This document shows, in pieces, positions 1-64,000 of a DNA stretch of 64,000 bases. Each line of letters opens with the position of its first letter. Position 1 is the first letter of the stretch. This stretch comes from Candidatus Hermodarchaeota archaeon (GTDB lineage: Archaea > Asgardarchaeota > Lokiarchaeia > Sigyniarchaeales > SOKP01), in assembly GCA_048885925.1 (NCBI GenBank), contig JBHLLG010000008.1:22207-86206 (forward strand). The letters run 5' to 3'. The notes under the pieces were generated by a model, which was not told the origin of the DNA, did not search any database, and saw only the letters and a list, made by a program, of their open reading frames with translations. The position numbers and the translations under genes are program-made.

Positions 1-89
1 TTTTCAAACCTTTTTATTAAAGAATTAAACATTATGGCAGTTTTAGGCTGTTCAATGTCAATCCAAATCCTTTTACCAGATAAACTCAT
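1..89 (-). CDS. 5' part of DUF354-like (glycosyltransferase-fold) protein, truncated by window edge
   Basis: Manual translation from ATG at 89: MSLSGKRIWIDIEQPKTAIMFNSLIKRFE, resembling the KIWIDI..PK N-terminus of archaeal DUF354 proteins. Confidence 0.55.
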   Translation of the reverse strand, partial: MSLSGKRIWIDIEQPKTAIMFNSLIKRFE

Positions 90-194
90 ATTAAATAGTG
101 AAAAGAGATTATAATTAAATTCTTTATTATGAATTAAAATATAGTTTCTAGAAATATTGAAAGTTTATAGTATTTTCTTAAAATTATAAATTAT

Positions 195-488
195 TTACTC
201 CTTACAAATACATGGATTTGATTCACATTTAATACAAATGTTTGGATACTTACTTGATAAAGCATATTCAAGATTAATGTCTAATAAATTAGCTAATGAA
301 CTTGTCCAGGCGATTACATCAGCCAATTCCTCCGAAACATGTTTTTTATCAATTTTTTCGCATCTTAAAACCTGTGCTAATTCTCCAATTTCTTCTATTA
401 ACCATAGGAAGGTACCCCTTATACCTCTATTTTTATCTCGAAGCAAATAAAGATCTTTAATTAAATCTTGAAATTCAGAGATTTTCAT
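195..488 (-). CDS. MazG-like nucleotide pyrophosphohydrolase
   Basis: EEIGELAQ...EELADV motif; C-terminal CxxC..PCxC typical of small archaeal MazG-family proteins. Confidence 0.85.
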   Translation of the reverse strand: MKISEFQDLIKDLYLLRDKNRGIRGTFLWLIEEIGELAQVLRCEKIDKKHVSEELADVIAWTSSLANLLDINLEYALSSKYPNICIKCESNPCICKE

Positions 489-533
489 GGAGATTAACCT
501 ATTAAAATATAATTAAGATTAATAATATTATGC

Positions 534-749
534 TCAACCGGGAGCAAAAAGCCATTCAAAAACACCAACGTGAGCTAATACTACTATTAGGATTAAGGCA
601 ACGGACAAAAGAATAGTGCTTATAGGTCCTATTTTCATTCCAATTGAACTATCTTGGAAGAATCTCATTAATCCTGCTCCAGCTAATGGCATAGGTGCAC
701 TTCCACTTCTTCTTTTTTTTCGTCTTGATTGAGCTCGAGAACTTGACAT
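534..749 (-). CDS. secG: Preprotein translocase subunit Sec61-beta/SecG
   Basis: Basic N-terminus, AGLMRFF-x5-MKIGP motif, single C-terminal TM; likely start ATG at 749. Confidence 0.9.
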   Translation of the reverse strand: MSSSRAQSRRKKRRSGSAPMPLAGAGLMRFFQDSSIGMKIGPISTILLSVALILIVVLAHVGVFEWLFAPG

Positions 750-904
750 ACCTAAGAGCAACTTAAAATTATGTAAAAATTATTTATTAAATTAATTACT
801 AAAAACATATAAAACTTTATCTTGAATTATAAAAAAAAATATCATAAATCTTTATATTCTTTATTAATTATTCTTAGATAATTTAAGGAATTAATTATGG
901 TAGC

Positions 905-2752
905 ATGATAAAAAGAGAAAAATTATTGCGGGTATTCATCGGACTTCTATTAATTATATTAGTATTATCATTCATAGGGGATAATTTAACACTAAAAAAT
1001 ACAAGCTATAACAAAAATAATGATTTAAATTTATCTTCTAGCTTAGAAGGAATTGAAAATGTAGTAATTACAAGAGTTGTAAGACAAGTTAATATAAGTG
1101 GTTATGGTACTTTAATATTTGAAGATACATTAGATGTTAAAAATTTAAACAACAATCCAATTTCTTCAATTTTTATTTGTCTGCCGTCATATGATTATGA
1201 AGATCTTACTTTTTTTCAAGCAAAAGGAATAAACCAAAATACGTTATTAGCAGAACGTACCAATATGAAAATGAATGATTTTGAAATGATAATTGTTTAT
1301 TTTGATTCCCCATTATTGCCGCATCAAACAAAAACTATTTTATTTAAGTACATATACAAGGACGTTTTAAGTTATTATACAATAGATAAACAATACGTAG
1401 GGTTTTTAATGAATGTTTTTCCACTTTTACCCTATAAATTAGACGGAGAAATTACAACAAACATTAAAATCCCTGAAGGAGCTGAGGATGTAATTAATGA
1501 TTGGGGCCAATATCTTCCCGAAGCTTACAGGATAGTCTTTAGATTTGATTATATTAAATTTGAAATTGGAGCTTTTTATGTAAGTCCTTTCTTGGAGAAT
1601 TTAGGTGACAGAAAAATAGTTCAAATATCTTTTTCTGACAATATACGAACGAATATAGAAATGAATGAAATAAATCGTGAAATATTCATCTCTCCTTGGG
1701 GAATATTAAGGATTAGAGAAGAATTTTCTGTACATAATTTAGGAGAAATAGATGCCTATACTCTCTCATTACGAGTACCCAAAGATGCAAGGAATATCTA
1801 CATATCTGATTTTTTAGGAGAAATCCAAGGAATTTCATTTTTAGATATCGAAATATTCAACTATAAAAGAGCGGATATTGAATTAATGGAAAATCGTGTA
1901 AGGTTAACACCTAATTCAACTTATAGTTTTAATGTGGAATATTATTTACCATTTGAAAAATATATTTCCATGAATTGGTTCCAACAATCAATTCAAATTG
2001 ATTTATTAACAACTACCTTTGAGTATTTAGGAAGAGATCAAACGACTAAAATAATAATTGAAGGGTGTTATACCATTAGTTCAATTACTGATCCTCCAGA
2101 TGCAATTCAAAAGTCTAAAGGGACTACAATAATCATATATAGAGCAGACATTGTTAATCCAACCGAGACTAAAGTAATACAATTAACGTTTACTCTTGAT
2201 ATTTTTGAATTAATTCTGAGGCCTATTACCTTTATTTTAATTATATCTGTAATCGCCTCTATCTTTGTATTACTTATTAAAACGAGAAAAAAGGAGCGTG
2301 ATATCACTATTTTAGAAACAAAATTTATACCTGTTAATGAAATCAGAGAATTTTGCTCACTGACAGAAGAAAAAAATGCTTTAATCTTGGAAATTAGACA
2401 AGCGGAAGAAGATTCAAAACGTAAAAAAATGGCAAAAAAGAAATATAAAAATATCCTTGACAAAAATACTGCCAAAATCGAAGAGATACAAAAGGAAGTG
2501 ATGTCATTCAAAAAAGCTTTGATAGAAGCCGGTGAAACGTTTGAAAGTGTCATAAAAAGGTTAGATGTTCTAGATGCAGAAAGGTTAAGTATTCAAGATA
2601 GTTTATCACTCTTAGAATCTAGATATAAAAGAGGTAGATTACCCTCAAGAGCGGCTTACATTAAATTATCAAATGATTTCAAAAAAAGAAGGAAAAAAAT
2701 AGATAGAACTATTGATAGATACATTCAGCAATTAAGGAGTTATCTATTGTAA
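905..2752 (+). CDS. Ribophorin I (OST subunit Rpn1/Ost1)-like protein
   Basis: N-terminal signal/TM, two lumenal beta domains (RQVNISGYG; REIFISPWG..IREEF as in ribophorin I), TM near aa 440, cytosolic coiled coil. Confidence 0.75.
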   Translation: MIKREKLLRVFIGLLLIILVLSFIGDNLTLKNTSYNKNNDLNLSSSLEGIENVVITRVVRQVNISGYGTLIFEDTLDVKNLNNNPISSIFICLPSYDYEDLTFFQAKGINQNTLLAERTNMKMNDFEMIIVYFDSPLLPHQTKTILFKYIYKDVLSYYTIDKQYVGFLMNVFPLLPYKLDGEITTNIKIPEGAEDVINDWGQYLPEAYRIVFRFDYIKFEIGAFYVSPFLENLGDRKIVQISFSDNIRTNIEMNEINREIFISPWGILRIREEFSVHNLGEIDAYTLSLRVPKDARNIYISDFLGEIQGISFLDIEIFNYKRADIELMENRVRLTPNSTYSFNVEYYLPFEKYISMNWFQQSIQIDLLTTTFEYLGRDQTTKIIIEGCYTISSITDPPDAIQKSKGTTIIIYRADIVNPTETKVIQLTFTLDIFELILRPITFILIISVIASIFVLLIKTRKKERDITILETKFIPVNEIREFCSLTEEKNALILEIRQAEEDSKRKKMAKKKYKNILDKNTAKIEEIQKEVMSFKKALIEAGETFESVIKRLDVLDAERLSIQDSLSLLESRYKRGRLPSRAAYIKLSNDFKKRRKKIDRTIDRYIQQLRSYLL

Positions 2753-2775
2753 AATCTATTTGTGTGTATAATTTT

Positions 2776-3399
2776 ATGAAACCATGGCTTTTTGATTTAT
2801 TGGCTTGCCCTATAGATAAATATTTTCCTCTAAAATTATACATTTTTTCTTTTGAGAATAAACCAGAAGAAATTCAATCTATTATTAATATTTATAAAAA
2901 CAGAGATATCAATTATATTAAAAGTGAAGAAATGGTTAATATTTCTCAAGAAAATAACGAATTTTTCATAAAAGATAACATAATTATCGAAAAAACTAAT
3001 CTTAACTCCTATCTTGAGCTAGTAATTTCGAGCATAGATGAATTTGAAAATATTTTTGATAAATCTAATAATCCCATTAGTGAAAAATGTATTAAAATTA
3101 TGAAATCTGATATTAAATCAAAAATTAAAGGTTTTTCTCCAATATCTGATTTAAATAATTTTGAAAAGATCTTACCTGAATTATTTTTTATAAATAAAAT
3201 CAAATTAGAAATTGAAATCGAAGCTGGAATACTGGTTTGTCCTAAATGTAAACGCTGGTATCCTATTATTGAAACCATCCCACAAATGTTACCTGATAAA
3301 TATCGTGATGAAAAAAATGAAATTGAATTTCTAAAAAAGCATAAAAATTTATTAGATGAAAAATTCTTTAATCAAGATCTTAAACCATTTAGGATTTAA
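2776..3399 (+). CDS. Trm112-like methyltransferase activator with long insertion
   Basis: MKPWLFDLLACPIDK...EIEAGILVCPKCKRWYPIIETIPQML; ATG at 2776. Confidence 0.85.
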   Translation: MKPWLFDLLACPIDKYFPLKLYIFSFENKPEEIQSIINIYKNRDINYIKSEEMVNISQENNEFFIKDNIIIEKTNLNSYLELVISSIDEFENIFDKSNNPISEKCIKIMKSDIKSKIKGFSPISDLNNFEKILPELFFINKIKLEIEIEAGILVCPKCKRWYPIIETIPQMLPDKYRDEKNEIEFLKKHKNLLDEKFFNQDLKPFRI

Positions 3400-3447
3400 A
3401 AATAACTCTATAAAGATCTCATAGATTCATCCTAAATTTAACCTATA

Positions 3448-3581
3448 AGCCCGGTGGTGTAGATTAATACATTTTTTTTTGTATTAAGCAAAATGGCCAA
3501 GCATTTGGGGCTTTGAACCCCGCGACTATACTCCTCCCTGTAAGGTGTATAGCGAACACGGTTCGAATCCGTGCCGGGCTA
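3448..3581 (+). tRNA. tRNA-Gln(TTG) with two non-canonical introns (~3463-3493 D-loop; ~3527-3556 variable-loop/T-stem junction)
   Basis: Acceptor AGCCCGG/CCGGGCT, anticodon arm TGGGG-CTTTGAA-CCCCG, T-arm CACGG-TTCGAAT-CCGTG; both inserts are hairpins in BHB-like contexts. Confidence 0.88.
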
Positions 3582-3697
3582 TTCAATTAATAAATTAAAT
3601 TTAAAAAATAAAAGCTTTAATAAATCACATATTTTAGTTTTTATCTTTAAATTAGTTAATTGAATTAGATTTCTTAAAAAAAAATTAAAAAATTTCA

Positions 3698-5080
3698 ATG
3701 AAATATCTCTCAGACCTAAATTGGAGTATTTTGGAAATTTTCTTTTTAATCATCATATTCATTATTGGATTTTTGGTCACCTACATTATTCTCCCTTACA
3801 TAATAAAATTCATGAAAAGAAAAGGATACGTAGGTATTGATATACATAAAAATTCTAAACCTGAAATTTCTGAATCTGGTGGACTTGCAATAGTAATAGG
3901 TTTTACATTTTGTTCTTTTTTTTTAATTTTATTTTTTCCCGCTTTTTTTAACGAAATAATAGTTTTTCTTTTAACAGTTTTGCTAACTGGGCTTATAGGA
4001 TTTATTGATGACCGTAAAAAATTACGTTCACGATATAAAATAGCTTTATCAATATTTTCTGGTGGAATTATATTTTTAGCAAATATATATGGAATTATAA
4101 ACATATCATCTCCAACAATTCCTTTTCTGTATCAGACTAGATTGACAATTATATATCCATTTTTAATTCCAATAATAGTAGCAGTCTTTGCTAATACAGT
4201 GAATATGTTAGAAGGATATAATGGTGAAGGATCAGGAACTTGTTTGATTGCAGTTTGTTTTTTATTTGTTTGTGGCATATTGTGGAATTCTGCTGAAGCA
4301 ATAATTTTTACAGTTCCAGTAATAGCTGTTTTAATTCCTTTTTACTTATTTAATAAGTATCCTGCAAAAACTTTTCCAGGTGATATTGGAACTTTAAGTA
4401 TGGGAGTAATGATTGCATGTATTATGCTATTTGGATCATTAGAAGTAGCTACATTTTGTGCATTTTTAATCCATATTTTAAATAGTTTTTATTATATATA
4501 TTCTGTGAAAGGATTTTTTGAAAGTAGTGATATTAGAGAAACTAAAGAGGACATCATTTTATTAGAAGATGATCAGATAAAAGCATCAGATCAGAAAGAT
4601 GCTGTATTAACCTTACCTAGATTAATACTAGCTAAAGGACCCTTAAAAGAATCAAAATTGGTGAAAAATTTTTATGCTATCTCCTTAATATGTGGCTTTT
4701 TTTCGATACTCTCTATCTTATTAATACAATTCACATTGGGAATTTTTAATATTTACATCTTAATAATACCTTTCATTATTTTTTTAGCCCCTACAATTTT
4801 AATTTTATATAAATTCCCCAGAATCAGAGGTATAATTCTTTTAATGATAATATTACTAATTTCTCTTTTATTATTCTTATTATTTATTAAATCTGTAATA
4901 ATGCCTATTCCATTTCCTGATATTGACCTTAAAGTAATTCAAATCCCCGTTAATCTATTAATTTCATTAATTTTAGTAATCCCTATCTTATTACTTTGGT
5001 ATCTAATTACTATAAAATATTTCTGGACAGAAATAAATAAAATGAAAAAATTTGAAGCTAGACATAAAACTTTAACTTAA
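3698..5080 (+). CDS. UDP-GlcNAc:dolichyl-phosphate GlcNAc-1-P transferase (GPT/AglH/ALG7 family)
   Basis: GIDIHK, ESGG, GFIDD, NTVNMLEGYNG, FNKYPAKTFPGDIG motifs; extra C-terminal TM helices. Confidence 0.85.
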   Translation: MKYLSDLNWSILEIFFLIIIFIIGFLVTYIILPYIIKFMKRKGYVGIDIHKNSKPEISESGGLAIVIGFTFCSFFLILFFPAFFNEIIVFLLTVLLTGLIGFIDDRKKLRSRYKIALSIFSGGIIFLANIYGIINISSPTIPFLYQTRLTIIYPFLIPIIVAVFANTVNMLEGYNGEGSGTCLIAVCFLFVCGILWNSAEAIIFTVPVIAVLIPFYLFNKYPAKTFPGDIGTLSMGVMIACIMLFGSLEVATFCAFLIHILNSFYYIYSVKGFFESSDIRETKEDIILLEDDQIKASDQKDAVLTLPRLILAKGPLKESKLVKNFYAISLICGFFSILSILLIQFTLGIFNIYILIIPFIIFLAPTILILYKFPRIRGIILLMIILLISLLLFLLFIKSVIMPIPFPDIDLKVIQIPVNLLISLILVIPILLLWYLITIKYFWTEINKMKKFEARHKTLT

Positions 5081-5130
5081 CAACTAATAATCTATATTAA
5101 AAAAATGTAGGATAATAAAAGGTATTCTCT

Positions 5131-7668
5131 TTGAAAAAAATCATTAGATATTTTCTTTTAATTACATATCTTTTCTGCTCTATTGGACTTTTTTTTATAT
5201 TAAATACATTAATTTTTGATTTTAAGTTAGCAACGCTTCTAATTGATTGGACATTTTTAATATCTCTTCTTTTATATTGTTTAACTATTGAAGAATTTTA
5301 TCATTGGGTTAAAAATGGCAAAAGAAGTGAAATGAGTGATATTGTGGCTATAACATTTTTCTTTTTTCTTATATTTTTCTTTTCAAAAGATTTTTTAACA
5401 TCAATAATGGGTTCTTTTTCAATATATTTATGGATAGGGATTTTTGAACTGAAAGATTATCCCGTTTTGAATAAAATTTTAATCATCTCTTTAATAACTT
5501 ATAACGTTATTTTTATAGCAGGACTTTTTTCATTTTACCTTGAAGATCCATTTTTTATAAACACAAGTTTTGCTTTTTCTTTTTGGATAATTCTTCTTCT
5601 TGGATTCATGCTATTCGGGAGAAAGTATATTATTATTTGGCGATTTATGAGTCCTGAATATTTAACCTTATTTTTATATATTATTGCTTGGTTAGCTGTG
5701 GTCTTCATTAACCAATATACTCCTTTTACTTTTATTGTAGATAAAAATTTTGGCTCTCCGGGATATTCAATTCTCGATTTTTTTATGAATATTTACTTTA
5801 TCTTAATAATTGTCAATTGGATAACATATTTTTTATCAGGTTTTATTTTGGATAAATTACTGGGAATTAAGAGAGTTAAAGATGAAAATTTATTAAATAT
5901 CACATATAAAATAAAAAGTGATATTGGAATCAAAAGTAAAGTGAAATTAGGTTTTGGAAAATATCCAATCTTAAATGCTATGGCTTATGGTTCTTTTTTT
6001 GATAAAAGAATTGCCGTAATAGCTGAAGATATAGATACTATTCCTGAAGATGAGTTAAAAGGGATTATTGCTCATGAATTGGCACATACCAAAGGAAGAC
6101 ACACGCTTATTTTAACTTTAATCACCTCTGCTGATCTTTTTATAAGAATGCTCTTTGGAATTCCTGCTACTTTTTATGATTATACCTTTGGAAATCCTCG
6201 GATTCCAATGATAAGTTTTATACTTTTAAATATCATAATTTACATCTTTCTTTTTATATTTGTTAGAGTTTTAGAAGGAAGAGCGGATTTAATAGTAAAG
6301 AAAGTAGGATATGCTAACGAACTGGCCAAAGCACTCTATAACTTAGAAAGCTTTTATGCATCCGGACGCGAAATTGGATTAAATACTATGCTTTTATGTG
6401 ATGAAAAAATAACAAAAGACAATCAATTATTAGATTATATAAGCACAGCTTTTTATTTAAATCATTCAATGATAAAACCATCTAAAGCATCACTTTTAGC
6501 CAATTTAATTAATTCACACCCTCCCAGTTATTATAGAATTGCTGCAATTTTAGGTAATGAATTGAAACCTAGTAAAGAAGCTATCCTTCCTTTTATTTGT
6601 TTAAAGAAATCTAAACAAAAAAAATATGCAGGAAAATTTAAAGATGCACGAGAAAAATTCAAAATTATTGCAAATCAAAAATTTAAAGAATTATTTAATG
6701 TAAATGATATTTCTTTTTTAATGAATCAATTGAAAAGAAAAGATTTATATCAATTTGACATTCAAAAAACTTTTTTATTTAAAAATTTAATTACAAATGA
6801 AGTTATTAATGGTAAGTTGAAGGATGTTCAATTTATTGACGATATCACAGATCCTGATCAACTCATTGTTATAAATTTAAAAAATTCTCATATACATTAT
6901 TTAAATTCATCTTTATATTCACGTGTTCAATATGACCTTAATGAACAATACTTTTTGAATAAAAAAATTCCATTAATTTTGAAAGAAATTTATTTGGATG
7001 ACAATAATAAAAAGGGATATTATTATTTCAAAGATAAAAATAATAATGATATTAAAAAACCTATTATTAAAACAAAATTACCAAATTCTCTTTCGGTTAT
7101 TAAAAATTTCAAAGAACATGAAATATTTTTTAAAATTAAAGGAAATCTAAAAATTTTAACATGTAAAAAAATAATTCCAGCCAATAATTTAAAAGATTTT
7201 AAATTGGAGCTTGTTGATAATGAAAAAGATGATGAAAGAATAATAATATATTCTCTTAACGAGCTAATAATTCGACCGAAAAAAATTTATGTGGCAATAA
7301 GTAAAAGTGATATTTTTCGAGAATCTGAAATAAATGTAATAAATTGGCTTTCTAAGAGATACCTAAAATCATTTATTTATCTCAAAAAACCTGTAAATAA
7401 TTTAGAAATTGGATATATTCAGGGTATAGATTTCATTTCACAGGAATTTAAGAAAAAATCTATCAACCAAATGAATATAAATGAGTATTTCATAAGTGTG
7501 CACAATATTTTTGGTAGGAAAATAAGAATTCCTTACAATAAGTTAGAATTAATAAGTTTTGAATACTATGGTGCGATGATTCAACTAAAAGCATCGACTA
7601 GCTTTTCAAGTCGCTTAGGATATAAGATATTAAAAAGGTCAAAACCAGATAGAGTAATTATAACTTGA
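5131..7668 (+). CDS. Membrane M48 (HtpX/Ste24-like) zinc metalloprotease with large C-terminal domain
   Basis: Multiple TMs, NAMAYG, AHELAH (HExxH), EGRAD, SHPP..YRI motifs. Confidence 0.8.
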   Translation: MKKIIRYFLLITYLFCSIGLFFILNTLIFDFKLATLLIDWTFLISLLLYCLTIEEFYHWVKNGKRSEMSDIVAITFFFFLIFFFSKDFLTSIMGSFSIYLWIGIFELKDYPVLNKILIISLITYNVIFIAGLFSFYLEDPFFINTSFAFSFWIILLLGFMLFGRKYIIIWRFMSPEYLTLFLYIIAWLAVVFINQYTPFTFIVDKNFGSPGYSILDFFMNIYFILIIVNWITYFLSGFILDKLLGIKRVKDENLLNITYKIKSDIGIKSKVKLGFGKYPILNAMAYGSFFDKRIAVIAEDIDTIPEDELKGIIAHELAHTKGRHTLILTLITSADLFIRMLFGIPATFYDYTFGNPRIPMISFILLNIIIYIFLFIFVRVLEGRADLIVKKVGYANELAKALYNLESFYASGREIGLNTMLLCDEKITKDNQLLDYISTAFYLNHSMIKPSKASLLANLINSHPPSYYRIAAILGNELKPSKEAILPFICLKKSKQKKYAGKFKDAREKFKIIANQKFKELFNVNDISFLMNQLKRKDLYQFDIQKTFLFKNLITNEVINGKLKDVQFIDDITDPDQLIVINLKNSHIHYLNSSLYSRVQYDLNEQYFLNKKIPLILKEIYLDDNNKKGYYYFKDKNNNDIKKPIIKTKLPNSLSVIKNFKEHEIFFKIKGNLKILTCKKIIPANNLKDFKLELVDNEKDDERIIIYSLNELIIRPKKIYVAISKSDIFRESEINVINWLSKRYLKSFIYLKKPVNNLEIGYIQGIDFISQEFKKKSINQMNINEYFISVHNIFGRKIRIPYNKLELISFEYYGAMIQLKASTSFSSRLGYKILKRSKPDRVIIT

Positions 7669-8639
7669 AAAAATTTAATAAAAATGTCTTTTTCAATAAA
7701 TTTATTATGCCTAGCAAAATTAAAAGTATTTTTCATCTTTTAAGAATTCGGCAATATTATAAAAATGTCATGATTTTTGCTGGAATATTTTTTAGTCAAA
7801 GATTATTTGAAATATCACTTTATTATAATTTAATAATTGGTTTTATCTTACTATGTTGTGCTTCTTCAATTAATTATATAATAAATGATATACGAGATAT
7901 TGAAAAAGATAAAAACCATCCAGAAAAAATCAGAAAGAGACCTCTTGCTTCTGGTGAACTTTCGGTTTTTTTTGCAATTATAATTTTACTAATTTTAACG
8001 TTTGTAATTATATTTTGCTTGATTTTTATAATTCCAAATATTGTATTAATCTTTATGATCTGTTTTGTAATCCTTACCGGTCAGCTTTATAATCACCTTT
8101 TTAAAAATTATGCTTTTATAGATATTTTAGTTTTATCAACAGGATATTTATGGAGAGCATTAGCTGGATGTGCTATAATTAATGAATACGTTTCCGCTTG
8201 GCTCCTCTTAGCAATTTTTGAGATTGCTTTATTTTTAAGTATTGCTAAAAGAAAGGGAGATTTAAATTTGCTAGGAATAGAAAAAGCAATTGAGCATAAG
8301 AAAGTTTATGACCAATACTCTATTAGAATATTAGATCAATTTCATGTATTAATAGCAAGTTCTCTTTTTGTAACCTATTCAATTTATTTGATTCTTAAAT
8401 TTAATCTCGATATACCAGGAAGTGATAATTTACATAAATATATCGTTATTTTTACGATACCAATTTTACTCTATATCATCATGAGATTTATGTATCTAAC
8501 TTCATCTAAACCTGAGATTGCTCGCCATGCAGAAAAAGCTTTTTTTGATAAAGGGTTGATGATTGCCATCCTTTTTTTATTAGCAATTCTATTTTCTACC
8601 TTTTATTTTGAAGAAATTGTCGAAATCCTAAATTTGTAG
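7665..8639 (+). CDS. UbiA-family prenyltransferase (decaprenyl-phosphate phosphoribosyltransferase-like)
   Basis: RIRQYYKN, YIINDIRDIEKDKNHPEK..RPLASG, KRKGD motifs; true start may be ATG 7707. Confidence 0.85.
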   Translation: MKKFNKNVFFNKFIMPSKIKSIFHLLRIRQYYKNVMIFAGIFFSQRLFEISLYYNLIIGFILLCCASSINYIINDIRDIEKDKNHPEKIRKRPLASGELSVFFAIIILLILTFVIIFCLIFIIPNIVLIFMICFVILTGQLYNHLFKNYAFIDILVLSTGYLWRALAGCAIINEYVSAWLLLAIFEIALFLSIAKRKGDLNLLGIEKAIEHKKVYDQYSIRILDQFHVLIASSLFVTYSIYLILKFNLDIPGSDNLHKYIVIFTIPILLYIIMRFMYLTSSKPEIARHAEKAFFDKGLMIAILFLLAILFSTFYFEEIVEILNL

Positions 8640-8949
8640 CTTATTTTTCCCATTTTTCTCCCATTTCACTCTGTTTTATTAAATTTTAATTGAAATTTTA
8701 ATAAAGATTTTTAATTAGAATCTTTATAAAAATGACAGATTTAATTACTTAATAAATCTACTTCGAGAAAAAATATAAACCATAGAAAATTTGAAAATTT
8801 AGCACGCTTGAAAAGATCTTTATTAATGTACTTTAATTTCAAAAAATATTAAAAAAAAAAAGATAAAACTTATAAGTTTATGAATTTAAAACATAACTTA
8901 ACTAAAAAATCTAATAAAAATAAAATTAAATTTTATATGTGATAATGAT

Positions 8950-10665
8950 ATGGAAAGAAAAACTTTAGCGATAGGAATAATTGTAATTGTCGCAATTGCA
9001 GGAGGCGCTATTGGTGCTGTAGTATATTTCATGACAGCTGCACCAGGCGCAGGTGAAATAACTGTTTCTGCTGGTCAGATGTATCTTCCCTTTACCATTG
9101 ATCCACAGGATGGTTGGGACAGCGCTTCTAATAATGTCATGATTAATATTGTAGAAGGGTTGTTTATGTATGATTATTCTGATCCCGCTTTACCAAAAAT
9201 ACCTATGCTTGCTGCAGGTTTTGGTACTTGGGATGTAACTAATACAGAATATACCGTTAATCTCAAAACGGGCGTTAAATTCCATGATGGTGCTGATTTT
9301 GACGCAGATGCCGTTGTATTTACTTTTGATAGAATGGAATGGTTGTATAACTTTACTGGGCTTAATACAGGATACGTCCCAGACGTATATGAGTTATATG
9401 AATTCCCAGATTATACTCCAATCATAGATGATGTTGTTAAAGTCGATGCCGACACCGTAAGATTTGAATTGAGTGCCCCTTTTGCCCCATTCGAGGATTT
9501 ATTATGTTATGTTGCTTCATCAATATTATCACCCGACTATTATAATATAACAGGTGGTATTGTTGAACTTGATGGTGATATCGTTGGAACTGGTCCTTTT
9601 GTATACGATTCCTACGAGGAGGATGTTGAAGTCGTTATGCATGCTTTTGCCAATTATCATAGGGGCAAGGCCCAAATTGATAACTTAATCTATGTGGGAA
9701 TTATTACAGCAACCGCTAGAAATGCAGCTTTATTATCCGGTGATATTCAATACTTATATTCTCCTATGGATGAGATGTGGGAGATCTTCAATTTAACTGC
9801 TGGCATTACTCTATGGGCAGAAAGAAGATCCTCAGGTGTTCAATACTTAGCAATGAATAATGTGCAGATAGATAGAGATTGGAGAGAAGTAATTTCTTAT
9901 GCTTTTGATTATGACTATCTTATTGATGAAATAAGATATGGTCATGCCTCCAGATTGGATTCTCCTATTGGATACGGTATCAAGTACTACAATGGCACGC
10001 ATCCAAAAGCTGTTTATAACCTTACCCATGCAAGATTAAAAATGCAATCAATGGGTTATGGAGGAGGCTTTAATGTAAGCGAAGATGATCAGTGGCTCCT
10101 ACAAGCAGCCACTTCTCCATTTAGATCCCTTAACTACTCTTATAATATCGGTAATGAAATTCGAGAAGCGGTGTTCACGATGTTAATTGACAATCTCGCA
10201 AAGGTTGGAATTAGAGTAACGGATGCTGGGAGCACTTGGAGTATTGTACTCCAAAAAATCTATGAGTTAGGAGGTTATACCAGGAATCATTTGCAGCTAT
10301 TATTTGTTGGGTGGGGTGCTGATTATAACGATCCCATGAACTTTATTAATCCATTGTTCACCAATAGATCCGTAGCTTCTAACGGTTGTCAATATAACGG
10401 GTATACAGAAGCAACAGCTGCGGGTAGAGACCCACTTCTCCTCAACGATAACGTCCAGCTTTTAATGGAAACGGCTTTATCAACACCTGACGGACCTGTA
10501 AGAGAAGCAATGTATGATAGAATGCAAGAGCTTTTACTTGAGGATATGCCCTGGTGTTTTGCTTATTCCGGTCAAGGACCAGCCTGGGCTCACGACTCTA
10601 ACTTAATGGACATCCCATATAATGTTATGGGCAATTTGTATTTCTATCCTGTACATTATGCGTAA
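8950..10665 (+). CDS. Peptide/nickel ABC transporter substrate-binding protein (family 5)
   Basis: N-terminal anchor, VKFHDGADFDADAVVFT, VGTGPF, GWGADYNDP motifs. Confidence 0.9.
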   Translation: MERKTLAIGIIVIVAIAGGAIGAVVYFMTAAPGAGEITVSAGQMYLPFTIDPQDGWDSASNNVMINIVEGLFMYDYSDPALPKIPMLAAGFGTWDVTNTEYTVNLKTGVKFHDGADFDADAVVFTFDRMEWLYNFTGLNTGYVPDVYELYEFPDYTPIIDDVVKVDADTVRFELSAPFAPFEDLLCYVASSILSPDYYNITGGIVELDGDIVGTGPFVYDSYEEDVEVVMHAFANYHRGKAQIDNLIYVGIITATARNAALLSGDIQYLYSPMDEMWEIFNLTAGITLWAERRSSGVQYLAMNNVQIDRDWREVISYAFDYDYLIDEIRYGHASRLDSPIGYGIKYYNGTHPKAVYNLTHARLKMQSMGYGGGFNVSEDDQWLLQAATSPFRSLNYSYNIGNEIREAVFTMLIDNLAKVGIRVTDAGSTWSIVLQKIYELGGYTRNHLQLLFVGWGADYNDPMNFINPLFTNRSVASNGCQYNGYTEATAAGRDPLLLNDNVQLLMETALSTPDGPVREAMYDRMQELLLEDMPWCFAYSGQGPAWAHDSNLMDIPYNVMGNLYFYPVHYA

Positions 10666-11436
10666 ATAACATCATTGAAAAAATAAATTATTAAATCCTA
10701 TTTTTTTCTTTTTTAATATTTTTCATGTTTTTCTTAAGGAAATTATGAACTTTCTCAATCTGTAAAATTATTATCGTGCAAATAGTAAAATGCATAAGTA
10801 AAATTCTATTTTGATCTATTTACAACAATAGTTTTTAAGATTTAATTGGTATGTGTTTTAATGAAAATTATACGAATTAAATTATGAAGAATCGATGTCA
10901 TGACTTTTTTAAAGATTAATTAATTAAAATTATACTTTTGGATAACAGAAATGATTTTTCTATATTTTATTTGAAAAAATCCAGAAATAGCTAAATCTTG
11001 ATCTTATGCATAACAAACCATTTCAATACTCAAAATTCAAAATAGAGAGATATTAAATAGAATAAATTCTTAGAAAAAATTTATTCGGAATAAAAGTTGA
11101 AGGTTAAAATCGGTATTCTATATTTAAAAAAGTTTTAAAAAAATTAAGATTTAATATGGAATTATATTAAAAAATTAGAACATCAAATAAGATAATCTCA
11201 ATAAAAAAGTAAAGAATAATCTCATAAAACCTCTATTATGCTGTAAAATTTAAAGTCACACAGTTAATATTTTTATATATATTTAAAAGACTGTTTATAT
11301 GGATGAGTTCAATGTCCCGTTAATTTAACAATATTATTATTCAATAGAATACTTTATAAAGGATCACTCTAGATATTGTTATTAATTGTCTCCCAAAAAC
11401 TTTTAAATTACAAGAAATTGGTTTATATAGGGTATT

Positions 11437-11889
11437 ATGAAACTTAAAATTGAATTAAGTAGGCAAGGTAATCTAATTTTAGCAATATTATTGATTCATT
11501 TTGTATTTTTTGGATATATATGTAATATCTTTGAAAAAGCAGCCGGGGAAAGATTGTTATATTTGCATAAAATTTTATTCGATCCAGATGCATTTTTAGC
11601 ACCATTATTTCTTTTTGCTATAGTATTTTTTATGGTCTTTCGAGAAAAATTCTTCGAATATGGAATTAGAAATAGTATTTGGCTTACTCCCATTGTTATT
11701 GGACAATCATGGGTATGGATGTGGTTTATCGTTGGATTTGATATTACTCTAATTGGTGAATTTTTTACCCATCTTGACGGTTATATTACGATTTTTACGA
11801 TCTTAGGTTTAAACCTGTTATCTGGGATTTTGGGAGCAATAACTAGACAAAAGTACGAAGAATACCTTCAAGAAATTAAAAAAATCTAA
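11437..11889 (+). CDS. Hypothetical 4-TM membrane protein leading the ABC permease operon
   Basis: 150-aa hydrophobic ORF ending 25 nt before the DppB-like gene. Confidence 0.7.
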   Translation: MKLKIELSRQGNLILAILLIHFVFFGYICNIFEKAAGERLLYLHKILFDPDAFLAPLFLFAIVFFMVFREKFFEYGIRNSIWLTPIVIGQSWVWMWFIVGFDITLIGEFFTHLDGYITIFTILGLNLLSGILGAITRQKYEEYLQEIKKI

Positions 11890-11914
11890 AATTACATTGG
11901 AGAGAAGATAAATT

Positions 11915-12928
11915 ATGAGTATGATTAAATACATCATCAGAAGGACCCTGCAATTATTACCTGTATTGTTTGGTGCAATTACATTAACTTTTATTCTTTC
12001 AAGATTGTTGCCAGGAGATCCCGTTTTAGCTCATCTTGGTAGGGTTTTTACACAAGAACAGTATGATTATCAGTTGAGATTACTGGGTCTTGATAGACCA
12101 ATTTTGGAGCAATATTTTCTTTACTTGGGGCGGTTATTTACTGGTGATTGGGGAGTATCCAGTCAATATAGAGGTATCCCAGTATGGGATATTGTTACAG
12201 AACGGTTTTTTAGAACTTTTGATATCGCGTTATTCTCAGTTATCATCGCATCTATCTTAGGGATTAAGACGGGTGTAATTTCAGCAACCCACCGAAATAA
12301 GGCTAAAGATACCTTCTTACGGGGATTTGCTCTGGTTGGAGTTTCTATTCCCGTATTTTGGATGGGAATGTTGTTTCAATACCTTCTCACTTGGCAAATC
12401 AAGCTGTTTCCAGCAATTGGCTACAAGACTTCAGGTATAGGAGATCCTCCCAGTATTACTAATTTCAGAATAATTGATTGTCTCTTATCAGGAAATATCC
12501 ATATGCTTATAGATTATATCGAGCATTTAATTTTACCAGTATTATGTTTAACAATTATAACACTGGCATCTATCACGAGACAAACCCGGTCGAGTATGCT
12601 CGAAGTCTTGGAACAGGATTATGTAAGAACTGCTAGGGCAAAAGGATGTAAGGAAAAGGATGTAATCAATACACATGCACGAAAAAATGCGCTCATACCA
12701 ACAATGACGATTATAGGATTAAACTTTGGAGGTTTATTAGGGGGTGCTGTTCTTACGGAATCTACTTTTAATTTGCATGGAATGGGGGAGTTGTTAATCA
12801 TTGCCATTACGAATGTCGATTATTGGATATTAAATGGAATTGTATTTATAACAACGCTTGTTTTTATCATTATAAATTTAGGGATTGATGTCCTGTATGG
12901 AATTATTGACCCACGAATAAGGTATTAA
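11915..12928 (+). CDS. Peptide ABC transporter permease (DppB/OppB-like)
   Basis: LPGDP, GLDRP..QY, RSSMLEVLEQDYVRTARAKG, IDPRIRY. Confidence 0.92.
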   Translation: MSMIKYIIRRTLQLLPVLFGAITLTFILSRLLPGDPVLAHLGRVFTQEQYDYQLRLLGLDRPILEQYFLYLGRLFTGDWGVSSQYRGIPVWDIVTERFFRTFDIALFSVIIASILGIKTGVISATHRNKAKDTFLRGFALVGVSIPVFWMGMLFQYLLTWQIKLFPAIGYKTSGIGDPPSITNFRIIDCLLSGNIHMLIDYIEHLILPVLCLTIITLASITRQTRSSMLEVLEQDYVRTARAKGCKEKDVINTHARKNALIPTMTIIGLNFGGLLGGAVLTESTFNLHGMGELLIIAITNVDYWILNGIVFITTLVFIIINLGIDVLYGIIDPRIRY

Positions 12929-12969
12929 TTAATAATTAAAATAGATAAAATGAGATATGTGAAAAAGTT

Positions 12970-13983
12970 ATGAAACAAACAAAAGAACAAGAATATAAAG
13001 TAGAATTAGAACTAGAAGAAAGAAAAGAACAAGGTATTATAATTAGTACTCTCTCATGGATTATCCATAATCTGAAATTTCTTTTTATACCGGGTTATAG
13101 GCTAGAAGAATTATCTATTCGGGAATTTGAATATGAAAAAACGATAAGTAAAAGAAAGTTTATACGACGATTAAAATCTCCATTAACCATATTAGGAATT
13201 TTAATTGTTTTTACGATCTCAACTTTTGCCGTGTTCCCGGAATGGCTTTCTCAATATACATTTGAACAAGCTAATGGTGTATTTTATGGTGCATGGCAGC
13301 CTGCCTCCTCAGGACACCCCCTCGGTACCACGGATTTTGGACGCGACATTTTAGCACGGCTCATTTATGGGGCAAGAGCTTCTTTGACAATTGCTTTACC
13401 GTCTATTGCTTTTAGTGTGGTTATTGGTGTTATCTTTGGAGTTATTTCCGGATATTACGGAGGATGGGTCGATTCATTAATAATGAGAATTATGGATATC
13501 TTCCTTGCGTTTCCGGGTTTGATCCTTGCTCTTGTATTTGTCGCAATTTGGGGCCCAAGGATGGAATATATAATGCTAGCTTTTGGAATTCTTGGTGTGC
13601 CCTATTATTCACGATTAATTCGAGGAGTTGTATTGCAAGCGCGAGAATTACCTTATATTGAAGCCGCAAGAACATCGGGATCAGGAAATTGGAGAATAAT
13701 GTTTAGACATATCCTTCCAAATACTATACAACCTATTATTATTTCTCTTACATTTAATATTGGTGGGATCATTTTGAGTTTAGCGGGTCTTGCCTTCTTG
13801 GGTTATAGTGATATCAGATTAATTGAATGGGGAAATGATATAAATGATGCACGGCTCCATTTATATGATGCTCCCTGGGCAGCGCTCTGGCCTGGTTTTA
13901 TGATCCTAATTGCTGTACTTGGTTTCATGTTAGTTGGTGATGGATTAAGGGATGCGTTAGATCCGAGATTGAAAAATTTATAA
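12970..13983 (+). CDS. Peptide ABC transporter permease (DppC/OppC-like)
   Basis: HPLGTTDFGRD, YIEAARTSG (EAA motif), GDGLRDALDP. Confidence 0.92.
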   Translation: MKQTKEQEYKVELELEERKEQGIIISTLSWIIHNLKFLFIPGYRLEELSIREFEYEKTISKRKFIRRLKSPLTILGILIVFTISTFAVFPEWLSQYTFEQANGVFYGAWQPASSGHPLGTTDFGRDILARLIYGARASLTIALPSIAFSVVIGVIFGVISGYYGGWVDSLIMRIMDIFLAFPGLILALVFVAIWGPRMEYIMLAFGILGVPYYSRLIRGVVLQARELPYIEAARTSGSGNWRIMFRHILPNTIQPIIISLTFNIGGIILSLAGLAFLGYSDIRLIEWGNDINDARLHLYDAPWAALWPGFMILIAVLGFMLVGDGLRDALDPRLKNL

Positions 13984-14048
13984 AAATATTTTTTTTTAAC
14001 TATATTTTTTAACTATATATAATTATTACTATTAGTGGAAAGAAGAAA

Positions 14049-15329
14049 ATGAATCTCGCTGAAAAAGAGAAAGTTATGAATCAAAACAATTCAAATAACC
14101 AAACGGACGCAAGCAAAATGAGTTCTTCAGGAATACTGCTTGAGATTAAAAACCTAAAAACAAATTTTTTTACAGAAGAAGGCGTAGTTAAAGCAGTAGA
14201 TGGAATTTCATTTAATTTGTATGAAGATGAAGTTCTTGGTCTTGTTGGTGAAACTGGATGTGGAAAATCTGTTACTGCTTTATCTATTTTACGTCTAGTA
14301 AGAGCACCAGGAAAAATTGTTGATGGAATTATTAAATTTAATGGTATCAATTTGTTGGATTTATCTAAAGAACAAATGAGAGAATATCGTGGTAACAATA
14401 TTACGATGATTTTTCAAGATCCTTTGAATTCTCTTAATCCTGTTCTTCAAGTTGGAAGACAAGTGTCAGAAGTCTTCTTATTGCACCAAAAAGACAGGCT
14501 TACACAGATTAGAGAAGAACGCCTTTTGGAAAGAGAAAAAATGATTGAAGAATTAAAACAATTAGAGTTAGATTTTAAAGAGAAAAAGGCAAGTCTTACA
14601 GAAGAAGAAAAGGAAAATTTTCAACAAAATCTAAAAGAACGTAAAGAAAAAATACCAGGGAAACCAACTTTAAAAAGAATAGCTTTAGAATTGTCCGAGG
14701 ATATCATTAAGGAAGTAGGAATTGCCGATGCTAAAGGCATCTTAAAGAGGTATCCACATGAACTAAGTGGTGGTATGAGACAACGTGTGATGATTTCAAT
14801 GGCACTCTCTTGCAATCCCCAACTTTTAATTTGTGATGAGCCAACAACGGCTTTAGATGTAACTATCCAAGCTCAAATTCTTGATCTAATAAAAGTTTTA
14901 AAGCGGAAGTTTAGAACATCTGTTCTCATGATTACACATGATTTAGGAATTATTGCTGAATTGTGTGATAGAGTAGCTGTTATGTATAGTGGAAATATTG
15001 TAGAATATGCAACAGCAGAAGAACTATTTAAAAAACCTCGTCACCCCTATACTATTGGACTTATTGGGGCAATTCCTAGTATTGAAAAGAAAAATCAAGA
15101 ATTACAAACAATCCGGGGAATGGTACCAAATTTAATTTATCCTCCATCTGGTTGTAGATTTCACCCGAGATGTGATGAACGTTTGGAAATTTGTGATAAG
15201 GTGAAACCTAGATTTATAGAAATTGAAAATAAATATTTTATAGCATGTCATTTATTTGATAAAAAGTATAAAGATTCTCCAAAATATCAATGGAAAAAAT
15301 CTGAGAAAGAAACTACGCTTTTTGTATAA
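14049..15329 (+). CDS. Peptide ABC transporter ATPase (DppD-like) with coiled-coil insertion
   Basis: GETGCGKS, YPHELSGGMRQR, DEPTTALD, C-terminal GCRFHPRC domain. Confidence 0.92.
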   Translation: MNLAEKEKVMNQNNSNNQTDASKMSSSGILLEIKNLKTNFFTEEGVVKAVDGISFNLYEDEVLGLVGETGCGKSVTALSILRLVRAPGKIVDGIIKFNGINLLDLSKEQMREYRGNNITMIFQDPLNSLNPVLQVGRQVSEVFLLHQKDRLTQIREERLLEREKMIEELKQLELDFKEKKASLTEEEKENFQQNLKERKEKIPGKPTLKRIALELSEDIIKEVGIADAKGILKRYPHELSGGMRQRVMISMALSCNPQLLICDEPTTALDVTIQAQILDLIKVLKRKFRTSVLMITHDLGIIAELCDRVAVMYSGNIVEYATAEELFKKPRHPYTIGLIGAIPSIEKKNQELQTIRGMVPNLIYPPSGCRFHPRCDERLEICDKVKPRFIEIENKYFIACHLFDKKYKDSPKYQWKKSEKETTLFV

Positions 15330-15398
15330 AATTGGAAAATATATTTATTTAATAAAAAGAAAAATCAAGTAGAAATAAAAAATATAGGTATAAAAAAC

Positions 15399-16685
15399 AT
15401 GATGAAATCTGAGAAAAAGAATCGAGTTGTTCTTAGAGTAAAAAATCTTAAGACATACTACCCTATTTTAGGTGGGCTCTTTAGACGCACAATTGGATAT
15501 GTTAAAGCGGTAGATGGAGTTACTTTTAATCTCTATAAGCAAGAAACACTTGGTCTAGTTGGAGAAAGTGGATGTGGTAAAACTTCAATTGGAAACACAA
15601 TTTTAAATATTGTTCCAGCTACTTCAGGAGAAATTACATATGAAAATAGAGTTATTGTTAGTGGAAGCGATCAGAAAAAAGAAAGAATACTACATCTAAG
15701 AAATGAAAGTAGTTTTAAGCATATTATATTTATACCAATTTATCGCTTTCTGAGTGGGCTAATTAATTACTTAAAACCAGGTATTAAGAAAATTTATCGA
15801 ATTACCCGGGATTATCTCGCAAGAAAATATCCATCATTAAAAAATATGTTCATTGAAATAACATCCATATTTAAACAAAATTATCGTAATTACTTAAAAA
15901 TTGAACGTCCTTATAATAAAGATTTACATAAAAAGATTCAAGTTGTATTTCAAGATCCTGATGCTTCTTTAAATCCTCGATGGAGAGTGGTTAACATAAT
16001 CGGTGAACCTCTTCGAATTTTGGTAAAAATGAGAAAAAGAAAAAACATTCGTAAACGCGTTCTGGAAGTTTTAGAAACAGTTTCAATGAAATTGGAACAT
16101 TTAGATCGATATCCACATGAATTCTCTGGCGGTCAAAAACAAAGAATTGTAATAGCTAGAGCTCTTGCATGTAATCCTGAAATAATTATTTTAGATGAAC
16201 CAACTTCCGCTCTCGATGTATCAGTTCAAGCCCAGATTTTGAATTTATTAAAAAAACTTCAAAAAAAATTTAATTTGTCTTTTCTATTTATTACCCATGA
16301 TCTAAGTGTAATACAACATATAGCAGATAGAATTGCAGTAATGTATCTTGGTAAATTTGTAGAGACTGGAACCATTGAAGAAGTTTTTTACAATCCAACA
16401 CATCCATATACTAAGGCACTGTTATCAGCTCGACCTACATTCGATCCGAGCTCAAAACGAAGTAGAATAATATTAAAAGGCGATGTACCAAGTCCGATAA
16501 ATCCTCCAATAGGGTGTCCTTTTAATCCTAGATGTCAAGAAAAAGATAAACACGTTGGATGTGGTATTGACCAACCAAGAAAAATACATCTTGGGGGAGA
16601 ACACTACATGTATTGCTTACCGTTAAAAGAAGAAAAACCCTCATATGAAGGAAGAGAATTTATCTCGGATACTTGGCAAACTTAA
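15399..16685 (+). CDS. Peptide ABC transporter ATPase (DppF-like) with insertion
   Basis: GESGCGKT, YPHEFSGGQKQR, DEPTSALDVS, GCPFNPRC. Confidence 0.92.
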   Translation: MMKSEKKNRVVLRVKNLKTYYPILGGLFRRTIGYVKAVDGVTFNLYKQETLGLVGESGCGKTSIGNTILNIVPATSGEITYENRVIVSGSDQKKERILHLRNESSFKHIIFIPIYRFLSGLINYLKPGIKKIYRITRDYLARKYPSLKNMFIEITSIFKQNYRNYLKIERPYNKDLHKKIQVVFQDPDASLNPRWRVVNIIGEPLRILVKMRKRKNIRKRVLEVLETVSMKLEHLDRYPHEFSGGQKQRIVIARALACNPEIIILDEPTSALDVSVQAQILNLLKKLQKKFNLSFLFITHDLSVIQHIADRIAVMYLGKFVETGTIEEVFYNPTHPYTKALLSARPTFDPSSKRSRIILKGDVPSPINPPIGCPFNPRCQEKDKHVGCGIDQPRKIHLGGEHYMYCLPLKEEKPSYEGREFISDTWQT

Positions 16686-17175
16686 TTATTCACAATATTT
16701 TTGATTTAACTTTTTCTTTTTACATTCGCATTATTAATTCTAGCAAATAAGATATCTCGAAGATTTAATCTTTTTCTATTTTATTAGCTATAGTTATATT
16801 CAATAGCTAAAAAATTCTATCGCCTTAAGAACATTAGTATAAAATTCACAGAATCGGATTATCTTGACTAAATTTAAATTTCTAATAAAGATTTATTAAA
16901 TATAGGAGAATAAAATAAGTGTGAGGTTTAAATTGAGAATTACGTATTTTTTGATGAAGAGATTTATCCTGATAAACATAAAAGAAATTCAGTCTTTAAA
17001 CTTAAAGAATGGAATTATTCTAGATCTTTGGGCTTCTAATATCTATAATAGGTTTAGATCTAAAAAAAATTGTATAACAACAAAATGTTCTTTTTATATA
17101 TTACAATAATCTTGATATATTATATTAAATTTAGAGAATTAAATTAGGACAACTTTAATAATAAAAAGCAATAGG

Positions 17176-18432
17176 ATGGATATTTCAGATTTAAAATTAC
17201 ATAATAATAAAGAGACAATAGGACATATAAATTATTTAGTTTTTGAGCGTATAGCAGGAACAAAAGGAGAATCTAAAGCAATCAACTACATTCAAAAAGA
17301 ATTAAATAAAGAAAATATAGAAAATAAAGTTGAATCCTTTAATTGGTCTAGTACGATTAATATTTTAGTAAAATCTATAATTATTTTCGTATTTGGTACA
17401 TCTGTTCTTTATGAGATATTTATCTGGTTGAAAATTTTATGGTTTATGATTATTCTTGATTTAACTTTTATTGTAATAACATATATTCTTTTCATAAATT
17501 TTCATGACATGACCCGGTTAATTTTAATTGGTAGAGCCAAAAAATCCAAAAACATCATAACTAATATCTCAGCAGTGGAAAAAAAAAAAAACCGCCCTGC
17601 CATTATTTTTACTGCTCATTATGATTCCTTATCTTCAAATTATCCATATAATGTAAAAAGATATTATTATCTAATAGTAATAATTATTGGTTTTTCCTAT
17701 ATTACTTCCACACTGATTTTTTCCATTTGGACAGTTCTAACATATTTTTCCGACAATTTTGTTACTGAATTATATACTTTATTATTGGATAAATCAATCG
17801 ATTTTTCCTATGTGTCATTTTTATTTTTGCTTATTTCGAGTGCTATACTTCTATACAATAGGGAACGAAATCAATCGCTTGGTTCAATTGATAACGCTAG
17901 TGGTATTTCAATCCTAATTGAGCTCGCGAAAATTTTAAACAAAGATCCTCCCAAAAATATAGATATTCTATTCTTATGGTGCGGAGCTGAAGAATGGGGT
18001 TTATGGGGGTCTAAACAATTCTGTCTAATGCATTTTGACGAATTGAATGAGGAATATGATCTTGATAAATCTTATAACATCAATATTGATATGGTAGGGA
18101 CGAATATCGGATTAATAAATAAAACGGGTTTATTTAAGAAAAGAAAAGGAAATGAAAAATTGATTAATGTTATAGAAACTTCAGCAAAAAGATTAAATAT
18201 ACCTTTAGATAAGCAGAATTTAACTATCGAACCAAGAAGCGATCACAATTCATTTCGATCATTTGCTAAAAAAGAAAAAAAAAAAATGCAGGTTTGTTGT
18301 TTTCTATCAAATAAAGATTCAAAATTCATTCATACATCGCGAGACACTCCAAATAAATGCTCATCCAAAAACCTTAATGGTTGTTTAGCTATTTGTTATA
18401 ATACGATTAAAAGTTTAGATTTACAATCATAA
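17176..18432 (+). CDS. M28-family peptidase with inserted TM hairpins
   Basis: AHYDS, DNASG, GAEEWGLWGS, NIDMVG, SDH, IHT..D motifs. Confidence 0.85.
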   Translation: MDISDLKLHNNKETIGHINYLVFERIAGTKGESKAINYIQKELNKENIENKVESFNWSSTINILVKSIIIFVFGTSVLYEIFIWLKILWFMIILDLTFIVITYILFINFHDMTRLILIGRAKKSKNIITNISAVEKKKNRPAIIFTAHYDSLSSNYPYNVKRYYYLIVIIIGFSYITSTLIFSIWTVLTYFSDNFVTELYTLLLDKSIDFSYVSFLFLLISSAILLYNRERNQSLGSIDNASGISILIELAKILNKDPPKNIDILFLWCGAEEWGLWGSKQFCLMHFDELNEEYDLDKSYNINIDMVGTNIGLINKTGLFKKRKGNEKLINVIETSAKRLNIPLDKQNLTIEPRSDHNSFRSFAKKEKKKMQVCCFLSNKDSKFIHTSRDTPNKCSSKNLNGCLAICYNTIKSLDLQS

Positions 18433-18688
18433 TTAAAAGAAAAAAATTTAGAATCTCTAGTATTTAATTTTAGAATTGTTAATTAGATATTTTTAATAAT
18501 CTTCCATTTAACTCGTTTATTTTTTAGTCTATAACCCTAATTTAAACTATTTGTAAATCTTAGTTACACAAAGGTAATGTTTTGAATTTTAAATATATGG
18601 AACTGAAATAACTTAAATTGAAAAATAATATTAAGAGGCTTTATCTATAATCATTTTTTTATTACTTGAAAAACTGTAAATAATAGGA

Positions 18689-19183
18689 CTACCAAACCAT
18701 AGGAACACGATAATCTGGAAAGATAGCTTGGTAAATTGCTAAAAAAGCTATTAAAATCACTATTAATAATATAATAAGAATTATTAATCCTTTAATATCG
18801 CTTGGAGAAAATCGAACTTTTGTTTTAACTTTATATTTAGGTGTTGCTATTTTTTGAATAAGCCACTTTTTATAAGATTTTGTTGGTTTACCATCCTTTA
18901 ATGGATTTTCACCTGATGAATTTTTAAAATATTCTTGAATTTCAGCTGTATTTACGGCATCACATGCCTTTTTAATTAATATTCTATTGCTAATAAAATC
19001 AAAACTTGAAAAACAAATAACTATAATAGGTATGGATATATACCAATAAAATACTACAAACAATACAAAACGAATCACATAATAATAATAAAATGTAGCT
19101 AAAGCGATTAAAAAAATCATTACAGCAATAAAGATAAAACATTTAACATCTTCCTTATTTGGTAAAGGTATGTGATTTAGCAT
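18689..19183 (-). CDS. Hypothetical membrane protein
   Basis: 164-aa ORF with 3 hydrophobic segments; no recognised family. Confidence 0.6.
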   Translation of the reverse strand: MLNHIPLPNKEDVKCFIFIAVMIFLIALATFYYYYVIRFVLFVVFYWYISIPIIVICFSSFDFISNRILIKKACDAVNTAEIQEYFKNSSGENPLKDGKPTKSYKKWLIQKIATPKYKVKTKVRFSPSDIKGLIILIILLIVILIAFLAIYQAIFPDYRVPMVW

Positions 19184-19692
19184 TTTCTGAAATTTCGATT
19201 TTTAAATGATTTATATTTAATAATTTTTTATTTAATTATTTATTTTTTTATTTTAAAGAATAAAAAGTTAATCAGTAAAAATACTAATTTTCCCGATATT
19301 ATGAATTTAATAAACCAATAAAATTTATTGTCAGCATTCAACAGATATTTATGTTATTTATTTAATGTAATCTTTATTGAGGAAAATAATAAATAACATA
19401 TTAAATACGATTGCCTTGTCTATCTAACGAGACTCAGGATTATTAGTAAGATTTACATTAGATTTCGTTTAAAAATCAACCTTTTTTTTCTTCTGGATGT
19501 AAATTTATTTGATCTTAACAAAATATTGAAAAATTGTAGTTGATATAATTAATAAGGTGAAATCACAACTAGAATTGCAGATTGGTATTTTTTTATGAAA
19601 TAAATACAGCCTGCACTAAACTTCCTATTATATAAGTAGTTTTAGCAATAAACTCCATTCTTTTTATTATTAAAAGGTTATTTATCTCAAAT

Positions 19693-20931
19693 TTGGTAAA
19701 GAAAAAAATTTTAAAGAAAAGGTTATCTTATAGTTTCAAGAAATTAAAATATTATGCGATGATGATAAAAAATTCTCAAGTATATGCAATTAAAACCTCT
19801 CCAAAAACAGTCTTTACTGACTACAAAAGACTAATGCATTTGGCAAATTATGAGAAATTTTACAAAAAAGAAAATAAAACTATTATTAAGTTAAATCTAA
19901 GTTGGTCAAAGTTTTTTCCTGCATGTTCTAGCCCTCCATGGCAAGTGGAAGGAGTGCTAAAAACTATGATTGAGGATGGTTTTAACCCTAAAAGGCTTTT
20001 TACAGCTGAAAATAGAACTGTGGTAACTAATATAGAAAAAGGATTAAGAGGAAATAAATGGGGACCGATTCTCAGCAAATATAAAGTTTGGTTTGTTCCT
20101 TTAACTAAAATCCCTTTTATTCCTTATGAATCTTTAAGGTCAAAATTTCTTACATTAAAGAATAAAAAATTATTTGTATTAGATTCTAAAATATTTCCAG
20201 AAGGTTTTTTTATCCCAAAGTTTTATGTTGGAAAACCAATCATACATCTCCCTACAATGAAAACCCATGGTCATACTGGAGCTATTGGAGGCTCACTTAA
20301 AAAGACTAATGAAGAAATGAAACATGGGGGCATAACTTGTGCTATGAAAAATGCTTTTGGAGGGCTTTTAACAAAAAGAAGACATTTCTCACATCAATAT
20401 ATGTCTGAAGTATTAGTTGATTTACTAATTATACAAAAGCAAATTCACCCCAGTATATTAGCTATTGTAGATGGTACTGTTTGTGGCGACGGCGCTGGTC
20501 CAAGAACAATGGTACCTCGTATTAAAAATTATATTCTTGCGGGTTACGACCAAGTTGCTGTTGATACGGTTGTTGCTAAAATGATGGGTTTTGAACCTTT
20601 AAAATTACCTTCAATAAACATAGCTCACGATGAAGGTTTGGGATGTGGAGATTTCAACCAAATTGAAATCCTTGGTGAAGATATTCCTAATATTAATTGG
20701 AATTTTAAAGTTAAGCGAAGTCTAGTAATTTGGGGTGATCAAATGGTACGAAAAGGTTTTCTACAATTTCTCTATCCTTTGTTTAGAAATGAATTATTCT
20801 TCTTAGGACCAACCTTTGCTTCCATGATTTATCATGATATGATATGGTACCCAACTATTGGTAAACGAAGAATTAAGAAATTTTTTCAAACTGAATGGGG
20901 CAAATTGTTTTTAAGTTACCCTAAAAATTAA
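19693..20931 (+). CDS. DUF362-family (Fe-S associated) protein
   Basis: IIKLNLSW, LPTMKTH, CAMKNAFGGL, GDGAGP, DQVAVD motifs; real start probably ATG 19759/19762. Confidence 0.8.
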   Translation: MVKKKILKKRLSYSFKKLKYYAMMIKNSQVYAIKTSPKTVFTDYKRLMHLANYEKFYKKENKTIIKLNLSWSKFFPACSSPPWQVEGVLKTMIEDGFNPKRLFTAENRTVVTNIEKGLRGNKWGPILSKYKVWFVPLTKIPFIPYESLRSKFLTLKNKKLFVLDSKIFPEGFFIPKFYVGKPIIHLPTMKTHGHTGAIGGSLKKTNEEMKHGGITCAMKNAFGGLLTKRRHFSHQYMSEVLVDLLIIQKQIHPSILAIVDGTVCGDGAGPRTMVPRIKNYILAGYDQVAVDTVVAKMMGFEPLKLPSINIAHDEGLGCGDFNQIEILGEDIPNINWNFKVKRSLVIWGDQMVRKGFLQFLYPLFRNELFFLGPTFASMIYHDMIWYPTIGKRRIKKFFQTEWGKLFLSYPKN

Positions 20932-20965
20932 TGCCTCAATTTTTATTAATTCTACATAAAAAACT

Positions 20966-21748
20966 TTATATTAACATATCTCTAATTAATTCTTTATAAT
21001 CCAGATCAAAACTAGACTTTTTCAATTTTAAATGAAGAAAAAATTCTTTAGATCCTTTCTTTTCTAACTGGGTTGATTTTGTTATCCCATAGATAAAAAA
21101 ATCATTATGCTTAAGCCATTGAATTAATTCAATAAGAATTTTAGAAAGTTGGTTAGAATTATTTATTCTTCTAAATTTTTCCTGGGTATGAAAATCTATT
21201 TCGAAAAGGGGTTTTACTAATGCAAGAATATCACCTTCTTTTCTCAATAAATTTTTCACATTAGGTAAAACTTCTCTTAATGATGTAAATGTTATATCTA
21301 TTGTACATAAATCCACTAATTCATCGATTGGTAATGAATTACGAGCATCAACACCCGATATTGGTATAATTTTATCCTGCAATGTTTCATTTAGTAATGA
21401 AGTATGGAGTAAATTAGTAGCTGTGTCAATTGCATATACTTTTAAAGCTCCCTTCTTTATTAAGCAATCTGTAAAACCTCCCACAGAAGCTCCAATATCT
21501 ACACAAACCTTCTTCTTAACATCAATTGAAAAATCCTCTATTGCTTTTTCTAATTTTATTCCCCCACGGCCAACATAAGGAAACTCTTTTAATAAGCGGA
21601 TTTCGATAAATTTTTCAAATCTCTTGCTCGGTTTCGAAATAATTTTACTATTGACAAATATATAACCATTTCTTATTAGCCATTGTGCTTTAGTTCTACT
21701 CTCGGCCAATCCTCGTTCTACTAATAGAATATCAATCCTTTCTTTCAT
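20966..21748 (-). CDS. tlyA: TlyA-family rRNA 2'-O-methyltransferase (S4 + FtsJ-like)
   Basis: RIDILLVERGLAESRTKA, YVGRGGIKL, DIGASVGGFTDCL, LVKPLFE. Confidence 0.88.
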   Translation of the reverse strand: MKERIDILLVERGLAESRTKAQWLIRNGYIFVNSKIISKPSKRFEKFIEIRLLKEFPYVGRGGIKLEKAIEDFSIDVKKKVCVDIGASVGGFTDCLIKKGALKVYAIDTATNLLHTSLLNETLQDKIIPISGVDARNSLPIDELVDLCTIDITFTSLREVLPNVKNLLRKEGDILALVKPLFEIDFHTQEKFRRINNSNQLSKILIELIQWLKHNDFFIYGITKSTQLEKKGSKEFFLHLKLKKSSFDLDYKELIRDMLI

Positions 21749-22865
21749 TTAATATTAATTTTTCTCTATTTTTTAACATCTCTTCAATTCTACTTGTTAA
21801 ACCTAAACTTAATCTACTAATTTGTACTTTTACTGACGCTTTAGCGCCCCATTTTTTATAAATAGCTCGAAATAATAAACCTAAAAAGATAAACGTACCT
21901 ATAGCTGAGAACCAAATAGTTATTAAGTTTAACTGTTTTAAAAATAAAAAATATAAAATATTATGAGAAAGATAAATAGTGAGAGAATAATAAGAATAAT
22001 AAAACAAAAATTTATAGCTTTTTTTTGTATCAGTTATTATAAATTCTTCAAATATTAATAAAATTGAAAATAATAGAATATCTATTCCTAGTGAATAAAT
22101 TATCCAAGAGAGACTTATTCTATCTGTAAAATTGGGAAATTTAAGCAGGATCCCCACAATTATTAAAGATATTCCTGTTATTATGGTAGGAATAATGAAA
22201 TTGTTTTTTAGGATTTTTTTATTATTTATATGATTTTTTTGTATATACGCATCGTATAAAAGATCTCCTATAACTGTTCCAAATAAAAAAAATGGAAAAA
22301 ATACCAATATGGGATCTTGGTTAATATCATGATATATAAAATGATAAATAACTCCTAAAATGTTCATATCTCCCTTAAAAGGTGATAGAATTATTATTAG
22401 GAATTCATGGAGCAAAATAATCCCTATTCCAATAAATACTCTAAAAATTTTTGAAGTTCTTAAAAGAGGCCATGCTATAAATAAGGATACTGCGGCAGTT
22501 AATAAAACAAACCATGTCCAAATGTATGAAGGATTGAATAATGTTATTGCTGTTGGAATATTGTAAAATATTGCAATGATGAAAATAAAAAGTGTCCGAA
22601 AAAAGTAAGCATTCTTTATCATTCTAGAATTATAATCTTCAGAAATCTTTGCTTTTAAGAGATTTCTCCTATGAGATATCATAGTGCTTATACCAGAAAT
22701 AAATAAAAACCCAGAAGCTCCAATTGGATCTAATATCCTTACTGTGATACTATGTAAAAACATAAATTCGCTTTTCACCCACCAGGCAATTACATGATTT
22801 AAAACCATCCAACTCATGCATAAACCACGGAAAATGTCAATACTTTTTAATCTTAGGTTTTTCAT
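21732..22865 (-). CDS. DUF1624 / heparan-alpha-glucosaminide N-acetyltransferase-like membrane protein
   Basis: RLKSIDIFRGLCMSWMVLNH, FLFISGIS, SLTIYLSH; many TMs. Confidence 0.8.
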   Translation of the reverse strand: MKNLRLKSIDIFRGLCMSWMVLNHVIAWWVKSEFMFLHSITVRILDPIGASGFLFISGISTMISHRRNLLKAKISEDYNSRMIKNAYFFRTLFIFIIAIFYNIPTAITLFNPSYIWTWFVLLTAAVSLFIAWPLLRTSKIFRVFIGIGIILLHEFLIIILSPFKGDMNILGVIYHFIYHDINQDPILVFFPFFLFGTVIGDLLYDAYIQKNHINNKKILKNNFIIPTIITGISLIIVGILLKFPNFTDRISLSWIIYSLGIDILLFSILLIFEEFIITDTKKSYKFLFYYSYYSLTIYLSHNILYFLFLKQLNLITIWFSAIGTFIFLGLLFRAIYKKWGAKASVKVQISRLSLGLTSRIEEMLKNREKLILNERKD

Positions 22866-22968
22866 AGCAAATACTAATTCAGTTTTCTATATTAAAATCT
22901 CCTAATTTATAATTAAAATCTTTTATGAAAAGCGTTATACAAAAAAGTTAATCCTTTTTTTATTAAAC

Positions 22969-23832
22969 CTATATTAGATTATTTTGTTTATATTGCCCTA
23001 TTATTTGACTAGATTTTGTAAGAGAAATTTCATCATTTATCAATCTATCAACAATATCTCTTAATTTAATTTTTAAATCATTAAATTCTTCAGTATCTTC
23101 TCCAGTTTTCCTAAAACTCTTTGATTTTTGGAATATATGTTGTTTTAATATTTCATAGTAATTATTTTGGTTAATTTTTATTCCATTTCTTAATGCTAGA
23201 ATTAATGCAGCTGTTTCATGTTTCGTTTTAAATCTTTTCTTTTTTGTTAGGTTTTTCATTTTTGATGATTTTGATTCATCTATTAAACTAATATCTAGGT
23301 TACCTCTATTTTTGTAAGTTACATATAATTCCTCGATCAATTCTTTTATTATTTGTAAAACACCACTTCCGAATTTAAATTCCAACATTATTAAATTTGG
23401 ATTATTCTTTTGAAAGCATTCTACTTTATCTTTTACATATTTGATGAATTCTCTTTTGTCATATATAGTATGCGAAAGTAAGAAAAAATCGTCTAAAAAA
23501 ATTACGATTCCTATCTGTTTCGTGCCAGGATCTATAGAAAATAGTAATTTTGAAAAAAATTTCTTATAATCGATTTTATATGCAGCTAACACTTGTAAAA
23601 TATAGTGTTCAAAATTCTCCTCATAAGAATATGAAAGAATTCTTAAATTGTCATAAGAATTTGTAAAATTGAGAACATCTTCTGAAGTTGTCAATATTAA
23701 AGAACTTAGTTTGGGGAATTTTTCTCTTATATTTAAAATTTCAAACTTAATATTTAATCGAATCAGTTCTTTATTTAATCTATAAAAGAAATTTAAATTC
23801 TCTGTACTAATATATAAAGTTTTATTTCTCAA
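22969..23832 (-). CDS. Hypothetical protein with RNase H-like (YqgF/RuvC-type) domain
   Basis: SIDPGTKQIGIV...IDESKSS...HETAALILA pattern resembles YqgF/RuvX fold. Confidence 0.55.
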   Translation of the reverse strand: MRNKTLYISTENLNFFYRLNKELIRLNIKFEILNIREKFPKLSSLILTTSEDVLNFTNSYDNLRILSYSYEENFEHYILQVLAAYKIDYKKFFSKLLFSIDPGTKQIGIVIFLDDFFLLSHTIYDKREFIKYVKDKVECFQKNNPNLIMLEFKFGSGVLQIIKELIEELYVTYKNRGNLDISLIDESKSSKMKNLTKKKRFKTKHETAALILALRNGIKINQNNYYEILKQHIFQKSKSFRKTGEDTEEFNDLKIKLRDIVDRLINDEISLTKSSQIIGQYKQNNLI

Positions 23833-23876
23833 ATTATAATTATAAATATTAGATAAAATTAATAACTTTTAATTGA

Positions 23877-24566
23877 ATGAAATTTCCAATCTTAGAAATA
23901 AATAAACATTTTGCTTCAATAAATACAATACAGGGAATATTTTCGGTATTTGGTGATTTTGGTGTTGGTAAAACTACATTTGCGCTACAAATAGCCACTG
24001 AATCTGCAAAAATAGGTAAAAACGTTATATATATTTATACTAAACATAATTTCCCAGCTGAAAAAATTCTTTTACACAATTATAATTCTAAAGAGATTTT
24101 AAATAATATCATTTTTATTCAGACAACACACTTTGATGAATTAAATAAAATTATTTTTAATCTTGAATTTTTAATTTTAAATCATATAAATAAAAGAAAA
24201 ATTAATTATAATTTAATTGTTGTAGATTCAATTACTAATTTATATCAATTAGAATTAAATAAGACTAATAAACAGAAAAATTATGAGTCTAATTATAAAT
24301 TAAATCAAATGCTAGCAAATTTAACCTATTTAAATGAAGCTTATGATATTGAGATCTTGATAATTAATGAAATTAGTAGAAAAAACATTAATAATGAAAT
24401 AATTGAGCTTCAAACTGGAGGAAAAGTTATGGAATATTGGGTAAATTATCAATTAAAAATTGCTAGAACTAAAAAGTTAAATGAAAGAAAGCTAATTTTA
24501 ACCGCATATCCTGAACAGAATACAACTAATTTTTTATCTATTATAAGAAAGAAAGGATTTGAATAA
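23877..24566 (+). CDS. RadB-like RecA/Rad51 paralogue
   Basis: Walker A GDFGVGKT, Walker B LIVVDS, GGKVMEYW. Confidence 0.75.
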   Translation: MKFPILEINKHFASINTIQGIFSVFGDFGVGKTTFALQIATESAKIGKNVIYIYTKHNFPAEKILLHNYNSKEILNNIIFIQTTHFDELNKIIFNLEFLILNHINKRKINYNLIVVDSITNLYQLELNKTNKQKNYESNYKLNQMLANLTYLNEAYDIEILIINEISRKNINNEIIELQTGGKVMEYWVNYQLKIARTKKLNERKLILTAYPEQNTTNFLSIIRKKGFE

Positions 24567-24634
24567 GAGAGATTTTCTTACGAAATTGGTATCCAAATTT
24601 ATTTCTTATCTTTAAACTTATTTTATTTAGGACA

Positions 24635-25864
24635 ATGAAAAAAAAGAAACTAACACAAATCACAGAAAGTTCAACGAAAATCTTTCTTTATGCAAATGAC
24701 AATGGATTGCCTCCTTCAAAGGCTATGAATGTATTTTATAACAAAAGAATGGAACTTAATCGTGATATCTCAAATTTAGCTATTAATGCTTATGTAAATC
24801 TACATAAACCTGATGATCTACTAATTATTGATTCAATGGCCGCATCAGGAATAGGGTCTATTAGAATGTTAAAAGAGTGTCAAAAAATTGCTAATATTGT
24901 TATTAATGATATCAATCCCGAGGCAGTTAAACTTATTAAAAAGAATTTAAAATTAAATCGTATTAACAAAACCTCAAATCAAATAAAAATTACAAATAAA
25001 GATGCAAATGCTCTTTTTTCTGAAATTACTGATAAGGGGTTAATACTTTCATCTGGGAAAAAAAAAAAGCCAAATGTTATATCAATTGATCCATTTGGAA
25101 CTCCAAATCTTTACATAGATTCTGCTTTTAAAACAATTCAGAAAAGTAATGCTCTGGTATGTATAACTGCCACGGATACAGCAGTTCTATTTGGAGTACG
25201 ATCAAAAGCATGTATGAGGAAATATCTCTCTAAACCTCTCCGTAATGAGTACAGTAAAGAAATAGGTGCACGAATTTTAGTACAATTCATTGCACGAATA
25301 GCAGCTATTAATAAAGTAGGAATCATTCCATTATTAACATTTTATTCAGGACACTTTATTAGGGTCTTCTGTTTAACATTTAAGAATAAACAAAGGATTT
25401 CAAAATTTTTAAAAAAAAACGGATACATTATACACTGCAAAAATTGTGGTTATCGCTCATCACATGGAGATAATATTTTACATTTACCCCTAGAATGCCC
25501 TATGTGTGGAAATAAGAAATCTCTCGATTATGCCGGCCCTCTATGGGCTGATAAAATCCACGATATTAATTTCATTAATGAAATACTTCTATTAAATGAA
25601 AAATCTAAATTTTTAAATAAAAATAGAATAAGCAAAATCTTAACTTTTGCGAGGCAAGAAATTGATATGCCCATTTCATATTATAATATCCATAAACTCA
25701 GTCAAAACTTAAAACTTTCATCAATTCCAAAAATTTCAAATCTTATAAATATACTTAAAGAAAAAGGATATAAATCTTCAAGGACTCATTTTGATTTTTT
25801 AGCTATAAAAACTGATATGGATTTAGAAACTCTAAAAAATACTTTAATTGATACAAAAAAATAG
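24635..25864 (+). CDS. trm1: tRNA (guanine26-N2)-dimethyltransferase
   Basis: VFYNKRMELNRD, INDIN, IDPFGTP, TATD, zinc CxxC..CxxC, AGPLW. Confidence 0.93.
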   Translation: MKKKKLTQITESSTKIFLYANDNGLPPSKAMNVFYNKRMELNRDISNLAINAYVNLHKPDDLLIIDSMAASGIGSIRMLKECQKIANIVINDINPEAVKLIKKNLKLNRINKTSNQIKITNKDANALFSEITDKGLILSSGKKKKPNVISIDPFGTPNLYIDSAFKTIQKSNALVCITATDTAVLFGVRSKACMRKYLSKPLRNEYSKEIGARILVQFIARIAAINKVGIIPLLTFYSGHFIRVFCLTFKNKQRISKFLKKNGYIIHCKNCGYRSSHGDNILHLPLECPMCGNKKSLDYAGPLWADKIHDINFINEILLLNEKSKFLNKNRISKILTFARQEIDMPISYYNIHKLSQNLKLSSIPKISNLINILKEKGYKSSRTHFDFLAIKTDMDLETLKNTLIDTKK

Positions 25865-25878
25865 TTCTTTTAATAAAC

Positions 25879-26514
25879 ATGTCAAAAAAAAATGAAATGC
25901 ATAAAAGAGATTATTATTATAAAAAAGCAAAGAAAGAAGGTTACCGAGCAAGATCAGCATATAAATTATTAGATATTCAAAACAAGTTTAATATTTTTAA
26001 GAGAGCTTTTTATATCTTAGATTTGGGATGTGCGCCAGGTTCTTGGCTACAAGTTGCTAAAAAATATGGAGAAGAAAATTTAGAAAGATATAAAGATCAA
26101 TATTATCACCGGAATCACTATAAGATCATGGGTATAGATATGAAAAAAATCAGCCCTATTGAAAATATTAATTTTATAAAGTTAGATATTACTAATCCAC
26201 AGTTACAAAAAGAAATAAGTAATTATTTTAATAGTGATTTAGATTTAATATTATCAGATGCATCAATTAATAAAATTGGAAACAAATTTGCTGATCATTT
26301 AAACCAATTAAAGCTTTGTTATTTAATACTTGAAATATCCAAAAGAAATTTAAAACGTAATGGGAATTTAGTTATTAAAATCTTCCAAGGTACTGATTTT
26401 AATAAATTCAAGAATGAAATATTGTCATTATTTAGGATTGTGAAATCATATAAACCAAAATCATCTAAAAAAAGGAGTAATGAAATTTACTTAATTGGCT
26501 TACAAAAGAAATAA
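25879..26514 (+). CDS. rlmE: 23S rRNA Um2552 methyltransferase RlmE/FtsJ
   Basis: GYRARSAYKL, DLGCAPGSWLQV, ILSD, KIFQG, KPKSS..SNEIY. Confidence 0.92.
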   Translation: MSKKNEMHKRDYYYKKAKKEGYRARSAYKLLDIQNKFNIFKRAFYILDLGCAPGSWLQVAKKYGEENLERYKDQYYHRNHYKIMGIDMKKISPIENINFIKLDITNPQLQKEISNYFNSDLDLILSDASINKIGNKFADHLNQLKLCYLILEISKRNLKRNGNLVIKIFQGTDFNKFKNEILSLFRIVKSYKPKSSKKRSNEIYLIGLQKK

Positions 26515-27126
26515 TTAAATATCCTGTAAACGTGCCTCAATCTCATCAAAATTTATATTATATTCTTCTCCTTTTGAAGTGACTTGAATCCATTCCGTTA
26601 ACCATGGACAATGTTTTGGATTAAATTGATCTAAATTAGTATCATTACATTTATCTCGAAATGGACAAATAAAGCAGGGTTGTCGAGAAAACATATTCCA
26701 AATAAAATCTTTTCTGCTTTCATCGATTTTAAGCTCTTTTACTTTACTATCTATTTCATCAATAGCAAAAATATGTTTTGTCCATGATGCATCAACTAAT
26801 TCTCGTTTCATTTTTATTTTCGATTGTAATTCTAGTAATTCAAGTATTTCTTCTAATTCAATTCTTTTCTTATTACTTTTTTCTATAAGATCATTAAAAA
26901 ATATATCTTTTTCACGATTTATAATATTCAAAATGAATTTTTCATCTTTTCTTAATGTTCGGTTAAATTCTTTCTTCTTCTCTTCTATTCTTTCAATTCT
27001 TCTTTCAACAGTAGATTTTTCTTCAGTGGGACCTTCCACACGTTCTTTTATTTTACATTTATGACGAGATAAATAGGCAAAACCTTTACCACAGTAAGGA
27101 CAAACTTCTTTTTTTTTTTTTGCCAT
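26515..27126 (-). CDS. TFE-beta / RPC34 (C34)-like transcription factor with extra N-terminal zinc finger
   Basis: Central winged-helix-like segment; C-terminal PCFICP...C...NPKHCPWLTEW matches the 4Fe-4S motif of RPC34/TFE-beta. Confidence 0.72.
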   Translation of the reverse strand: MAKKKKEVCPYCGKGFAYLSRHKCKIKERVEGPTEEKSTVERRIERIEEKKKEFNRTLRKDEKFILNIINREKDIFFNDLIEKSNKKRIELEEILELLELQSKIKMKRELVDASWTKHIFAIDEIDSKVKELKIDESRKDFIWNMFSRQPCFICPFRDKCNDTNLDQFNPKHCPWLTEWIQVTSKGEEYNINFDEIEARLQDI

Positions 27127-27315
27127 TTTATTAGCTTTATAAATTTATTTTAATTGGTTCATCTAAAATTAAATAATCATAAGAGTTATGATATATTCTT
27201 TATGAATAGTTAAAAATTAAATTTTCCTTTTTTTAAGAATTTATATCTTTAATAGCTAAATTTATATTAATAATTTTAAATGATATTTAAACCTAAAAAT
27301 CATTATTAACTAATA

Positions 27316-28131
27316 ATGAGAATTAATGAAATATTAGAAATTGATAAAGGGCAAATAATTAAAATTTATAATGTTTTAAGTAAATCAGAGTCCCTTGAAA
27401 GTTCTCTAGCAATTTTAACTTCAGGAGCAAAAAATTTTGATGAAGTTCTAGGTGGAGGTTTTTATAGAGGTAAGAAATATTTAATTTTTGGAGCGAATAA
27501 TACAGGTAAAACACAGCTGTGTCATCAATTATGTGTTCAAGCCTACATTCAATTTTCTAAGTTTTCTGAAAAACCAAAAAGAAGTAAATATTTAGTCTAT
27601 TATTTTGACACAGAAAATACTTTCCGACCTGAGAGATTAAAGGAAATAATGAGATCATCTCGTTTAAAATCTCACCTAATATTGAAAAACACTTTAATAT
27701 CAAAAATTATGAGTAATTCTGCTTTTCTGCTTTCATTAAAAAATCTTGAGACCGTCTTAGAAAAAGATCAACTTAACATATTAATTATAGACACTATAAA
27801 TAATTATTTTAATTCTGAAAAAGATATTTCTTCTTATAAAACTAAGGAATTATTTTTTAGGATTTTAAAGAAAATTAATTCACTCACATTAGATTATAAT
27901 TTAATTACAATAGCTACCGCGCAAGTATCTTCGAATTTTAGTGATGATACATTAATACCATTTTCACCAATAGGCAATCAATTACTAAATCAATTTTTTT
28001 CAGAATATATTTATTTGGATTATAAAAGTCAAGAACAGAGATATATTCACCTTGTAAATTCTTATAGTCTTCCTGAAAAAAGAATACTCTACAAAATAAC
28101 CTCCTCAGGAATAGTAGATTTTAAATATTAA
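27316..28131 (+). CDS. RadA/Rad51 paralogue (no full N-terminal HhH domain)
   Basis: FDEVLGGG, GANNTGKTQLCHQLCV, YFDTENTFRPERL, LIIDT. Confidence 0.8.
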   Translation: MRINEILEIDKGQIIKIYNVLSKSESLESSLAILTSGAKNFDEVLGGGFYRGKKYLIFGANNTGKTQLCHQLCVQAYIQFSKFSEKPKRSKYLVYYFDTENTFRPERLKEIMRSSRLKSHLILKNTLISKIMSNSAFLLSLKNLETVLEKDQLNILIIDTINNYFNSEKDISSYKTKELFFRILKKINSLTLDYNLITIATAQVSSNFSDDTLIPFSPIGNQLLNQFFSEYIYLDYKSQEQRYIHLVNSYSLPEKRILYKITSSGIVDFKY

Positions 28132-28960
28132 AGAATTTCAAAAAAGTTTCTATTGAAAGGTTTGGAAAATCTCTAGTTTTACACTCAGAATTTACTAAGC
28201 ATATTTTATTATCTATTTTATCACTTATCCATCTTATTAGTTTAATAGCATATTGAAGCTTTTTTAATTTTATAGGACTTGCTTTTTGATTGTGTATGAG
28301 ATCTAATTTTGAATATTTACCAATAATAGTTCCAAAGTCCATTCCGATAAGAAATAATTTATGAAATGGTTGTAAAAGGGTGCGTAAGAAATAGAGGATT
28401 CGATCTCCATCCGTAAATCCTCCTGGATTTAATACATTCCGAGTTGGTTCAATTTGGGTAGTTCCTATAATATTTTCAAATTTAATTATCTCATTTTTAA
28501 ACAGATTCAGCTTCTCTCTATTATCACCGTGAGCATGAACAACATTAAACCTTGCATATTTAAATTCATTTTTAGTAATTCCATCTAAGTCTGTAAATAT
28601 AGCATCAATTTGAACTCGTTTTTTTCTTAACAGCGTTGATGCACCATCGGCAGTTAAATTAATAAAATTTTTAAAAAAATTCACCCCCTTTCGTTTTAAA
28701 ATTATATTAAATGTTTTTTCCAAAGAAGGACCACATCCATAAATTAAGATCATTGGTTTTAAAGAAATAATTTCCTTAAATTGACTTAAAACGGTTTCTA
28801 GATTCCATTTTTGACTTTTTTTTTTAAAAAAAATTTGAGATAAGTAATCTCGAGATTCACATTCTTTTATAAAGTCGAATTTAAAATCCTCTAATATTTG
28901 AGAGTACCAATCCTTAAATTCATAATAGAAATTTATTTGATCGCTTAGTTTTAAATTCAT
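28121..28960 (-). CDS. mptE: 6-hydroxymethyl-7,8-dihydropterin pyrophosphokinase (DUF115)
   Basis: GCGPSL, ADGA, TDLDG, HAHGDN, GTTQ, NPGGFTDGDR, GMDFG motifs. Confidence 0.85.
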   Translation of the reverse strand: MNLKLSDQINFYYEFKDWYSQILEDFKFDFIKECESRDYLSQIFFKKKSQKWNLETVLSQFKEIISLKPMILIYGCGPSLEKTFNIILKRKGVNFFKNFINLTADGASTLLRKKRVQIDAIFTDLDGITKNEFKYARFNVVHAHGDNREKLNLFKNEIIKFENIIGTTQIEPTRNVLNPGGFTDGDRILYFLRTLLQPFHKLFLIGMDFGTIIGKYSKLDLIHNQKASPIKLKKLQYAIKLIRWISDKIDNKICLVNSECKTRDFPNLSIETFLKFFNI

Positions 28961-29088
28961 AATTTCAAAAAATCTACTTCAAAAAATCAATAATAAAATT
29001 TTAAATTCTTACCTTAATTAATAAAAACATATTATTTAATTCAATATTATTATAATTCATAAATTAATAAAAAAAGAGTAAGATAAAA

Positions 29089-29484
29089 ATGACTAAATGG
29101 TTTACTAAAACACATCAATGGTTTGATGATGCGACAAAAATGGTTGGAATTACACCATATGCCGCAGAACAACTCGGAGAGATTAGTTTTGTCGATGTTG
29201 AGGGTCTTGAAGATGCTGAACTTAACCAAGTAAAAATGGATGGAGATGAACCATCGAGTGATCCAATAGATTGTACTGTTGAATCAAGTAAAGCTGTTGG
29301 TGATATTTATTCACCAGTAAGTGGAAAAGTAATTGAAATTAATTCGGATTTGATGGATGAGCCAGAAAAAATTAATGAAAATGCTTTTGCGGCTTGGCTT
29401 TTTAAGATTGAACCTTCAAATTGGGATGCCGAAAAAGGTAATTTATTAGACGAAGCATCCTATAATGCATTTGTTGGAAAATAG
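29089..29484 (+). CDS. gcvH: Glycine cleavage system H protein
   Basis: VGITPYAAEQLGEI, VESSKAVGDIYSPVSG (lipoyl Lys), WLFKI. Confidence 0.9.
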   Translation: MTKWFTKTHQWFDDATKMVGITPYAAEQLGEISFVDVEGLEDAELNQVKMDGDEPSSDPIDCTVESSKAVGDIYSPVSGKVIEINSDLMDEPEKINENAFAAWLFKIEPSNWDAEKGNLLDEASYNAFVGK

Positions 29485-29678
29485 ATTTAAAAATTAATTA
29501 AAATATATTTTTCAAATCTCTTTTTATTTTTTTCTTATTGCAATTTTATTCTATCCAATTTGAATAATACAATCTTAACAGAAATATTTAGAATAGGTTA
29601 ATAAAATTAAATATTATAATCTCAATTATAGTAAACATATAAAATGGATTATAATAAAAAAATTGCTTTAAAAAGTAA

Positions 29679-30173
29679 TCATCGCTGTAGTTTCACATTT
29701 AACATATACTGAAGCAAGAAGAAAGTTGTAATAATCATTATAACTCCAATTAATAAAATCCAAACTGCCATTTTTTTATTATATACATATTTAGATGCTT
29801 GATATAATAGTATAAATCCTGTTGAGCAGAAGAAAATTAATATTGAAGCTACAATGCCCTCTATAATATAACTTTCATTAATATCAACAAAAATAAATAC
29901 GGGATCTCCCTCAGAAGTTGCCCCAAGTGCAGGAGGTTCTCTAACTATAAAATAAACCACCCCTGTTTGAAGAATAAATAATATTATTAAAATAGCTATT
30001 ACACTTAAAGATCTTGAAGGCATTGGAAAGGAAATTCTTGGAAGTTTGAATTTGGGAAAATTAATCTTGGGTTTCCTTATAGATTTCCCGAACAGCCAAG
30101 GGGTTCTACTTCTAATTTTTTCTATTATTGTTTCAGAACCAATAATTTCCTCTTTATCTAACTTTTCTTTCAT
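29679..30173 (-). CDS. OSTC/DC2 (OST3/OST6 family) oligosaccharyltransferase subunit homologue
   Basis: GVVYFIVREPPALG...YIIEGIVASILIF..TGFILL parallels the eukaryotic DC2 pattern G.IY..I.EPP..G...Y.MEG...S.L....GFI.L; 3 TMs. Confidence 0.7.
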   Translation of the reverse strand: MKEKLDKEEIIGSETIIEKIRSRTPWLFGKSIRKPKINFPKFKLPRISFPMPSRSLSVIAILIILFILQTGVVYFIVREPPALGATSEGDPVFIFVDINESYIIEGIVASILIFFCSTGFILLYQASKYVYNKKMAVWILLIGVIMIITTFFLLQYMLNVKLQR

Positions 30174-30254
30174 AACTATTCGCTTTCAAGTAAGCTATAG
30201 AATAATTATTAACATAAATTTATTAAGTTTTTCAAATAGTTTTCAACAAAATCT

Positions 30255-31748
30255 TTAATTGCAACTTAAGTTTTTTAATAAAGCAATTATAAATTTCCAA
30301 ACTTTTTCAACAGATTTAATAAGCAAACGCTCATCTGGAGAGTGGGCTGCTTCATTTATAGGACCAATTGCTATCATATCCATTTGTGGAAACTTTTTTT
30401 TCAATATTCCACACTCTAACCCAGCATGAATAGCTTTGACTACTATTTTTTCATTAAAAAGATCTTCATAAGTTTCATCGCATTTCGCTAAAAGATTTGA
30501 TTCAAAATTTGGTGTCCATCCTGGATAATCACTATCTATCTTGAAATTAAAATCTAAATTACTCAAATCGAAAAGTGCTTTCACGTTCTCCCAAATTACA
30601 GTCTTAAAATATTCACTTAAACTTCTTTGACTTATTTTAATTTCAATATCAGAATCTCTAGTCTTTATTGTACCTAAATTGGTAGAATTAAATACTAAAC
30701 CTTTTATCTGAGGGTGCATCGAGAGAGGTCCAAAAGGTATTAAATAAATAATATTTAATATTCTATCTTGAAATTTATTTGAAAAAACTTTTTTATTAGA
30801 ATAATTTTCTAATTTCTTAATTGAAATTTCTAAATTTGGTTCAATTCCTTCAAAAATTACTTTAATATTTCTACTTTGAGTTTCAATAAAGTTCTTAATC
30901 TCAGAAAATTTATCTTTTTCTATATATAATATTGAAGTAGCTTCTCTAGGTATTGCATTAGTTTTATTTCCCCCATCTATTGAGCAAAATTGAATTTTGA
31001 ACTTTTTGTTTAACTTCCATAGAATCTGACTGATAATCTTTAGAGCGTTACCTCTCCCTAAATTAATATCTACTCCCGAATGGCCTCCTAATAATCCCGA
31101 TATAAATATTTTTATTGGAATATATGTTTCCTCAACCTTTATCTTCTCTATTTTAACTTCATAAATGGTTACAATTCCTCCTGCACATCCAATAGTTACT
31201 GCATTATCCTCTTCAGCATCAATATTTATCAGAAAATCTCCGCCTGTAAAATCCTCCTTAATTTCAAATGCACCTCTTAATCCTTGTTCTTCATTTACAG
31301 TGAAAAGTAAATCTAAACTTAAAGAATCAATATCTATTTCTCCCTTATGGATTTTTTTCATTAAGGTTAAAAGATAACTAATTCCAACACCATTGTCAGC
31401 ACCGAGCGTTGTACCATCAGCAGTAAGCCATTTCTCACCATTTAAATTCTTAATCATTAATTTTAGTGGATCTTTGGAAAAATCATGGGTTACAGCTTCA
31501 TTTTTTTCACAAACCATATCCATATGACACTGTAACACTCCTTTTAGATAGGGAAGTGATTTCACTGGAATTTTTATTAAAAGATTTCCAGCTTTATCAA
31601 CTTTAGTAACATAACCCAAATCATCTGCTTCTTTCTTTATAAAGGACCTAATTTTTTCTTCATGTTCGGAACACCGAGGTATTTTGGAAATTTTTTCAAA
31701 ATATTCCCAAAATTCAATAGGTTCTCCTAATTCTTTTAAGTTAAACAA
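30255..31748 (-). CDS. pepD: Aminoacyl-histidine dipeptidase (M20C)
   Basis: IPRCSEHE, QCHMDMVCEK, TTLGADNGVG, GGHSG, IHAGLECG, HSPDE; TTG start. Confidence 0.92.
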   Translation of the reverse strand: MFNLKELGEPIEFWEYFEKISKIPRCSEHEEKIRSFIKKEADDLGYVTKVDKAGNLLIKIPVKSLPYLKGVLQCHMDMVCEKNEAVTHDFSKDPLKLMIKNLNGEKWLTADGTTLGADNGVGISYLLTLMKKIHKGEIDIDSLSLDLLFTVNEEQGLRGAFEIKEDFTGGDFLINIDAEEDNAVTIGCAGGIVTIYEVKIEKIKVEETYIPIKIFISGLLGGHSGVDINLGRGNALKIISQILWKLNKKFKIQFCSIDGGNKTNAIPREATSILYIEKDKFSEIKNFIETQSRNIKVIFEGIEPNLEISIKKLENYSNKKVFSNKFQDRILNIIYLIPFGPLSMHPQIKGLVFNSTNLGTIKTRDSDIEIKISQRSLSEYFKTVIWENVKALFDLSNLDFNFKIDSDYPGWTPNFESNLLAKCDETYEDLFNEKIVVKAIHAGLECGILKKKFPQMDMIAIGPINEAAHSPDERLLIKSVEKVWKFIIALLKNLSCN

Positions 31749-31844
31749 TTTTATCTATTCTCGTTAAAATATATATATTAATTCATTTATAATAATTATA
31801 AAATAACAAAAAATTCCTTATAACTTTATTTAAAGGCTGATGGA

Positions 31845-32972
31845 ATGAGTTGGAAAGATCTTTATTCAGAAGTAAAGAAACGTAAAATGGAAGCATTGAA
31901 TAAAAAAGATGTGGTACAAGCCGTCGAAAAACACGGAAAAATTTTAGCTATTAATGGAAGATATGAAAAACCCAAAAAAGTAATTGAACATATGTACGCA
32001 TCATTGAAAAAAGTTATTAAAGAAACTGATATTATGAAAGAAGATATATCTGAATATGATGTAGTTCTTATTGGATGTCCGGGTAGTGATCTTCCATATG
32101 CTTCTCATCCAAAAATTAGAGATTTTGTAATGAATGGTGGATGGTTAATAACAACAGATTGGGCTTTAAAAAGTATTATTGAAAATATTTTTCCGGGTTT
32201 TATTCGTTGGAATCAAGCAAAAACTGCTGATGCTGTTGTTGCTTGTCAAATTATTGAACCAAATCATCCCTTTTTAGAAGGAGTAATAAGTGAAATTCAA
32301 CAAAACAAATGGCAAAAAAAATCAGTTAAAAATACAAAAAAAACTGAATTTCGTTGGTGGTTAGAAACACGTTCTTTTCCAATACAAATTATAAATCCTC
32401 AAGCTGTTCGTGTATTAATTAGTTCATGGGAAATTCAAAATAAGTGGGGAGAATCACCTGTACTTATAGAATTCGATTATGGAAAAAAGGGTGGGCGAGT
32501 AATTCATATGATTAGCCACACACATTTACAAAAAGGTGGAACTAAAGGTAAATATGCTTCAGCTCTAATACTAACTAATATTTTAGATGAGAAAGTATCT
32601 CTAAAAATGGGTATCTCAAAAAAATCAACCCCCAGTTATGTTTCTGATTTTCAAACACCTCAAACTCAACATCAATCTTATCAAACTCCCTTAGAAGACC
32701 AATGGATATCTCCAAATCAACAGACAGAATATTTAACGCCAACAATTGGGAATAATAAATTAACACAAACCTCTCAAATAATTGAAATAGACGTTAATAA
32801 TCCTGATTTTTCATTTGCTAACAAATGCATTTACTGTAACTATGATTTCACTGAATATAAGGGAAAAATATTTGTTTGTGAAGCCTGCAATACTCCATAT
32901 CATGAACATTGTATAAATATACAAATTAATGAAGGAATTTGCAAAAATTGTAATAGAATATTATTATGGTAA
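31845..32972 (+). CDS. Hypothetical protein: GATase-like alpha/beta domain + low-complexity linker + C4HC3 RING/PHD-type finger
   Basis: YDVVLIGCPG..IRDFVMNGGWLITTDWA; C-terminal C-x2-C-x13-C-x2-C-x4-H-x2-C-x9-C-x2-C. Confidence 0.65.
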   Translation: MSWKDLYSEVKKRKMEALNKKDVVQAVEKHGKILAINGRYEKPKKVIEHMYASLKKVIKETDIMKEDISEYDVVLIGCPGSDLPYASHPKIRDFVMNGGWLITTDWALKSIIENIFPGFIRWNQAKTADAVVACQIIEPNHPFLEGVISEIQQNKWQKKSVKNTKKTEFRWWLETRSFPIQIINPQAVRVLISSWEIQNKWGESPVLIEFDYGKKGGRVIHMISHTHLQKGGTKGKYASALILTNILDEKVSLKMGISKKSTPSYVSDFQTPQTQHQSYQTPLEDQWISPNQQTEYLTPTIGNNKLTQTSQIIEIDVNNPDFSFANKCIYCNYDFTEYKGKIFVCEACNTPYHEHCINIQINEGICKNCNRILLW

Positions 32973-33035
32973 TACTATCAATATAAAAATATAAAAAATA
33001 AAAAAAAGAATAGTATACTTTAGATTTCTTTGGAT

Positions 33036-33233
33036 TTAATTCTCAATGATCTCTATTGCCTCTTCTGGACATTGAGTTTCACATGCCCTACAACCAACAC
33101 AATCTTCTCTGTTTTCTTCTATAACATTTACTTTACCTCCCTCAGGTTCATCAAAGCATTCAGAAGGGCATACTTCATAGCATGTACCACAACCAGTGCA
33201 TGCATCTAGATCTATCTTTATATCAAAGGACAT
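33036..33233 (-). CDS. 2x[4Fe-4S] ferredoxin
   Basis: CTGCGTCYEVCP and CVGCRACETQCP. Confidence 0.93.
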   Translation of the reverse strand: MSFDIKIDLDACTGCGTCYEVCPSECFDEPEGGKVNVIEENREDCVGCRACETQCPEEAIEIIEN

Positions 33234-33404
33234 TTTTTTAACTCCATTATGTTCTTATTTCAAAATTTTTGATTATTTTATAATAATCTTATTTTTGATA
33301 ATAAAATAAAAAATTTAAATTTCGTTTTTATTAAGAAAACATATCAATAATTTCTTAACTATTAAATCTAAAAAGAATATTAATCGCAACCTATCATCTT
33401 CAAA

Positions 33405-34523
33405 ATGAAATTAAGAAAATTTTGGAAATACAAATACAGCGGATCAATCTATGGGATTGAGATAGCTGATATAAATGGTAATGGTAAGGAAGAAATTATT
33501 GCATATTCTAAAACAGGAGTTCTTATTGTTATTTCACAAAATGGAAAATTGTTATATCATAGGATAATTTCTAAAAATTCACCAATTTGGCATTCTAAGA
33601 TATACGATATTGATAATGATGGGAAAAATGAGTTAATATTAGGTGGAATGGATGGAATTTTAAGAATTTTTAAATGTGATTTAAAATATAATTTAAAATC
33701 TTTGTGGAATCATAAATTTGATTCTTCTATTAGTGGAATTCTTATAGATGATATAAATAATGATAATATCGATGAATTAATCGTATTTTCACTTGATAAA
33801 TCTTTAAGAGTATTAAATCCTTTAAACGGTGATTTAATATGGGGTCAAGTTTTTGAAGATGGCATAGGAGATGCGATTATCTTTATAGATACAAAGAATA
33901 ATAGTAAAAAGGAAATAATTGCTTGTGGAAATGACGGTACAATAAGATGTTTTGATGGGATAGATGGAAGCTTATTATGGTTTAAAACTTTTTCTAATAA
34001 AGTCAGGTGCGTTTCATTTCTAAATTCTGTTAAAGGTATTGTATTATTAGTAGGAGGGGATGATAAAGTATTACATATCCTAGATAAAGCAACACAGAAA
34101 GAGTTTAAAATAATTAAATTCAAGGATTTCGTTTGGAAATGTATATCATATCCAAAGTGCGTTTTCAATAATGCAATTATAAGTTCTTATTCATTTGATT
34201 ATTTTAAAAATTTAATAGCTATTGAAAAAGTAAAATTCACTTCAAAAATTATATGCTTAAATGAAATTTTTGAGGTTAAATGGGAATTAAAAGGCTATAA
34301 TTGCGAGTTTATAAAAATTATTAAGTTTCAAGAAAAATTATTCATATTACTCGGGACTACTAAAGGTGAACTACTCATTGTCGATCCTGAAATAGGAAAA
34401 ATTTTATTTAAAATACAACATGATTCATGTATAAATATGATTCAATTCCTTGAGGAACAAAGGATTATTATTAATTGCTATGATGATGGGAGCATCTATG
34501 CATATAATCTAGAAGATTTTTGA
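33405..34523 (+). CDS. Beta-propeller protein with FG-GAP-like repeats
   Basis: Repeats DINGNGKEEII, DIDNDGKNELILGG, DINNDNIDELIV with LW spacing. Confidence 0.75.
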   Translation: MKLRKFWKYKYSGSIYGIEIADINGNGKEEIIAYSKTGVLIVISQNGKLLYHRIISKNSPIWHSKIYDIDNDGKNELILGGMDGILRIFKCDLKYNLKSLWNHKFDSSISGILIDDINNDNIDELIVFSLDKSLRVLNPLNGDLIWGQVFEDGIGDAIIFIDTKNNSKKEIIACGNDGTIRCFDGIDGSLLWFKTFSNKVRCVSFLNSVKGIVLLVGGDDKVLHILDKATQKEFKIIKFKDFVWKCISYPKCVFNNAIISSYSFDYFKNLIAIEKVKFTSKIICLNEIFEVKWELKGYNCEFIKIIKFQEKLFILLGTTKGELLIVDPEIGKILFKIQHDSCINMIQFLEEQRIIINCYDDGSIYAYNLEDF

Positions 34524-34632
34524 TTTAAGAAGACTCTTTATAAAATTAAAAAGCTCTAATATAAAAAAGTTAAATGTAATTGTAGATTACCTTTAAAATT
34601 AAAAAAAAATAAAATATTTATTTTTTAGCTTT

Positions 34633-34953
34633 TTACTCACTTTCCTCGGCTTCCTCAGCAGCTAATTCCTCCTCAAGTTCTTCAAGAGGAACAGGTGCTG
34701 GCGTAGTTAACATGCTGTAGCCAATCCAAATTGCAATAATTGAGATAAGCAAAACTAGAAGCCACATAGGCGCAACTACAAATAATCTCCAATCAAGCCA
34801 ATCAATTCCAAAGAAATTCAACCAACTATCCCAATCTGGGTTATCCCATATAGTGTCAAATAAAAGATCAATAAGTGAACCCATTGTATAAACAATAGCA
34901 ATTAATATACCAACGATCATTACAATTGCGCCAATAACTTTATCCTTAGCCAT
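34633..34953 (-). CDS. Small 2-TM archaeal membrane protein (DPM2-like architecture)
   Basis: MAKDKVIG-TM-loop-TM-WIGYSMLTTPAP + acidic tail. Confidence 0.65.
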   Translation of the reverse strand: MAKDKVIGAIVMIVGILIAIVYTMGSLIDLLFDTIWDNPDWDSWLNFFGIDWLDWRLFVVAPMWLLVLLISIIAIWIGYSMLTTPAPVPLEELEEELAAEEAEESE

Positions 34954-35171
34954 TTTGATAACCATTTAGAATTTGTTTTTTTATTTAATAATATTAGTTC
35001 TGCATAAAGTTAAGCGTGTAATTTGTGCTTAATATAATTTTTAAAAAATGATTCAATTAAAACCATTCGATCAAGACTATAGGATCGTAAATAAAATATT
35101 ATGATGATCCACATATAAACTATATAGAATTATATGAAAAATATCAATAATCAAGATTAAGTACCAGATTT

Positions 35172-36140
35172 ATGTCTAAGGAAAATGATTATGTACTAAT
35201 AATTGGATCAAGCAATATTGATTTGAATGTCTATTCCAAACGTTTTCCAAATCCCGGTGAAACTGTCACAGGAGGAGTTTTTAAACAATTTTTGGGGGGA
35301 AAAGGAGCTAATCAATCTGTTGCCTCAATAAGGTCTGGCGCTAAAACGATTTTTATTGGAAAGATTGGAATGGATCTTTTTGGTGATCAGATGATTTCTC
35401 AATTAACTAAAGAAGGAATTAACATGAATAACGTTATAAGAGATCCTGAAGAACATAGTGGTGTAGCGTTAATTTTGATTGATGAAAATGGTGAAAATAT
35501 GATAAGTGTAGCTCCTGGAGCAAATTTTAAAATGACTCCTCAAGAAATAAGATCTGTCAGCAATATAATAAAAAAGGCTAAATCTTTAGTTGTTCAAATG
35601 GAAATTCCTATAGAAACAATTAGGGAGATTTTTAGAATCGCTTCTGATGGTAATGTGATCAAAATTTTAAATCCCGCCCCATTGAAAAGCATACCTATTG
35701 AAATTTTAAAAATGGTTGACATTATTGTCCCAAATGAAGGTGAGCTTTATAGATTGCACTCATTTTTTGATTTTAAGGAATTAAATAAGGAAGGCACTCA
35801 AAAAATTATTCAAGCTGCAAAAAATATTTCAAATTTAGGGATAAGATATATTATTACTACATTGGGAAGTAAAGGATGTTTAATTTATGATGGAATAGAA
35901 GATAAGTCATTCGAAATACCTGCACCTAAAGTTAAAGCTATAGATACTGTAGGTGCAGGTGATTGTTTTATTGGAGTATTAGCAAGTATGTTAAGTAAAG
36001 GTGAAAATATTTTAAGTGCTGTTAAATTTGCTACTGTAGCAGCGTCAATTGCAGTTACTAGAAAAGGAGCTCAAGAATCAATGCCATATCTCTATGAAAT
36101 TGAAAATAGATTAAAAGTGTTAAATTTATACGAAAAATAA
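35172..36140 (+). CDS. rbsK: Ribokinase (PfkB family)
   Basis: GGKGANQSVA, NPAP, PNEGE, DTVGAGDCF, VTRKGAQ.S.P. Confidence 0.9.
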   Translation: MSKENDYVLIIGSSNIDLNVYSKRFPNPGETVTGGVFKQFLGGKGANQSVASIRSGAKTIFIGKIGMDLFGDQMISQLTKEGINMNNVIRDPEEHSGVALILIDENGENMISVAPGANFKMTPQEIRSVSNIIKKAKSLVVQMEIPIETIREIFRIASDGNVIKILNPAPLKSIPIEILKMVDIIVPNEGELYRLHSFFDFKELNKEGTQKIIQAAKNISNLGIRYIITTLGSKGCLIYDGIEDKSFEIPAPKVKAIDTVGAGDCFIGVLASMLSKGENILSAVKFATVAASIAVTRKGAQESMPYLYEIENRLKVLNLYEK

Positions 36141-36145
36141 AGAAA

Positions 36146-36829
36146 GTGAGTAAAATAGTAAAAGAAACTATTCCCGCTAAAAGAAGTACTCATTTACGAA
36201 AAACAAATTCTCATGAATTACGAATTCAAATAAATAAAAGTACTCTTGATGATATTTTCATTATAAATGGAACCTCTTTTATCACTAAAAATATTTCTAA
36301 TTCAGATTTAATAATTGAACCAAATACTTACTATATGGTAATCAACCTTGGAAAGGAATCAGTAGAACTCCATTATAATCAGGATATTTCAAACCATAAA
36401 ATAATATATAATCCATATAAGTACGAATTTGCAAAGAAAGTCAACTTTGAACCAGAATTATTTAAAAATTTGTATCATGTTCCCCAAGGGTATATTGATA
36501 CGCTACCAAAATGGTACAGTTTTAAATTTACATATCCAGATTATAATTTAATATTTATCCGTCCAGAATTTGGACTTTCAATTCAAATTCATAAATATAG
36601 GAATGAATCCTGGGAAGTTTTAGAGGGTAATCCTATAATAATCAGTAAGGATAAAGTTTTTTATTTTGTTGAGAATAAAACAACGTTTAAAAATCCTATT
36701 AATACTTACCATTCTATTATTAATCCTAATAAAGCAGAAAATAAGTTTGTAATTATAAAAGAAAAATGGGATGGAAAATTCAATGAGAATGATATAGAAC
36801 GGATTTTTAACCCAAATCATTATAATTAA
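36146..36829 (+). CDS. Cupin-domain protein (mannose-6-phosphate isomerase type II-like C-terminus)
   Basis: LSIQIHKYRNESWEVLEG, HSIIN, ENDIERI motifs. Confidence 0.65.
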   Translation: MSKIVKETIPAKRSTHLRKTNSHELRIQINKSTLDDIFIINGTSFITKNISNSDLIIEPNTYYMVINLGKESVELHYNQDISNHKIIYNPYKYEFAKKVNFEPELFKNLYHVPQGYIDTLPKWYSFKFTYPDYNLIFIRPEFGLSIQIHKYRNESWEVLEGNPIIISKDKVFYFVENKTTFKNPINTYHSIINPNKAENKFVIIKEKWDGKFNENDIERIFNPNHYN

Positions 36830-37058
36830 TTCTTTTTTATTCATGAAATAAGTAGACAAAAAGAACCTTTTTTTTTAAAATATTATGAAGAGAGAGCTTC
36901 TCTTCAAAATTACATCTAACACTTATAAGTTTTATTATTTTTGCTAACTTAACCTAAAAGTTAAAATTTAATATAATACTACAAACCTTACCGTGATATA
37001 TTATATAACAAAAAAAATTATAGAATAAAGTTAATGGAATAAGTAGATTGGTTAAAAA

Positions 37059-37631
37059 ATGGCTCCAAATGAACGTGATGATAAAGAAGAGTTAGAAGAG
37101 TCAGATCAAAAGTTTGATAATGATTCAGAAGAAGATCTAGATTCGGATGAACAACCAGAAACTGATTTAGAGGATGAATTGAAAGAAGAATTAGAAGAAA
37201 AGGATATAGATACTGAATCAGAGTTAGATCGACTACGATTCAAGTATAGGGGTTATACCTTAGAGGAACTAAGAAAAATGAATATGGACCAATTTATACA
37301 GCTATTACCAGCAAGAGCAAGACGTTCTCTGAAGCGTGGATTACCACCGAGACAAAAGAAGCTTCTTGAAAGGTTAAGAAGAGCATATAGAGCAAAGAAA
37401 AGAGGAAAAGATTTGCTCACTCGAACCCATGTAAGGGATATGATAATATTTCCTGAAATGGTTGGTTTAAAAATTGGAGTATACAATGGAAAAGAATATG
37501 TTACAGTTGATATTAAGCCAGATATGATAGCTCATTATCTAGGAGAATTTTCTCTCACAAGAAAAAGAGTTCAACATGGATCTCCTGGGATTGGAGCCAC
37601 AAGAAGTTCCAAATATGTTCCATTGAAATAA
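37059..37631 (+). CDS. rpsS: 30S ribosomal protein uS19 with acidic N-terminal extension
   Basis: [32 protein letters not shown]-like [19 protein letters not shown]. Confidence 0.97.
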
Positions 37632-37657
37632 AGAAAAATAAAAAAAGTTGATAAAAA

Positions 37658-38137
37658 TTGCCTACTTGGGGATATTCATTTACAGAAGGAAAATACGATG
37701 CTGATAGATTAGCAAAAGCATCAGGTCGTGATATTAGAGTTAAACCAAAGCATGCAAGAGAAATTTGTTCTGTAATAAAGGGAATGAAAGTTGATCAGGC
37801 AAAAGTATTTTTAGAAAAAGTTATTCGCCTTGAACAATCAGTACCTTTCAGACGAGCCAAAAAAAAGACTGCCCATAAACATGATTTAAAACAATTTAAA
37901 TGGTATGCAGGAAGATATCCTCGAAAAACAGCAGCTAGGATCTATGAAATTCTCACATCGGTAGAATCAAATGCAGAATATAAAGGTTTAGATATCGACC
38001 TTTGCAGAATTATCCATGCTGCCACACATAGGGGAAGAATAATAAAAAGATATATGTCTCGAGCTAGAGGCAGAAGCACATCAAAATTTAAATATCTTTC
38101 ACACATCGAAATCATAATTTATGAATTCCCAAGTTAG
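37658..38137 (+). CDS. rplV: 50S ribosomal protein uL22
   Basis: KPKHAREIC, VPFRR, GRYPRK, RARGR..K..SHIEII; TTG start. Confidence 0.96.
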   Translation: MPTWGYSFTEGKYDADRLAKASGRDIRVKPKHAREICSVIKGMKVDQAKVFLEKVIRLEQSVPFRRAKKKTAHKHDLKQFKWYAGRYPRKTAARIYEILTSVESNAEYKGLDIDLCRIIHAATHRGRIIKRYMSRARGRSTSKFKYLSHIEIIIYEFPS

Positions 38138-38186
38138 GTAAATATTTGATAAAATCAAGATAATTAATATTAAAAGATTGAGAAAA

Positions 38187-38972
38187 ATGAGTCCTCTTGT
38201 GAAAAATTTTATTGAACAAGGAATTAAATTGATGCAAATAAATGAATATTTACGTTCAGAGTTAGTTCGAGCAGGGTTTGCTGGTGTTGAGTTACAACGC
38301 ACCCCATTAGGCGTAAGAATTACATTAAAAACTTCGCGTCCGGGTTTAGTGATTGGAAAAGGTGGGAAGAGAATTCAGGAGATAACAGATGTACTTCAAG
38401 ATAGATTTGGTTTGGAAATGCCTCAAATTGAAGTTGAAGAGGTCGCTGAGCCAGATTTAGATGCCCAAATTATGGCAGAAAGACTTGCATATTCACTAGA
38501 CAGAGGAAGACACTATAGAAGAGCAGGATATTATATTCTTAGAAAAGTAATGGACGCTGGAGCACGTGGAGTTGAAATTATTATATCTGGAAAAGTTACT
38601 TCACAAAGAGCTAGAACACAAATCTTTCGCGCCGGTACTATGTCTAAAAGTGGTCAACCTGCCCAAGAAGGCGTGGATAAGGGTGTTGCTCAATGTATAC
38701 AGAAATCAGGAGTATTAGGAATAATAGTAAAAATAATGCGAGCCGATACAAAAATGGGAGATGATATTAATATTAAGGAGGATCTTCTAACTAAGGCACA
38801 GGCACAGGCAGTTGCAAAATTAGCGAAAACACTAGTAGATTATGTGATTGAAGAAGAAGAAGGAGTTTTAAGTGAAGAAGATAAAAAATTGCTTGATGAA
38901 GTGAATGAAGAAGAAATTTCTGAAATTTCATTAACTTCTGAAGTTAAAGATGAAAAAAAAGGAAAAAAATAA
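38187..38972 (+). CDS. rpsC: 30S ribosomal protein uS3
   Basis: RPGLVIGKGGKRI KH motif, GARGVEIIISGK; ATG at 38187; acidic tail. Confidence 0.96.
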   Translation: MSPLVKNFIEQGIKLMQINEYLRSELVRAGFAGVELQRTPLGVRITLKTSRPGLVIGKGGKRIQEITDVLQDRFGLEMPQIEVEEVAEPDLDAQIMAERLAYSLDRGRHYRRAGYYILRKVMDAGARGVEIIISGKVTSQRARTQIFRAGTMSKSGQPAQEGVDKGVAQCIQKSGVLGIIVKIMRADTKMGDDINIKEDLLTKAQAQAVAKLAKTLVDYVIEEEEGVLSEEDKKLLDEVNEEEISEISLTSEVKDEKKGKK

Positions 38973-39000
38973 TTTGATTATAATAAAATTGTGATAAGTT

Positions 39001-39198
39001 ATGGATATAATAACGGCTGAAAAAATTCGAGAAATGGATGATCGAGAAAGACAAAGAGTTTTAGTTAGTTTAAGAGAGGAATTAATGATGCTTTATTCAA
39101 TGCAAACAGGTGGCGGACTTTCTGACAATCCTGCAAAAGCTAAATTATTACGTAAACAAATAGCAAGAATATTAACTGTTATGAATGAAGAAAGATGA
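39001..39198 (+). CDS. rpmC: 50S ribosomal protein uL29
   Basis: IREMD..ER...LREEL...NPAKAKLLRKQIARILTV. Confidence 0.93.
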   Translation: MDIITAEKIREMDDRERQRVLVSLREELMMLYSMQTGGGLSDNPAKAKLLRKQIARILTVMNEER

Positions 39199-39512
39199 TG
39201 ATCGATCCTAAATATTTAATATATCATGACCTCATAGGTTTTGATACTTATGCTAAACCCTTATCAATGTCTTTAAGTACGAAATTCGTGAATATCGGTG
39301 TTGTAATTGATGAAACACGAAATATGTTAATTACTGAGAAGGATAATAAAATTAAGCGCTATATTAAGAAGAATTATATTTTTAGGTTTAAAATACCAAA
39401 TTATGAAGATAATGAAGAGGATTATTATTTAGAAGTTAACGGAATCAGGATTATTGGACTTCCTATAAATAGATTGAGAAGCCTAAAGAAGAAGAGGTGG
39501 TTAAAAAAATGA
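39195..39512 (+). CDS. rnp1: Ribonuclease P protein subunit Rpp29/POP4
   Basis: HDLIG, GVVIDETRNML, FRF, VNG..I.G.P..RL; canonical position between uL29 and uS17. Confidence 0.88.
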   Translation: MMIDPKYLIYHDLIGFDTYAKPLSMSLSTKFVNIGVVIDETRNMLITEKDNKIKRYIKKNYIFRFKIPNYEDNEEDYYLEVNGIRIIGLPINRLRSLKKKRWLKK

Positions 39513-39862
39513 GTAGAAATATTGGGATCCCCGGAGTGGTTCCTCCTAAGACCAAACCCGAAGATTGTAAAGATCAGTCTTGTCCATTTCATGGAAATAC
39601 AAAAATTAGAGGAAAAATCACTAAAGGGGTTGTTGTAAGTAAAAAGTCAAGAAATACTGTAATAATAAGACGAGATTATGTTCAATTTGTTAAAAAATAT
39701 CAAAGATATGAGCGTCGAAATACCCGACTTGCCTGTCATTTACCCGATTGTTTAAACAATGAGATTTTGGTTGGAGATTTGGTAAGAGTTGGAGAATCAC
39801 GAAAAATATCTAAAATGAAAGCATTTATAGTATTAGAGAAAATTGCAAGTGGGGTGATATAA
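39509..39862 (+). CDS. rpsQ: 30S ribosomal protein uS17
   Basis: RNIGIPGV.PP, CPFHG, KYQRYERR, GESRKISK; ATG at 39509. Confidence 0.96.
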   Translation: MSRNIGIPGVVPPKTKPEDCKDQSCPFHGNTKIRGKITKGVVVSKKSRNTVIIRRDYVQFVKKYQRYERRNTRLACHLPDCLNNEILVGDLVRVGESRKISKMKAFIVLEKIASGVI

Positions 39863-40288
39863 GTGGGAACAAGAAGAAAATTAGGAAGAAAAACATATGT
39901 TAAACCCCGTACTAGCTATGGATTATGTAATGGTTCTAGAATAAATATTGCAGACAATTCTGGAGCAAAAATTGCCAAAATCATAAATGTGGATGGTTTT
40001 AAGACGAGGTTAAGAAGATTACCAAAAGCAACTGTTGGAAGTGTATGTACGGTTACAATAAAAAAGGGTAAACCAGAATTGCGAGGGAATATAGTAAAAG
40101 CAGTTATTGTTAGGCAAAAAATGATATACAGGCGACTAGATGGAACAAGACTTTGCTTCGAAGATAATGCTGGTGTATTAGTAACAAAAGAAGGTGATGC
40201 AAAAGCAACCGAAATAAGAGGTCCAATTGCACGAGAAGCAGCTGAAATGTTTCCAAGACTCGCATCAATTTCGTCTTTGATAATATAA
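39863..40288 (+). CDS. rplN: 50S ribosomal protein uL14
   Basis: ADNSGAK, KKGKPELR, FEDNAGV, GPIAREAA; GTG start after GGTGA SD. Confidence 0.96.
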   Translation: MGTRRKLGRKTYVKPRTSYGLCNGSRINIADNSGAKIAKIINVDGFKTRLRRLPKATVGSVCTVTIKKGKPELRGNIVKAVIVRQKMIYRRLDGTRLCFEDNAGVLVTKEGDAKATEIRGPIAREAAEMFPRLASISSLII

Positions 40289-40302
40289 AAGAGGGATCTA
40301 AA

Positions 40303-40731
40303 ATGAAAATTAAATCAAAACAACCAAGTAAACAAAGAAAAGCTCTCTACACCTACAGAAATCATCAACGCTCAAAATTACTTAGTACACGGGTAGCTGA
40401 TTTTCTACGTGATGAATATGGAATTAAAAGACTTCCTCTTAGAGTAGGTGATCATGCAAGAATAACACGAGGAGAATTTTCTGATTTTGAAGGAGAGGTT
40501 ATTGAAGTTACCAAAAACCAACGAGCTAAAATTAAAGAAGCTCAATTTGATAAAACAGATGGAACACAATTCCATCCAGCAATTCATATTTCAAATTTAG
40601 TAATTACAAAATTCGCAAAAGAAAAAAAGATGGATCCATGGCGAGCAAATATGATTGAGAGAAAGGCTTTATTTGGCTTTTACGAAGAAGGATTAAAAGC
40701 TCCAAAGAAAGAAAAAGAGGAGGATAAATAA
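40303..40731 (+). CDS. rplX: 50S ribosomal protein uL24
   Basis: SKQPSKQRK, LPLRVGD..ITRG, IHISNLVIT. Confidence 0.94.
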   Translation: MKIKSKQPSKQRKALYTYRNHQRSKLLSTRVADFLRDEYGIKRLPLRVGDHARITRGEFSDFEGEVIEVTKNQRAKIKEAQFDKTDGTQFHPAIHISNLVITKFAKEKKMDPWRANMIERKALFGFYEEGLKAPKKEKEEDK

Positions 40732-40734
40732 GAA

Positions 40735-41493
40735 ATGACTCGACATGGGGCTCAAAAAAGGTTGAAAAGACTTAATACTTCAGCGTTTTTACAGATAAAA
40801 AGGAAGCATGGAATTTTTTTTGTTAAACCATCTCCTGGGCCGCATTCCAATAGATTTTGCTTACCACTTCTACACATCGTAAGAGATCTACTCAAAATCG
40901 TTGATAATCATAGAGAAGCAAAAAAAATAATTGGTTTAGGTTATATCAAGGTTGATGGTAAAACTATTACTGATGAGTCATTTCCAGTAGGATTGATGGA
41001 CGTAGTTTCAATAGAAAAAATGAATAAACACTATAGAATCCTTCCAGATTCTCATCATGGCTTAATCTTACATGAAATTACGGAACAAGAAAGTACATTC
41101 AAATTGTGCAGGATAACCAATAAAAAAACTCTAAAAGGAGGTCATATTCAGTTAAACCTACATGATGGACGAAATATCTTAATTAGAGTTCAAGATCCAA
41201 AAAATCCAAAAGAGGATATATATAAACGAATGGATGTATTAAAGATTTCAATTCCAGAACAAGAAATTAATAAAATATTAAAATTTAAAGAAAACAATAT
41301 GGCAATCATCATGTCTGGAAAAAATATAGGACAAATTGGTAAGATTATTAGTATTTTAAAAAGATTTGGCCCCAAAGCAAGTACAGTCTCCATTCAACAT
41401 GATGGTGATCATACAGAAACTCTCTATGATTATACATTTATTATAGGAGAAGAAAATTCTGAAATAGATTTACCAAAAATTAAAAGTGTATAA
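40735..41493 (+). CDS. rps4e: 30S ribosomal protein eS4
   Basis: KPSPGPH, FPVGLMDV, QLNLHDGRN. Confidence 0.96.
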   Translation: MTRHGAQKRLKRLNTSAFLQIKRKHGIFFVKPSPGPHSNRFCLPLLHIVRDLLKIVDNHREAKKIIGLGYIKVDGKTITDESFPVGLMDVVSIEKMNKHYRILPDSHHGLILHEITEQESTFKLCRITNKKTLKGGHIQLNLHDGRNILIRVQDPKNPKEDIYKRMDVLKISIPEQEINKILKFKENNMAIIMSGKNIGQIGKIISILKRFGPKASTVSIQHDGDHTETLYDYTFIIGEENSEIDLPKIKSV

Positions 41494-41522
41494 TTAAAAA
41501 ATAAAAATTTTGTGATTAAAGA

Positions 41523-42116
41523 ATGTCATCCAAAACTAAAATAAATAAACTAGATACCCTAACAAAAGAATTTGAAGAAAAATGGAAAAATCCAATGAAA
41601 CGTCCATTTTTAGAAAAATTAACATTAAATATAGGAGTTGGAGCGGGAGGGGAGGAATTAGAAAAAGCAGTTACAGTCTTAGAAACAATAACAAATCAAA
41701 AAGCAATTAAAACACTATCTAAGAAAAATGTGAAGGAATTTAATTTAAGAAAAGGGCGTCCAATTGGGGCTAAAGTGACTATAAGAGGTCAAAATGCGGA
41801 AAAACTTCTCAAAAGATTATTAATTGTAAATAACAACAAAATCTTAGTAAGAAGTTTTGATGATTATGGAAATTTTGGTTTTGGAATAACAGAACATATT
41901 TCTATTCCAGGTATTGAATATGATAATACAATAGGTATATGGGGTTTAGACTGCATTGGTAGAGTAATAAGACCTGGAATGCGAGTAAAATTTAGGAGGA
42001 ATAAACATACAAAAATTCCAAAATATCATTATGTTTCACGTGAGGAAACCCAATATTTTTTGATACAGACATTTGGAGTTGAGATTGTTAAAAAATTAGA
42101 TTTAGAGTTCTTTTAA
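41523..42116 (+). CDS. rplE: 50S ribosomal protein uL5
   Basis: NPMKRPFLEKLTLNIGVG, PIGAKVTIRG, GNFGFGITEHI. Confidence 0.96.
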   Translation: MSSKTKINKLDTLTKEFEEKWKNPMKRPFLEKLTLNIGVGAGGEELEKAVTVLETITNQKAIKTLSKKNVKEFNLRKGRPIGAKVTIRGQNAEKLLKRLLIVNNNKILVRSFDDYGNFGFGITEHISIPGIEYDNTIGIWGLDCIGRVIRPGMRVKFRRNKHTKIPKYHYVSREETQYFLIQTFGVEIVKKLDLEFF

Positions 42117-42134
42117 AGATTAAGGTGAAAAAAG

Positions 42135-42284
42135 ATACCACAAGGTAAACATTATGGGAAGGGAGTACGCGAATGTAGGCGTTGCCATACTCATAGAGGC
42201 GTAATCCGGCGATATGGACTATATATTTGTAGAAGATGTTTCTATGAAATTGGTAAAGATATTGGATTTAAAAGATTTGAATAA
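42135..42284 (+). CDS. rpsN: 30S ribosomal protein uS14 (zinc type), apparent ATA start; missing from ORF track
   Basis: Manual translation (I/M)[48 protein letters not shown]; in-frame TGA at 42126 upstream; AGGTGA 42123-42128. Confidence 0.93.
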
Positions 42285-42319
42285 GTATTAATAAAAAATA
42301 TAGAAAAAGGTGAAAAGAT

Positions 42320-42703
42320 ACGACAAATACAATAGCAGATGCATGTTGTGCTCTTAAAAATGCAGAAAGAGCACGTAAAAAAGAAGTAATAATTAGCCCT
42401 GCTTCTAAAATTCTACAACAGATATTTAGAATCTTTCAAAAACATGCCTATATCGGAGAATTCGAAAGATATGATGATGGACGTCAAGGAAAATTTAAAA
42501 TTGCTTTATTAGGAAAGATAAATGAATGTGCGGGTTTATTAAAGCTGAACTACAAGGTTACGCAATTTGAAATGTTAGAAAGAAAATTATTACCTGCACC
42601 TGGTTTAGGTATAATTATATTCACAACTAATCAAGGTATAATGACAATGAGAGAAGCAGAAGAAAAGGGAATAGGTGGAAATACTTTGTGTTATATCTAT
42701 TAA
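42320..42703 (+). CDS. rpsH: 30S ribosomal protein uS8, apparent ACG start; missing from ORF track
   Basis: Manual translation (T/M)TNTIADACCALKNAERARKKEVIISPASK...YIGEFERYDDGRQGKF...LPAPGLGIIIFTTNQGIM..EAEEKGIGGNTLCYIY* (127 aa); in-frame TGA at 42311; AGGTGA 42308-42313. Confidence 0.93.
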   Translation, partial: TTNTIADACCALKNAERARKKEVIISPASKILQQIFRIFQKHAYIGEFERYDDGRQGKFKIALLGKINECAGLLKLNYKVTQFEMLERKLLPAPGLGIIIFTTNQGIMTMREAEEKGIGGNTLCYIY

Positions 42704-42726
42704 TTCAACCATGAGGTAAACATAAA

Positions 42727-43305
42727 ATGGTAAAAATTGCGTTCTTTAAGGAAGAATTAGAAATCCCTAAGGGTGTTGAAGTTAAATTGGAAGGTGGGCA
42801 TCATATTAGGGTGAAAGGCCCAAAAGGAGATATTTTAAAAGACTTTTCTCACGTAAGAGGGATAAAAGTCTCTATTGAAGGAAATAAAATTATTTTTTCG
42901 ACAAATTTCCCTAAGGGTGCAACTTTAGCTTTAATTAAAACAGTTGTTAGTATTATCAATAATTTAATTATTGGGGTTCAAACCAATTATAAATATGTCT
43001 CGAAAATCTGTTATTCACATTTTCCATGTAATTGTGAAGTGAAACCAGATAAACAAATGATTCAAATTGTAAATTTCTTAGGGGAAAAAGCACCAAGGAA
43101 AGCAAATTATCCAGAAAATGTGAAAGTGGAGATACAGGGAGATGATATATATTTTATTGGACCCGATAAAGAATCATTAGGACAAGCAGCCGCTAATGTT
43201 CAAAAAGCATGTCGTATCCGTAAAAAGGATCCACGAGTTTTTCAAGATGGAGTTTATCTATATAAAAGAATGCTTGGAGATGAAATCCTCTGGGAAATAA
43301 AGTGA
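42727..43305 (+). CDS. rplF: 50S ribosomal protein uL6
   Basis: VKGPKG, YSHFP, NFLGEKAPR, KDPRVFQDGVY. Confidence 0.96.
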   Translation: MVKIAFFKEELEIPKGVEVKLEGGHHIRVKGPKGDILKDFSHVRGIKVSIEGNKIIFSTNFPKGATLALIKTVVSIINNLIIGVQTNYKYVSKICYSHFPCNCEVKPDKQMIQIVNFLGEKAPRKANYPENVKVEIQGDDIYFIGPDKESLGQAAANVQKACRIRKKDPRVFQDGVYLYKRMLGDEILWEIK

Positions 43306-43315
43306 GGGAAGTATC

Positions 43316-43807
43316 ATGGAAAAAAAAAGATTGTTAAAAATAAGAAAGGAAATAAGTAAGAAAAGACCTTCATTTAGGAGAGTAGAATCCTGGAGATATA
43401 AAAGAGTAAAAGATTCATGGAGAAAACCTATTGGGATTGATTCAGCAACTCGAAAAAAAGAAAAATCTGGGGTTAAATCGCCTACAGTTGGTTATAGAGG
43501 CCCTAAAAAAGTAAGAGGGATACATCCATCTGGATATGAAGAAGTGAGAATTACTAATTTAAAAGATTTATCTAATTTAAATAAAAAAAAGCATGCTATA
43601 AAAATTTCAGCTAGATTAGGTGCTAAAAAGCGTATTGCGGTTATTGATTACTGCCAAAAAAGAGGTTTTAAAATATTGAACCTAGGAATTTCACAAAAAG
43701 AACTTGAACGGTTAGAAACAATAGTAAAAGCACCAATTTCTGATGAGGAAAGTGAGGAATTTCTTGATGTTGATAATTTAGAAGATTCTCTTGATTTAGA
43801 GGACTGA
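43316..43807 (+). CDS. rpl32e: 50S ribosomal protein eL32 with acidic C-terminal tail
   Basis: KRPSFRR, WRKPIGIDS, GYRGPKKVRGIHPSG. Confidence 0.95.
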   Translation: MEKKRLLKIRKEISKKRPSFRRVESWRYKRVKDSWRKPIGIDSATRKKEKSGVKSPTVGYRGPKKVRGIHPSGYEEVRITNLKDLSNLNKKKHAIKISARLGAKKRIAVIDYCQKRGFKILNLGISQKELERLETIVKAPISDEESEEFLDVDNLEDSLDLED

Positions 43808-43835
43808 GTTTAGAAATCAAAAGAGGAGATAATAA

Positions 43836-44297
43836 ATGAATTTAAAACCACAAAGAAGGATGGCTGCAGAAATTCTTAAATGTGGAGAAAATCGAGTTTA
43901 TTTCGATCCATACTTAATAGAAGATATTTCTTTAGCAATTACAAGAGAAGATGTTCGCAATTTAATAAAACAAGGGGTAATTCAAAAAAAATACAAAGAA
44001 GGAATTTCAAAATATAGAAAAAACCTAACCCATGAAAGGAAGAAAAAGGGAAGAGCGAGAGGATTAGGAAAAAGAAAAGGTAAAAAGTATGCTAGAACAC
44101 CAAAGAAAAGAGCATGGATAAGAAAAATTCGCCCAATTAGAAAAGAATTGAAAAAACTTAGAGATCGAAAGTTAATTACAGCAACTAATTATCGGAAATT
44201 ATATAAAAATGCTAAAGGTGGAATGTTTCATAGTGTTGCACAATTGAATAGGTATATTAAGGAAAAAGATTTAATTAGGAGAGGGAGAGGTCGCTAA
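43836..44297 (+). CDS. rpl19e: 50S ribosomal protein eL19
   Basis: QRRMAAEILKCGENRV, AITREDVR, AKGGMF. Confidence 0.96.
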   Translation: MNLKPQRRMAAEILKCGENRVYFDPYLIEDISLAITREDVRNLIKQGVIQKKYKEGISKYRKNLTHERKKKGRARGLGKRKGKKYARTPKKRAWIRKIRPIRKELKKLRDRKLITATNYRKLYKNAKGGMFHSVAQLNRYIKEKDLIRRGRGR

Positions 44298-44299
44298 AA

Positions 44300-44893
44300 A
44301 TGGCAAAAGGTCCAAGATATAGAAGATCTTTTCGAAGAAGACATGATGGTAAAACTAATTACCAAAAAAGATCAAAATTACTAAAATCAAGAAGAATAAG
44401 ATTAGTGCTAAGAGCTTCAAATAATCATATGAGAGTTCAAGTTATTCAATCTAAATTAGGAGGAGATAAGGTTTTAGTTTCTGCCTTTTCTAAGGAATTA
44501 ACCTCAAAATATGGTTGGACTGCTAATACTGGTAATATTCCAGCAGCTTATTTAACTGGTTATTTAGCTGGATTAAGGGCAAAAGCTAAAAAAATAAATG
44601 AAGCTATCTTTGATTTAAGCATATTTTATCACAAAAATCGAGTACTTGCTGGATGTAAAGGATTAATAGATGCAGGTCTCAATATTCCTTATCGTGAAGA
44701 ATTTTTTCCAGAAGGATTAAATGATAGAATCAAAGGTGCTCATATTGAAGATTATGCCAAAACTTTAAAATCAAATGAACCAGAAAAATATGAAAAAATA
44801 TTTTCCAGTTATATAAATATTAAAAAAATTAATCCATTGAAGTTTGGTCAAATTTTTTCAAATTCATTAAAAATTATTGAGACTAAAGCTTAA
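44300..44893 (+). CDS. rplR: 50S ribosomal protein uL18
   Basis: GPRYR..FRRR..GKTNY, NIPAAYLTGYLAG. Confidence 0.96.
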   Translation: MAKGPRYRRSFRRRHDGKTNYQKRSKLLKSRRIRLVLRASNNHMRVQVIQSKLGGDKVLVSAFSKELTSKYGWTANTGNIPAAYLTGYLAGLRAKAKKINEAIFDLSIFYHKNRVLAGCKGLIDAGLNIPYREEFFPEGLNDRIKGAHIEDYAKTLKSNEPEKYEKIFSSYINIKKINPLKFGQIFSNSLKIIETKA

Positions 44894-44907
44894 GAACGTG
44901 ATATAAA

Positions 44908-45522
44908 ATGAGTCGTTTAAGAAGTATTGATGAAGAATGGGTCCCAAAAACAAAATTAGGTGAACTTGTTCAACAGGGCCTTATGACATTGGAAAAGATA
45001 TTTCAAAACAATTTAGTTGTAAAGGAAAAAGAAATTGTAGATGTTCTATTACCACAATTACGTGAAGATGTTATATCTATAAAAATGATCCAAAAGATGA
45101 GCGCTAGTGGGCAAAGAAGTAGATTTAAGGCAGTAGTAATTATAGGCGCTGATGGTTTCCTTGGTGTTGGAGCATCTAAAAGTAAAGAGGTTGGACCTGC
45201 TATTAGGAAAGCAATTGACAAGGCTAAACTTTCTGTTATTCCAATTCTTAGAGGATGTGGAAGTAAAGAATGTGGGTGTGGGGGTACTCATAGTATTCCT
45301 TTTAAAGTTCAAGGTAAATGCGGTTCAGTTAAAATCAAATTAATCCCGGCTCCTGCTGGTGTTGGATTAGCATGTGCAGACAAAGTAAAACAAGTGCTAA
45401 AACTATGCGGCATTGAAGATATATGGAGCAAAACCTATGGTGATACAAGAACAAGTGAAAATCTTGTAAAGGCAACTATTGATGCTCTCAAGCATGCACA
45501 TAAATATAACTTTAATTTATGA
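44908..45522 (+). CDS. rpsE: 30S ribosomal protein uS5
   Basis: WVPKTKLG, GQRSRFKAVV, HSIPFKVQGKCGSV, PAPAGVGL. Confidence 0.96.
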   Translation: MSRLRSIDEEWVPKTKLGELVQQGLMTLEKIFQNNLVVKEKEIVDVLLPQLREDVISIKMIQKMSASGQRSRFKAVVIIGADGFLGVGASKSKEVGPAIRKAIDKAKLSVIPILRGCGSKECGCGGTHSIPFKVQGKCGSVKIKLIPAPAGVGLACADKVKQVLKLCGIEDIWSKTYGDTRTSENLVKATIDALKHAHKYNFNL

Positions 45523-45539
45523 AAAAGAGTGGTGTTTAA

Positions 45540-46064
45540 ATGGCTATGGCAAAAAAAAACCCAAAGGTAAAGGAGTCAGAATTTCAACCAAAGCTTTATT
45601 TTGCAATTCGAATAAGGGGCGCTCCTGGGATGAAAGGTAAAATATCAGATACGTTGAAGATGCTTAAAATGCATAAAGTAAATCATGGTGTACTTATATG
45701 GGGTATTCCTTCATATAAAGGCATGTTAGTAAAATGTAAAGATTATATTGCTTATGGAGAAATTGATGAAAAAACATTAATCAGATTACTAAGAGTGAGA
45801 GGAAAAGTCGAAGGTAATCATACTCTAACAGAAGAACATATTAAAAATTTAACTAATTATAAAAATTTTAGAGAATTAGCTAAAGCCCTATTGAACGGTG
45901 AAATTCAGTATCGTGAAAAAGATATATATAAAATTAAACCAGTTTTTCGATTACATCCCCCCAGAAAAGGACATCGAGGGACATTAAAGAAACATTTCAA
46001 TGAGGGAGGAACACTGGGTCATGTTGGAATTTATATAAATGAATTAATTCACAAAATGTTATAA
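45540..46064 (+). CDS. rpmD: 50S ribosomal protein uL30
   Basis: FAIRIRG, DYIAYGE, FRLHPPRKG, INELIHKML. Confidence 0.95.
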   Translation: MAMAKKNPKVKESEFQPKLYFAIRIRGAPGMKGKISDTLKMLKMHKVNHGVLIWGIPSYKGMLVKCKDYIAYGEIDEKTLIRLLRVRGKVEGNHTLTEEHIKNLTNYKNFRELAKALLNGEIQYREKDIYKIKPVFRLHPPRKGHRGTLKKHFNEGGTLGHVGIYINELIHKML

Positions 46065-46075
46065 TAATAAGGTGA

Positions 46076-46555
46076 GTGATAATTACAAGAAAATTTCCTA
46101 AGAAAGTCCGAAAAATGCGAGGCAGTCGTACACATGGCTATGGTAGAGTAGGTCAACATAGAAAAACGGGACAAAGAGCTGGAAGAGGAAAAACTACTCA
46201 ATGGAAAAAAAGCATGTATAGTTATTATTTAAAGCAGAAAGAACTTGGATTTCCTGATCCTGATTGGGATTTGGGAAAAAAAGGCTTTAAAAGACCTCAA
46301 GATATTAACAGAATCTATCAAGTTAATACTATAAATATTAAAGATTTAGACCATAAAATCGAGAAATTTGTTATCAATAAAAGAGCAACTAAATCTGGAA
46401 ATAAATATAACATTAATTTGAATGAGCTTAACATTCAGAAATTATTAGGTAGAGGAGAAGCCAATAAAGCGATTAATGTTATTGTTAATAAAGCTTCTAA
46501 AAAAGCAATTGAAAAAATTGAAGCTGCTGGTGGTAAAATTACTTTATTAACTTAA
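46076..46555 (+). CDS. rplO: 50S ribosomal protein uL15 (start GTG 46076 or, by SD spacing, ATT 46082)
   Basis: RKMRGSRTHGYG, GKKGF, KLLGRG, ASKKAIEKIEAAGG. Confidence 0.95.
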   Translation: MIITRKFPKKVRKMRGSRTHGYGRVGQHRKTGQRAGRGKTTQWKKSMYSYYLKQKELGFPDPDWDLGKKGFKRPQDINRIYQVNTINIKDLDHKIEKFVINKRATKSGNKYNINLNELNIQKLLGRGEANKAINVIVNKASKKAIEKIEAAGGKITLLT

Positions 46556-46635
46556 ATAGAACAATAAAAAATTGATTCTATATACTCATTTTATACTATT
46601 TATCTTAATTGAAAATAATTATTAAAGATTATAAG

Positions 46636-46779
46636 ATGGAAGAAGAATCCTTAAATGAAAATAAAACCAATTACAACAATGAAGATCGAAAAAAGAGAAA
46701 TATCTGTTTATTAATTTGCGTAATTATACTTTTAGTGATGATGATACCATCTACAATAGCATTCTTAGCTATTTTCTAA
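46636..46779 (+). CDS. Small (47 aa) C-terminally anchored membrane protein; missing from ORF track
   Basis: MEEESLNENKTNYNNEDRKKRNICLLICVIILLVMMIPSTIAFLAIF*; basic cluster before one TM; ends 12 nt from convergent gene. Confidence 0.55.
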   Translation: MEEESLNENKTNYNNEDRKKRNICLLICVIILLVMMIPSTIAFLAIF

Positions 46780-46791
46780 ACTTTTTTTCTT

Positions 46792-47436
46792 TTAATAGAG
46801 CATCTTGTTTATTAATTGGATTAAGCCTGGTAATATAAAAATAAATTCAAGTGTATTTCCAATAATATGTATGCCAGTAAAAACAATTCCTGTGAGAAAA
46901 TAAGGAATAAATTCATTTAAAGTACCTAAGAAAGACAGAACGTGAATTAATGAAGCGATAATTTGAAAATTTGAAGTAATTAATGCCCCAATTATGCCAA
47001 ATAAAACCATAACAGGAATATTGTAGAAATCTCCATTTAATGTAAATAAATTTTTCTTTTCTATAAGATTACGTGTTAAAGCTCCCAATAATCCAGTTAT
47101 AGAATAATGAGTCAATTGGAATGCCAAAAGTGGTAAAGGAGAAGAACCAAAAGGATTAAAATAACAAAAGATGAAAGAACTTAAGAACCCAACTATCATC
47201 CCATCTCTTTTCCCTAAAATAAAACCAGATAAAAAAATCATTAGAGTAAATAATTCTATGTTGGGTACGTATGCTAATAAATACCCCAAAACTATCGCTA
47301 ATGCTGTGAAAGTACTTATTAAAGCAATTCGAAAGGATCTTTGTTCTAACCATACTGAATGATTCACTCGCTCTTGCTTTGTGTCGGTAATTCCCCTTGT
47401 TTCATTAGGTTTTTCTACTTCTGATTTTAACCCCAA
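46792..47436 (-). CDS. ECF transporter S-component (CbrT-like)
   Basis: IALISTFTALAIVLGYLLAYVPNIELFTLMIFLSG..G...G motif, ~6 TMs. Confidence 0.8.
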   Translation of the reverse strand: MGLKSEVEKPNETRGITDTKQERVNHSVWLEQRSFRIALISTFTALAIVLGYLLAYVPNIELFTLMIFLSGFILGKRDGMIVGFLSSFIFCYFNPFGSSPLPLLAFQLTHYSITGLLGALTRNLIEKKNLFTLNGDFYNIPVMVLFGIIGALITSNFQIIASLIHVLSFLGTLNEFIPYFLTGIVFTGIHIIGNTLEFIFILPGLIQLINKMLY

Positions 47437-47616
47437 TATAATCTCAGTTTAAATTTCTTTTTAATATGTTAATTAGTAAGGAACGAAAGAATTTAAATAT
47501 ATAGGTTAAGTTTCCCATAGCACTCCGGGCTTCTACTCTTCAAAAAATAAGATTAGGAGGAGTGATTTTTTTCTCTAAAAATTAATTAAGAAAGTAAATT
47601 TTTTTCGAGAATTTTG

Positions 47617-48057
47617 TTAGGATTTATTAAACTTTATTTCTTGTTCTCCCTCTCCCCGAGTTAAAGCACTCATTTGACTTAAAGAAGCCAAGTGTTTTAA
47701 TCCTTTAACTTTGATTTTTCGAGCAAGAACTTTTCTCCGTATATCTTTGCCTGAGAGTGTTCCATCACCAATTTCTTTAAATATTTGCCTTGTAGTTTTC
47801 ATATAACTATCCCACCCTAGCTTTTCTTTCTTCACATTTTCTTTAGGTACATTTTTTACACTTCTCACAGATATAGTTCCTTTATCAACTTCAATTAAGG
47901 CAGCATTTTCGGCATCTGTTGGATTTAAAAGTATTTTGATACACTCTTCCTTAAACTGCTCCTTGAACTTTTCATTTGTATTTAATAATTCATATCTTTC
48001 TTTAATTGCTTTAACAAATTCACTTAATTCTTCAATACTTAGATCTGGTTCTGACAT
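47617..48057 (-). CDS. SCP2 sterol/lipid-binding-like domain protein
   Basis: ALIEVDKGTISV...G.LSG...VLARKIKVKG pattern. Confidence 0.55.
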   Translation of the reverse strand: MSEPDLSIEELSEFVKAIKERYELLNTNEKFKEQFKEECIKILLNPTDAENAALIEVDKGTISVRSVKNVPKENVKKEKLGWDSYMKTTRQIFKEIGDGTLSGKDIRRKVLARKIKVKGLKHLASLSQMSALTRGEGEQEIKFNKS

Positions 48058-48209
48058 AATTCCTAAACTTTAGTTTTGGATTTGATTTTATGTGCTAAAA
48101 TTAATTATTATCCCCTAATATTTAAATTTTTGACATTTTTATCAAATTCTATTAATTCAATAGAACAAAAGAATATTATCAATTTTGAATAACTTTTGGA
48201 ATAAGAGTT

Positions 48210-48635
48210 CTAAAATGAAAGTGAATTATCTACTCTAAAATACTTCTTTAAATTAAAAATATCCGCTTCTATTGATTTCGACTTTTTATTATATACTTCA
48301 TTTGGATAATTTCTTAAGGAAAATTCAGCTAATTGGAAAAGAATTCTATTCAAATTTTCTCCTTTTTGGGTTAAAGAATATTCTATCGTTACTGGAGTCG
48401 TGGACTTAATTGTCTTTTTAATAATATTTGACTTTTGTAATTCTTTTAAACGCAAAGATAGCATTTTTGTACTAAGTTGAGGATTAGATTCTAAAAATTC
48501 GGTAAATCGCGTTTTACCTTTAAATAAATCTCTAATTATTTGTATTGACCATTTCTTTCCAATAATATTTAGAGTTGCTTCTATAGGACAATTTTTCATA
48601 TTCTCTAAATCTTCAAATACTTCCATTTTCCTCAC
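48210..48635 (-). CDS. HxlR/DUF24-family winged-helix transcriptional regulator
   Basis: CPIEATLNIIGKKWSIQIIRDL, RFTE, LSLRLKEL, EYSLTQKG. Confidence 0.9.
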   Translation of the reverse strand: MRKMEVFEDLENMKNCPIEATLNIIGKKWSIQIIRDLFKGKTRFTEFLESNPQLSTKMLSLRLKELQKSNIIKKTIKSTTPVTIEYSLTQKGENLNRILFQLAEFSLRNYPNEVYNKKSKSIEADIFNLKKYFRVDNSLSF

Positions 48636-48647
48636 ATCATTACCAGT

Positions 48648-48706
48648 AAGTAACTTATTAATTTAAATAAAATAAAAGTTTGTTACTTTATATCATTTTG
48701 TTACTT
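48648..48706. promoter_or_regulatory. Putative operator: three GTTACTT half-sites in divergent HxlR/SRPBCC promoter
   Basis: AAGTAAC 48648-48654, GTTACTT 48682-48688 and 48700-48706. Confidence 0.35.
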
Positions 48707-48767
48707 AAATAAATTTACTATTAAAAACATCAATGAAATAAACAAATAATTAATTAGGTAATTAGAG

Positions 48768-49232
48768 ATGGAACATATTATTCTGGTTAAAGAAGAAATT
48801 AATTGTGATGTCAATACTGCATTTTCAATGTTTACAAAAAACGAACTTTTAGAGAATTGGCTAACAATAAAAGCTGATGTAGATCCTAAACTTGGAGGTA
48901 AATATGAACTCTTTTGGGTACCTGAACATCCAGAAAATGATAGTACAATTGGTTGTAAAATTACTGGAATTGAGAAAAATAAATTTATTTCATTTGATTG
49001 GAAAGGCCCAGCAGAGTTTAAATCTTTTATGAATTTTGCTGATCCTTTAACACACGTAATTATATTTTTTTCTCATAACAATAATAACCCAAAGAAAACA
49101 ATTATCCATTTATTCCATACAGGGTGGAGAAAGGATTTAAATTGGCAAAAAGCTCGTGAATATTTTGAAAAAGCTTGGTTAAAGGCATTACAAGGTTTAA
49201 AAGAAAAAATCAAACAGAAGGAACTAATTTAA
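48768..49232 (+). CDS. SRPBCC/AHSA1-like ligand-binding protein
   Basis: FTKNELLENW, DPKLGGKY, ISFDW, LFHTGW, W...L..LK. Confidence 0.85.
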   Translation: MEHIILVKEEINCDVNTAFSMFTKNELLENWLTIKADVDPKLGGKYELFWVPEHPENDSTIGCKITGIEKNKFISFDWKGPAEFKSFMNFADPLTHVIIFFSHNNNNPKKTIIHLFHTGWRKDLNWQKAREYFEKAWLKALQGLKEKIKQKELI

Positions 49233-49259
49233 TAAATAAGTAACATAAATTTTTTTTAT

Positions 49260-50357
49260 TTATTCAATAATTTCAATTTCTTCTCTTTGTAGAGGAACCT
49301 GCTCTCTTTCAAATCGTTTCATAGTAATAGCGTCATTTGGACATGTCACAGCACATAATCCACATCCCATGCATTTATTTGTATCAATTTTAGCTAAATC
49401 TTCAATTTTAATGGCATGAAACTTACATCGAGTAATACATGTTTCACATCCTTCACATAGATCCTCATCAATTAAAGCAATATAATTTGCTTTCCCAATA
49501 GCTCTAGGATAATTAAATTTGGTTAAACCAGTTAATAAAGCACAACAGCATTCGCAACACGCACAAATTAACCTACAGTTTATCCCTACATTATCAGTAG
49601 AATGAACAAGACCTATTTCTGAAGCGTTTTTCGTAAGCTCCCTTGCCTCTTCCTTTGTAATTTCCCTAATGATAGGATCTCCTTGCATTAATGCAGATTT
49701 TGCAAAAGCACCTAGTAAGATACATGTATGGATTGGGTATTTATCTCTGCATTTTCTAGTTCCATTAATTTCTTGTCTATTACGACAAGGGCATGGAATT
49801 ACGGCAAAATCATTATTTTGTTCGATAATACTATAAACTTCTTCAATAGGTACAATTTCATCTTGAGGTTCAATTTTTTCGCTAACTGTTAATATTCTAT
49901 TTCGTGGAGTTCCATCTGCTGTAGATTCCCATTTTTTATAATATCTTTCATCATAAAAAAATTTTAAACCTAAATGAGCAAATTTTTTAGCATTTTCTCC
50001 ATTATAATTTGCTTTTAAAAAGAAAGGGCCATCCCAAATGATTAAAGGACTAGGAAGGGAATATGCTTTTCCTAAATTTACTATAAATCCTTTTTCAGTT
50101 AAATATTTTAACTTTTCAATAAGTTGATTTTTATCAATGTTCAGTTTTTTGGCAAATTTGACAATCGACATCATCTTGGGAAAAAAATTCAGCACTTGTA
50201 TTATTTCAGCTATCTCTGGATTGTACATCATACTTAATTACTCCAAATATGTCTGAGTGGGTTCCCCATTCTCATCAGTAGGAACAGAATACCATTCATA
50301 CTTTAATCTTCTAGCAAGGTTCAACAAATTTTTTCTATGTTCCTCAGATTCAATCAT
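49260..50357 (-). pseudogene. 4Fe-4S binding protein interrupted by in-frame TAA (50238-50240)
   Basis: ATG 50357 reads MIESEEHRKNLLNLARRL...PTQTYLE*LSMMYNPE in frame into the 323-aa ORF (PCPCR, CACCECCC, two CxxCxxCxxxC motifs). Confidence 0.7.
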
Positions 50358-50506
50358 TTTTCATTTCATTCAAAATAAATTGCAGTATTTGTTATTATCG
50401 ACTTCTAAATTTATATAATTTGTTGTAAAAAGTAATTGTTAAATTTCCTTTATTTTGAAAAAGGAATATTTAGCAAGAATATAATTACTTATTAAATTTA
50501 AACCTC

Positions 50507-51211
50507 TTATGCATCAGAAGGCAAATATATAGCTATTTTACAAACATCTCCTCCATTCAAAACGGATTCTAACACTTCAACTTCTACTGGTTTTTGTAAT
50601 ATCTCTTCCCAAATACCCTTATAAAAACCAGCTCCACAATAGCAATATGTTGGAGATATTTTTACTCCTGGACTTTTTAAAACATCTCTTATTCTAGGAC
50701 AATGACAATAATGTGCCTTTTTCTTTTCTTGATCTGATTCCTCCATATATTCTACAAGAAATCCACTTTTTGGTATTTTCGTAGCAATAATTTTATTCTT
50801 TTTTTTAATTCCAGCTAAGCCCCAACCTCTTTTTACAATAAAATTAAAATATTCCTCATTTAATTTCAAATCATTTTTTAAGAAATTTTTGAATTTTTCC
50901 TGAAGCATTTGGTGAACTAAGTCAAGATTTTTTGTTTCTTCATATTTTTTCTTAATTTCTTGTAATTCAGTTTTAGGATATTGGCATGCACATCCTGTCA
51001 TAATTTTAATGCGTTTTTCTTCATTAATGAGTGAATCAAGTCTTTCCATTGCTTCCTTAGACCAACTAAATTTAATATCTACATTTGTTTTATCATTGAA
51101 GTTTTCACTCCCAGTTAAAACTTTATTCTTAATATCTTGTCTAACAATTTCATCTAGGCATTTTGAGAATTTATTTAACCAATACTTCTCGAAATCAAAT
51201 TCTTCAGACAT
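50507..51211 (-). CDS. Cys-rich DUF6144/V4R-like protein
   Basis: CACQYP, HYCHCP, YCYCGAGF..GIWE..L.KPVEVEVLESVL.GG..C. Confidence 0.7.
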   Translation of the reverse strand: MSEEFDFEKYWLNKFSKCLDEIVRQDIKNKVLTGSENFNDKTNVDIKFSWSKEAMERLDSLINEEKRIKIMTGCACQYPKTELQEIKKKYEETKNLDLVHQMLQEKFKNFLKNDLKLNEEYFNFIVKRGWGLAGIKKKNKIIATKIPKSGFLVEYMEESDQEKKKAHYCHCPRIRDVLKSPGVKISPTYCYCGAGFYKGIWEEILQKPVEVEVLESVLNGGDVCKIAIYLPSDA

Positions 51212-51661
51212 TTTATCATTTCCACTTATAATGATGTTTAATCAAATAAGTTTGACTTTAATAATCAAATTTCTACCGTATTAATAAATTTATTAGTAGT
51301 ACCCCTAACTTGTCAAATTATCAAGATTAACTATATATTTAAATTGATCAACTTAAGAATTTAATCTGGTTTTTTGCTAATCCTAAATTATTAGAAGGTA
51401 CTGAACATGAATCCCTTTGAGATTATAACTATAGAACTGGTAAAAAAGTTTATTTAACTAACTATACGACTTTTCTAAACTTAATTTTTATATCTTCTCT
51501 AGATTCAATATTATAAGAGAAAAAGACCAGAACTCATAGACCAAGTTTCCATATCTTTAAATAGATTGTTTCCTTAATAAAATTATATTTGGATAATATG
51601 GTAACTTATCCTATTTATTAACAATAAATAAAATTTAGCAATAGAAAATAATACTAAAATT

Positions 51662-53428
51662 ATGAAAGATCTAAAAAAATTAACCTATTTCATCATTTCT
51701 TTAACAATTATACACCTCATATATCTGAGTTCAGTCCCTATTGTTAAAGCTGAAGATGGAATTTCAAATTCATATTATCAAAATCTCAATTTCAATAGGA
51801 TTTATGTTTACGAAGTTTCTCAATTTGGTGATCCTACAGGATGGTACAATTTTACATTTGATCTTGAAGGTTTTTGGAAAACAAATCCAGGAGGTCAAAT
51901 TAGGATTAATCTAACAGGATTTTATAATAAGGATGTAAACGATTGGGGGAATGTATTTGATGATCCAATACCTTGGTATGATATTGAAATTTTAGAGAAC
52001 AATTTTGGTATTCTTAATATGAATTTTTCTTTAAATAATAGATCCAATAGCGAAGTTTCAAATGCACTAACTCTTGGATATAATAGTTTTCAGCCGGGTT
52101 TTTTAATACCAAACAAAAATTTTACAAATATGAAGAAACTAGCATCGAATCAAGCAAATCCAGAAGATTCTTTTGTTATAGGAGAGGCTAATGTTGAAGA
52201 AACTTACAATTTCTTATATATTGGTTTTGATCAAATAGGTGGAGATCAAAACACCGATTTGATATACGATAAGAGGACAGGATTGTTAGTTTGGGCAAAA
52301 ACAAGTGTTTTCGGATACTTTCTTGAAATTAAATCATTAAACTTCACAATTGAAGAAAGTCTTATTTATAATGTCCTTCAATTTAATGAAGCAACATCAT
52401 GGTATAATTTAACAGGAGGTTTTGAGGGAAATTGGGAAACGAATTGCGGAGGCCAAATTATTGTTAACCTTAAAGGATATTACAATAAAGATCCAAATGA
52501 TTGGGGTAATATAATAGATGATCCAATTCCTTGGTTTGATATAGAAATAAAAGAAAATATCTCGGGGATTTTGAAAACAAATTTTACGATAGCAAATAGA
52601 TCAAATAGTGAGTTAGGTTGGACATTTATATTGGGATATAATGGTTTTCAATCTGGTTTTCTTATACAAATTATAGATAATTTGACAAGAGTAAAAAAAT
52701 TGGCTTTGCAAGAAGCATCTGGATTTGCTAATGGATTAGTTTCTATAGAAGAAACACAATTAACTATTAAAATAACATTTGATCAAATTGATGGAGATCA
52801 AAAAACTTATATGATTTATGAAAAACGTACCGGATTATTACTTTGGGCTAATAGTTCTGTTTCGAATTATTACCTTGAAATGGTAATTGATGATTATCTC
52901 CCATGGGTGTCTATAAAAGATGATTCTGGTAAACCAAATAACAGTTTTTTGATGTTCTTACCGTATATAATTATTACGGCAATAAGTATAACTTTAATGT
53001 CCACATCTCTAATTATTTCGAAATATTACTCAAAATTCAAGAAATTTAACAAATATATATTGGTTGCTATATTAGCTATTGCTAGTTTTACTTCTTTCTT
53101 TGTATTTACCTTCAGTATAGAAGTTGGTGAAGTGAATGAACCCTTAAAAGAAGTTCAAGACATTACTTTAATAATCGATTATGGAAATGGAACAATAGAA
53201 ACTTGGGAAAATTTTGAATTAACTGATTTCAATACTACTGCTTTTGACGCATTAAATAAATGGTGCGATATTGAATTCACTGATTATGGCGATATGGGAC
53301 TTATAGTAGAAAGTATTAATAATATAAAAGGAAATTGGCTTTATTCGGTTAATGATGAATCTCCAGGTGTATCAGCTCAAAAATACAATTTGAAAAATGG
53401 AGATATAATCAAATGGACTTTTCACTAA
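51662..53428 (+). CDS. Surface protein: two tandem ~185-aa repeats, 2 TMs, C-terminal DUF4430 (transcobalamin-beta-like) domain
   Basis: Repeats NDWGNVFDDPIPWYDIEI / NDWGNIIDDPIPWFDIEI and YDKRTGLL / YEKRTGLL; C-terminal TTAFDAL..G.IVESIN..WLYSVN...VSAQKYNLKNGDIIKW. Confidence 0.75.
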   Translation: MKDLKKLTYFIISLTIIHLIYLSSVPIVKAEDGISNSYYQNLNFNRIYVYEVSQFGDPTGWYNFTFDLEGFWKTNPGGQIRINLTGFYNKDVNDWGNVFDDPIPWYDIEILENNFGILNMNFSLNNRSNSEVSNALTLGYNSFQPGFLIPNKNFTNMKKLASNQANPEDSFVIGEANVEETYNFLYIGFDQIGGDQNTDLIYDKRTGLLVWAKTSVFGYFLEIKSLNFTIEESLIYNVLQFNEATSWYNLTGGFEGNWETNCGGQIIVNLKGYYNKDPNDWGNIIDDPIPWFDIEIKENISGILKTNFTIANRSNSELGWTFILGYNGFQSGFLIQIIDNLTRVKKLALQEASGFANGLVSIEETQLTIKITFDQIDGDQKTYMIYEKRTGLLLWANSSVSNYYLEMVIDDYLPWVSIKDDSGKPNNSFLMFLPYIIITAISITLMSTSLIISKYYSKFKKFNKYILVAILAIASFTSFFVFTFSIEVGEVNEPLKEVQDITLIIDYGNGTIETWENFELTDFNTTAFDALNKWCDIEFTDYGDMGLIVESINNIKGNWLYSVNDESPGVSAQKYNLKNGDIIKWTFH

Positions 53429-53492
53429 AAGACAAACTTCTTTTTTTATTTTCTCTAAAGAAAAGTATATAATCAGAATAGAGGTAAAAAAA

Positions 53493-53927
53493 TTAGTACT
53501 TTATATCTTTAGTTTCAATTTTTTTTAAAACAGGTTCCATTTCTTTGAAGGCTTTCCTAATTTTATGGAAATAGTATCCTAATTTATACCCTTTTTTACA
53601 ATTTGTAAATAGCATGAAATTGTTATCAGCAGATCCGACTAAAATAATTGTATATCCTTTAGTTCCTCGAATAACAATATCTCTTAATTCACCTTGCTCT
53701 AACCCTCGGCTAATTTTTTCACCTAATGAAATTAATGTAGCAGGGCTAGCACTATAAATATCCCATACAACATCTGCAGTTTCAGAACTCGCAATTCTTA
53801 ATCCCGTTTTTGAAACTACGGCAGTTCCTTCTAGGTCAGTGGATGCTTCTAACTTTTCTAAATTGCGCATTAATTCATCTAAGATGTCCTGACTTATTGC
53901 AATTTCAGTATCCTTCGCTTTTTCCAA
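53493..53927 (-). CDS. Roadblock/LC7 domain protein
   Basis: DLEGTAVVSKTGLRIAS, LEQGELRDIVIRGTKGYTII, KLG; TTG start after AAGGTG. Confidence 0.88.
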   Translation of the reverse strand: MEKAKDTEIAISQDILDELMRNLEKLEASTDLEGTAVVSKTGLRIASSETADVVWDIYSASPATLISLGEKISRGLEQGELRDIVIRGTKGYTIILVGSADNNFMLFTNCKKGYKLGYYFHKIRKAFKEMEPVLKKIETKDIKY

Positions 53928-53967
53928 TTTTCACACCTTTATTAAGTTAATATAAATTTTTGAAAAT

Positions 53968-55386
53968 TTAAATGTTTTTTACATAAAAACTTCTTAATTC
54001 TTTTAGAAAAACGGGATCTCCTTTTTTAATCACTTTTTCTTTATTTTCAATTCCAATAATTACAGAACCTTTAGTACCAAATGTATCTAAAACATTTGTA
54101 AATGGAGGTTTTAGTTTTTTTCCAACAATCTTTTTAGCACCACTAAAACTTTGTGCTAAACCTGTACATACGATTCCTTGAGGATGAGCTGGATTCTTAA
54201 TAATCCCTTTCTTAATTTTATATTTATAAAACAGTGGAGGTTCTTTCCATATTTTTAATAACTCTGCTGAGCCTAAAATTCTTAAACTAGTTGGAGGTAG
54301 ATCTAATCGGCTTAATAACATTGTCTTATTTCTTTTATTTATCAAAATTTTCTCCTTGAAAAAAATAACAGCTTTAAATCCTCTTTCTTTATTTGAAACT
54401 GTCGTTTGAATTCTTCTTTCATCAAAATCATAGTAAGGGTAAATTTTTCCAGTAGTAGTGAACATTCCAATCGTAATATGAATTTGAGTACCAAAACTAG
54501 TTTTTGGTTTGAATAATTTATTATTATTTACCTTTACTTCAATTATATCACAAAATTCAAAGGCATTAGGGTTGTTGGTAGCATAACAACCTCGAAAAAT
54601 TTTTTTTAATTCTATACCTTTTATATTAATCCCAACTCTATCTCCTGCTTTAGCAGAATCAACATTTTGGTGAAAAATTTGAATGCCCTTAACTCTACCA
54701 GATGTTTTTATAGGTAATATTTCTAAAGTTTGATTTGTATTTAATGTTCCATTTAAAATAGTACCTGTCAATATTACTCCTACACCTTTTATTGAGAAGT
54801 GGTGATCGATAGGAATTATAATATCTCCTTTAGTATTTCTTTCAATCTTTAAAGATTTAATTGTTTCTAATATTCCATTTTTTAAATTTTCAAAACCAAT
54901 TTTATTTTTTGCACTAACAGCAAAAATCGGTACATTCTGTCCAAAGGATGTTGAACTAAAAAACTCTCTTGTTTTCTGTATCTCATCCTCAATATTTCCA
55001 GAAAAGAGATCAATTTTATTGAGAATTACAGTAATCTTATCAATATTAAGGGATTCAATCATAATAAGATGTTCTCCTGTTTGAACTTGAGGGCCTTTAT
55101 TAATATCAATGACTATTAAAGCACAATCGATAATTTCTACTGATGAAGCACTTATTTTAATTAGATCAGCATGACCCGGACCATCTACCAAAGTGATTAA
55201 ATATTTGTCAAGAATAAAACTGGTAAAGCCTAAATCTATAGTTATTCCTCGTTCCTTGCTTTGCGGATGGGCATCAATTCCTGCCGTAGAAATTATTTCA
55301 CTAAGCACTTCTGCTATTGCTGTCTTCCCAGAGTCGATATGTCCGAATAATCCGATGTGTATAGGGATTCTCTTTTCAATTTCCAT
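53968..55386 (-). CDS. selB: Selenocysteine-specific elongation factor SelB/EFSec
   Basis: GHIDSGKT, SKERGITIDLGF, DGPGHADL, QTGEHL, NKID, IDHHFSIKGVG; archaeal/eukaryotic length; Sec locus nearby. Confidence 0.88.
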   Translation of the reverse strand: MEIEKRIPIHIGLFGHIDSGKTAIAEVLSEIISTAGIDAHPQSKERGITIDLGFTSFILDKYLITLVDGPGHADLIKISASSVEIIDCALIVIDINKGPQVQTGEHLIMIESLNIDKITVILNKIDLFSGNIEDEIQKTREFFSSTSFGQNVPIFAVSAKNKIGFENLKNGILETIKSLKIERNTKGDIIIPIDHHFSIKGVGVILTGTILNGTLNTNQTLEILPIKTSGRVKGIQIFHQNVDSAKAGDRVGINIKGIELKKIFRGCYATNNPNAFEFCDIIEVKVNNNKLFKPKTSFGTQIHITIGMFTTTGKIYPYYDFDERRIQTTVSNKERGFKAVIFFKEKILINKRNKTMLLSRLDLPPTSLRILGSAELLKIWKEPPLFYKYKIKKGIIKNPAHPQGIVCTGLAQSFSGAKKIVGKKLKPPFTNVLDTFGTKGSVIIGIENKEKVIKKGDPVFLKELRSFYVKNI

Positions 55387-55460
55387 CTTTAATTACTGTA
55401 AAAATGAACTAAATTTATAGATTGCTATTCAATATAAAATAAGTAATCGTATTATGTTGA

Positions 55461-55480
55461 ATTTCAAAAATCGGACTCCT
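55461..55480 (+). repeat. 20-bp direct repeat, copy 1 (ATTTCAAAAATCGGACTCCT)
   Basis: Exact match to 56813-56832. Confidence 0.85.
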
Positions 55481-55557
55481 TTACATTTAAATAGAATTCT
55501 AATTAAATTTGACAAAATTTAAAATTATAATTATAAATCAGATTTTTTGATGTTTCG

Positions 55558-56742
55558 ATGAAGCAAATGCAAGAAGGAATACAAATGACAACTACAAAAA
55601 TAAGATTCCTCTATTTGGACAAATTAAGGATCTTTTTGACGATTTTAGTGATTTTACACCATGCTACAATCGCATATGGTGGAAGTGGTGGTTGGGCAAT
55701 AAGAGAAATGCCGTCAGATTCCATCAGTCCCATCATATTTACCTTGTTTAATGCTATTAATCAATCATTCTTTATGTCCACCTTTTTTCTGCTGGCAGGG
55801 TATTTCACTCCTCGATCCTATGAAGAAAAGGGACCACTCAAATTTCTCAAATATCGGTTGATCCGTTTAGGAATTCCTTTGATTTTGTTAATCCTTATAA
55901 TCCGACCGATTAATCTATATATCTTACTGAATTTTGCGGTAGATAGCTCGGAGAGTTGGTCTTTTCTGGAAGTTCTGCAATACCAATATACAAACTTTAC
56001 TCTCAATTTCGGGCATCTTTGGTTTTTATTAGTTTTATTGATTTTTGCAGGAGTTTATGTAGTATTCCGAGTATTTACAGATCGATGTTTCCCACAAAAA
56101 TCTATTCATATATTTCGAGATAAACTTCCTCCTAGTAGGGTAATAATTCTCTCTATTGGTCTTCTATCATTTCTAAATTTCTTGGTTCGGCTATTTTTTC
56201 CGGTAGATGAGTGGTACTTTTTTGTTCAATTCGCCCATATTATTCATTATACATTTTCCTTTTACTGTGGCGTATTAGCTTATAGGGGAGATTGGTTTAG
56301 CCGGATATCTAGTTCACATGCCCGAAAGTGGGGGATCATATCTCTTATTATGATTATTCTTGCGCCGATCTTTTTATTGTTAGGAGGGGTGTTAGAAAAT
56401 CGAAATTATGACGTTTTTAAAGGAGGATTTACATGGCAATCTCTAACATATACCATCTGGGAATCAATTCTTTTGATAGGGATTCCAATCTGGCTTATAT
56501 ATATGTTTCGAGAACAAGTTACTCACCATGAGCGGGTAGTTAAAGCTTTAGGTGCTAATGTGTTTACAGTCTATATAATACACCAACCAATCCTTATTGC
56601 TTTCAATGTAGCTTTCTTATCAATAGCCATCCCAACTGTATTGAAATTTATTCTTGTCTCTCTAATAACTGTTCCTCTTTGTTTCATTTTAAGTCATTTC
56701 TTCTTTCGCAAAATTTCTTATGCAAAACACGTCCTCGGCTAG
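55558..56742 (+). CDS. Acyltransferase-3 (OpgC/MdoC-like) membrane protein
   Basis: RFLYLDKLRIFLTILVILHH, FFMSTFFLLAGYF, RLIRLGIP, GHLWFL, VYIIHQP. Confidence 0.88.
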   Translation: MKQMQEGIQMTTTKIRFLYLDKLRIFLTILVILHHATIAYGGSGGWAIREMPSDSISPIIFTLFNAINQSFFMSTFFLLAGYFTPRSYEEKGPLKFLKYRLIRLGIPLILLILIIRPINLYILLNFAVDSSESWSFLEVLQYQYTNFTLNFGHLWFLLVLLIFAGVYVVFRVFTDRCFPQKSIHIFRDKLPPSRVIILSIGLLSFLNFLVRLFFPVDEWYFFVQFAHIIHYTFSFYCGVLAYRGDWFSRISSSHARKWGIISLIMIILAPIFLLLGGVLENRNYDVFKGGFTWQSLTYTIWESILLIGIPIWLIYMFREQVTHHERVVKALGANVFTVYIIHQPILIAFNVAFLSIAIPTVLKFILVSLITVPLCFILSHFFFRKISYAKHVLG

Positions 56743-56812
56743 TATCAATTATATCTGAAAGATTTTATTTTATTTCATTTAATATAAATAAAAATTTTAA
56801 ATAATTTAGGAG

Positions 56813-56832
56813 ATTTCAAAAATCGGACTCCT
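56813..56832 (+). repeat. 20-bp direct repeat, copy 2, embedded in palindrome 56803-56837
   Basis: Exact match to 55461-55480; arms AATTTAGGAG / CTCCTAAATT. Confidence 0.85.
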
Positions 56833-56904
56833 AAATTTTAATTATATTTTTAATTTAAAATATCATATAATCATTATATTAATATATCGTCAAATGTGGA
56901 GTTT

Positions 56905-57780
56905 ATGCCGAAATTTTGTGTATATTGTGGAAATCCTGTAAAAGAATCGGATAAATATTGTATCATATGTGGTAAACCATTGATCACGAACATCACAAAA
57001 CCAGAGAAGAAACCTGAAATCGAGCAACTAATAAGAAAGGAAGAAGCTAAAAAAGTTGATAAAGAAGTTGAAAAAGTAAAATCAGAAGAAGAACCAGGAA
57101 AGGAAACTTTTGAAGAGGAAGAGGAAGAAAAATACTTGATGAAATTTAAAAAACCAAAAGAAAAGAAAGATATAAAACCTCTTCCTGAAGATGTAAAAGA
57201 ACAGATGGTTTATTATATTGAATTTAATGATATTCAACTAAATAAAGATCTACTTCTTGAGAAATTAAATGATCTTTCAAAATCTACGAAGGATGAAAGA
57301 TATGAATATGATCTAGATTTTAAAAAAGAAGTTAATATAAAATTAGAAGCAATTAAAACTCTAATAAGTGAATTGAAAGAAAGAGAAAATATAATTAAAC
57401 AGAATTTAAAAGAACCATTTATAGTTCAAAGAATACAAGATGATATTGATGAAAAAATATTTCAGCTCAAAAATTTAACAAGGGAATATAAGTTACATAA
57501 AGTTGATAAAGAAACCTTTGAAAAATTGAGAGATAAATACAAAGAACAAAAAAGCGATTTTGAAGAAGAAAGAGAGAACCTTATAGAAGGAATGAAATTA
57601 TGGATTCAAGAATTAAAATTAGAAAAAGCAGAATTATCAAGTGAAAGAAAACTAAATAAGGGTAGATATCATGCCAAAGAAATAACTGAAGATGAGTTTA
57701 ATGAAAAAGATAAAGAATTTGACCTAAGATTGAAAAAAATTGACATTAAAATTGATACATTAGAAAAATTAACAAAATAA
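56905..57780 (+). CDS. Zinc-ribbon + coiled-coil protein (SHOCT-like motifs)
   Basis: MPKFCVYCG...KYCIICGKPL; highly charged helices with KVDKETF / EITEDEF motifs. Confidence 0.75.
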   Translation: MPKFCVYCGNPVKESDKYCIICGKPLITNITKPEKKPEIEQLIRKEEAKKVDKEVEKVKSEEEPGKETFEEEEEEKYLMKFKKPKEKKDIKPLPEDVKEQMVYYIEFNDIQLNKDLLLEKLNDLSKSTKDERYEYDLDFKKEVNIKLEAIKTLISELKERENIIKQNLKEPFIVQRIQDDIDEKIFQLKNLTREYKLHKVDKETFEKLRDKYKEQKSDFEEERENLIEGMKLWIQELKLEKAELSSERKLNKGRYHAKEITEDEFNEKDKEFDLRLKKIDIKIDTLEKLTK

Positions 57781-57831
57781 GATTAATAGTTAAAATATTT
57801 TTATTAAGTAATATTTATAATAACGATATTT

Positions 57832-57957
57832 ATGAGAAATAAATTAATTGCAGTTATAATTTTGCTTTTAGGCTTATCACTTTTAACTATAGGATTGATT
57901 GAAGGTCAATTTAATTTAATCAATTTTATTTATGAGAAAATGGCAATCATTCCTTAA
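57832..57957 (+). CDS. Small (41 aa) single-TM protein; missing from ORF track
   Basis: MRNKLIAVIILLLGLSLLTIGLIEGQFNLINFIYEKMAIIP*; TATA-like TTTATAA upstream; stop overlaps convergent stop. Confidence 0.55.
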   Translation: MRNKLIAVIILLLGLSLLTIGLIEGQFNLINFIYEKMAIIP

Positions 57958-58253
57958 TCTTCCCATTTTCCTTTTTTAATTGCAATTGAATCATTTAAAA
58001 ATCCCTTTTTTTGAAATATCTTTTCTTGGGACTTTCTGAACTTATTTGATTGATTATAATGTTTTTTACATAAATATATTTTATGTTGTGTGTTTTCAAT
58101 AAATATTAAACCTGCTTTTTCTACATATCTTTTCCAAGAGTTTTCTGATAGAGATCGAATAGCAATTTCCTTACACTCTTTAATCGAACATTTTCTAGAT
58201 TTAACCGATCCGCCTAAATCACGACTATCTCTAAGTTCTTTCGGAAGTTTCAT
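57954..58253 (-). CDS. Conserved archaeal small zinc-binding protein (C-x4-C...C-x2-H)
   Basis: KCSIKECKEIAIRSLS...IYLCKKHY; likely ATG at 58253. Confidence 0.7.
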   Translation of the reverse strand: MKLPKELRDSRDLGGSVKSRKCSIKECKEIAIRSLSENSWKRYVEKAGLIFIENTQHKIYLCKKHYNQSNKFRKSQEKIFQKKGFLNDSIAIKKGKWED

Positions 58254-58325
58254 AATTAGATACTTGCTAAAAACTTTATTAGGATACAATATTATGATTT
58301 TTAAATAATTATTCTCTTAAAATTT

Positions 58326-59048
58326 TTGCTAAAACTGATGAATATCTTAAACTTAATTTTTAACGAAGACTTCATAAAAAAAAAACTATTTCCTTGCGAT
58401 TCACCTTTAAGAATTTCTATAAAGGATAGGTTTTTTACTAGTGCAGCAGTTCTTTTTTCAATCATTCCGTATGATAATAAACCATATGAATTAATATTAA
58501 TTCATCGCTCAGAAAGAGGTTTGAGACATAGGGGTGAAATTTCTTTCCCAGGAGGAAAATTTGATTCCCGATTCGATAATTCTTTGGAGGATACAGCTTT
58601 AAGAGAAACAGAAGAAGAAATTGGTGTACCTCGTGAAAAAATTAAAATTTTTGGATGTTTAGATGATTTTCCTACCATGACACAGTATATAATTACCCCT
58701 TTCTTAGGAATTATTGATAAAAATCAAGTTCTTGTAAAAGATGAGAGAGAAGTCCAAAGAATTCTTAAGATACCAGTTGATTTTTTTACCAGTAGAAAAA
58801 ATTTTAAAGAACAAGCTATTGATATTGAAAAAAAAAAATTCCCCGTTTTTTATTTCAATTATTATGATAAAAATAATGGGCAAGAATATACCATTTGGGG
58901 AGCAACAGCATACATGATAACTAGTTTTATAGAAAAGGTTTATGAACTGAACATGTCCCAATTGGGATTAAAACGCTTTAAACTTGAAAAAATCAAACAA
59001 ATTAAAGAATACATTAAATATAGAAATCAAATCACTAGAAAATTCTAA
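58326..59048 (+). CDS. Nudix CoA pyrophosphatase (NUDT7/8-like)
   Basis: AAVL, HRGEISFPGGK, TALRETEEEIG, IWGATA. Confidence 0.9.
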   Translation: MLKLMNILNLIFNEDFIKKKLFPCDSPLRISIKDRFFTSAAVLFSIIPYDNKPYELILIHRSERGLRHRGEISFPGGKFDSRFDNSLEDTALRETEEEIGVPREKIKIFGCLDDFPTMTQYIITPFLGIIDKNQVLVKDEREVQRILKIPVDFFTSRKNFKEQAIDIEKKKFPVFYFNYYDKNNGQEYTIWGATAYMITSFIEKVYELNMSQLGLKRFKLEKIKQIKEYIKYRNQITRKF

Positions 59049-59059
59049 AACTCTAAATA

Positions 59060-59740
59060 ATGAATTTTACAAATTTTATTTTCAGTAGAGACCTAATAGA
59101 AAATAAATTAATGGATTTTAAATCACCAGATAGAATTTCTATGGAACACGAAAAGTTTGTAAATTCTGCAGTTTTTGTTCTAATAATTCCTTATAAAGTT
59201 AAACCATATGACTTAATATTAATACGTCGTACGAAAAGAGAAAATGATAAACATTCAGGGGAAATTTCGTTCCCAGGAGGTAAATATGATCCTACCCTTG
59301 ATTCGAGTTATTTAGACACAGCGAAAAGAGAATTAAAGGAAGAATTAGGAATTGAACTCTTGAATGAAAATATTTTAGGATGCATTGATGATCACTTAAC
59401 GCCAAAAGGATTTATAATAACACCATTTGTTGCTTTTATACAACAAGACCAACAAATGATAAAGCAGGATGCAGAAGTAAAAAAGATATTAAAAATCCCT
59501 ATTACATTTTTTATAAATAAAGAGAATTATAAAGAGAGAACTTATACGCTTAAAGGTGATACTGTTAGCGTTGGGAAATACAATTATAAATCACCTCAAA
59601 ATGGTAAAAGATATGTTATTTTTGGAGCAACTAGCCATATTATTGTAAATTTTATCGAAAGAGTCTACAATATTATATTAAAAACAGCAGGCTGTAGAAG
59701 GATAAATTGTGAAGATATTGAAAATAAGATAATAAAATAA
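59060..59740 (+). CDS. Nudix CoA pyrophosphatase (tandem paralogue)
   Basis: SAVF, HSGEISFPGGK, TAKRELKEELG, IFGATS. Confidence 0.9.
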   Translation: MNFTNFIFSRDLIENKLMDFKSPDRISMEHEKFVNSAVFVLIIPYKVKPYDLILIRRTKRENDKHSGEISFPGGKYDPTLDSSYLDTAKRELKEELGIELLNENILGCIDDHLTPKGFIITPFVAFIQQDQQMIKQDAEVKKILKIPITFFINKENYKERTYTLKGDTVSVGKYNYKSPQNGKRYVIFGATSHIIVNFIERVYNIILKTAGCRRINCEDIENKIIK

Positions 59741-59748
59741 TTTACTTT

Positions 59749-59901
59749 TTATTTAATTTTAACTAACTTAGAGATATAATCTGGGCAATTTCTGCAATTT
59801 GGAATTTTACATAAAAATTGTATTTTCGGAAGCATACAAGATTGCCAAAAAGGACACTCAATCAGGTGAAAATCAATTTTAAATTCGGTTCTACTACTCA
59901 T
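59749..59901 (-). CDS. Small (50 aa) cysteine-rich protein; missing from ORF track
   Basis: MSSRTEFKIDFHLIECPFWQSCMLPKIQFLCKIPNCRNCPDYISKLVKIK*; fills the gap, stop 8 nt from convergent Nudix stop. Confidence 0.65.
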   Translation of the reverse strand: MSSRTEFKIDFHLIECPFWQSCMLPKIQFLCKIPNCRNCPDYISKLVKIK

Positions 59902-60159
59902 ATTATTTTAAGTTTTTAATTATTATTGAAAACCAATAACAACTACATCTTAATAAAAAAAAAAGCGGTCTAAATTTAGTAAAACATCCTCTAAATTACT
60001 TTTAATTAAAAAAGATGGCTTATTAATATCTGTAGTATCAATACATAAATATACTACTAAAATAGTATAAAATTATTATTTTATAACTATTAATAATAAA
60101 ATTCATTTATAATACTAATTTTAACTTTTTAATTGAAAAAGTAAAAAAGAGAATATAAT

Positions 60160-61374
60160 TTGAAGTATCGAAAAATGGGATCCCTTGATTGGGAGGTGTC
60201 TGCTCTTGGATTTGGTGCTATGCGATTACCTGTGGATGAAAACTCTAAGATCAATGAAAAAGAAGCGATTAAAATGATCAGATATGCAATAGATAATGGT
60301 GTAAATTACATAGATACAGCTTACCCTTATCATAATGGAGAAAGTGAAATCTTATTAGGAAAGGCGCTAAAAGAAGGCTATAGAGAAAAAATTCATCTAG
60401 CTACAAAACTACCAATGTGGCTAGTGAAGAAAAGAGATGATTTTGATAAATTCCTTAAAGAACAGATTGAAAGATTACAAACTAATCCTGATCTATATTT
60501 ATTTCATGGATTAAACAAAGATCGATTGGAAAAAGTCAAAAAATTCGACTTGATTGAGAAAATGGAACAAGCAAAGTCTAAGAGTTTATTTAAATATATA
60601 GGATTTTCCTTTCATGATACTTATGAAGTGTTTAAAGAGATAATTGATTATTATAATTGGGACTGTTGTCAAATCCAATTTAATTATCTCGATATAAAAT
60701 ATCAAGCCGGTACAAAGGGACTAAAATATGCGGGAAGTAAGAATATTGCAATAATAATTATGGAACCCTTGCGAGGTGGAAAATTAGCTATTCCAGAGAA
60801 AAAACTAGATGAAAAACCTGAGTTCAAGGAAATTCTTAATAAATCAAATATTAGGAGAACTATGGCAGACTGGGGTTTGCAATTTGTTTGGAATCATCCT
60901 GAAGTTTCAGTAGTATTAAGCGGAATGAGTACAATGCAACATGTTAAAGAAAATATAGAATCAGCAAGTAATTCAAAAGCTAATAGTTTAACCAAAGATG
61001 ATTTAAAGATTATTTCTGAATTACGTGAAAAGTATAAAACTTATGATCTTGTACCTTGTACTGATTGTAGGTATTGTTTGCCCTGTCCTAATGGTGTCTC
61101 TATTCCATGGATTTTTAGATTATTAAATGAGTTAAGATATTGGGGTGAAGTATTTAAAAAAAGACTTTTATTTTTCTATGATCGGATGGCTAAAACACAA
61201 GAGGATTTAGAAAGAAGGCTTTCTGAGGGAGAAGAGGTAGATGGAGCGGCATGCTTGTGTATTCAATGTGAAGATTGCCTTGAAAAGTGCCCTCAACATA
61301 TAAATATTCCTGAGATTATGGAGAAAGTTAACATTATTTTTGAAGAAGGCAAAAATGTTTCAGATCTTTTTTAA
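60160..61374 (+). CDS. Aldo/keto reductase with C-terminal 4Fe-4S domain
   Basis: VSALGFGAMRLP, NYIDTAYPYH, IGFSFH, IMEPLRGG, CTDCRYCLPCP, CIQCEDCLEKCPQ. Confidence 0.92.
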   Translation: MKYRKMGSLDWEVSALGFGAMRLPVDENSKINEKEAIKMIRYAIDNGVNYIDTAYPYHNGESEILLGKALKEGYREKIHLATKLPMWLVKKRDDFDKFLKEQIERLQTNPDLYLFHGLNKDRLEKVKKFDLIEKMEQAKSKSLFKYIGFSFHDTYEVFKEIIDYYNWDCCQIQFNYLDIKYQAGTKGLKYAGSKNIAIIIMEPLRGGKLAIPEKKLDEKPEFKEILNKSNIRRTMADWGLQFVWNHPEVSVVLSGMSTMQHVKENIESASNSKANSLTKDDLKIISELREKYKTYDLVPCTDCRYCLPCPNGVSIPWIFRLLNELRYWGEVFKKRLLFFYDRMAKTQEDLERRLSEGEEVDGAACLCIQCEDCLEKCPQHINIPEIMEKVNIIFEEGKNVSDLF

Positions 61375-61484
61375 TTCAATATCTTCATCGAATAATTATA
61401 CCATTATTTATAACCAAAAACTTATTTTAAAAAGATAAATAATTTGAATTGACGTTTAAGTTGAATTCAAAGGTTTAAAATGAA

Positions 61485-61609
61485 GGCTCTTGACGGTTAG
61501 AATCTTACATCATTAGAGATTAAGATAACTAAAGTGGTCTCTGACGCTGGGCTTCAAACCCAGTTATCCTGCGGAGGGGTAGGGGTTCGATTCCCCTCGA
61601 GAGCCGCCA
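61485..61609 (+). tRNA. selC: tRNA-Sec(TCA), 9/4 fold, with 32-nt BHB intron in D-arm (61501-61532), encoded CCA
   Basis: 9-bp acceptor GGCTCTTGA/TCGAGAGCC, G discriminator, spliced 7-bp D-stem GTTAGAG-TGGT-CTCTGAC, 6-bp anticodon stem GCTGGG-CTTCAAA-CCCAGT, long variable arm, 4-bp T-stem GGGG-TTCGATT-CCCC. Confidence 0.93.
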
Positions 61610-61632
61610 TTTTAAAACTTCTAGTGATCTTT

Positions 61633-62997
61633 ATGGTTGATTTTAATAGAATTGTTGATTTTTTTAAAAATTTAAACATTCCAGAAAATATGCTAAATAG
61701 AGGACAAATTGTTTTAAATGAATTTATAAATCCAATAAAAATCTTATTTGAACAAAGAAGTGTTCCAAAAGAGCCTTGGACTGATGAGCAAATCGATTAT
61801 CTTTTAAAAACTCTTTCAAATATGGATACAGATAAAGATATAAATGCTGCGAGAGTGGGCGAAAGAGAAGCAAGAATTGCCTCAAAATTACAATTAAAAA
61901 CATCAGCAGGATTCTGCCATGGTGTGGGAAGAAGTGGTTTCTTAACAGCCCCTCAACCAAAAGCTCCTGGAGCCTCAATTTTATACGAACTTTCAAACTA
62001 TTTAGCTCGAGATATTTTGAGAAATTTTGGATTACCAAACATTAAAGATGCAATTGTAGTCCCATTATGTACTGGAATGTCCTTATCTTTAACATTAAGT
62101 GCTCTAAAACCAGCTCAAAGTGAACAAAATATAAATTCTAAAAGAACAGTATTAGTTCCTCAAATTGATCATAAATCAATACTGAAATCCATTGAATTAA
62201 TAGGTTGTAAAAAAAAAATCATAAGAGGGAAGATTTTTGGAGATGCGGTTAGAATTCCAGTTGAGGATATAATAGATAGTTTAGACGATAATTGTTTTGC
62301 TGTTGTTTCAATAACAAGCTTTTTTCCACCTCGCGAAAATGACAACATAAAAGAAATTAGTAAATTTGCGAAAGAAAAAGATCTTGTCCATATTATTATT
62401 AATGCTTATGGTGTCCAATCTCCAGAATGGATGAAATTAATTCGATCAGCCATAGATGCTGGTAGAGTCGATGCTATCATTCAATCAACAGACAAAAATT
62501 TTCTTACTCCTGTTGGTGGAGCTATAATCGCATCACCCATTAAAGTAAATATAACAAAGATCAGCCAAGCTTATGCTGGACGTGCCTCAGCTACACCGAT
62601 AGTAAATTTCTTAATTTCAGTACTTTCACTTGGGATTAATGGGTATCAAAAATTAATTGAAGAACAACAAAAAAATAGAAAATTACTTGAACAAAAACTT
62701 AGAGAAGTTGTTAAAAATATTAATGAACAAATTCTTGACATTTTTAATCCTGTTGCTGTAGCGTTATCTTTAAGAAACTTAACAGAAGAACAACTTTATG
62801 CTCTCGGAGGTGCATTATACAATTTAAGGGTTACTGGACCAAGAGTTTATAATCCTAAAGAGAAATCATTTGGTACATGTTGTTCAAATTACTCAACTCC
62901 TTATATTATTATGAATGCTGCTATTGGTGCAAAAGAAAGAGACATTTTAACTGCTGTAGAGAGGTTTGAAAAAGCATATAGACAAGTAGTAAAATAA
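61633..62997 (+). CDS. spcS: O-phosphoseryl-tRNA(Sec) selenium transferase (SepSecS)
   Basis: MDTDKD..ARVGEREAR, HGVGRSG..APQPKAPGAS, QSTDKNFLTPVGG (PLP Lys), YAGRASA; ATG at 61633 just after tRNA-Sec. Confidence 0.93.
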   Translation: MVDFNRIVDFFKNLNIPENMLNRGQIVLNEFINPIKILFEQRSVPKEPWTDEQIDYLLKTLSNMDTDKDINAARVGEREARIASKLQLKTSAGFCHGVGRSGFLTAPQPKAPGASILYELSNYLARDILRNFGLPNIKDAIVVPLCTGMSLSLTLSALKPAQSEQNINSKRTVLVPQIDHKSILKSIELIGCKKKIIRGKIFGDAVRIPVEDIIDSLDDNCFAVVSITSFFPPRENDNIKEISKFAKEKDLVHIIINAYGVQSPEWMKLIRSAIDAGRVDAIIQSTDKNFLTPVGGAIIASPIKVNITKISQAYAGRASATPIVNFLISVLSLGINGYQKLIEEQQKNRKLLEQKLREVVKNINEQILDIFNPVAVALSLRNLTEEQLYALGGALYNLRVTGPRVYNPKEKSFGTCCSNYSTPYIIMNAAIGAKERDILTAVERFEKAYRQVVK

Positions 62998-63117
62998 TAA
63001 AAATTACAAAAAATTTAAAGTTCTATCTAACAGAAATAAAAATAAATAAAAACTAGAAGTTCTATATTTTAATAAAAATTATTCAAATACATTAAAATCG
63101 TTAGAGAGGATTTCATA

Positions 63118-63798
63118 ATGGAAAACCGGCTATTAAACCAGTTTAATAATGTTATTACGTCACAATGGCCCTTTAAACAGATAGAAGAACCATATGGACC
63201 TTTAATACCTCGTGAATTATTTGAACTGGCTTATCACACATGTAATTCTGTGACAATGAGAAACATTTATATTAAATTATCTTCAAGTGAAGAGCAGGGT
63301 GGATCTAAAGCAATTTTGTACTCAAATAGCAAGAAATTTATTTCAATAGAAGCCCTTGATGATACTCTGAAAATTACTAAATATTTTAGTGAAGGAACCA
63401 CTGGTGATAAAGTAACAACTGAAATCCAACCTACTCTAAAAAAAAGAAAAGAAATTTTTGCAAAGAAAGACACAGAAATAAAGAATCAGATTTTAAAAAA
63501 TATTTTAGTAGAAAGAAAACTTGATGAGTGCGCAAATTTAGTTATGTTAAAAGGTATAAACCGAAAAATTTATTTTGCTATCGGAGATGCTCGCGAATCT
63601 GCGGCTGTTGTTCCACTATTTATGGAAGCGGAAGGAGCTAGTTTAGTACAATTAGCTTTAAATAAATGGATGGAAACAGCTCAAAGGCTCGAACAAGAAC
63701 AAACTTTTCCTGAAAATCTTATCCCAGGTATTCTTAAAAATCTTACTCAGATTAAAAGATGGCTCCTTGATTTGATTAGTTCAAATTTAGATAAATAG
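63118..63798 (+). CDS. Hypothetical protein
   Basis: 226-aa ORF with GAGG SD; no recognised motif. Confidence 0.7.
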   Translation: MENRLLNQFNNVITSQWPFKQIEEPYGPLIPRELFELAYHTCNSVTMRNIYIKLSSSEEQGGSKAILYSNSKKFISIEALDDTLKITKYFSEGTTGDKVTTEIQPTLKKRKEIFAKKDTEIKNQILKNILVERKLDECANLVMLKGINRKIYFAIGDARESAAVVPLFMEAEGASLVQLALNKWMETAQRLEQEQTFPENLIPGILKNLTQIKRWLLDLISSNLDK

Positions 63799-63926
63799 AT
63801 GATCATTTGTATTTTTTCAATTCTTTTACTACATGTAAGATATTATCCCCATATATCGGGAAATATTTTTGAGATATATACAAAAAAACGTAAAATGGAT
63901 GTTTCACGATCAAAAAAATTAATGTA

Positions 63927-64000
63927 TGGGCCATCGGGGATTTGAACCCCGGATCTCAGGTTTTTACTTTCTCGGACAATTCTATTAAGTGTATGTCCGA
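63927..64000 (-). tRNA. 3' part of an intron-containing tRNA (anticodon outside window)
   Basis: Minus strand reads TCGGACA..TGTCCGA intron hairpin, then CCTGA-GATC-CGGGG-TTCAAAT-CCCCG-ATGGCCC-A. Confidence 0.8.

What the first reader, a model, noticed from the sequence alone, without database searches (positions are those of the whole stretch)
42123..46084. Systematic non-AUG initiation (ATA, ACG, probably ATT) in essential ribosomal protein genes
Seen: uS14 (42135-42284) and uS8 (42320-42703) are full-length and intact, but each has an in-frame TGA three codons upstream and no ATG/GTG/TTG ahead of the conserved N-terminus. The only plausible starts are ATA (42135) and ACG (42320). Each lies exactly 6 nt after AAGGTGA, the core complement of the archaeal anti-SD. 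uL15 has the same AAGGTGA (46069-46075) with ATT at 6 nt (46082), while its GTG abuts the SD. Neighbours with standard starts use 5-7 nt spacing and mostly weaker SDs (uL29 and uS5 GTGA-6-ATG, uL22 GTTGA-6-TTG, uL14 GGTGA-5-GTG). No aIF1/SUI1 gene lies between uL29 and Rpp29, where some archaea keep it. Inferred: strong SDs compensating weak codons argue against three independent errors. This points to an SD-driven near-cognate initiation scheme that may tune r-protein stoichiometry or sense initiation fidelity. Editing (ACG to AUG) is a less likely alternative. Such genes are dropped by gene callers.
Basis: partly seen in the sequence, partly recalled or inferred. Interest (0 to 1): 0.82.

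Follow-up and report, generated by a model that had tools for sequence, protein, structure and literature searches.

The report
Non-AUG start codons behind strong ribosome-binding sites
This Asgard (Lokiarchaeia-type) archaeon and its relatives appear to start dozens of genes, including essential ribosomal proteins and the start-codon proofreading factor aIF1, at ATT, ATA, ATC or ACG placed 5-6 bases after a strong ribosome-binding site, so gene finders limited to ATG, GTG and TTG will misread these genomes.

Summary
uS14 has no in-frame ATG/GTG/TTG at all. uS8 has none before codon 85. The uL15 ATT aligns with the ATG of other families.

Evidence from relatives:
- uS14 starts with ATA/ATT/ATC after GGTGA in 21 of 21 genomes of the genus.
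- uL15 has an invariant ATT in 17 of 24.
- uS10, outside the window, has ATA in 23 of 23.
- The uS8 ACG is unique to this genome (1 of 23). ACG recurs at GGTGA-N6 in a GTPase gene of three genomes.

Genome-wide, 5-6 nt after GGTGA at ORF heads there are 50 ATT/ATA/ATC against 46 ATG/GTG/TTG. Look-alike control codons total 6. Twenty of 20 such proteins tested have Pfam domains starting before any canonical codon. Two sampled outgroup genomes show far less of this.

The aIF1 gene itself starts at a conserved ATT in 20 of 20 readable genomes of the genus, and in 10 of 10 main-copy loci in two of three sister genera sampled. This resembles bacterial infC.

The best reading is near-cognate initiation positioned by the Shine-Dalgarno (SD) sequence, in a lineage with relaxed start-codon stringency. 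NCBI already annotates one such uS14 with an ATT start. I found no systematic description in print.

The parts
42122..42128 (+). Shine-Dalgarno AAGGTGA of uS14; its TGA is in frame with the ORF
   Evidence: GGTGA lies at spacer 6 (18 genomes), 7 (2) or 5 (1) before the start in 21 of 21 genomes of the genus.
42135..42137 (+). ATA start codon of uS14
   Evidence: The homologous codon is ATA (10), ATT (9) or ATC (2), never ATG, in 21 of 21 genomes.
42135..42284 (+). uS14 (S14/S29 type, zinc-ribbon cysteines) ORF, 49 codons plus stop, with no canonical in-frame start
   Evidence: Near-identical 49-aa proteins are named 30S ribosomal protein S14 by NCBI and IMG, with PF00253 precomputed.
42307..42313 (+). 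Shine-Dalgarno AAGGTGA of uS8, with its TGA in frame. The listed relatives show weaker motifs here, such as (A/T/C)GTGA, TTGA or ATGA
42320..42322 (+). ACG, putative start codon of uS8
   Evidence: It is unique among 23 genomes of the genus (ATG 18, TTG 4). No difference was listed here in contigs of three runs from three studies, but 358 rows were not shown.
42320..42703 (+). uS8 ORF, 127 codons plus stop; first canonical in-frame codon at 42572
46069..46075 (+). Shine-Dalgarno AAGGTGA of uL15
46082..46084 (+). ATT, most likely start codon of uL15
   Evidence: ATT is invariant in 17 of 24 genomes of the genus. It aligns with the ATG of M-T-R-(N/K)-F in other families. Twelve of the 17 have no canonical alternative. 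A strain variant with a 1-nt deletion at 46078 puts the GTG at 46076 out of frame.
46082..46555 (+). uL15 ORF (157 codons plus stop, counted from ATT)

Best explanation
In this archaeon and its relatives, ATT, ATA, ATC and occasionally ACG serve as genuine translation start codons.

Proposed mechanism (inferred):
- A strong SD (core GGTGA) pairs with the 3' end of 16S rRNA and places the codon lying 5-6 nt downstream in the P site.
- There the ordinary initiator tRNA (anticodon CAU) is accepted with only two of three base pairs.
- The lineage tolerates this because start-codon proofreading is relaxed.
- The proofreading factor aIF1 is itself made from a conserved ATT start. This would give a negative feedback like bacterial infC/IF3: less aIF1, more initiation at its own weak codon.

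Shown here:
- Canonical starts are absent.
- SD strength and spacing go with the weak codons.
- The pattern is conserved across species and occurs genome-wide.
- aIF1 has an ATT start.
- The genome has a canonical initiator tRNA.

Not shown:
- That these codons are decoded by Met-tRNAi.
- The relaxed stringency itself.
- The feedback loop.
- Any role in tuning ribosomal-protein output.
For: 1. No canonical start is possible.
- The uS14 ORF has none, and uS8 has none before codon 85.
- The d=6 class has the SD's TGA in frame two codons upstream.

2. Conservation.
- uS14 has AUH in 21 of 21 genomes of the genus.
- uL15 has ATT in 17 of 24; the other 7 have ATG one codon later.
- uS10 has ATA in 23 of 23 genomes of the genus. 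It also has ATA/ATT in 6 of 6 genomes of three sister genera.
- eL19 has ATA in 2 of 24, both with GGAGGTGA.

3. Coding constraint begins at the AUH. Downstream changes are mostly synonymous, while the 6-nt spacer varies freely.

4. Genome-wide counts in G000, the window's own genome (ORFs of at least 100 codons, n = 3920, first 15 codons).
- After GGTGA at spacer 5-6: ATT 30, ATA 16, ATC 4, ACG 2, against ATG 25, TTG 16, GTG 5. Controls AAT+TAT+TTA+TTT total 6.
- AUH peaks sharply at spacers 5-6: 7, 19, 31, 8, 2 for spacers 4-8. ATG is flat: 15, 12, 13, 10, 14.

5. Twenty of 20 AUH/ACG-start proteins tested have Pfam domains beginning at residues 2-25, before the next canonical codon. Four of these are by only 1-2 codons.

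6. SD and start codon go together. In the r-protein cluster of the genus, GGTGA at 4-8 nt precedes 38 of 39 AUH/ACG starts, 4 of 24 GTG/TTG starts and 1 of 232 ATG starts.

7. ACG recurs. A RagA/Gtr1-like GTPase has GGTGA-N6-ACG in G000, G006 and G028. At the same codon, relatives have ATA, ATT, TTG, GTG or ATG.

8. Lineage effect. The AUH:canonical ratio after GTGA-N5/6 is 91:156 in G000 and 7:18 in 400 kb of G006 (same genus). It is 10:69 in 2 x 400 kb of two genomes of another family (p = 4e-5).

9. aIF1.
- It has no ATG/GTG/TTG before codon 89 in G000.
- ATT is invariant ahead of the zinc knuckle in 20 of 20 readable genomes of the genus. The same holds in 10 of 10 main-copy loci of genera g12 and g14.

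10. Initiator tRNA. One initiator-type tRNA was found, with A1:U72, a GGG/CCC anticodon stem and anticodon CAU.

11. Literature (passages read).
- In S. solfataricus, 30S complexes bind an AUU mRNA only when aIF1 is absent.
- The infC AUU start and the poor start context of eIF1 are autoregulatory (PMC4705826).
Against: - There is no protein-level or ribosome-footprint evidence. No RNA run holds the locus.
- The uS8 ACG is seen in one genome of 23. Only assembled contigs, not raw reads, could be laid, and 358 difference rows were not shown.
- The 16S rRNA is missing from this metagenome-assembled genome (MAG), so the anti-SD sequence was not verified.
- The tRNA set is incomplete. A second, unusual initiator tRNA is therefore not excluded.
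- At spacer 5, the GTG inside GGTGA is in frame and is a formal alternative start for that subclass.
- The aIF1 protein shows no obvious lineage-specific change that would explain relaxed stringency.
- The aIF1 ATT lies 9 nt after GTGA, longer than the 5-6 nt optimum seen elsewhere.
- The outgroup samples are only 400 kb each. One of them (G031) shows a few plausible ATT starts, so the trait is graded, not all-or-none.
- Species counts are not phylogenetically independent.
Confidence: 0.85

Rival explanations
1. Sequencing or assembly errors, or decaying pseudogenes: the true start codons are ATG.
For: The uS8 ACG is unique to this genome (1 of 23). The genome is a MAG of 181 contigs.
Against: - The AUH starts are shared by 17-23 independently assembled genomes per gene.
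- The ORFs are intact, and the variation seen in the first codons after the AUH is mostly synonymous.
- Contigs from three runs of three studies cover 42320 with no listed difference (with the caveat of unshown rows).
- ACG recurs in three genomes at another gene.
Confidence: 0.03
2. RNA editing restores AUG (C-to-U in ACG, as in plant organelles), so the mRNA carries a canonical start.
For: ACG-to-AUG editing is a known way to create start codons in plant organelles (recalled, from no call). No RNA data were available to exclude it.
Against: - It cannot explain ATT/ATA/ATC, which are about 25 times more frequent than ACG here.
- The ACG sites share the same GGTGA-N6 context as the AUH sites and interchange with ATA/ATT/TTG/ATG at one homologous codon. 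This fits one common mechanism.
- No editing machinery was looked for.
Confidence: 0.04
3. Termination-reinitiation: ribosomes finishing the upstream gene restart at the nearby weak codon without fresh start-codon selection. On this view the non-AUG starts are a by-product of operon coupling.
For: uS14, uS8 and uL15 are internal genes of a tightly packed operon, with 18-35 nt gaps. Reinitiation coupling is described in archaea (recalled, from no call).
Against: - Only 18 of 67 AUH/ACG starts have an upstream ORF of at least 80 codons ending within 60 nt, against 23 of 54 canonical GGTGA starts.
- uS10 and aIF1 follow AT-rich intergenic DNA.
- In none of the 18 is the SD's TGA the upstream gene's stop codon.
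Confidence: 0.05
4. A dedicated initiator tRNA or a modified C34 in tRNAi reads AUH cognately, as f5C34 tRNA-Met does in mitochondria. This would replace mismatch tolerance as the mechanism.
For: The set ATT/ATA/ATC (third base not G) is what a modified or inosine-like wobble base would read (inference). The tRNA inventory of the MAG is incomplete: 23 Rfam hits, and 30 ARAGORN calls when introns are allowed.
Against: - Only one initiator-type tRNA was found, and its anticodon is CAU.
- ACG and abundant TTG starts fit general near-cognate tolerance better than a third-position wobble.
- AUG remains the commonest start overall.
Confidence: 0.08

Closest known systems
Bacterial infC (IF3) AUU start codon and its autoregulation
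   Same: The gene for the factor that rejects non-canonical start codons is itself started at ATT. That ATT is conserved across the genus and two sister genera. IF3 and aIF1 sit at similar places on the small subunit, and aIF1 rejects AUU in vitro in Sulfolobus (review passages, PMC4705826).
   Different: aIF1 is unrelated in fold to IF3. Feedback was not tested here. In this lineage the weak-codon class also includes dozens of other genes, three ribosomal proteins among them, rather than one or two genes.
Rare near-cognate starts allowed by NCBI table 11 (ATT, ATC, ATA, CTG) in bacteria and archaea
   Same: The same codons are used, they depend on an SD, and the initiator tRNA is ordinary.
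   Different: The frequency and conservation differ. About half of the GGTGA-led starts in this genome are AUH (50 against 46). The codons are fixed in essential genes across a genus. ACG, which ORF listing and my recollection of table 11 do not count as a start, recurs. A 2020 review of archaeal initiation names only AUG, GUG and UUG (passages, PMC7531240).
Single reported 'rare ATT start codon' of a Lokiarchaeial tubulin gene (AtubA)
   Same: The authors inferred an ATT start from a truncated N-terminal fold and a ribosome-binding site at plausible distance (Methods passage, PMC13394414). That is the same logic as here.
   Different: It is one gene, described as rare and used for cloning. 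There is no genome-wide or comparative analysis. Their figure S1C was not seen.
Start-codon versus SD compensation in prokaryotes (Belinky, Rogozin and Koonin 2017)
   Same: Weaker start codons go with compensating changes nearby (abstract in search listing only, PMC5622118).
   Different: That work concerns AUG, GUG and UUG. Here the compensation extends to AUH and ACG and is nearly absolute in one operon (38 of 39 against 1 of 232).
Mitochondrial AUA/AUU/AUC initiation
   Same: The same three codons start genes (recalled, from no call).
   Different: Mitochondria use a changed code and a modified tRNA-Met, and have no SD. Here AUH initiation is tied to a strong SD at fixed spacing, and there is no sign of a code change: no in-frame stops in the matches.

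Membership tests
Near-cognate (non-AUG/GUG/UUG) SD-dependent start codons | No canonical in-frame start lies between the upstream stop and the conserved N-terminus. | tested here: met
   - uS14: none in the ORF. uS8: none before codon 85.
- 44 ORFs of the d=6 class have TGA two codons upstream.
- 20 of 20 Pfam domains begin before the next canonical codon.
Near-cognate (non-AUG/GUG/UUG) SD-dependent start codons | An SD lies at functional spacing, and the codon is enriched there beyond what base composition gives. | tested here: met
   AUH peaks at 5-6 nt after GGTGA (19 and 31, against 2-8 at spacers 4, 7 and 8). Controls total 6. Fisher p = 5e-10 against spacers 9-10.
Near-cognate (non-AUG/GUG/UUG) SD-dependent start codons | The codon is conserved at the homologous position in relatives. 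| tested here: met
   uS14 21 of 21, uS10 23 of 23, uL15 17 of 24, aIF1 20 of 20. Not met for the uS8 ACG (1 of 23).
Near-cognate (non-AUG/GUG/UUG) SD-dependent start codons | The protein N-terminus or a ribosome footprint maps to the codon. | not testable with these tools
   No RNA holder was listed. No proteomic data are available.
infC-type autoregulation of a start-codon fidelity factor | The fidelity factor's own gene uses a codon that the factor discriminates against. | tested here: met
   The aIF1 ORF in G000 has no ATG/GTG/TTG until codon 89, and a conserved ATT lies ahead of the zinc knuckle. That aIF1 discriminates against AUU is known only from the literature, for Sulfolobus.
infC-type autoregulation of a start-codon fidelity factor | Factor level controls translation of its own mRNA, and changing the codon to AUG abolishes this control. 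| not testable with these tools
   This needs a reporter or an in vitro assay.
Alternative genetic code or stop-codon readthrough (uL5-uS14 fusion) | In-frame stops are read as sense in conserved genes. | tested here: not met
   The matches to uS8, uL15, the GTPase and uS10 in 40 genomes list 'stops inside: none'. TAA and TGA both lie between uL5 and uS14.
Termination-reinitiation coupling | An upstream ORF ends at or next to the restart codon. | tested here: not met
   18 of 67 AUH/ACG starts have an upstream ORF ending within 60 nt, which is fewer than for canonical starts (23 of 54).
ACG-to-AUG RNA editing | The RNA differs from the DNA at the codon. | not testable with these tools
   No RNA run holds the stretch.

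The most novel reading that the evidence does not exclude

On this reading, ATT/ATA/ATC/ACG behind GGTGA-N5-6 form an aIF1-sensitive regulon. It would include uS10, uS14, uL15, Spt4, a TFB and small GTPases, and would couple ribosome production to initiation fidelity.

Weak or non-canonical aIF1 starts (ATT, ATA, CTG, GTG, TTG) recur across the phylum. Self-limiting control of the eIF1/aIF1 factor by a poor start site would then predate eukaryotes.
Probability: 0.35. Interest if true: 0.9.

Novelty: new variant of a known kind. Interest (0 to 1): 0.8.

Why it matters
1. Annotation. Gene finders limited to ATG/GTG/TTG will miss or truncate about 60-90 genes per genome in this group. These include essential ribosomal proteins, Spt4, a TFB, aIF1 and eukaryote-like small GTPases. 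This matters for reconstructions of eukaryotic signature proteins from Asgard MAGs. One tubulin has already been published with a truncated N-terminus for this reason.

2. Mechanism. The lineage is a natural system in which a strong SD at fixed spacing largely replaces the third base pair of the start codon. It is an archaeon whose initiation factors are the eukaryotic type (aIF1/eIF1, aIF2/eIF2).

3. Evolution. An ATT-started aIF1 is the archaeal counterpart of the bacterial infC AUU start and the poor start context of eukaryotic eIF1. That would make feedback on the fidelity factor a principle shared by all three domains, and it can be tested with a simple reporter.

Tried and rejected
- 16S rRNA. 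It was not found in the MAG with two short conserved motifs, so the anti-SD sequence is assumed, not read.
- tRNAs. ARAGORN without introns found 12 tRNAs and with introns 30. Rfam RF00005 found 23 and missed the intron-bearing initiator. The tRNA inventory is therefore incomplete.
- RNA evidence. No RNA holder was listed.
- Reads. Only Logan contigs could be laid, not raw reads.
  - No difference was listed at 42135-37, 42320-22 or 46082-84 in X1, X3 or X5.
  - 358 rows were not shown, and X12 has no cover at 42184-42354.
  - I treat this as weak support only.
- aIF1 protein alignment, genus against outgroups. There are only conservative lineage-specific changes and nothing I can tie to fidelity.
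- Translational coupling was rejected as the main cause.
- Readthrough or a uL5-uS14 fusion was rejected ('stops inside: none').
- GTG at 46076 as the uL15 start is rejected as unlikely.
  - It abuts the SD.
  - The codons between the SD and ATT vary among species while ATT is invariant.
  - A strain variant deletes one base there.
- ATG at 46115 as the uL15 start is rejected.
  - The 11 residues before it are conserved, with synonymous changes.
  - They are homologous to the N-terminus of outgroup proteins that start with ATG at the ATT position.
- Rows dropped.
  - In one search, uS3, Rpp29, uS17 and eL32 were left out, because the extrapolated first codon was not the start in most genomes.
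  - In one search, tblastn hits beginning after query residue 6 were dropped.
  - G004 and G020 aIF1 loci were not fetched.
- Not attempted: supplements of papers (closed), so figure S1C of PMC13394414 was not seen. Also not attempted: start codons of other initiation factors, and a phylogenetically corrected test of SD/start covariation.
- Literature. Searches for a prior description found only the single-gene ATT remark in PMC13394414.

Full report
**What is in the window.**
- The three sites are exactly as described.
- uS14 (42135-42284) has AAGGTGA at 42122-42128. The TGA of that motif is in frame, two sense codons follow, then ATA. The 49-codon ORF contains no ATG, GTG or TTG in frame, so the ORF listing does not report it.
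- uS8 (42320-42703) has the same AAGGTGA-N6 layout followed by ACG. The first canonical in-frame codon is at codon 85.
- uL15 has AAGGTGA at 46069-46075, a GTG abutting it, ATA at spacer 3, ATT at spacer 6 and an in-frame ATG twelve codons later.
- The window is contig C8 of a 3.9-Mb, 181-contig MAG with 29% G+C.

**Relatives: the AUH (ATT/ATA/ATC) starts are conserved, the ACG is not.** I fetched the ribosomal-protein cluster from 23 other species of the same genus (g1) and 16 genomes of other families of the order.
- uS14: the start is ATA (10), ATT (9) or ATC (2) in 21 of 21 genus genomes with the gene in the fetched stretch, and never ATG. GGTGA lies at spacer 6 (18 genomes), 7 (2) or 5 (1). 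Other families have longer N-termini with ATG.
- uL15: 17 of 24 genus genomes have an invariant ATT. It sits at the codon that is ATG in other families (M-T-R-K/N-F).
  - Twelve of the 17 have no canonical alternative.
  - Two have an ATG just before it, two have the SD's own GTG in frame, and this genome has the abutting GTG.
  - The other 7 have ATG one codon downstream.
  - The 11 residues after ATT are conserved with mostly synonymous changes, so they are translated.
- uS8: ACG occurs only in this genome. The other 22 have ATG (18) or TTG (4), and the relatives listed show a weaker SD there.
- eL19: ATG 20, GTG 1, TTG 1, ATA 2. Both ATA genomes have strengthened the SD to GGAGGTGA.
- Over 15 genes of the cluster, GGTGA at 4-8 nt precedes 38 of 39 AUH/ACG starts, 4 of 24 GTG/TTG starts and 1 of 232 ATG starts. 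Four genes were left out; see Tried and rejected. The species are not independent.

**It is genome-wide, not a ribosomal-protein peculiarity.** I took the 3920 stop-to-stop ORFs of at least 100 codons and tallied the codon 5-6 nt after GGTGA within their first 15 codons.

| Codon | Count |
|---|---|
| ATT | 30 |
| ATA | 16 |
| ATC | 4 |
| ACG | 2 |
| ATG | 25 |
| TTG | 16 |
| GTG | 5 |
| AAT + TAT + TTA + TTT (controls) | 6 |

- AUH is sharply peaked at spacers 5-6 (7, 19, 31, 8, 2 for spacers 4-8), while ATG is flat (15, 12, 13, 10, 14). This is what one expects if a weak codon needs exact P-site placement.
- The enrichment against spacers 9-10 has p = 5e-10.
- With any GTGA, the counts are AUH 91 against canonical 156.
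- Sixty-seven ORFs of at least 60 codons have GGTGA-N5/6-AUH/ACG close to an upstream stop. Their next canonical codon lies at a median of codon 24.
- I tested 20 of them against Pfam.
  - They include uS10, Spt4, two RagA/Arf-like GTPases, an SDR, IMPDH and aldehyde:ferredoxin oxidoreductase.
  - They also include two hydrolases, HIT, a rubrerythrin, flavin reductase, DUF134 and an MGMT-type DNA-binding protein.
  - The rest are a BadF-type ATPase, a GFO oxidoreductase, a response regulator, a phosphodiesterase, an ABC ATPase and a TFB.
  - All 20 have the domain starting at residues 2-25, ahead of the next canonical start. Four of them are ahead by only 1-2 codons.

**Further conserved cases outside the window.**
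- uS10 starts with ATA after tGGTGA-N6 in 23 of 23 genus genomes. It starts with ATA or ATT in 6 of 6 genomes of three sister genera (g50, g51, g53).
- Other genera of the family use GTG, TTG or ATG, and other families use canonical codons.
- A RagA/Gtr1-like GTPase shows the interchange at one homologous codon. In 19 genus genomes the codon is ACG 2, ATA 2, ATT 1, TTG 6, GTG 1 and ATG 7. ACG also occurs in one genome of another family (G028).
- All three ACG cases, the ATT case and one of the two ATA cases carry GGTGA-N6. The ATG cases have a weak AGGA-type site.
- This recurrence is the main reason to take the uS8 ACG seriously.

**Lineage effect.**

| Sample | AUH : canonical after GTGA-N5/6 | TTG : ATG |
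|---|---|---|
| G000 (whole genome) | 91 : 156 | 38 : 109 |
| G006, same genus (400 kb) | 7 : 18 | not pooled |
| G031 + G037, another family (2 x 400 kb) | 10 : 69 | 5 : 60 |

- G000 against the outgroups gives p = 4e-5 for AUH:canonical and p = 0.003 for TTG:ATG.
- G031 has a few plausible ATT starts, so the trait looks graded.

**The initiation machinery.**
- aIF1 (SUI1) is present on contig C24 of G000 and was found in 21 of the 23 other genus genomes.
- Its own ORF has two in-frame stops, then two codons, then ATT. There is no ATG/GTG/TTG until codon 89.
- The ATT and the preceding GGTTGTGA are invariant in 20 of 20 readable genus genomes (one locus is masked). The ATT recurs in 10 of 10 main-copy loci of genera g12 and g14, and g14 also keeps the GGTTGTGA.
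- Elsewhere in the order the start is TTG or GTG (7 loci, one of them ATG or TTG), ATA (2) or ATG (3).
- In 36 loci from other families of the phylum, 6 have no canonical start before the zinc knuckle. Their candidate starts are ATA 9 nt after AGGAGG (3 loci) and CTG (3 loci). A further 7 use GTG and 23 use ATG.
- One initiator-type tRNA was found, with an ordinary CAU anticodon and a 25-nt intron.
- AUH starts are not tied to operon coupling (18 of 67 against 23 of 54).

**Reads.**
- Only assembled contigs of DNA runs were available.
- Runs from three studies cover the sites with no listed difference. The table was truncated.
- One run carries a variant with a 1-nt deletion at 46078. This takes the GTG at 46076 out of frame and leaves ATT 5 nt from the SD.

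**Comparison with what is known.**
- A 2020 review of archaeal initiation lists AUG, GUG and UUG as the start codons (passages).
- A review reports that Sulfolobus 30S complexes bind an AUU mRNA only without aIF1. It also describes infC AUU and eIF1 poor-context autoregulation (passages).
- P. abyssi's model strong-SD mRNA has a 5-nt spacer after the same core (passage).
- A 2026 paper on Asgard tubulins notes one 'rare ATT start codon' in a Lokiarchaeial gene (Methods passage).
- Six literature searches found no systematic account.
- Public annotation is ahead of the literature. Proteins of 49 aa named S14, in a cluster of 74 members, are called by NCBI and IMG. One NCBI protein maps exactly onto a genome whose codon 1 is ATT.

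**Verdict.**
- Shown: absence of canonical starts, strict SD strength and spacing dependence, conservation, genome-wide use, and the ATT start of aIF1.
- Inferred: decoding by Met-tRNAi, relaxed stringency, aIF1 feedback, and any role in ribosomal-protein dosage.

Noticed in passing
G000 contig C24:8650-8973 (+), outside the window; loci L065-L075, L260-L269, L300-L313: The aIF1/SUI1 gene has no canonical start before codon 89. A conserved ATT and the motif GGTTGTGA precede its zinc knuckle in the genus, and the ATT recurs in two sister genera (the motif in one of them). Weak starts (ATA, CTG, GTG, TTG) on aIF1 recur in other families of the phylum.
   Followed up: yes
G000 contig C86:9894-10802 (-); loci L195-L219: The start codon of a RagA/Gtr1-like small GTPase varies among species at one homologous position: ACG, ATA, ATT, TTG, GTG or ATG. 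ACG occurs in three genomes. All three ACG cases, the ATT case and one of the two ATA cases carry GGTGA-N6.
   Followed up: yes
window 46078: One metagenome run (X3) holds a contig, about half of the local depth, with a 1-nt deletion here. This strain variant changes the SD-to-ATT spacing from 6 to 5 and puts the GTG at 46076 out of frame.
   Followed up: partly
window 37059-37631: uS19 is 190 aa long and has an N-terminal extension of about 60 residues rich in Asp and Glu. The start of the extension (MAP(N/D)E...) is conserved in the genus.
   Followed up: no
G000 contig C24:31211-31314 (-): The initiator tRNA (A1:U72, GGG/CCC anticodon stem, CAU) carries a 25-nt intron just 3' of the anticodon loop. 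Rfam's tRNA model missed it in the whole-genome search.
   Followed up: partly
loci L313 (G083) and L309 (G115): Some genomes of the family carry a second, diverged aIF1 copy. It is preceded by GGAGGTGA or GAGGTGA, and its start (GTG in the SD, or ATA/ATT 8 nt later) is unclear.
   Followed up: no
window 39195-39512 and 39001-39198: Rpp29 (RNase P subunit) overlaps the end of uL29 by 4 nt. The first of its two ATGs is not conserved in relatives, so the second ATG is the likely start.
   Followed up: partly
protein P0002 (an NCBI MAG record): One public uS14 is annotated with a 10-residue N-terminal extension from an upstream ATG, in a genome that lacks the in-frame stop. The conserved IPQGK follows. 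This is probably a start mis-call caused by the same ATA start.
   Followed up: no
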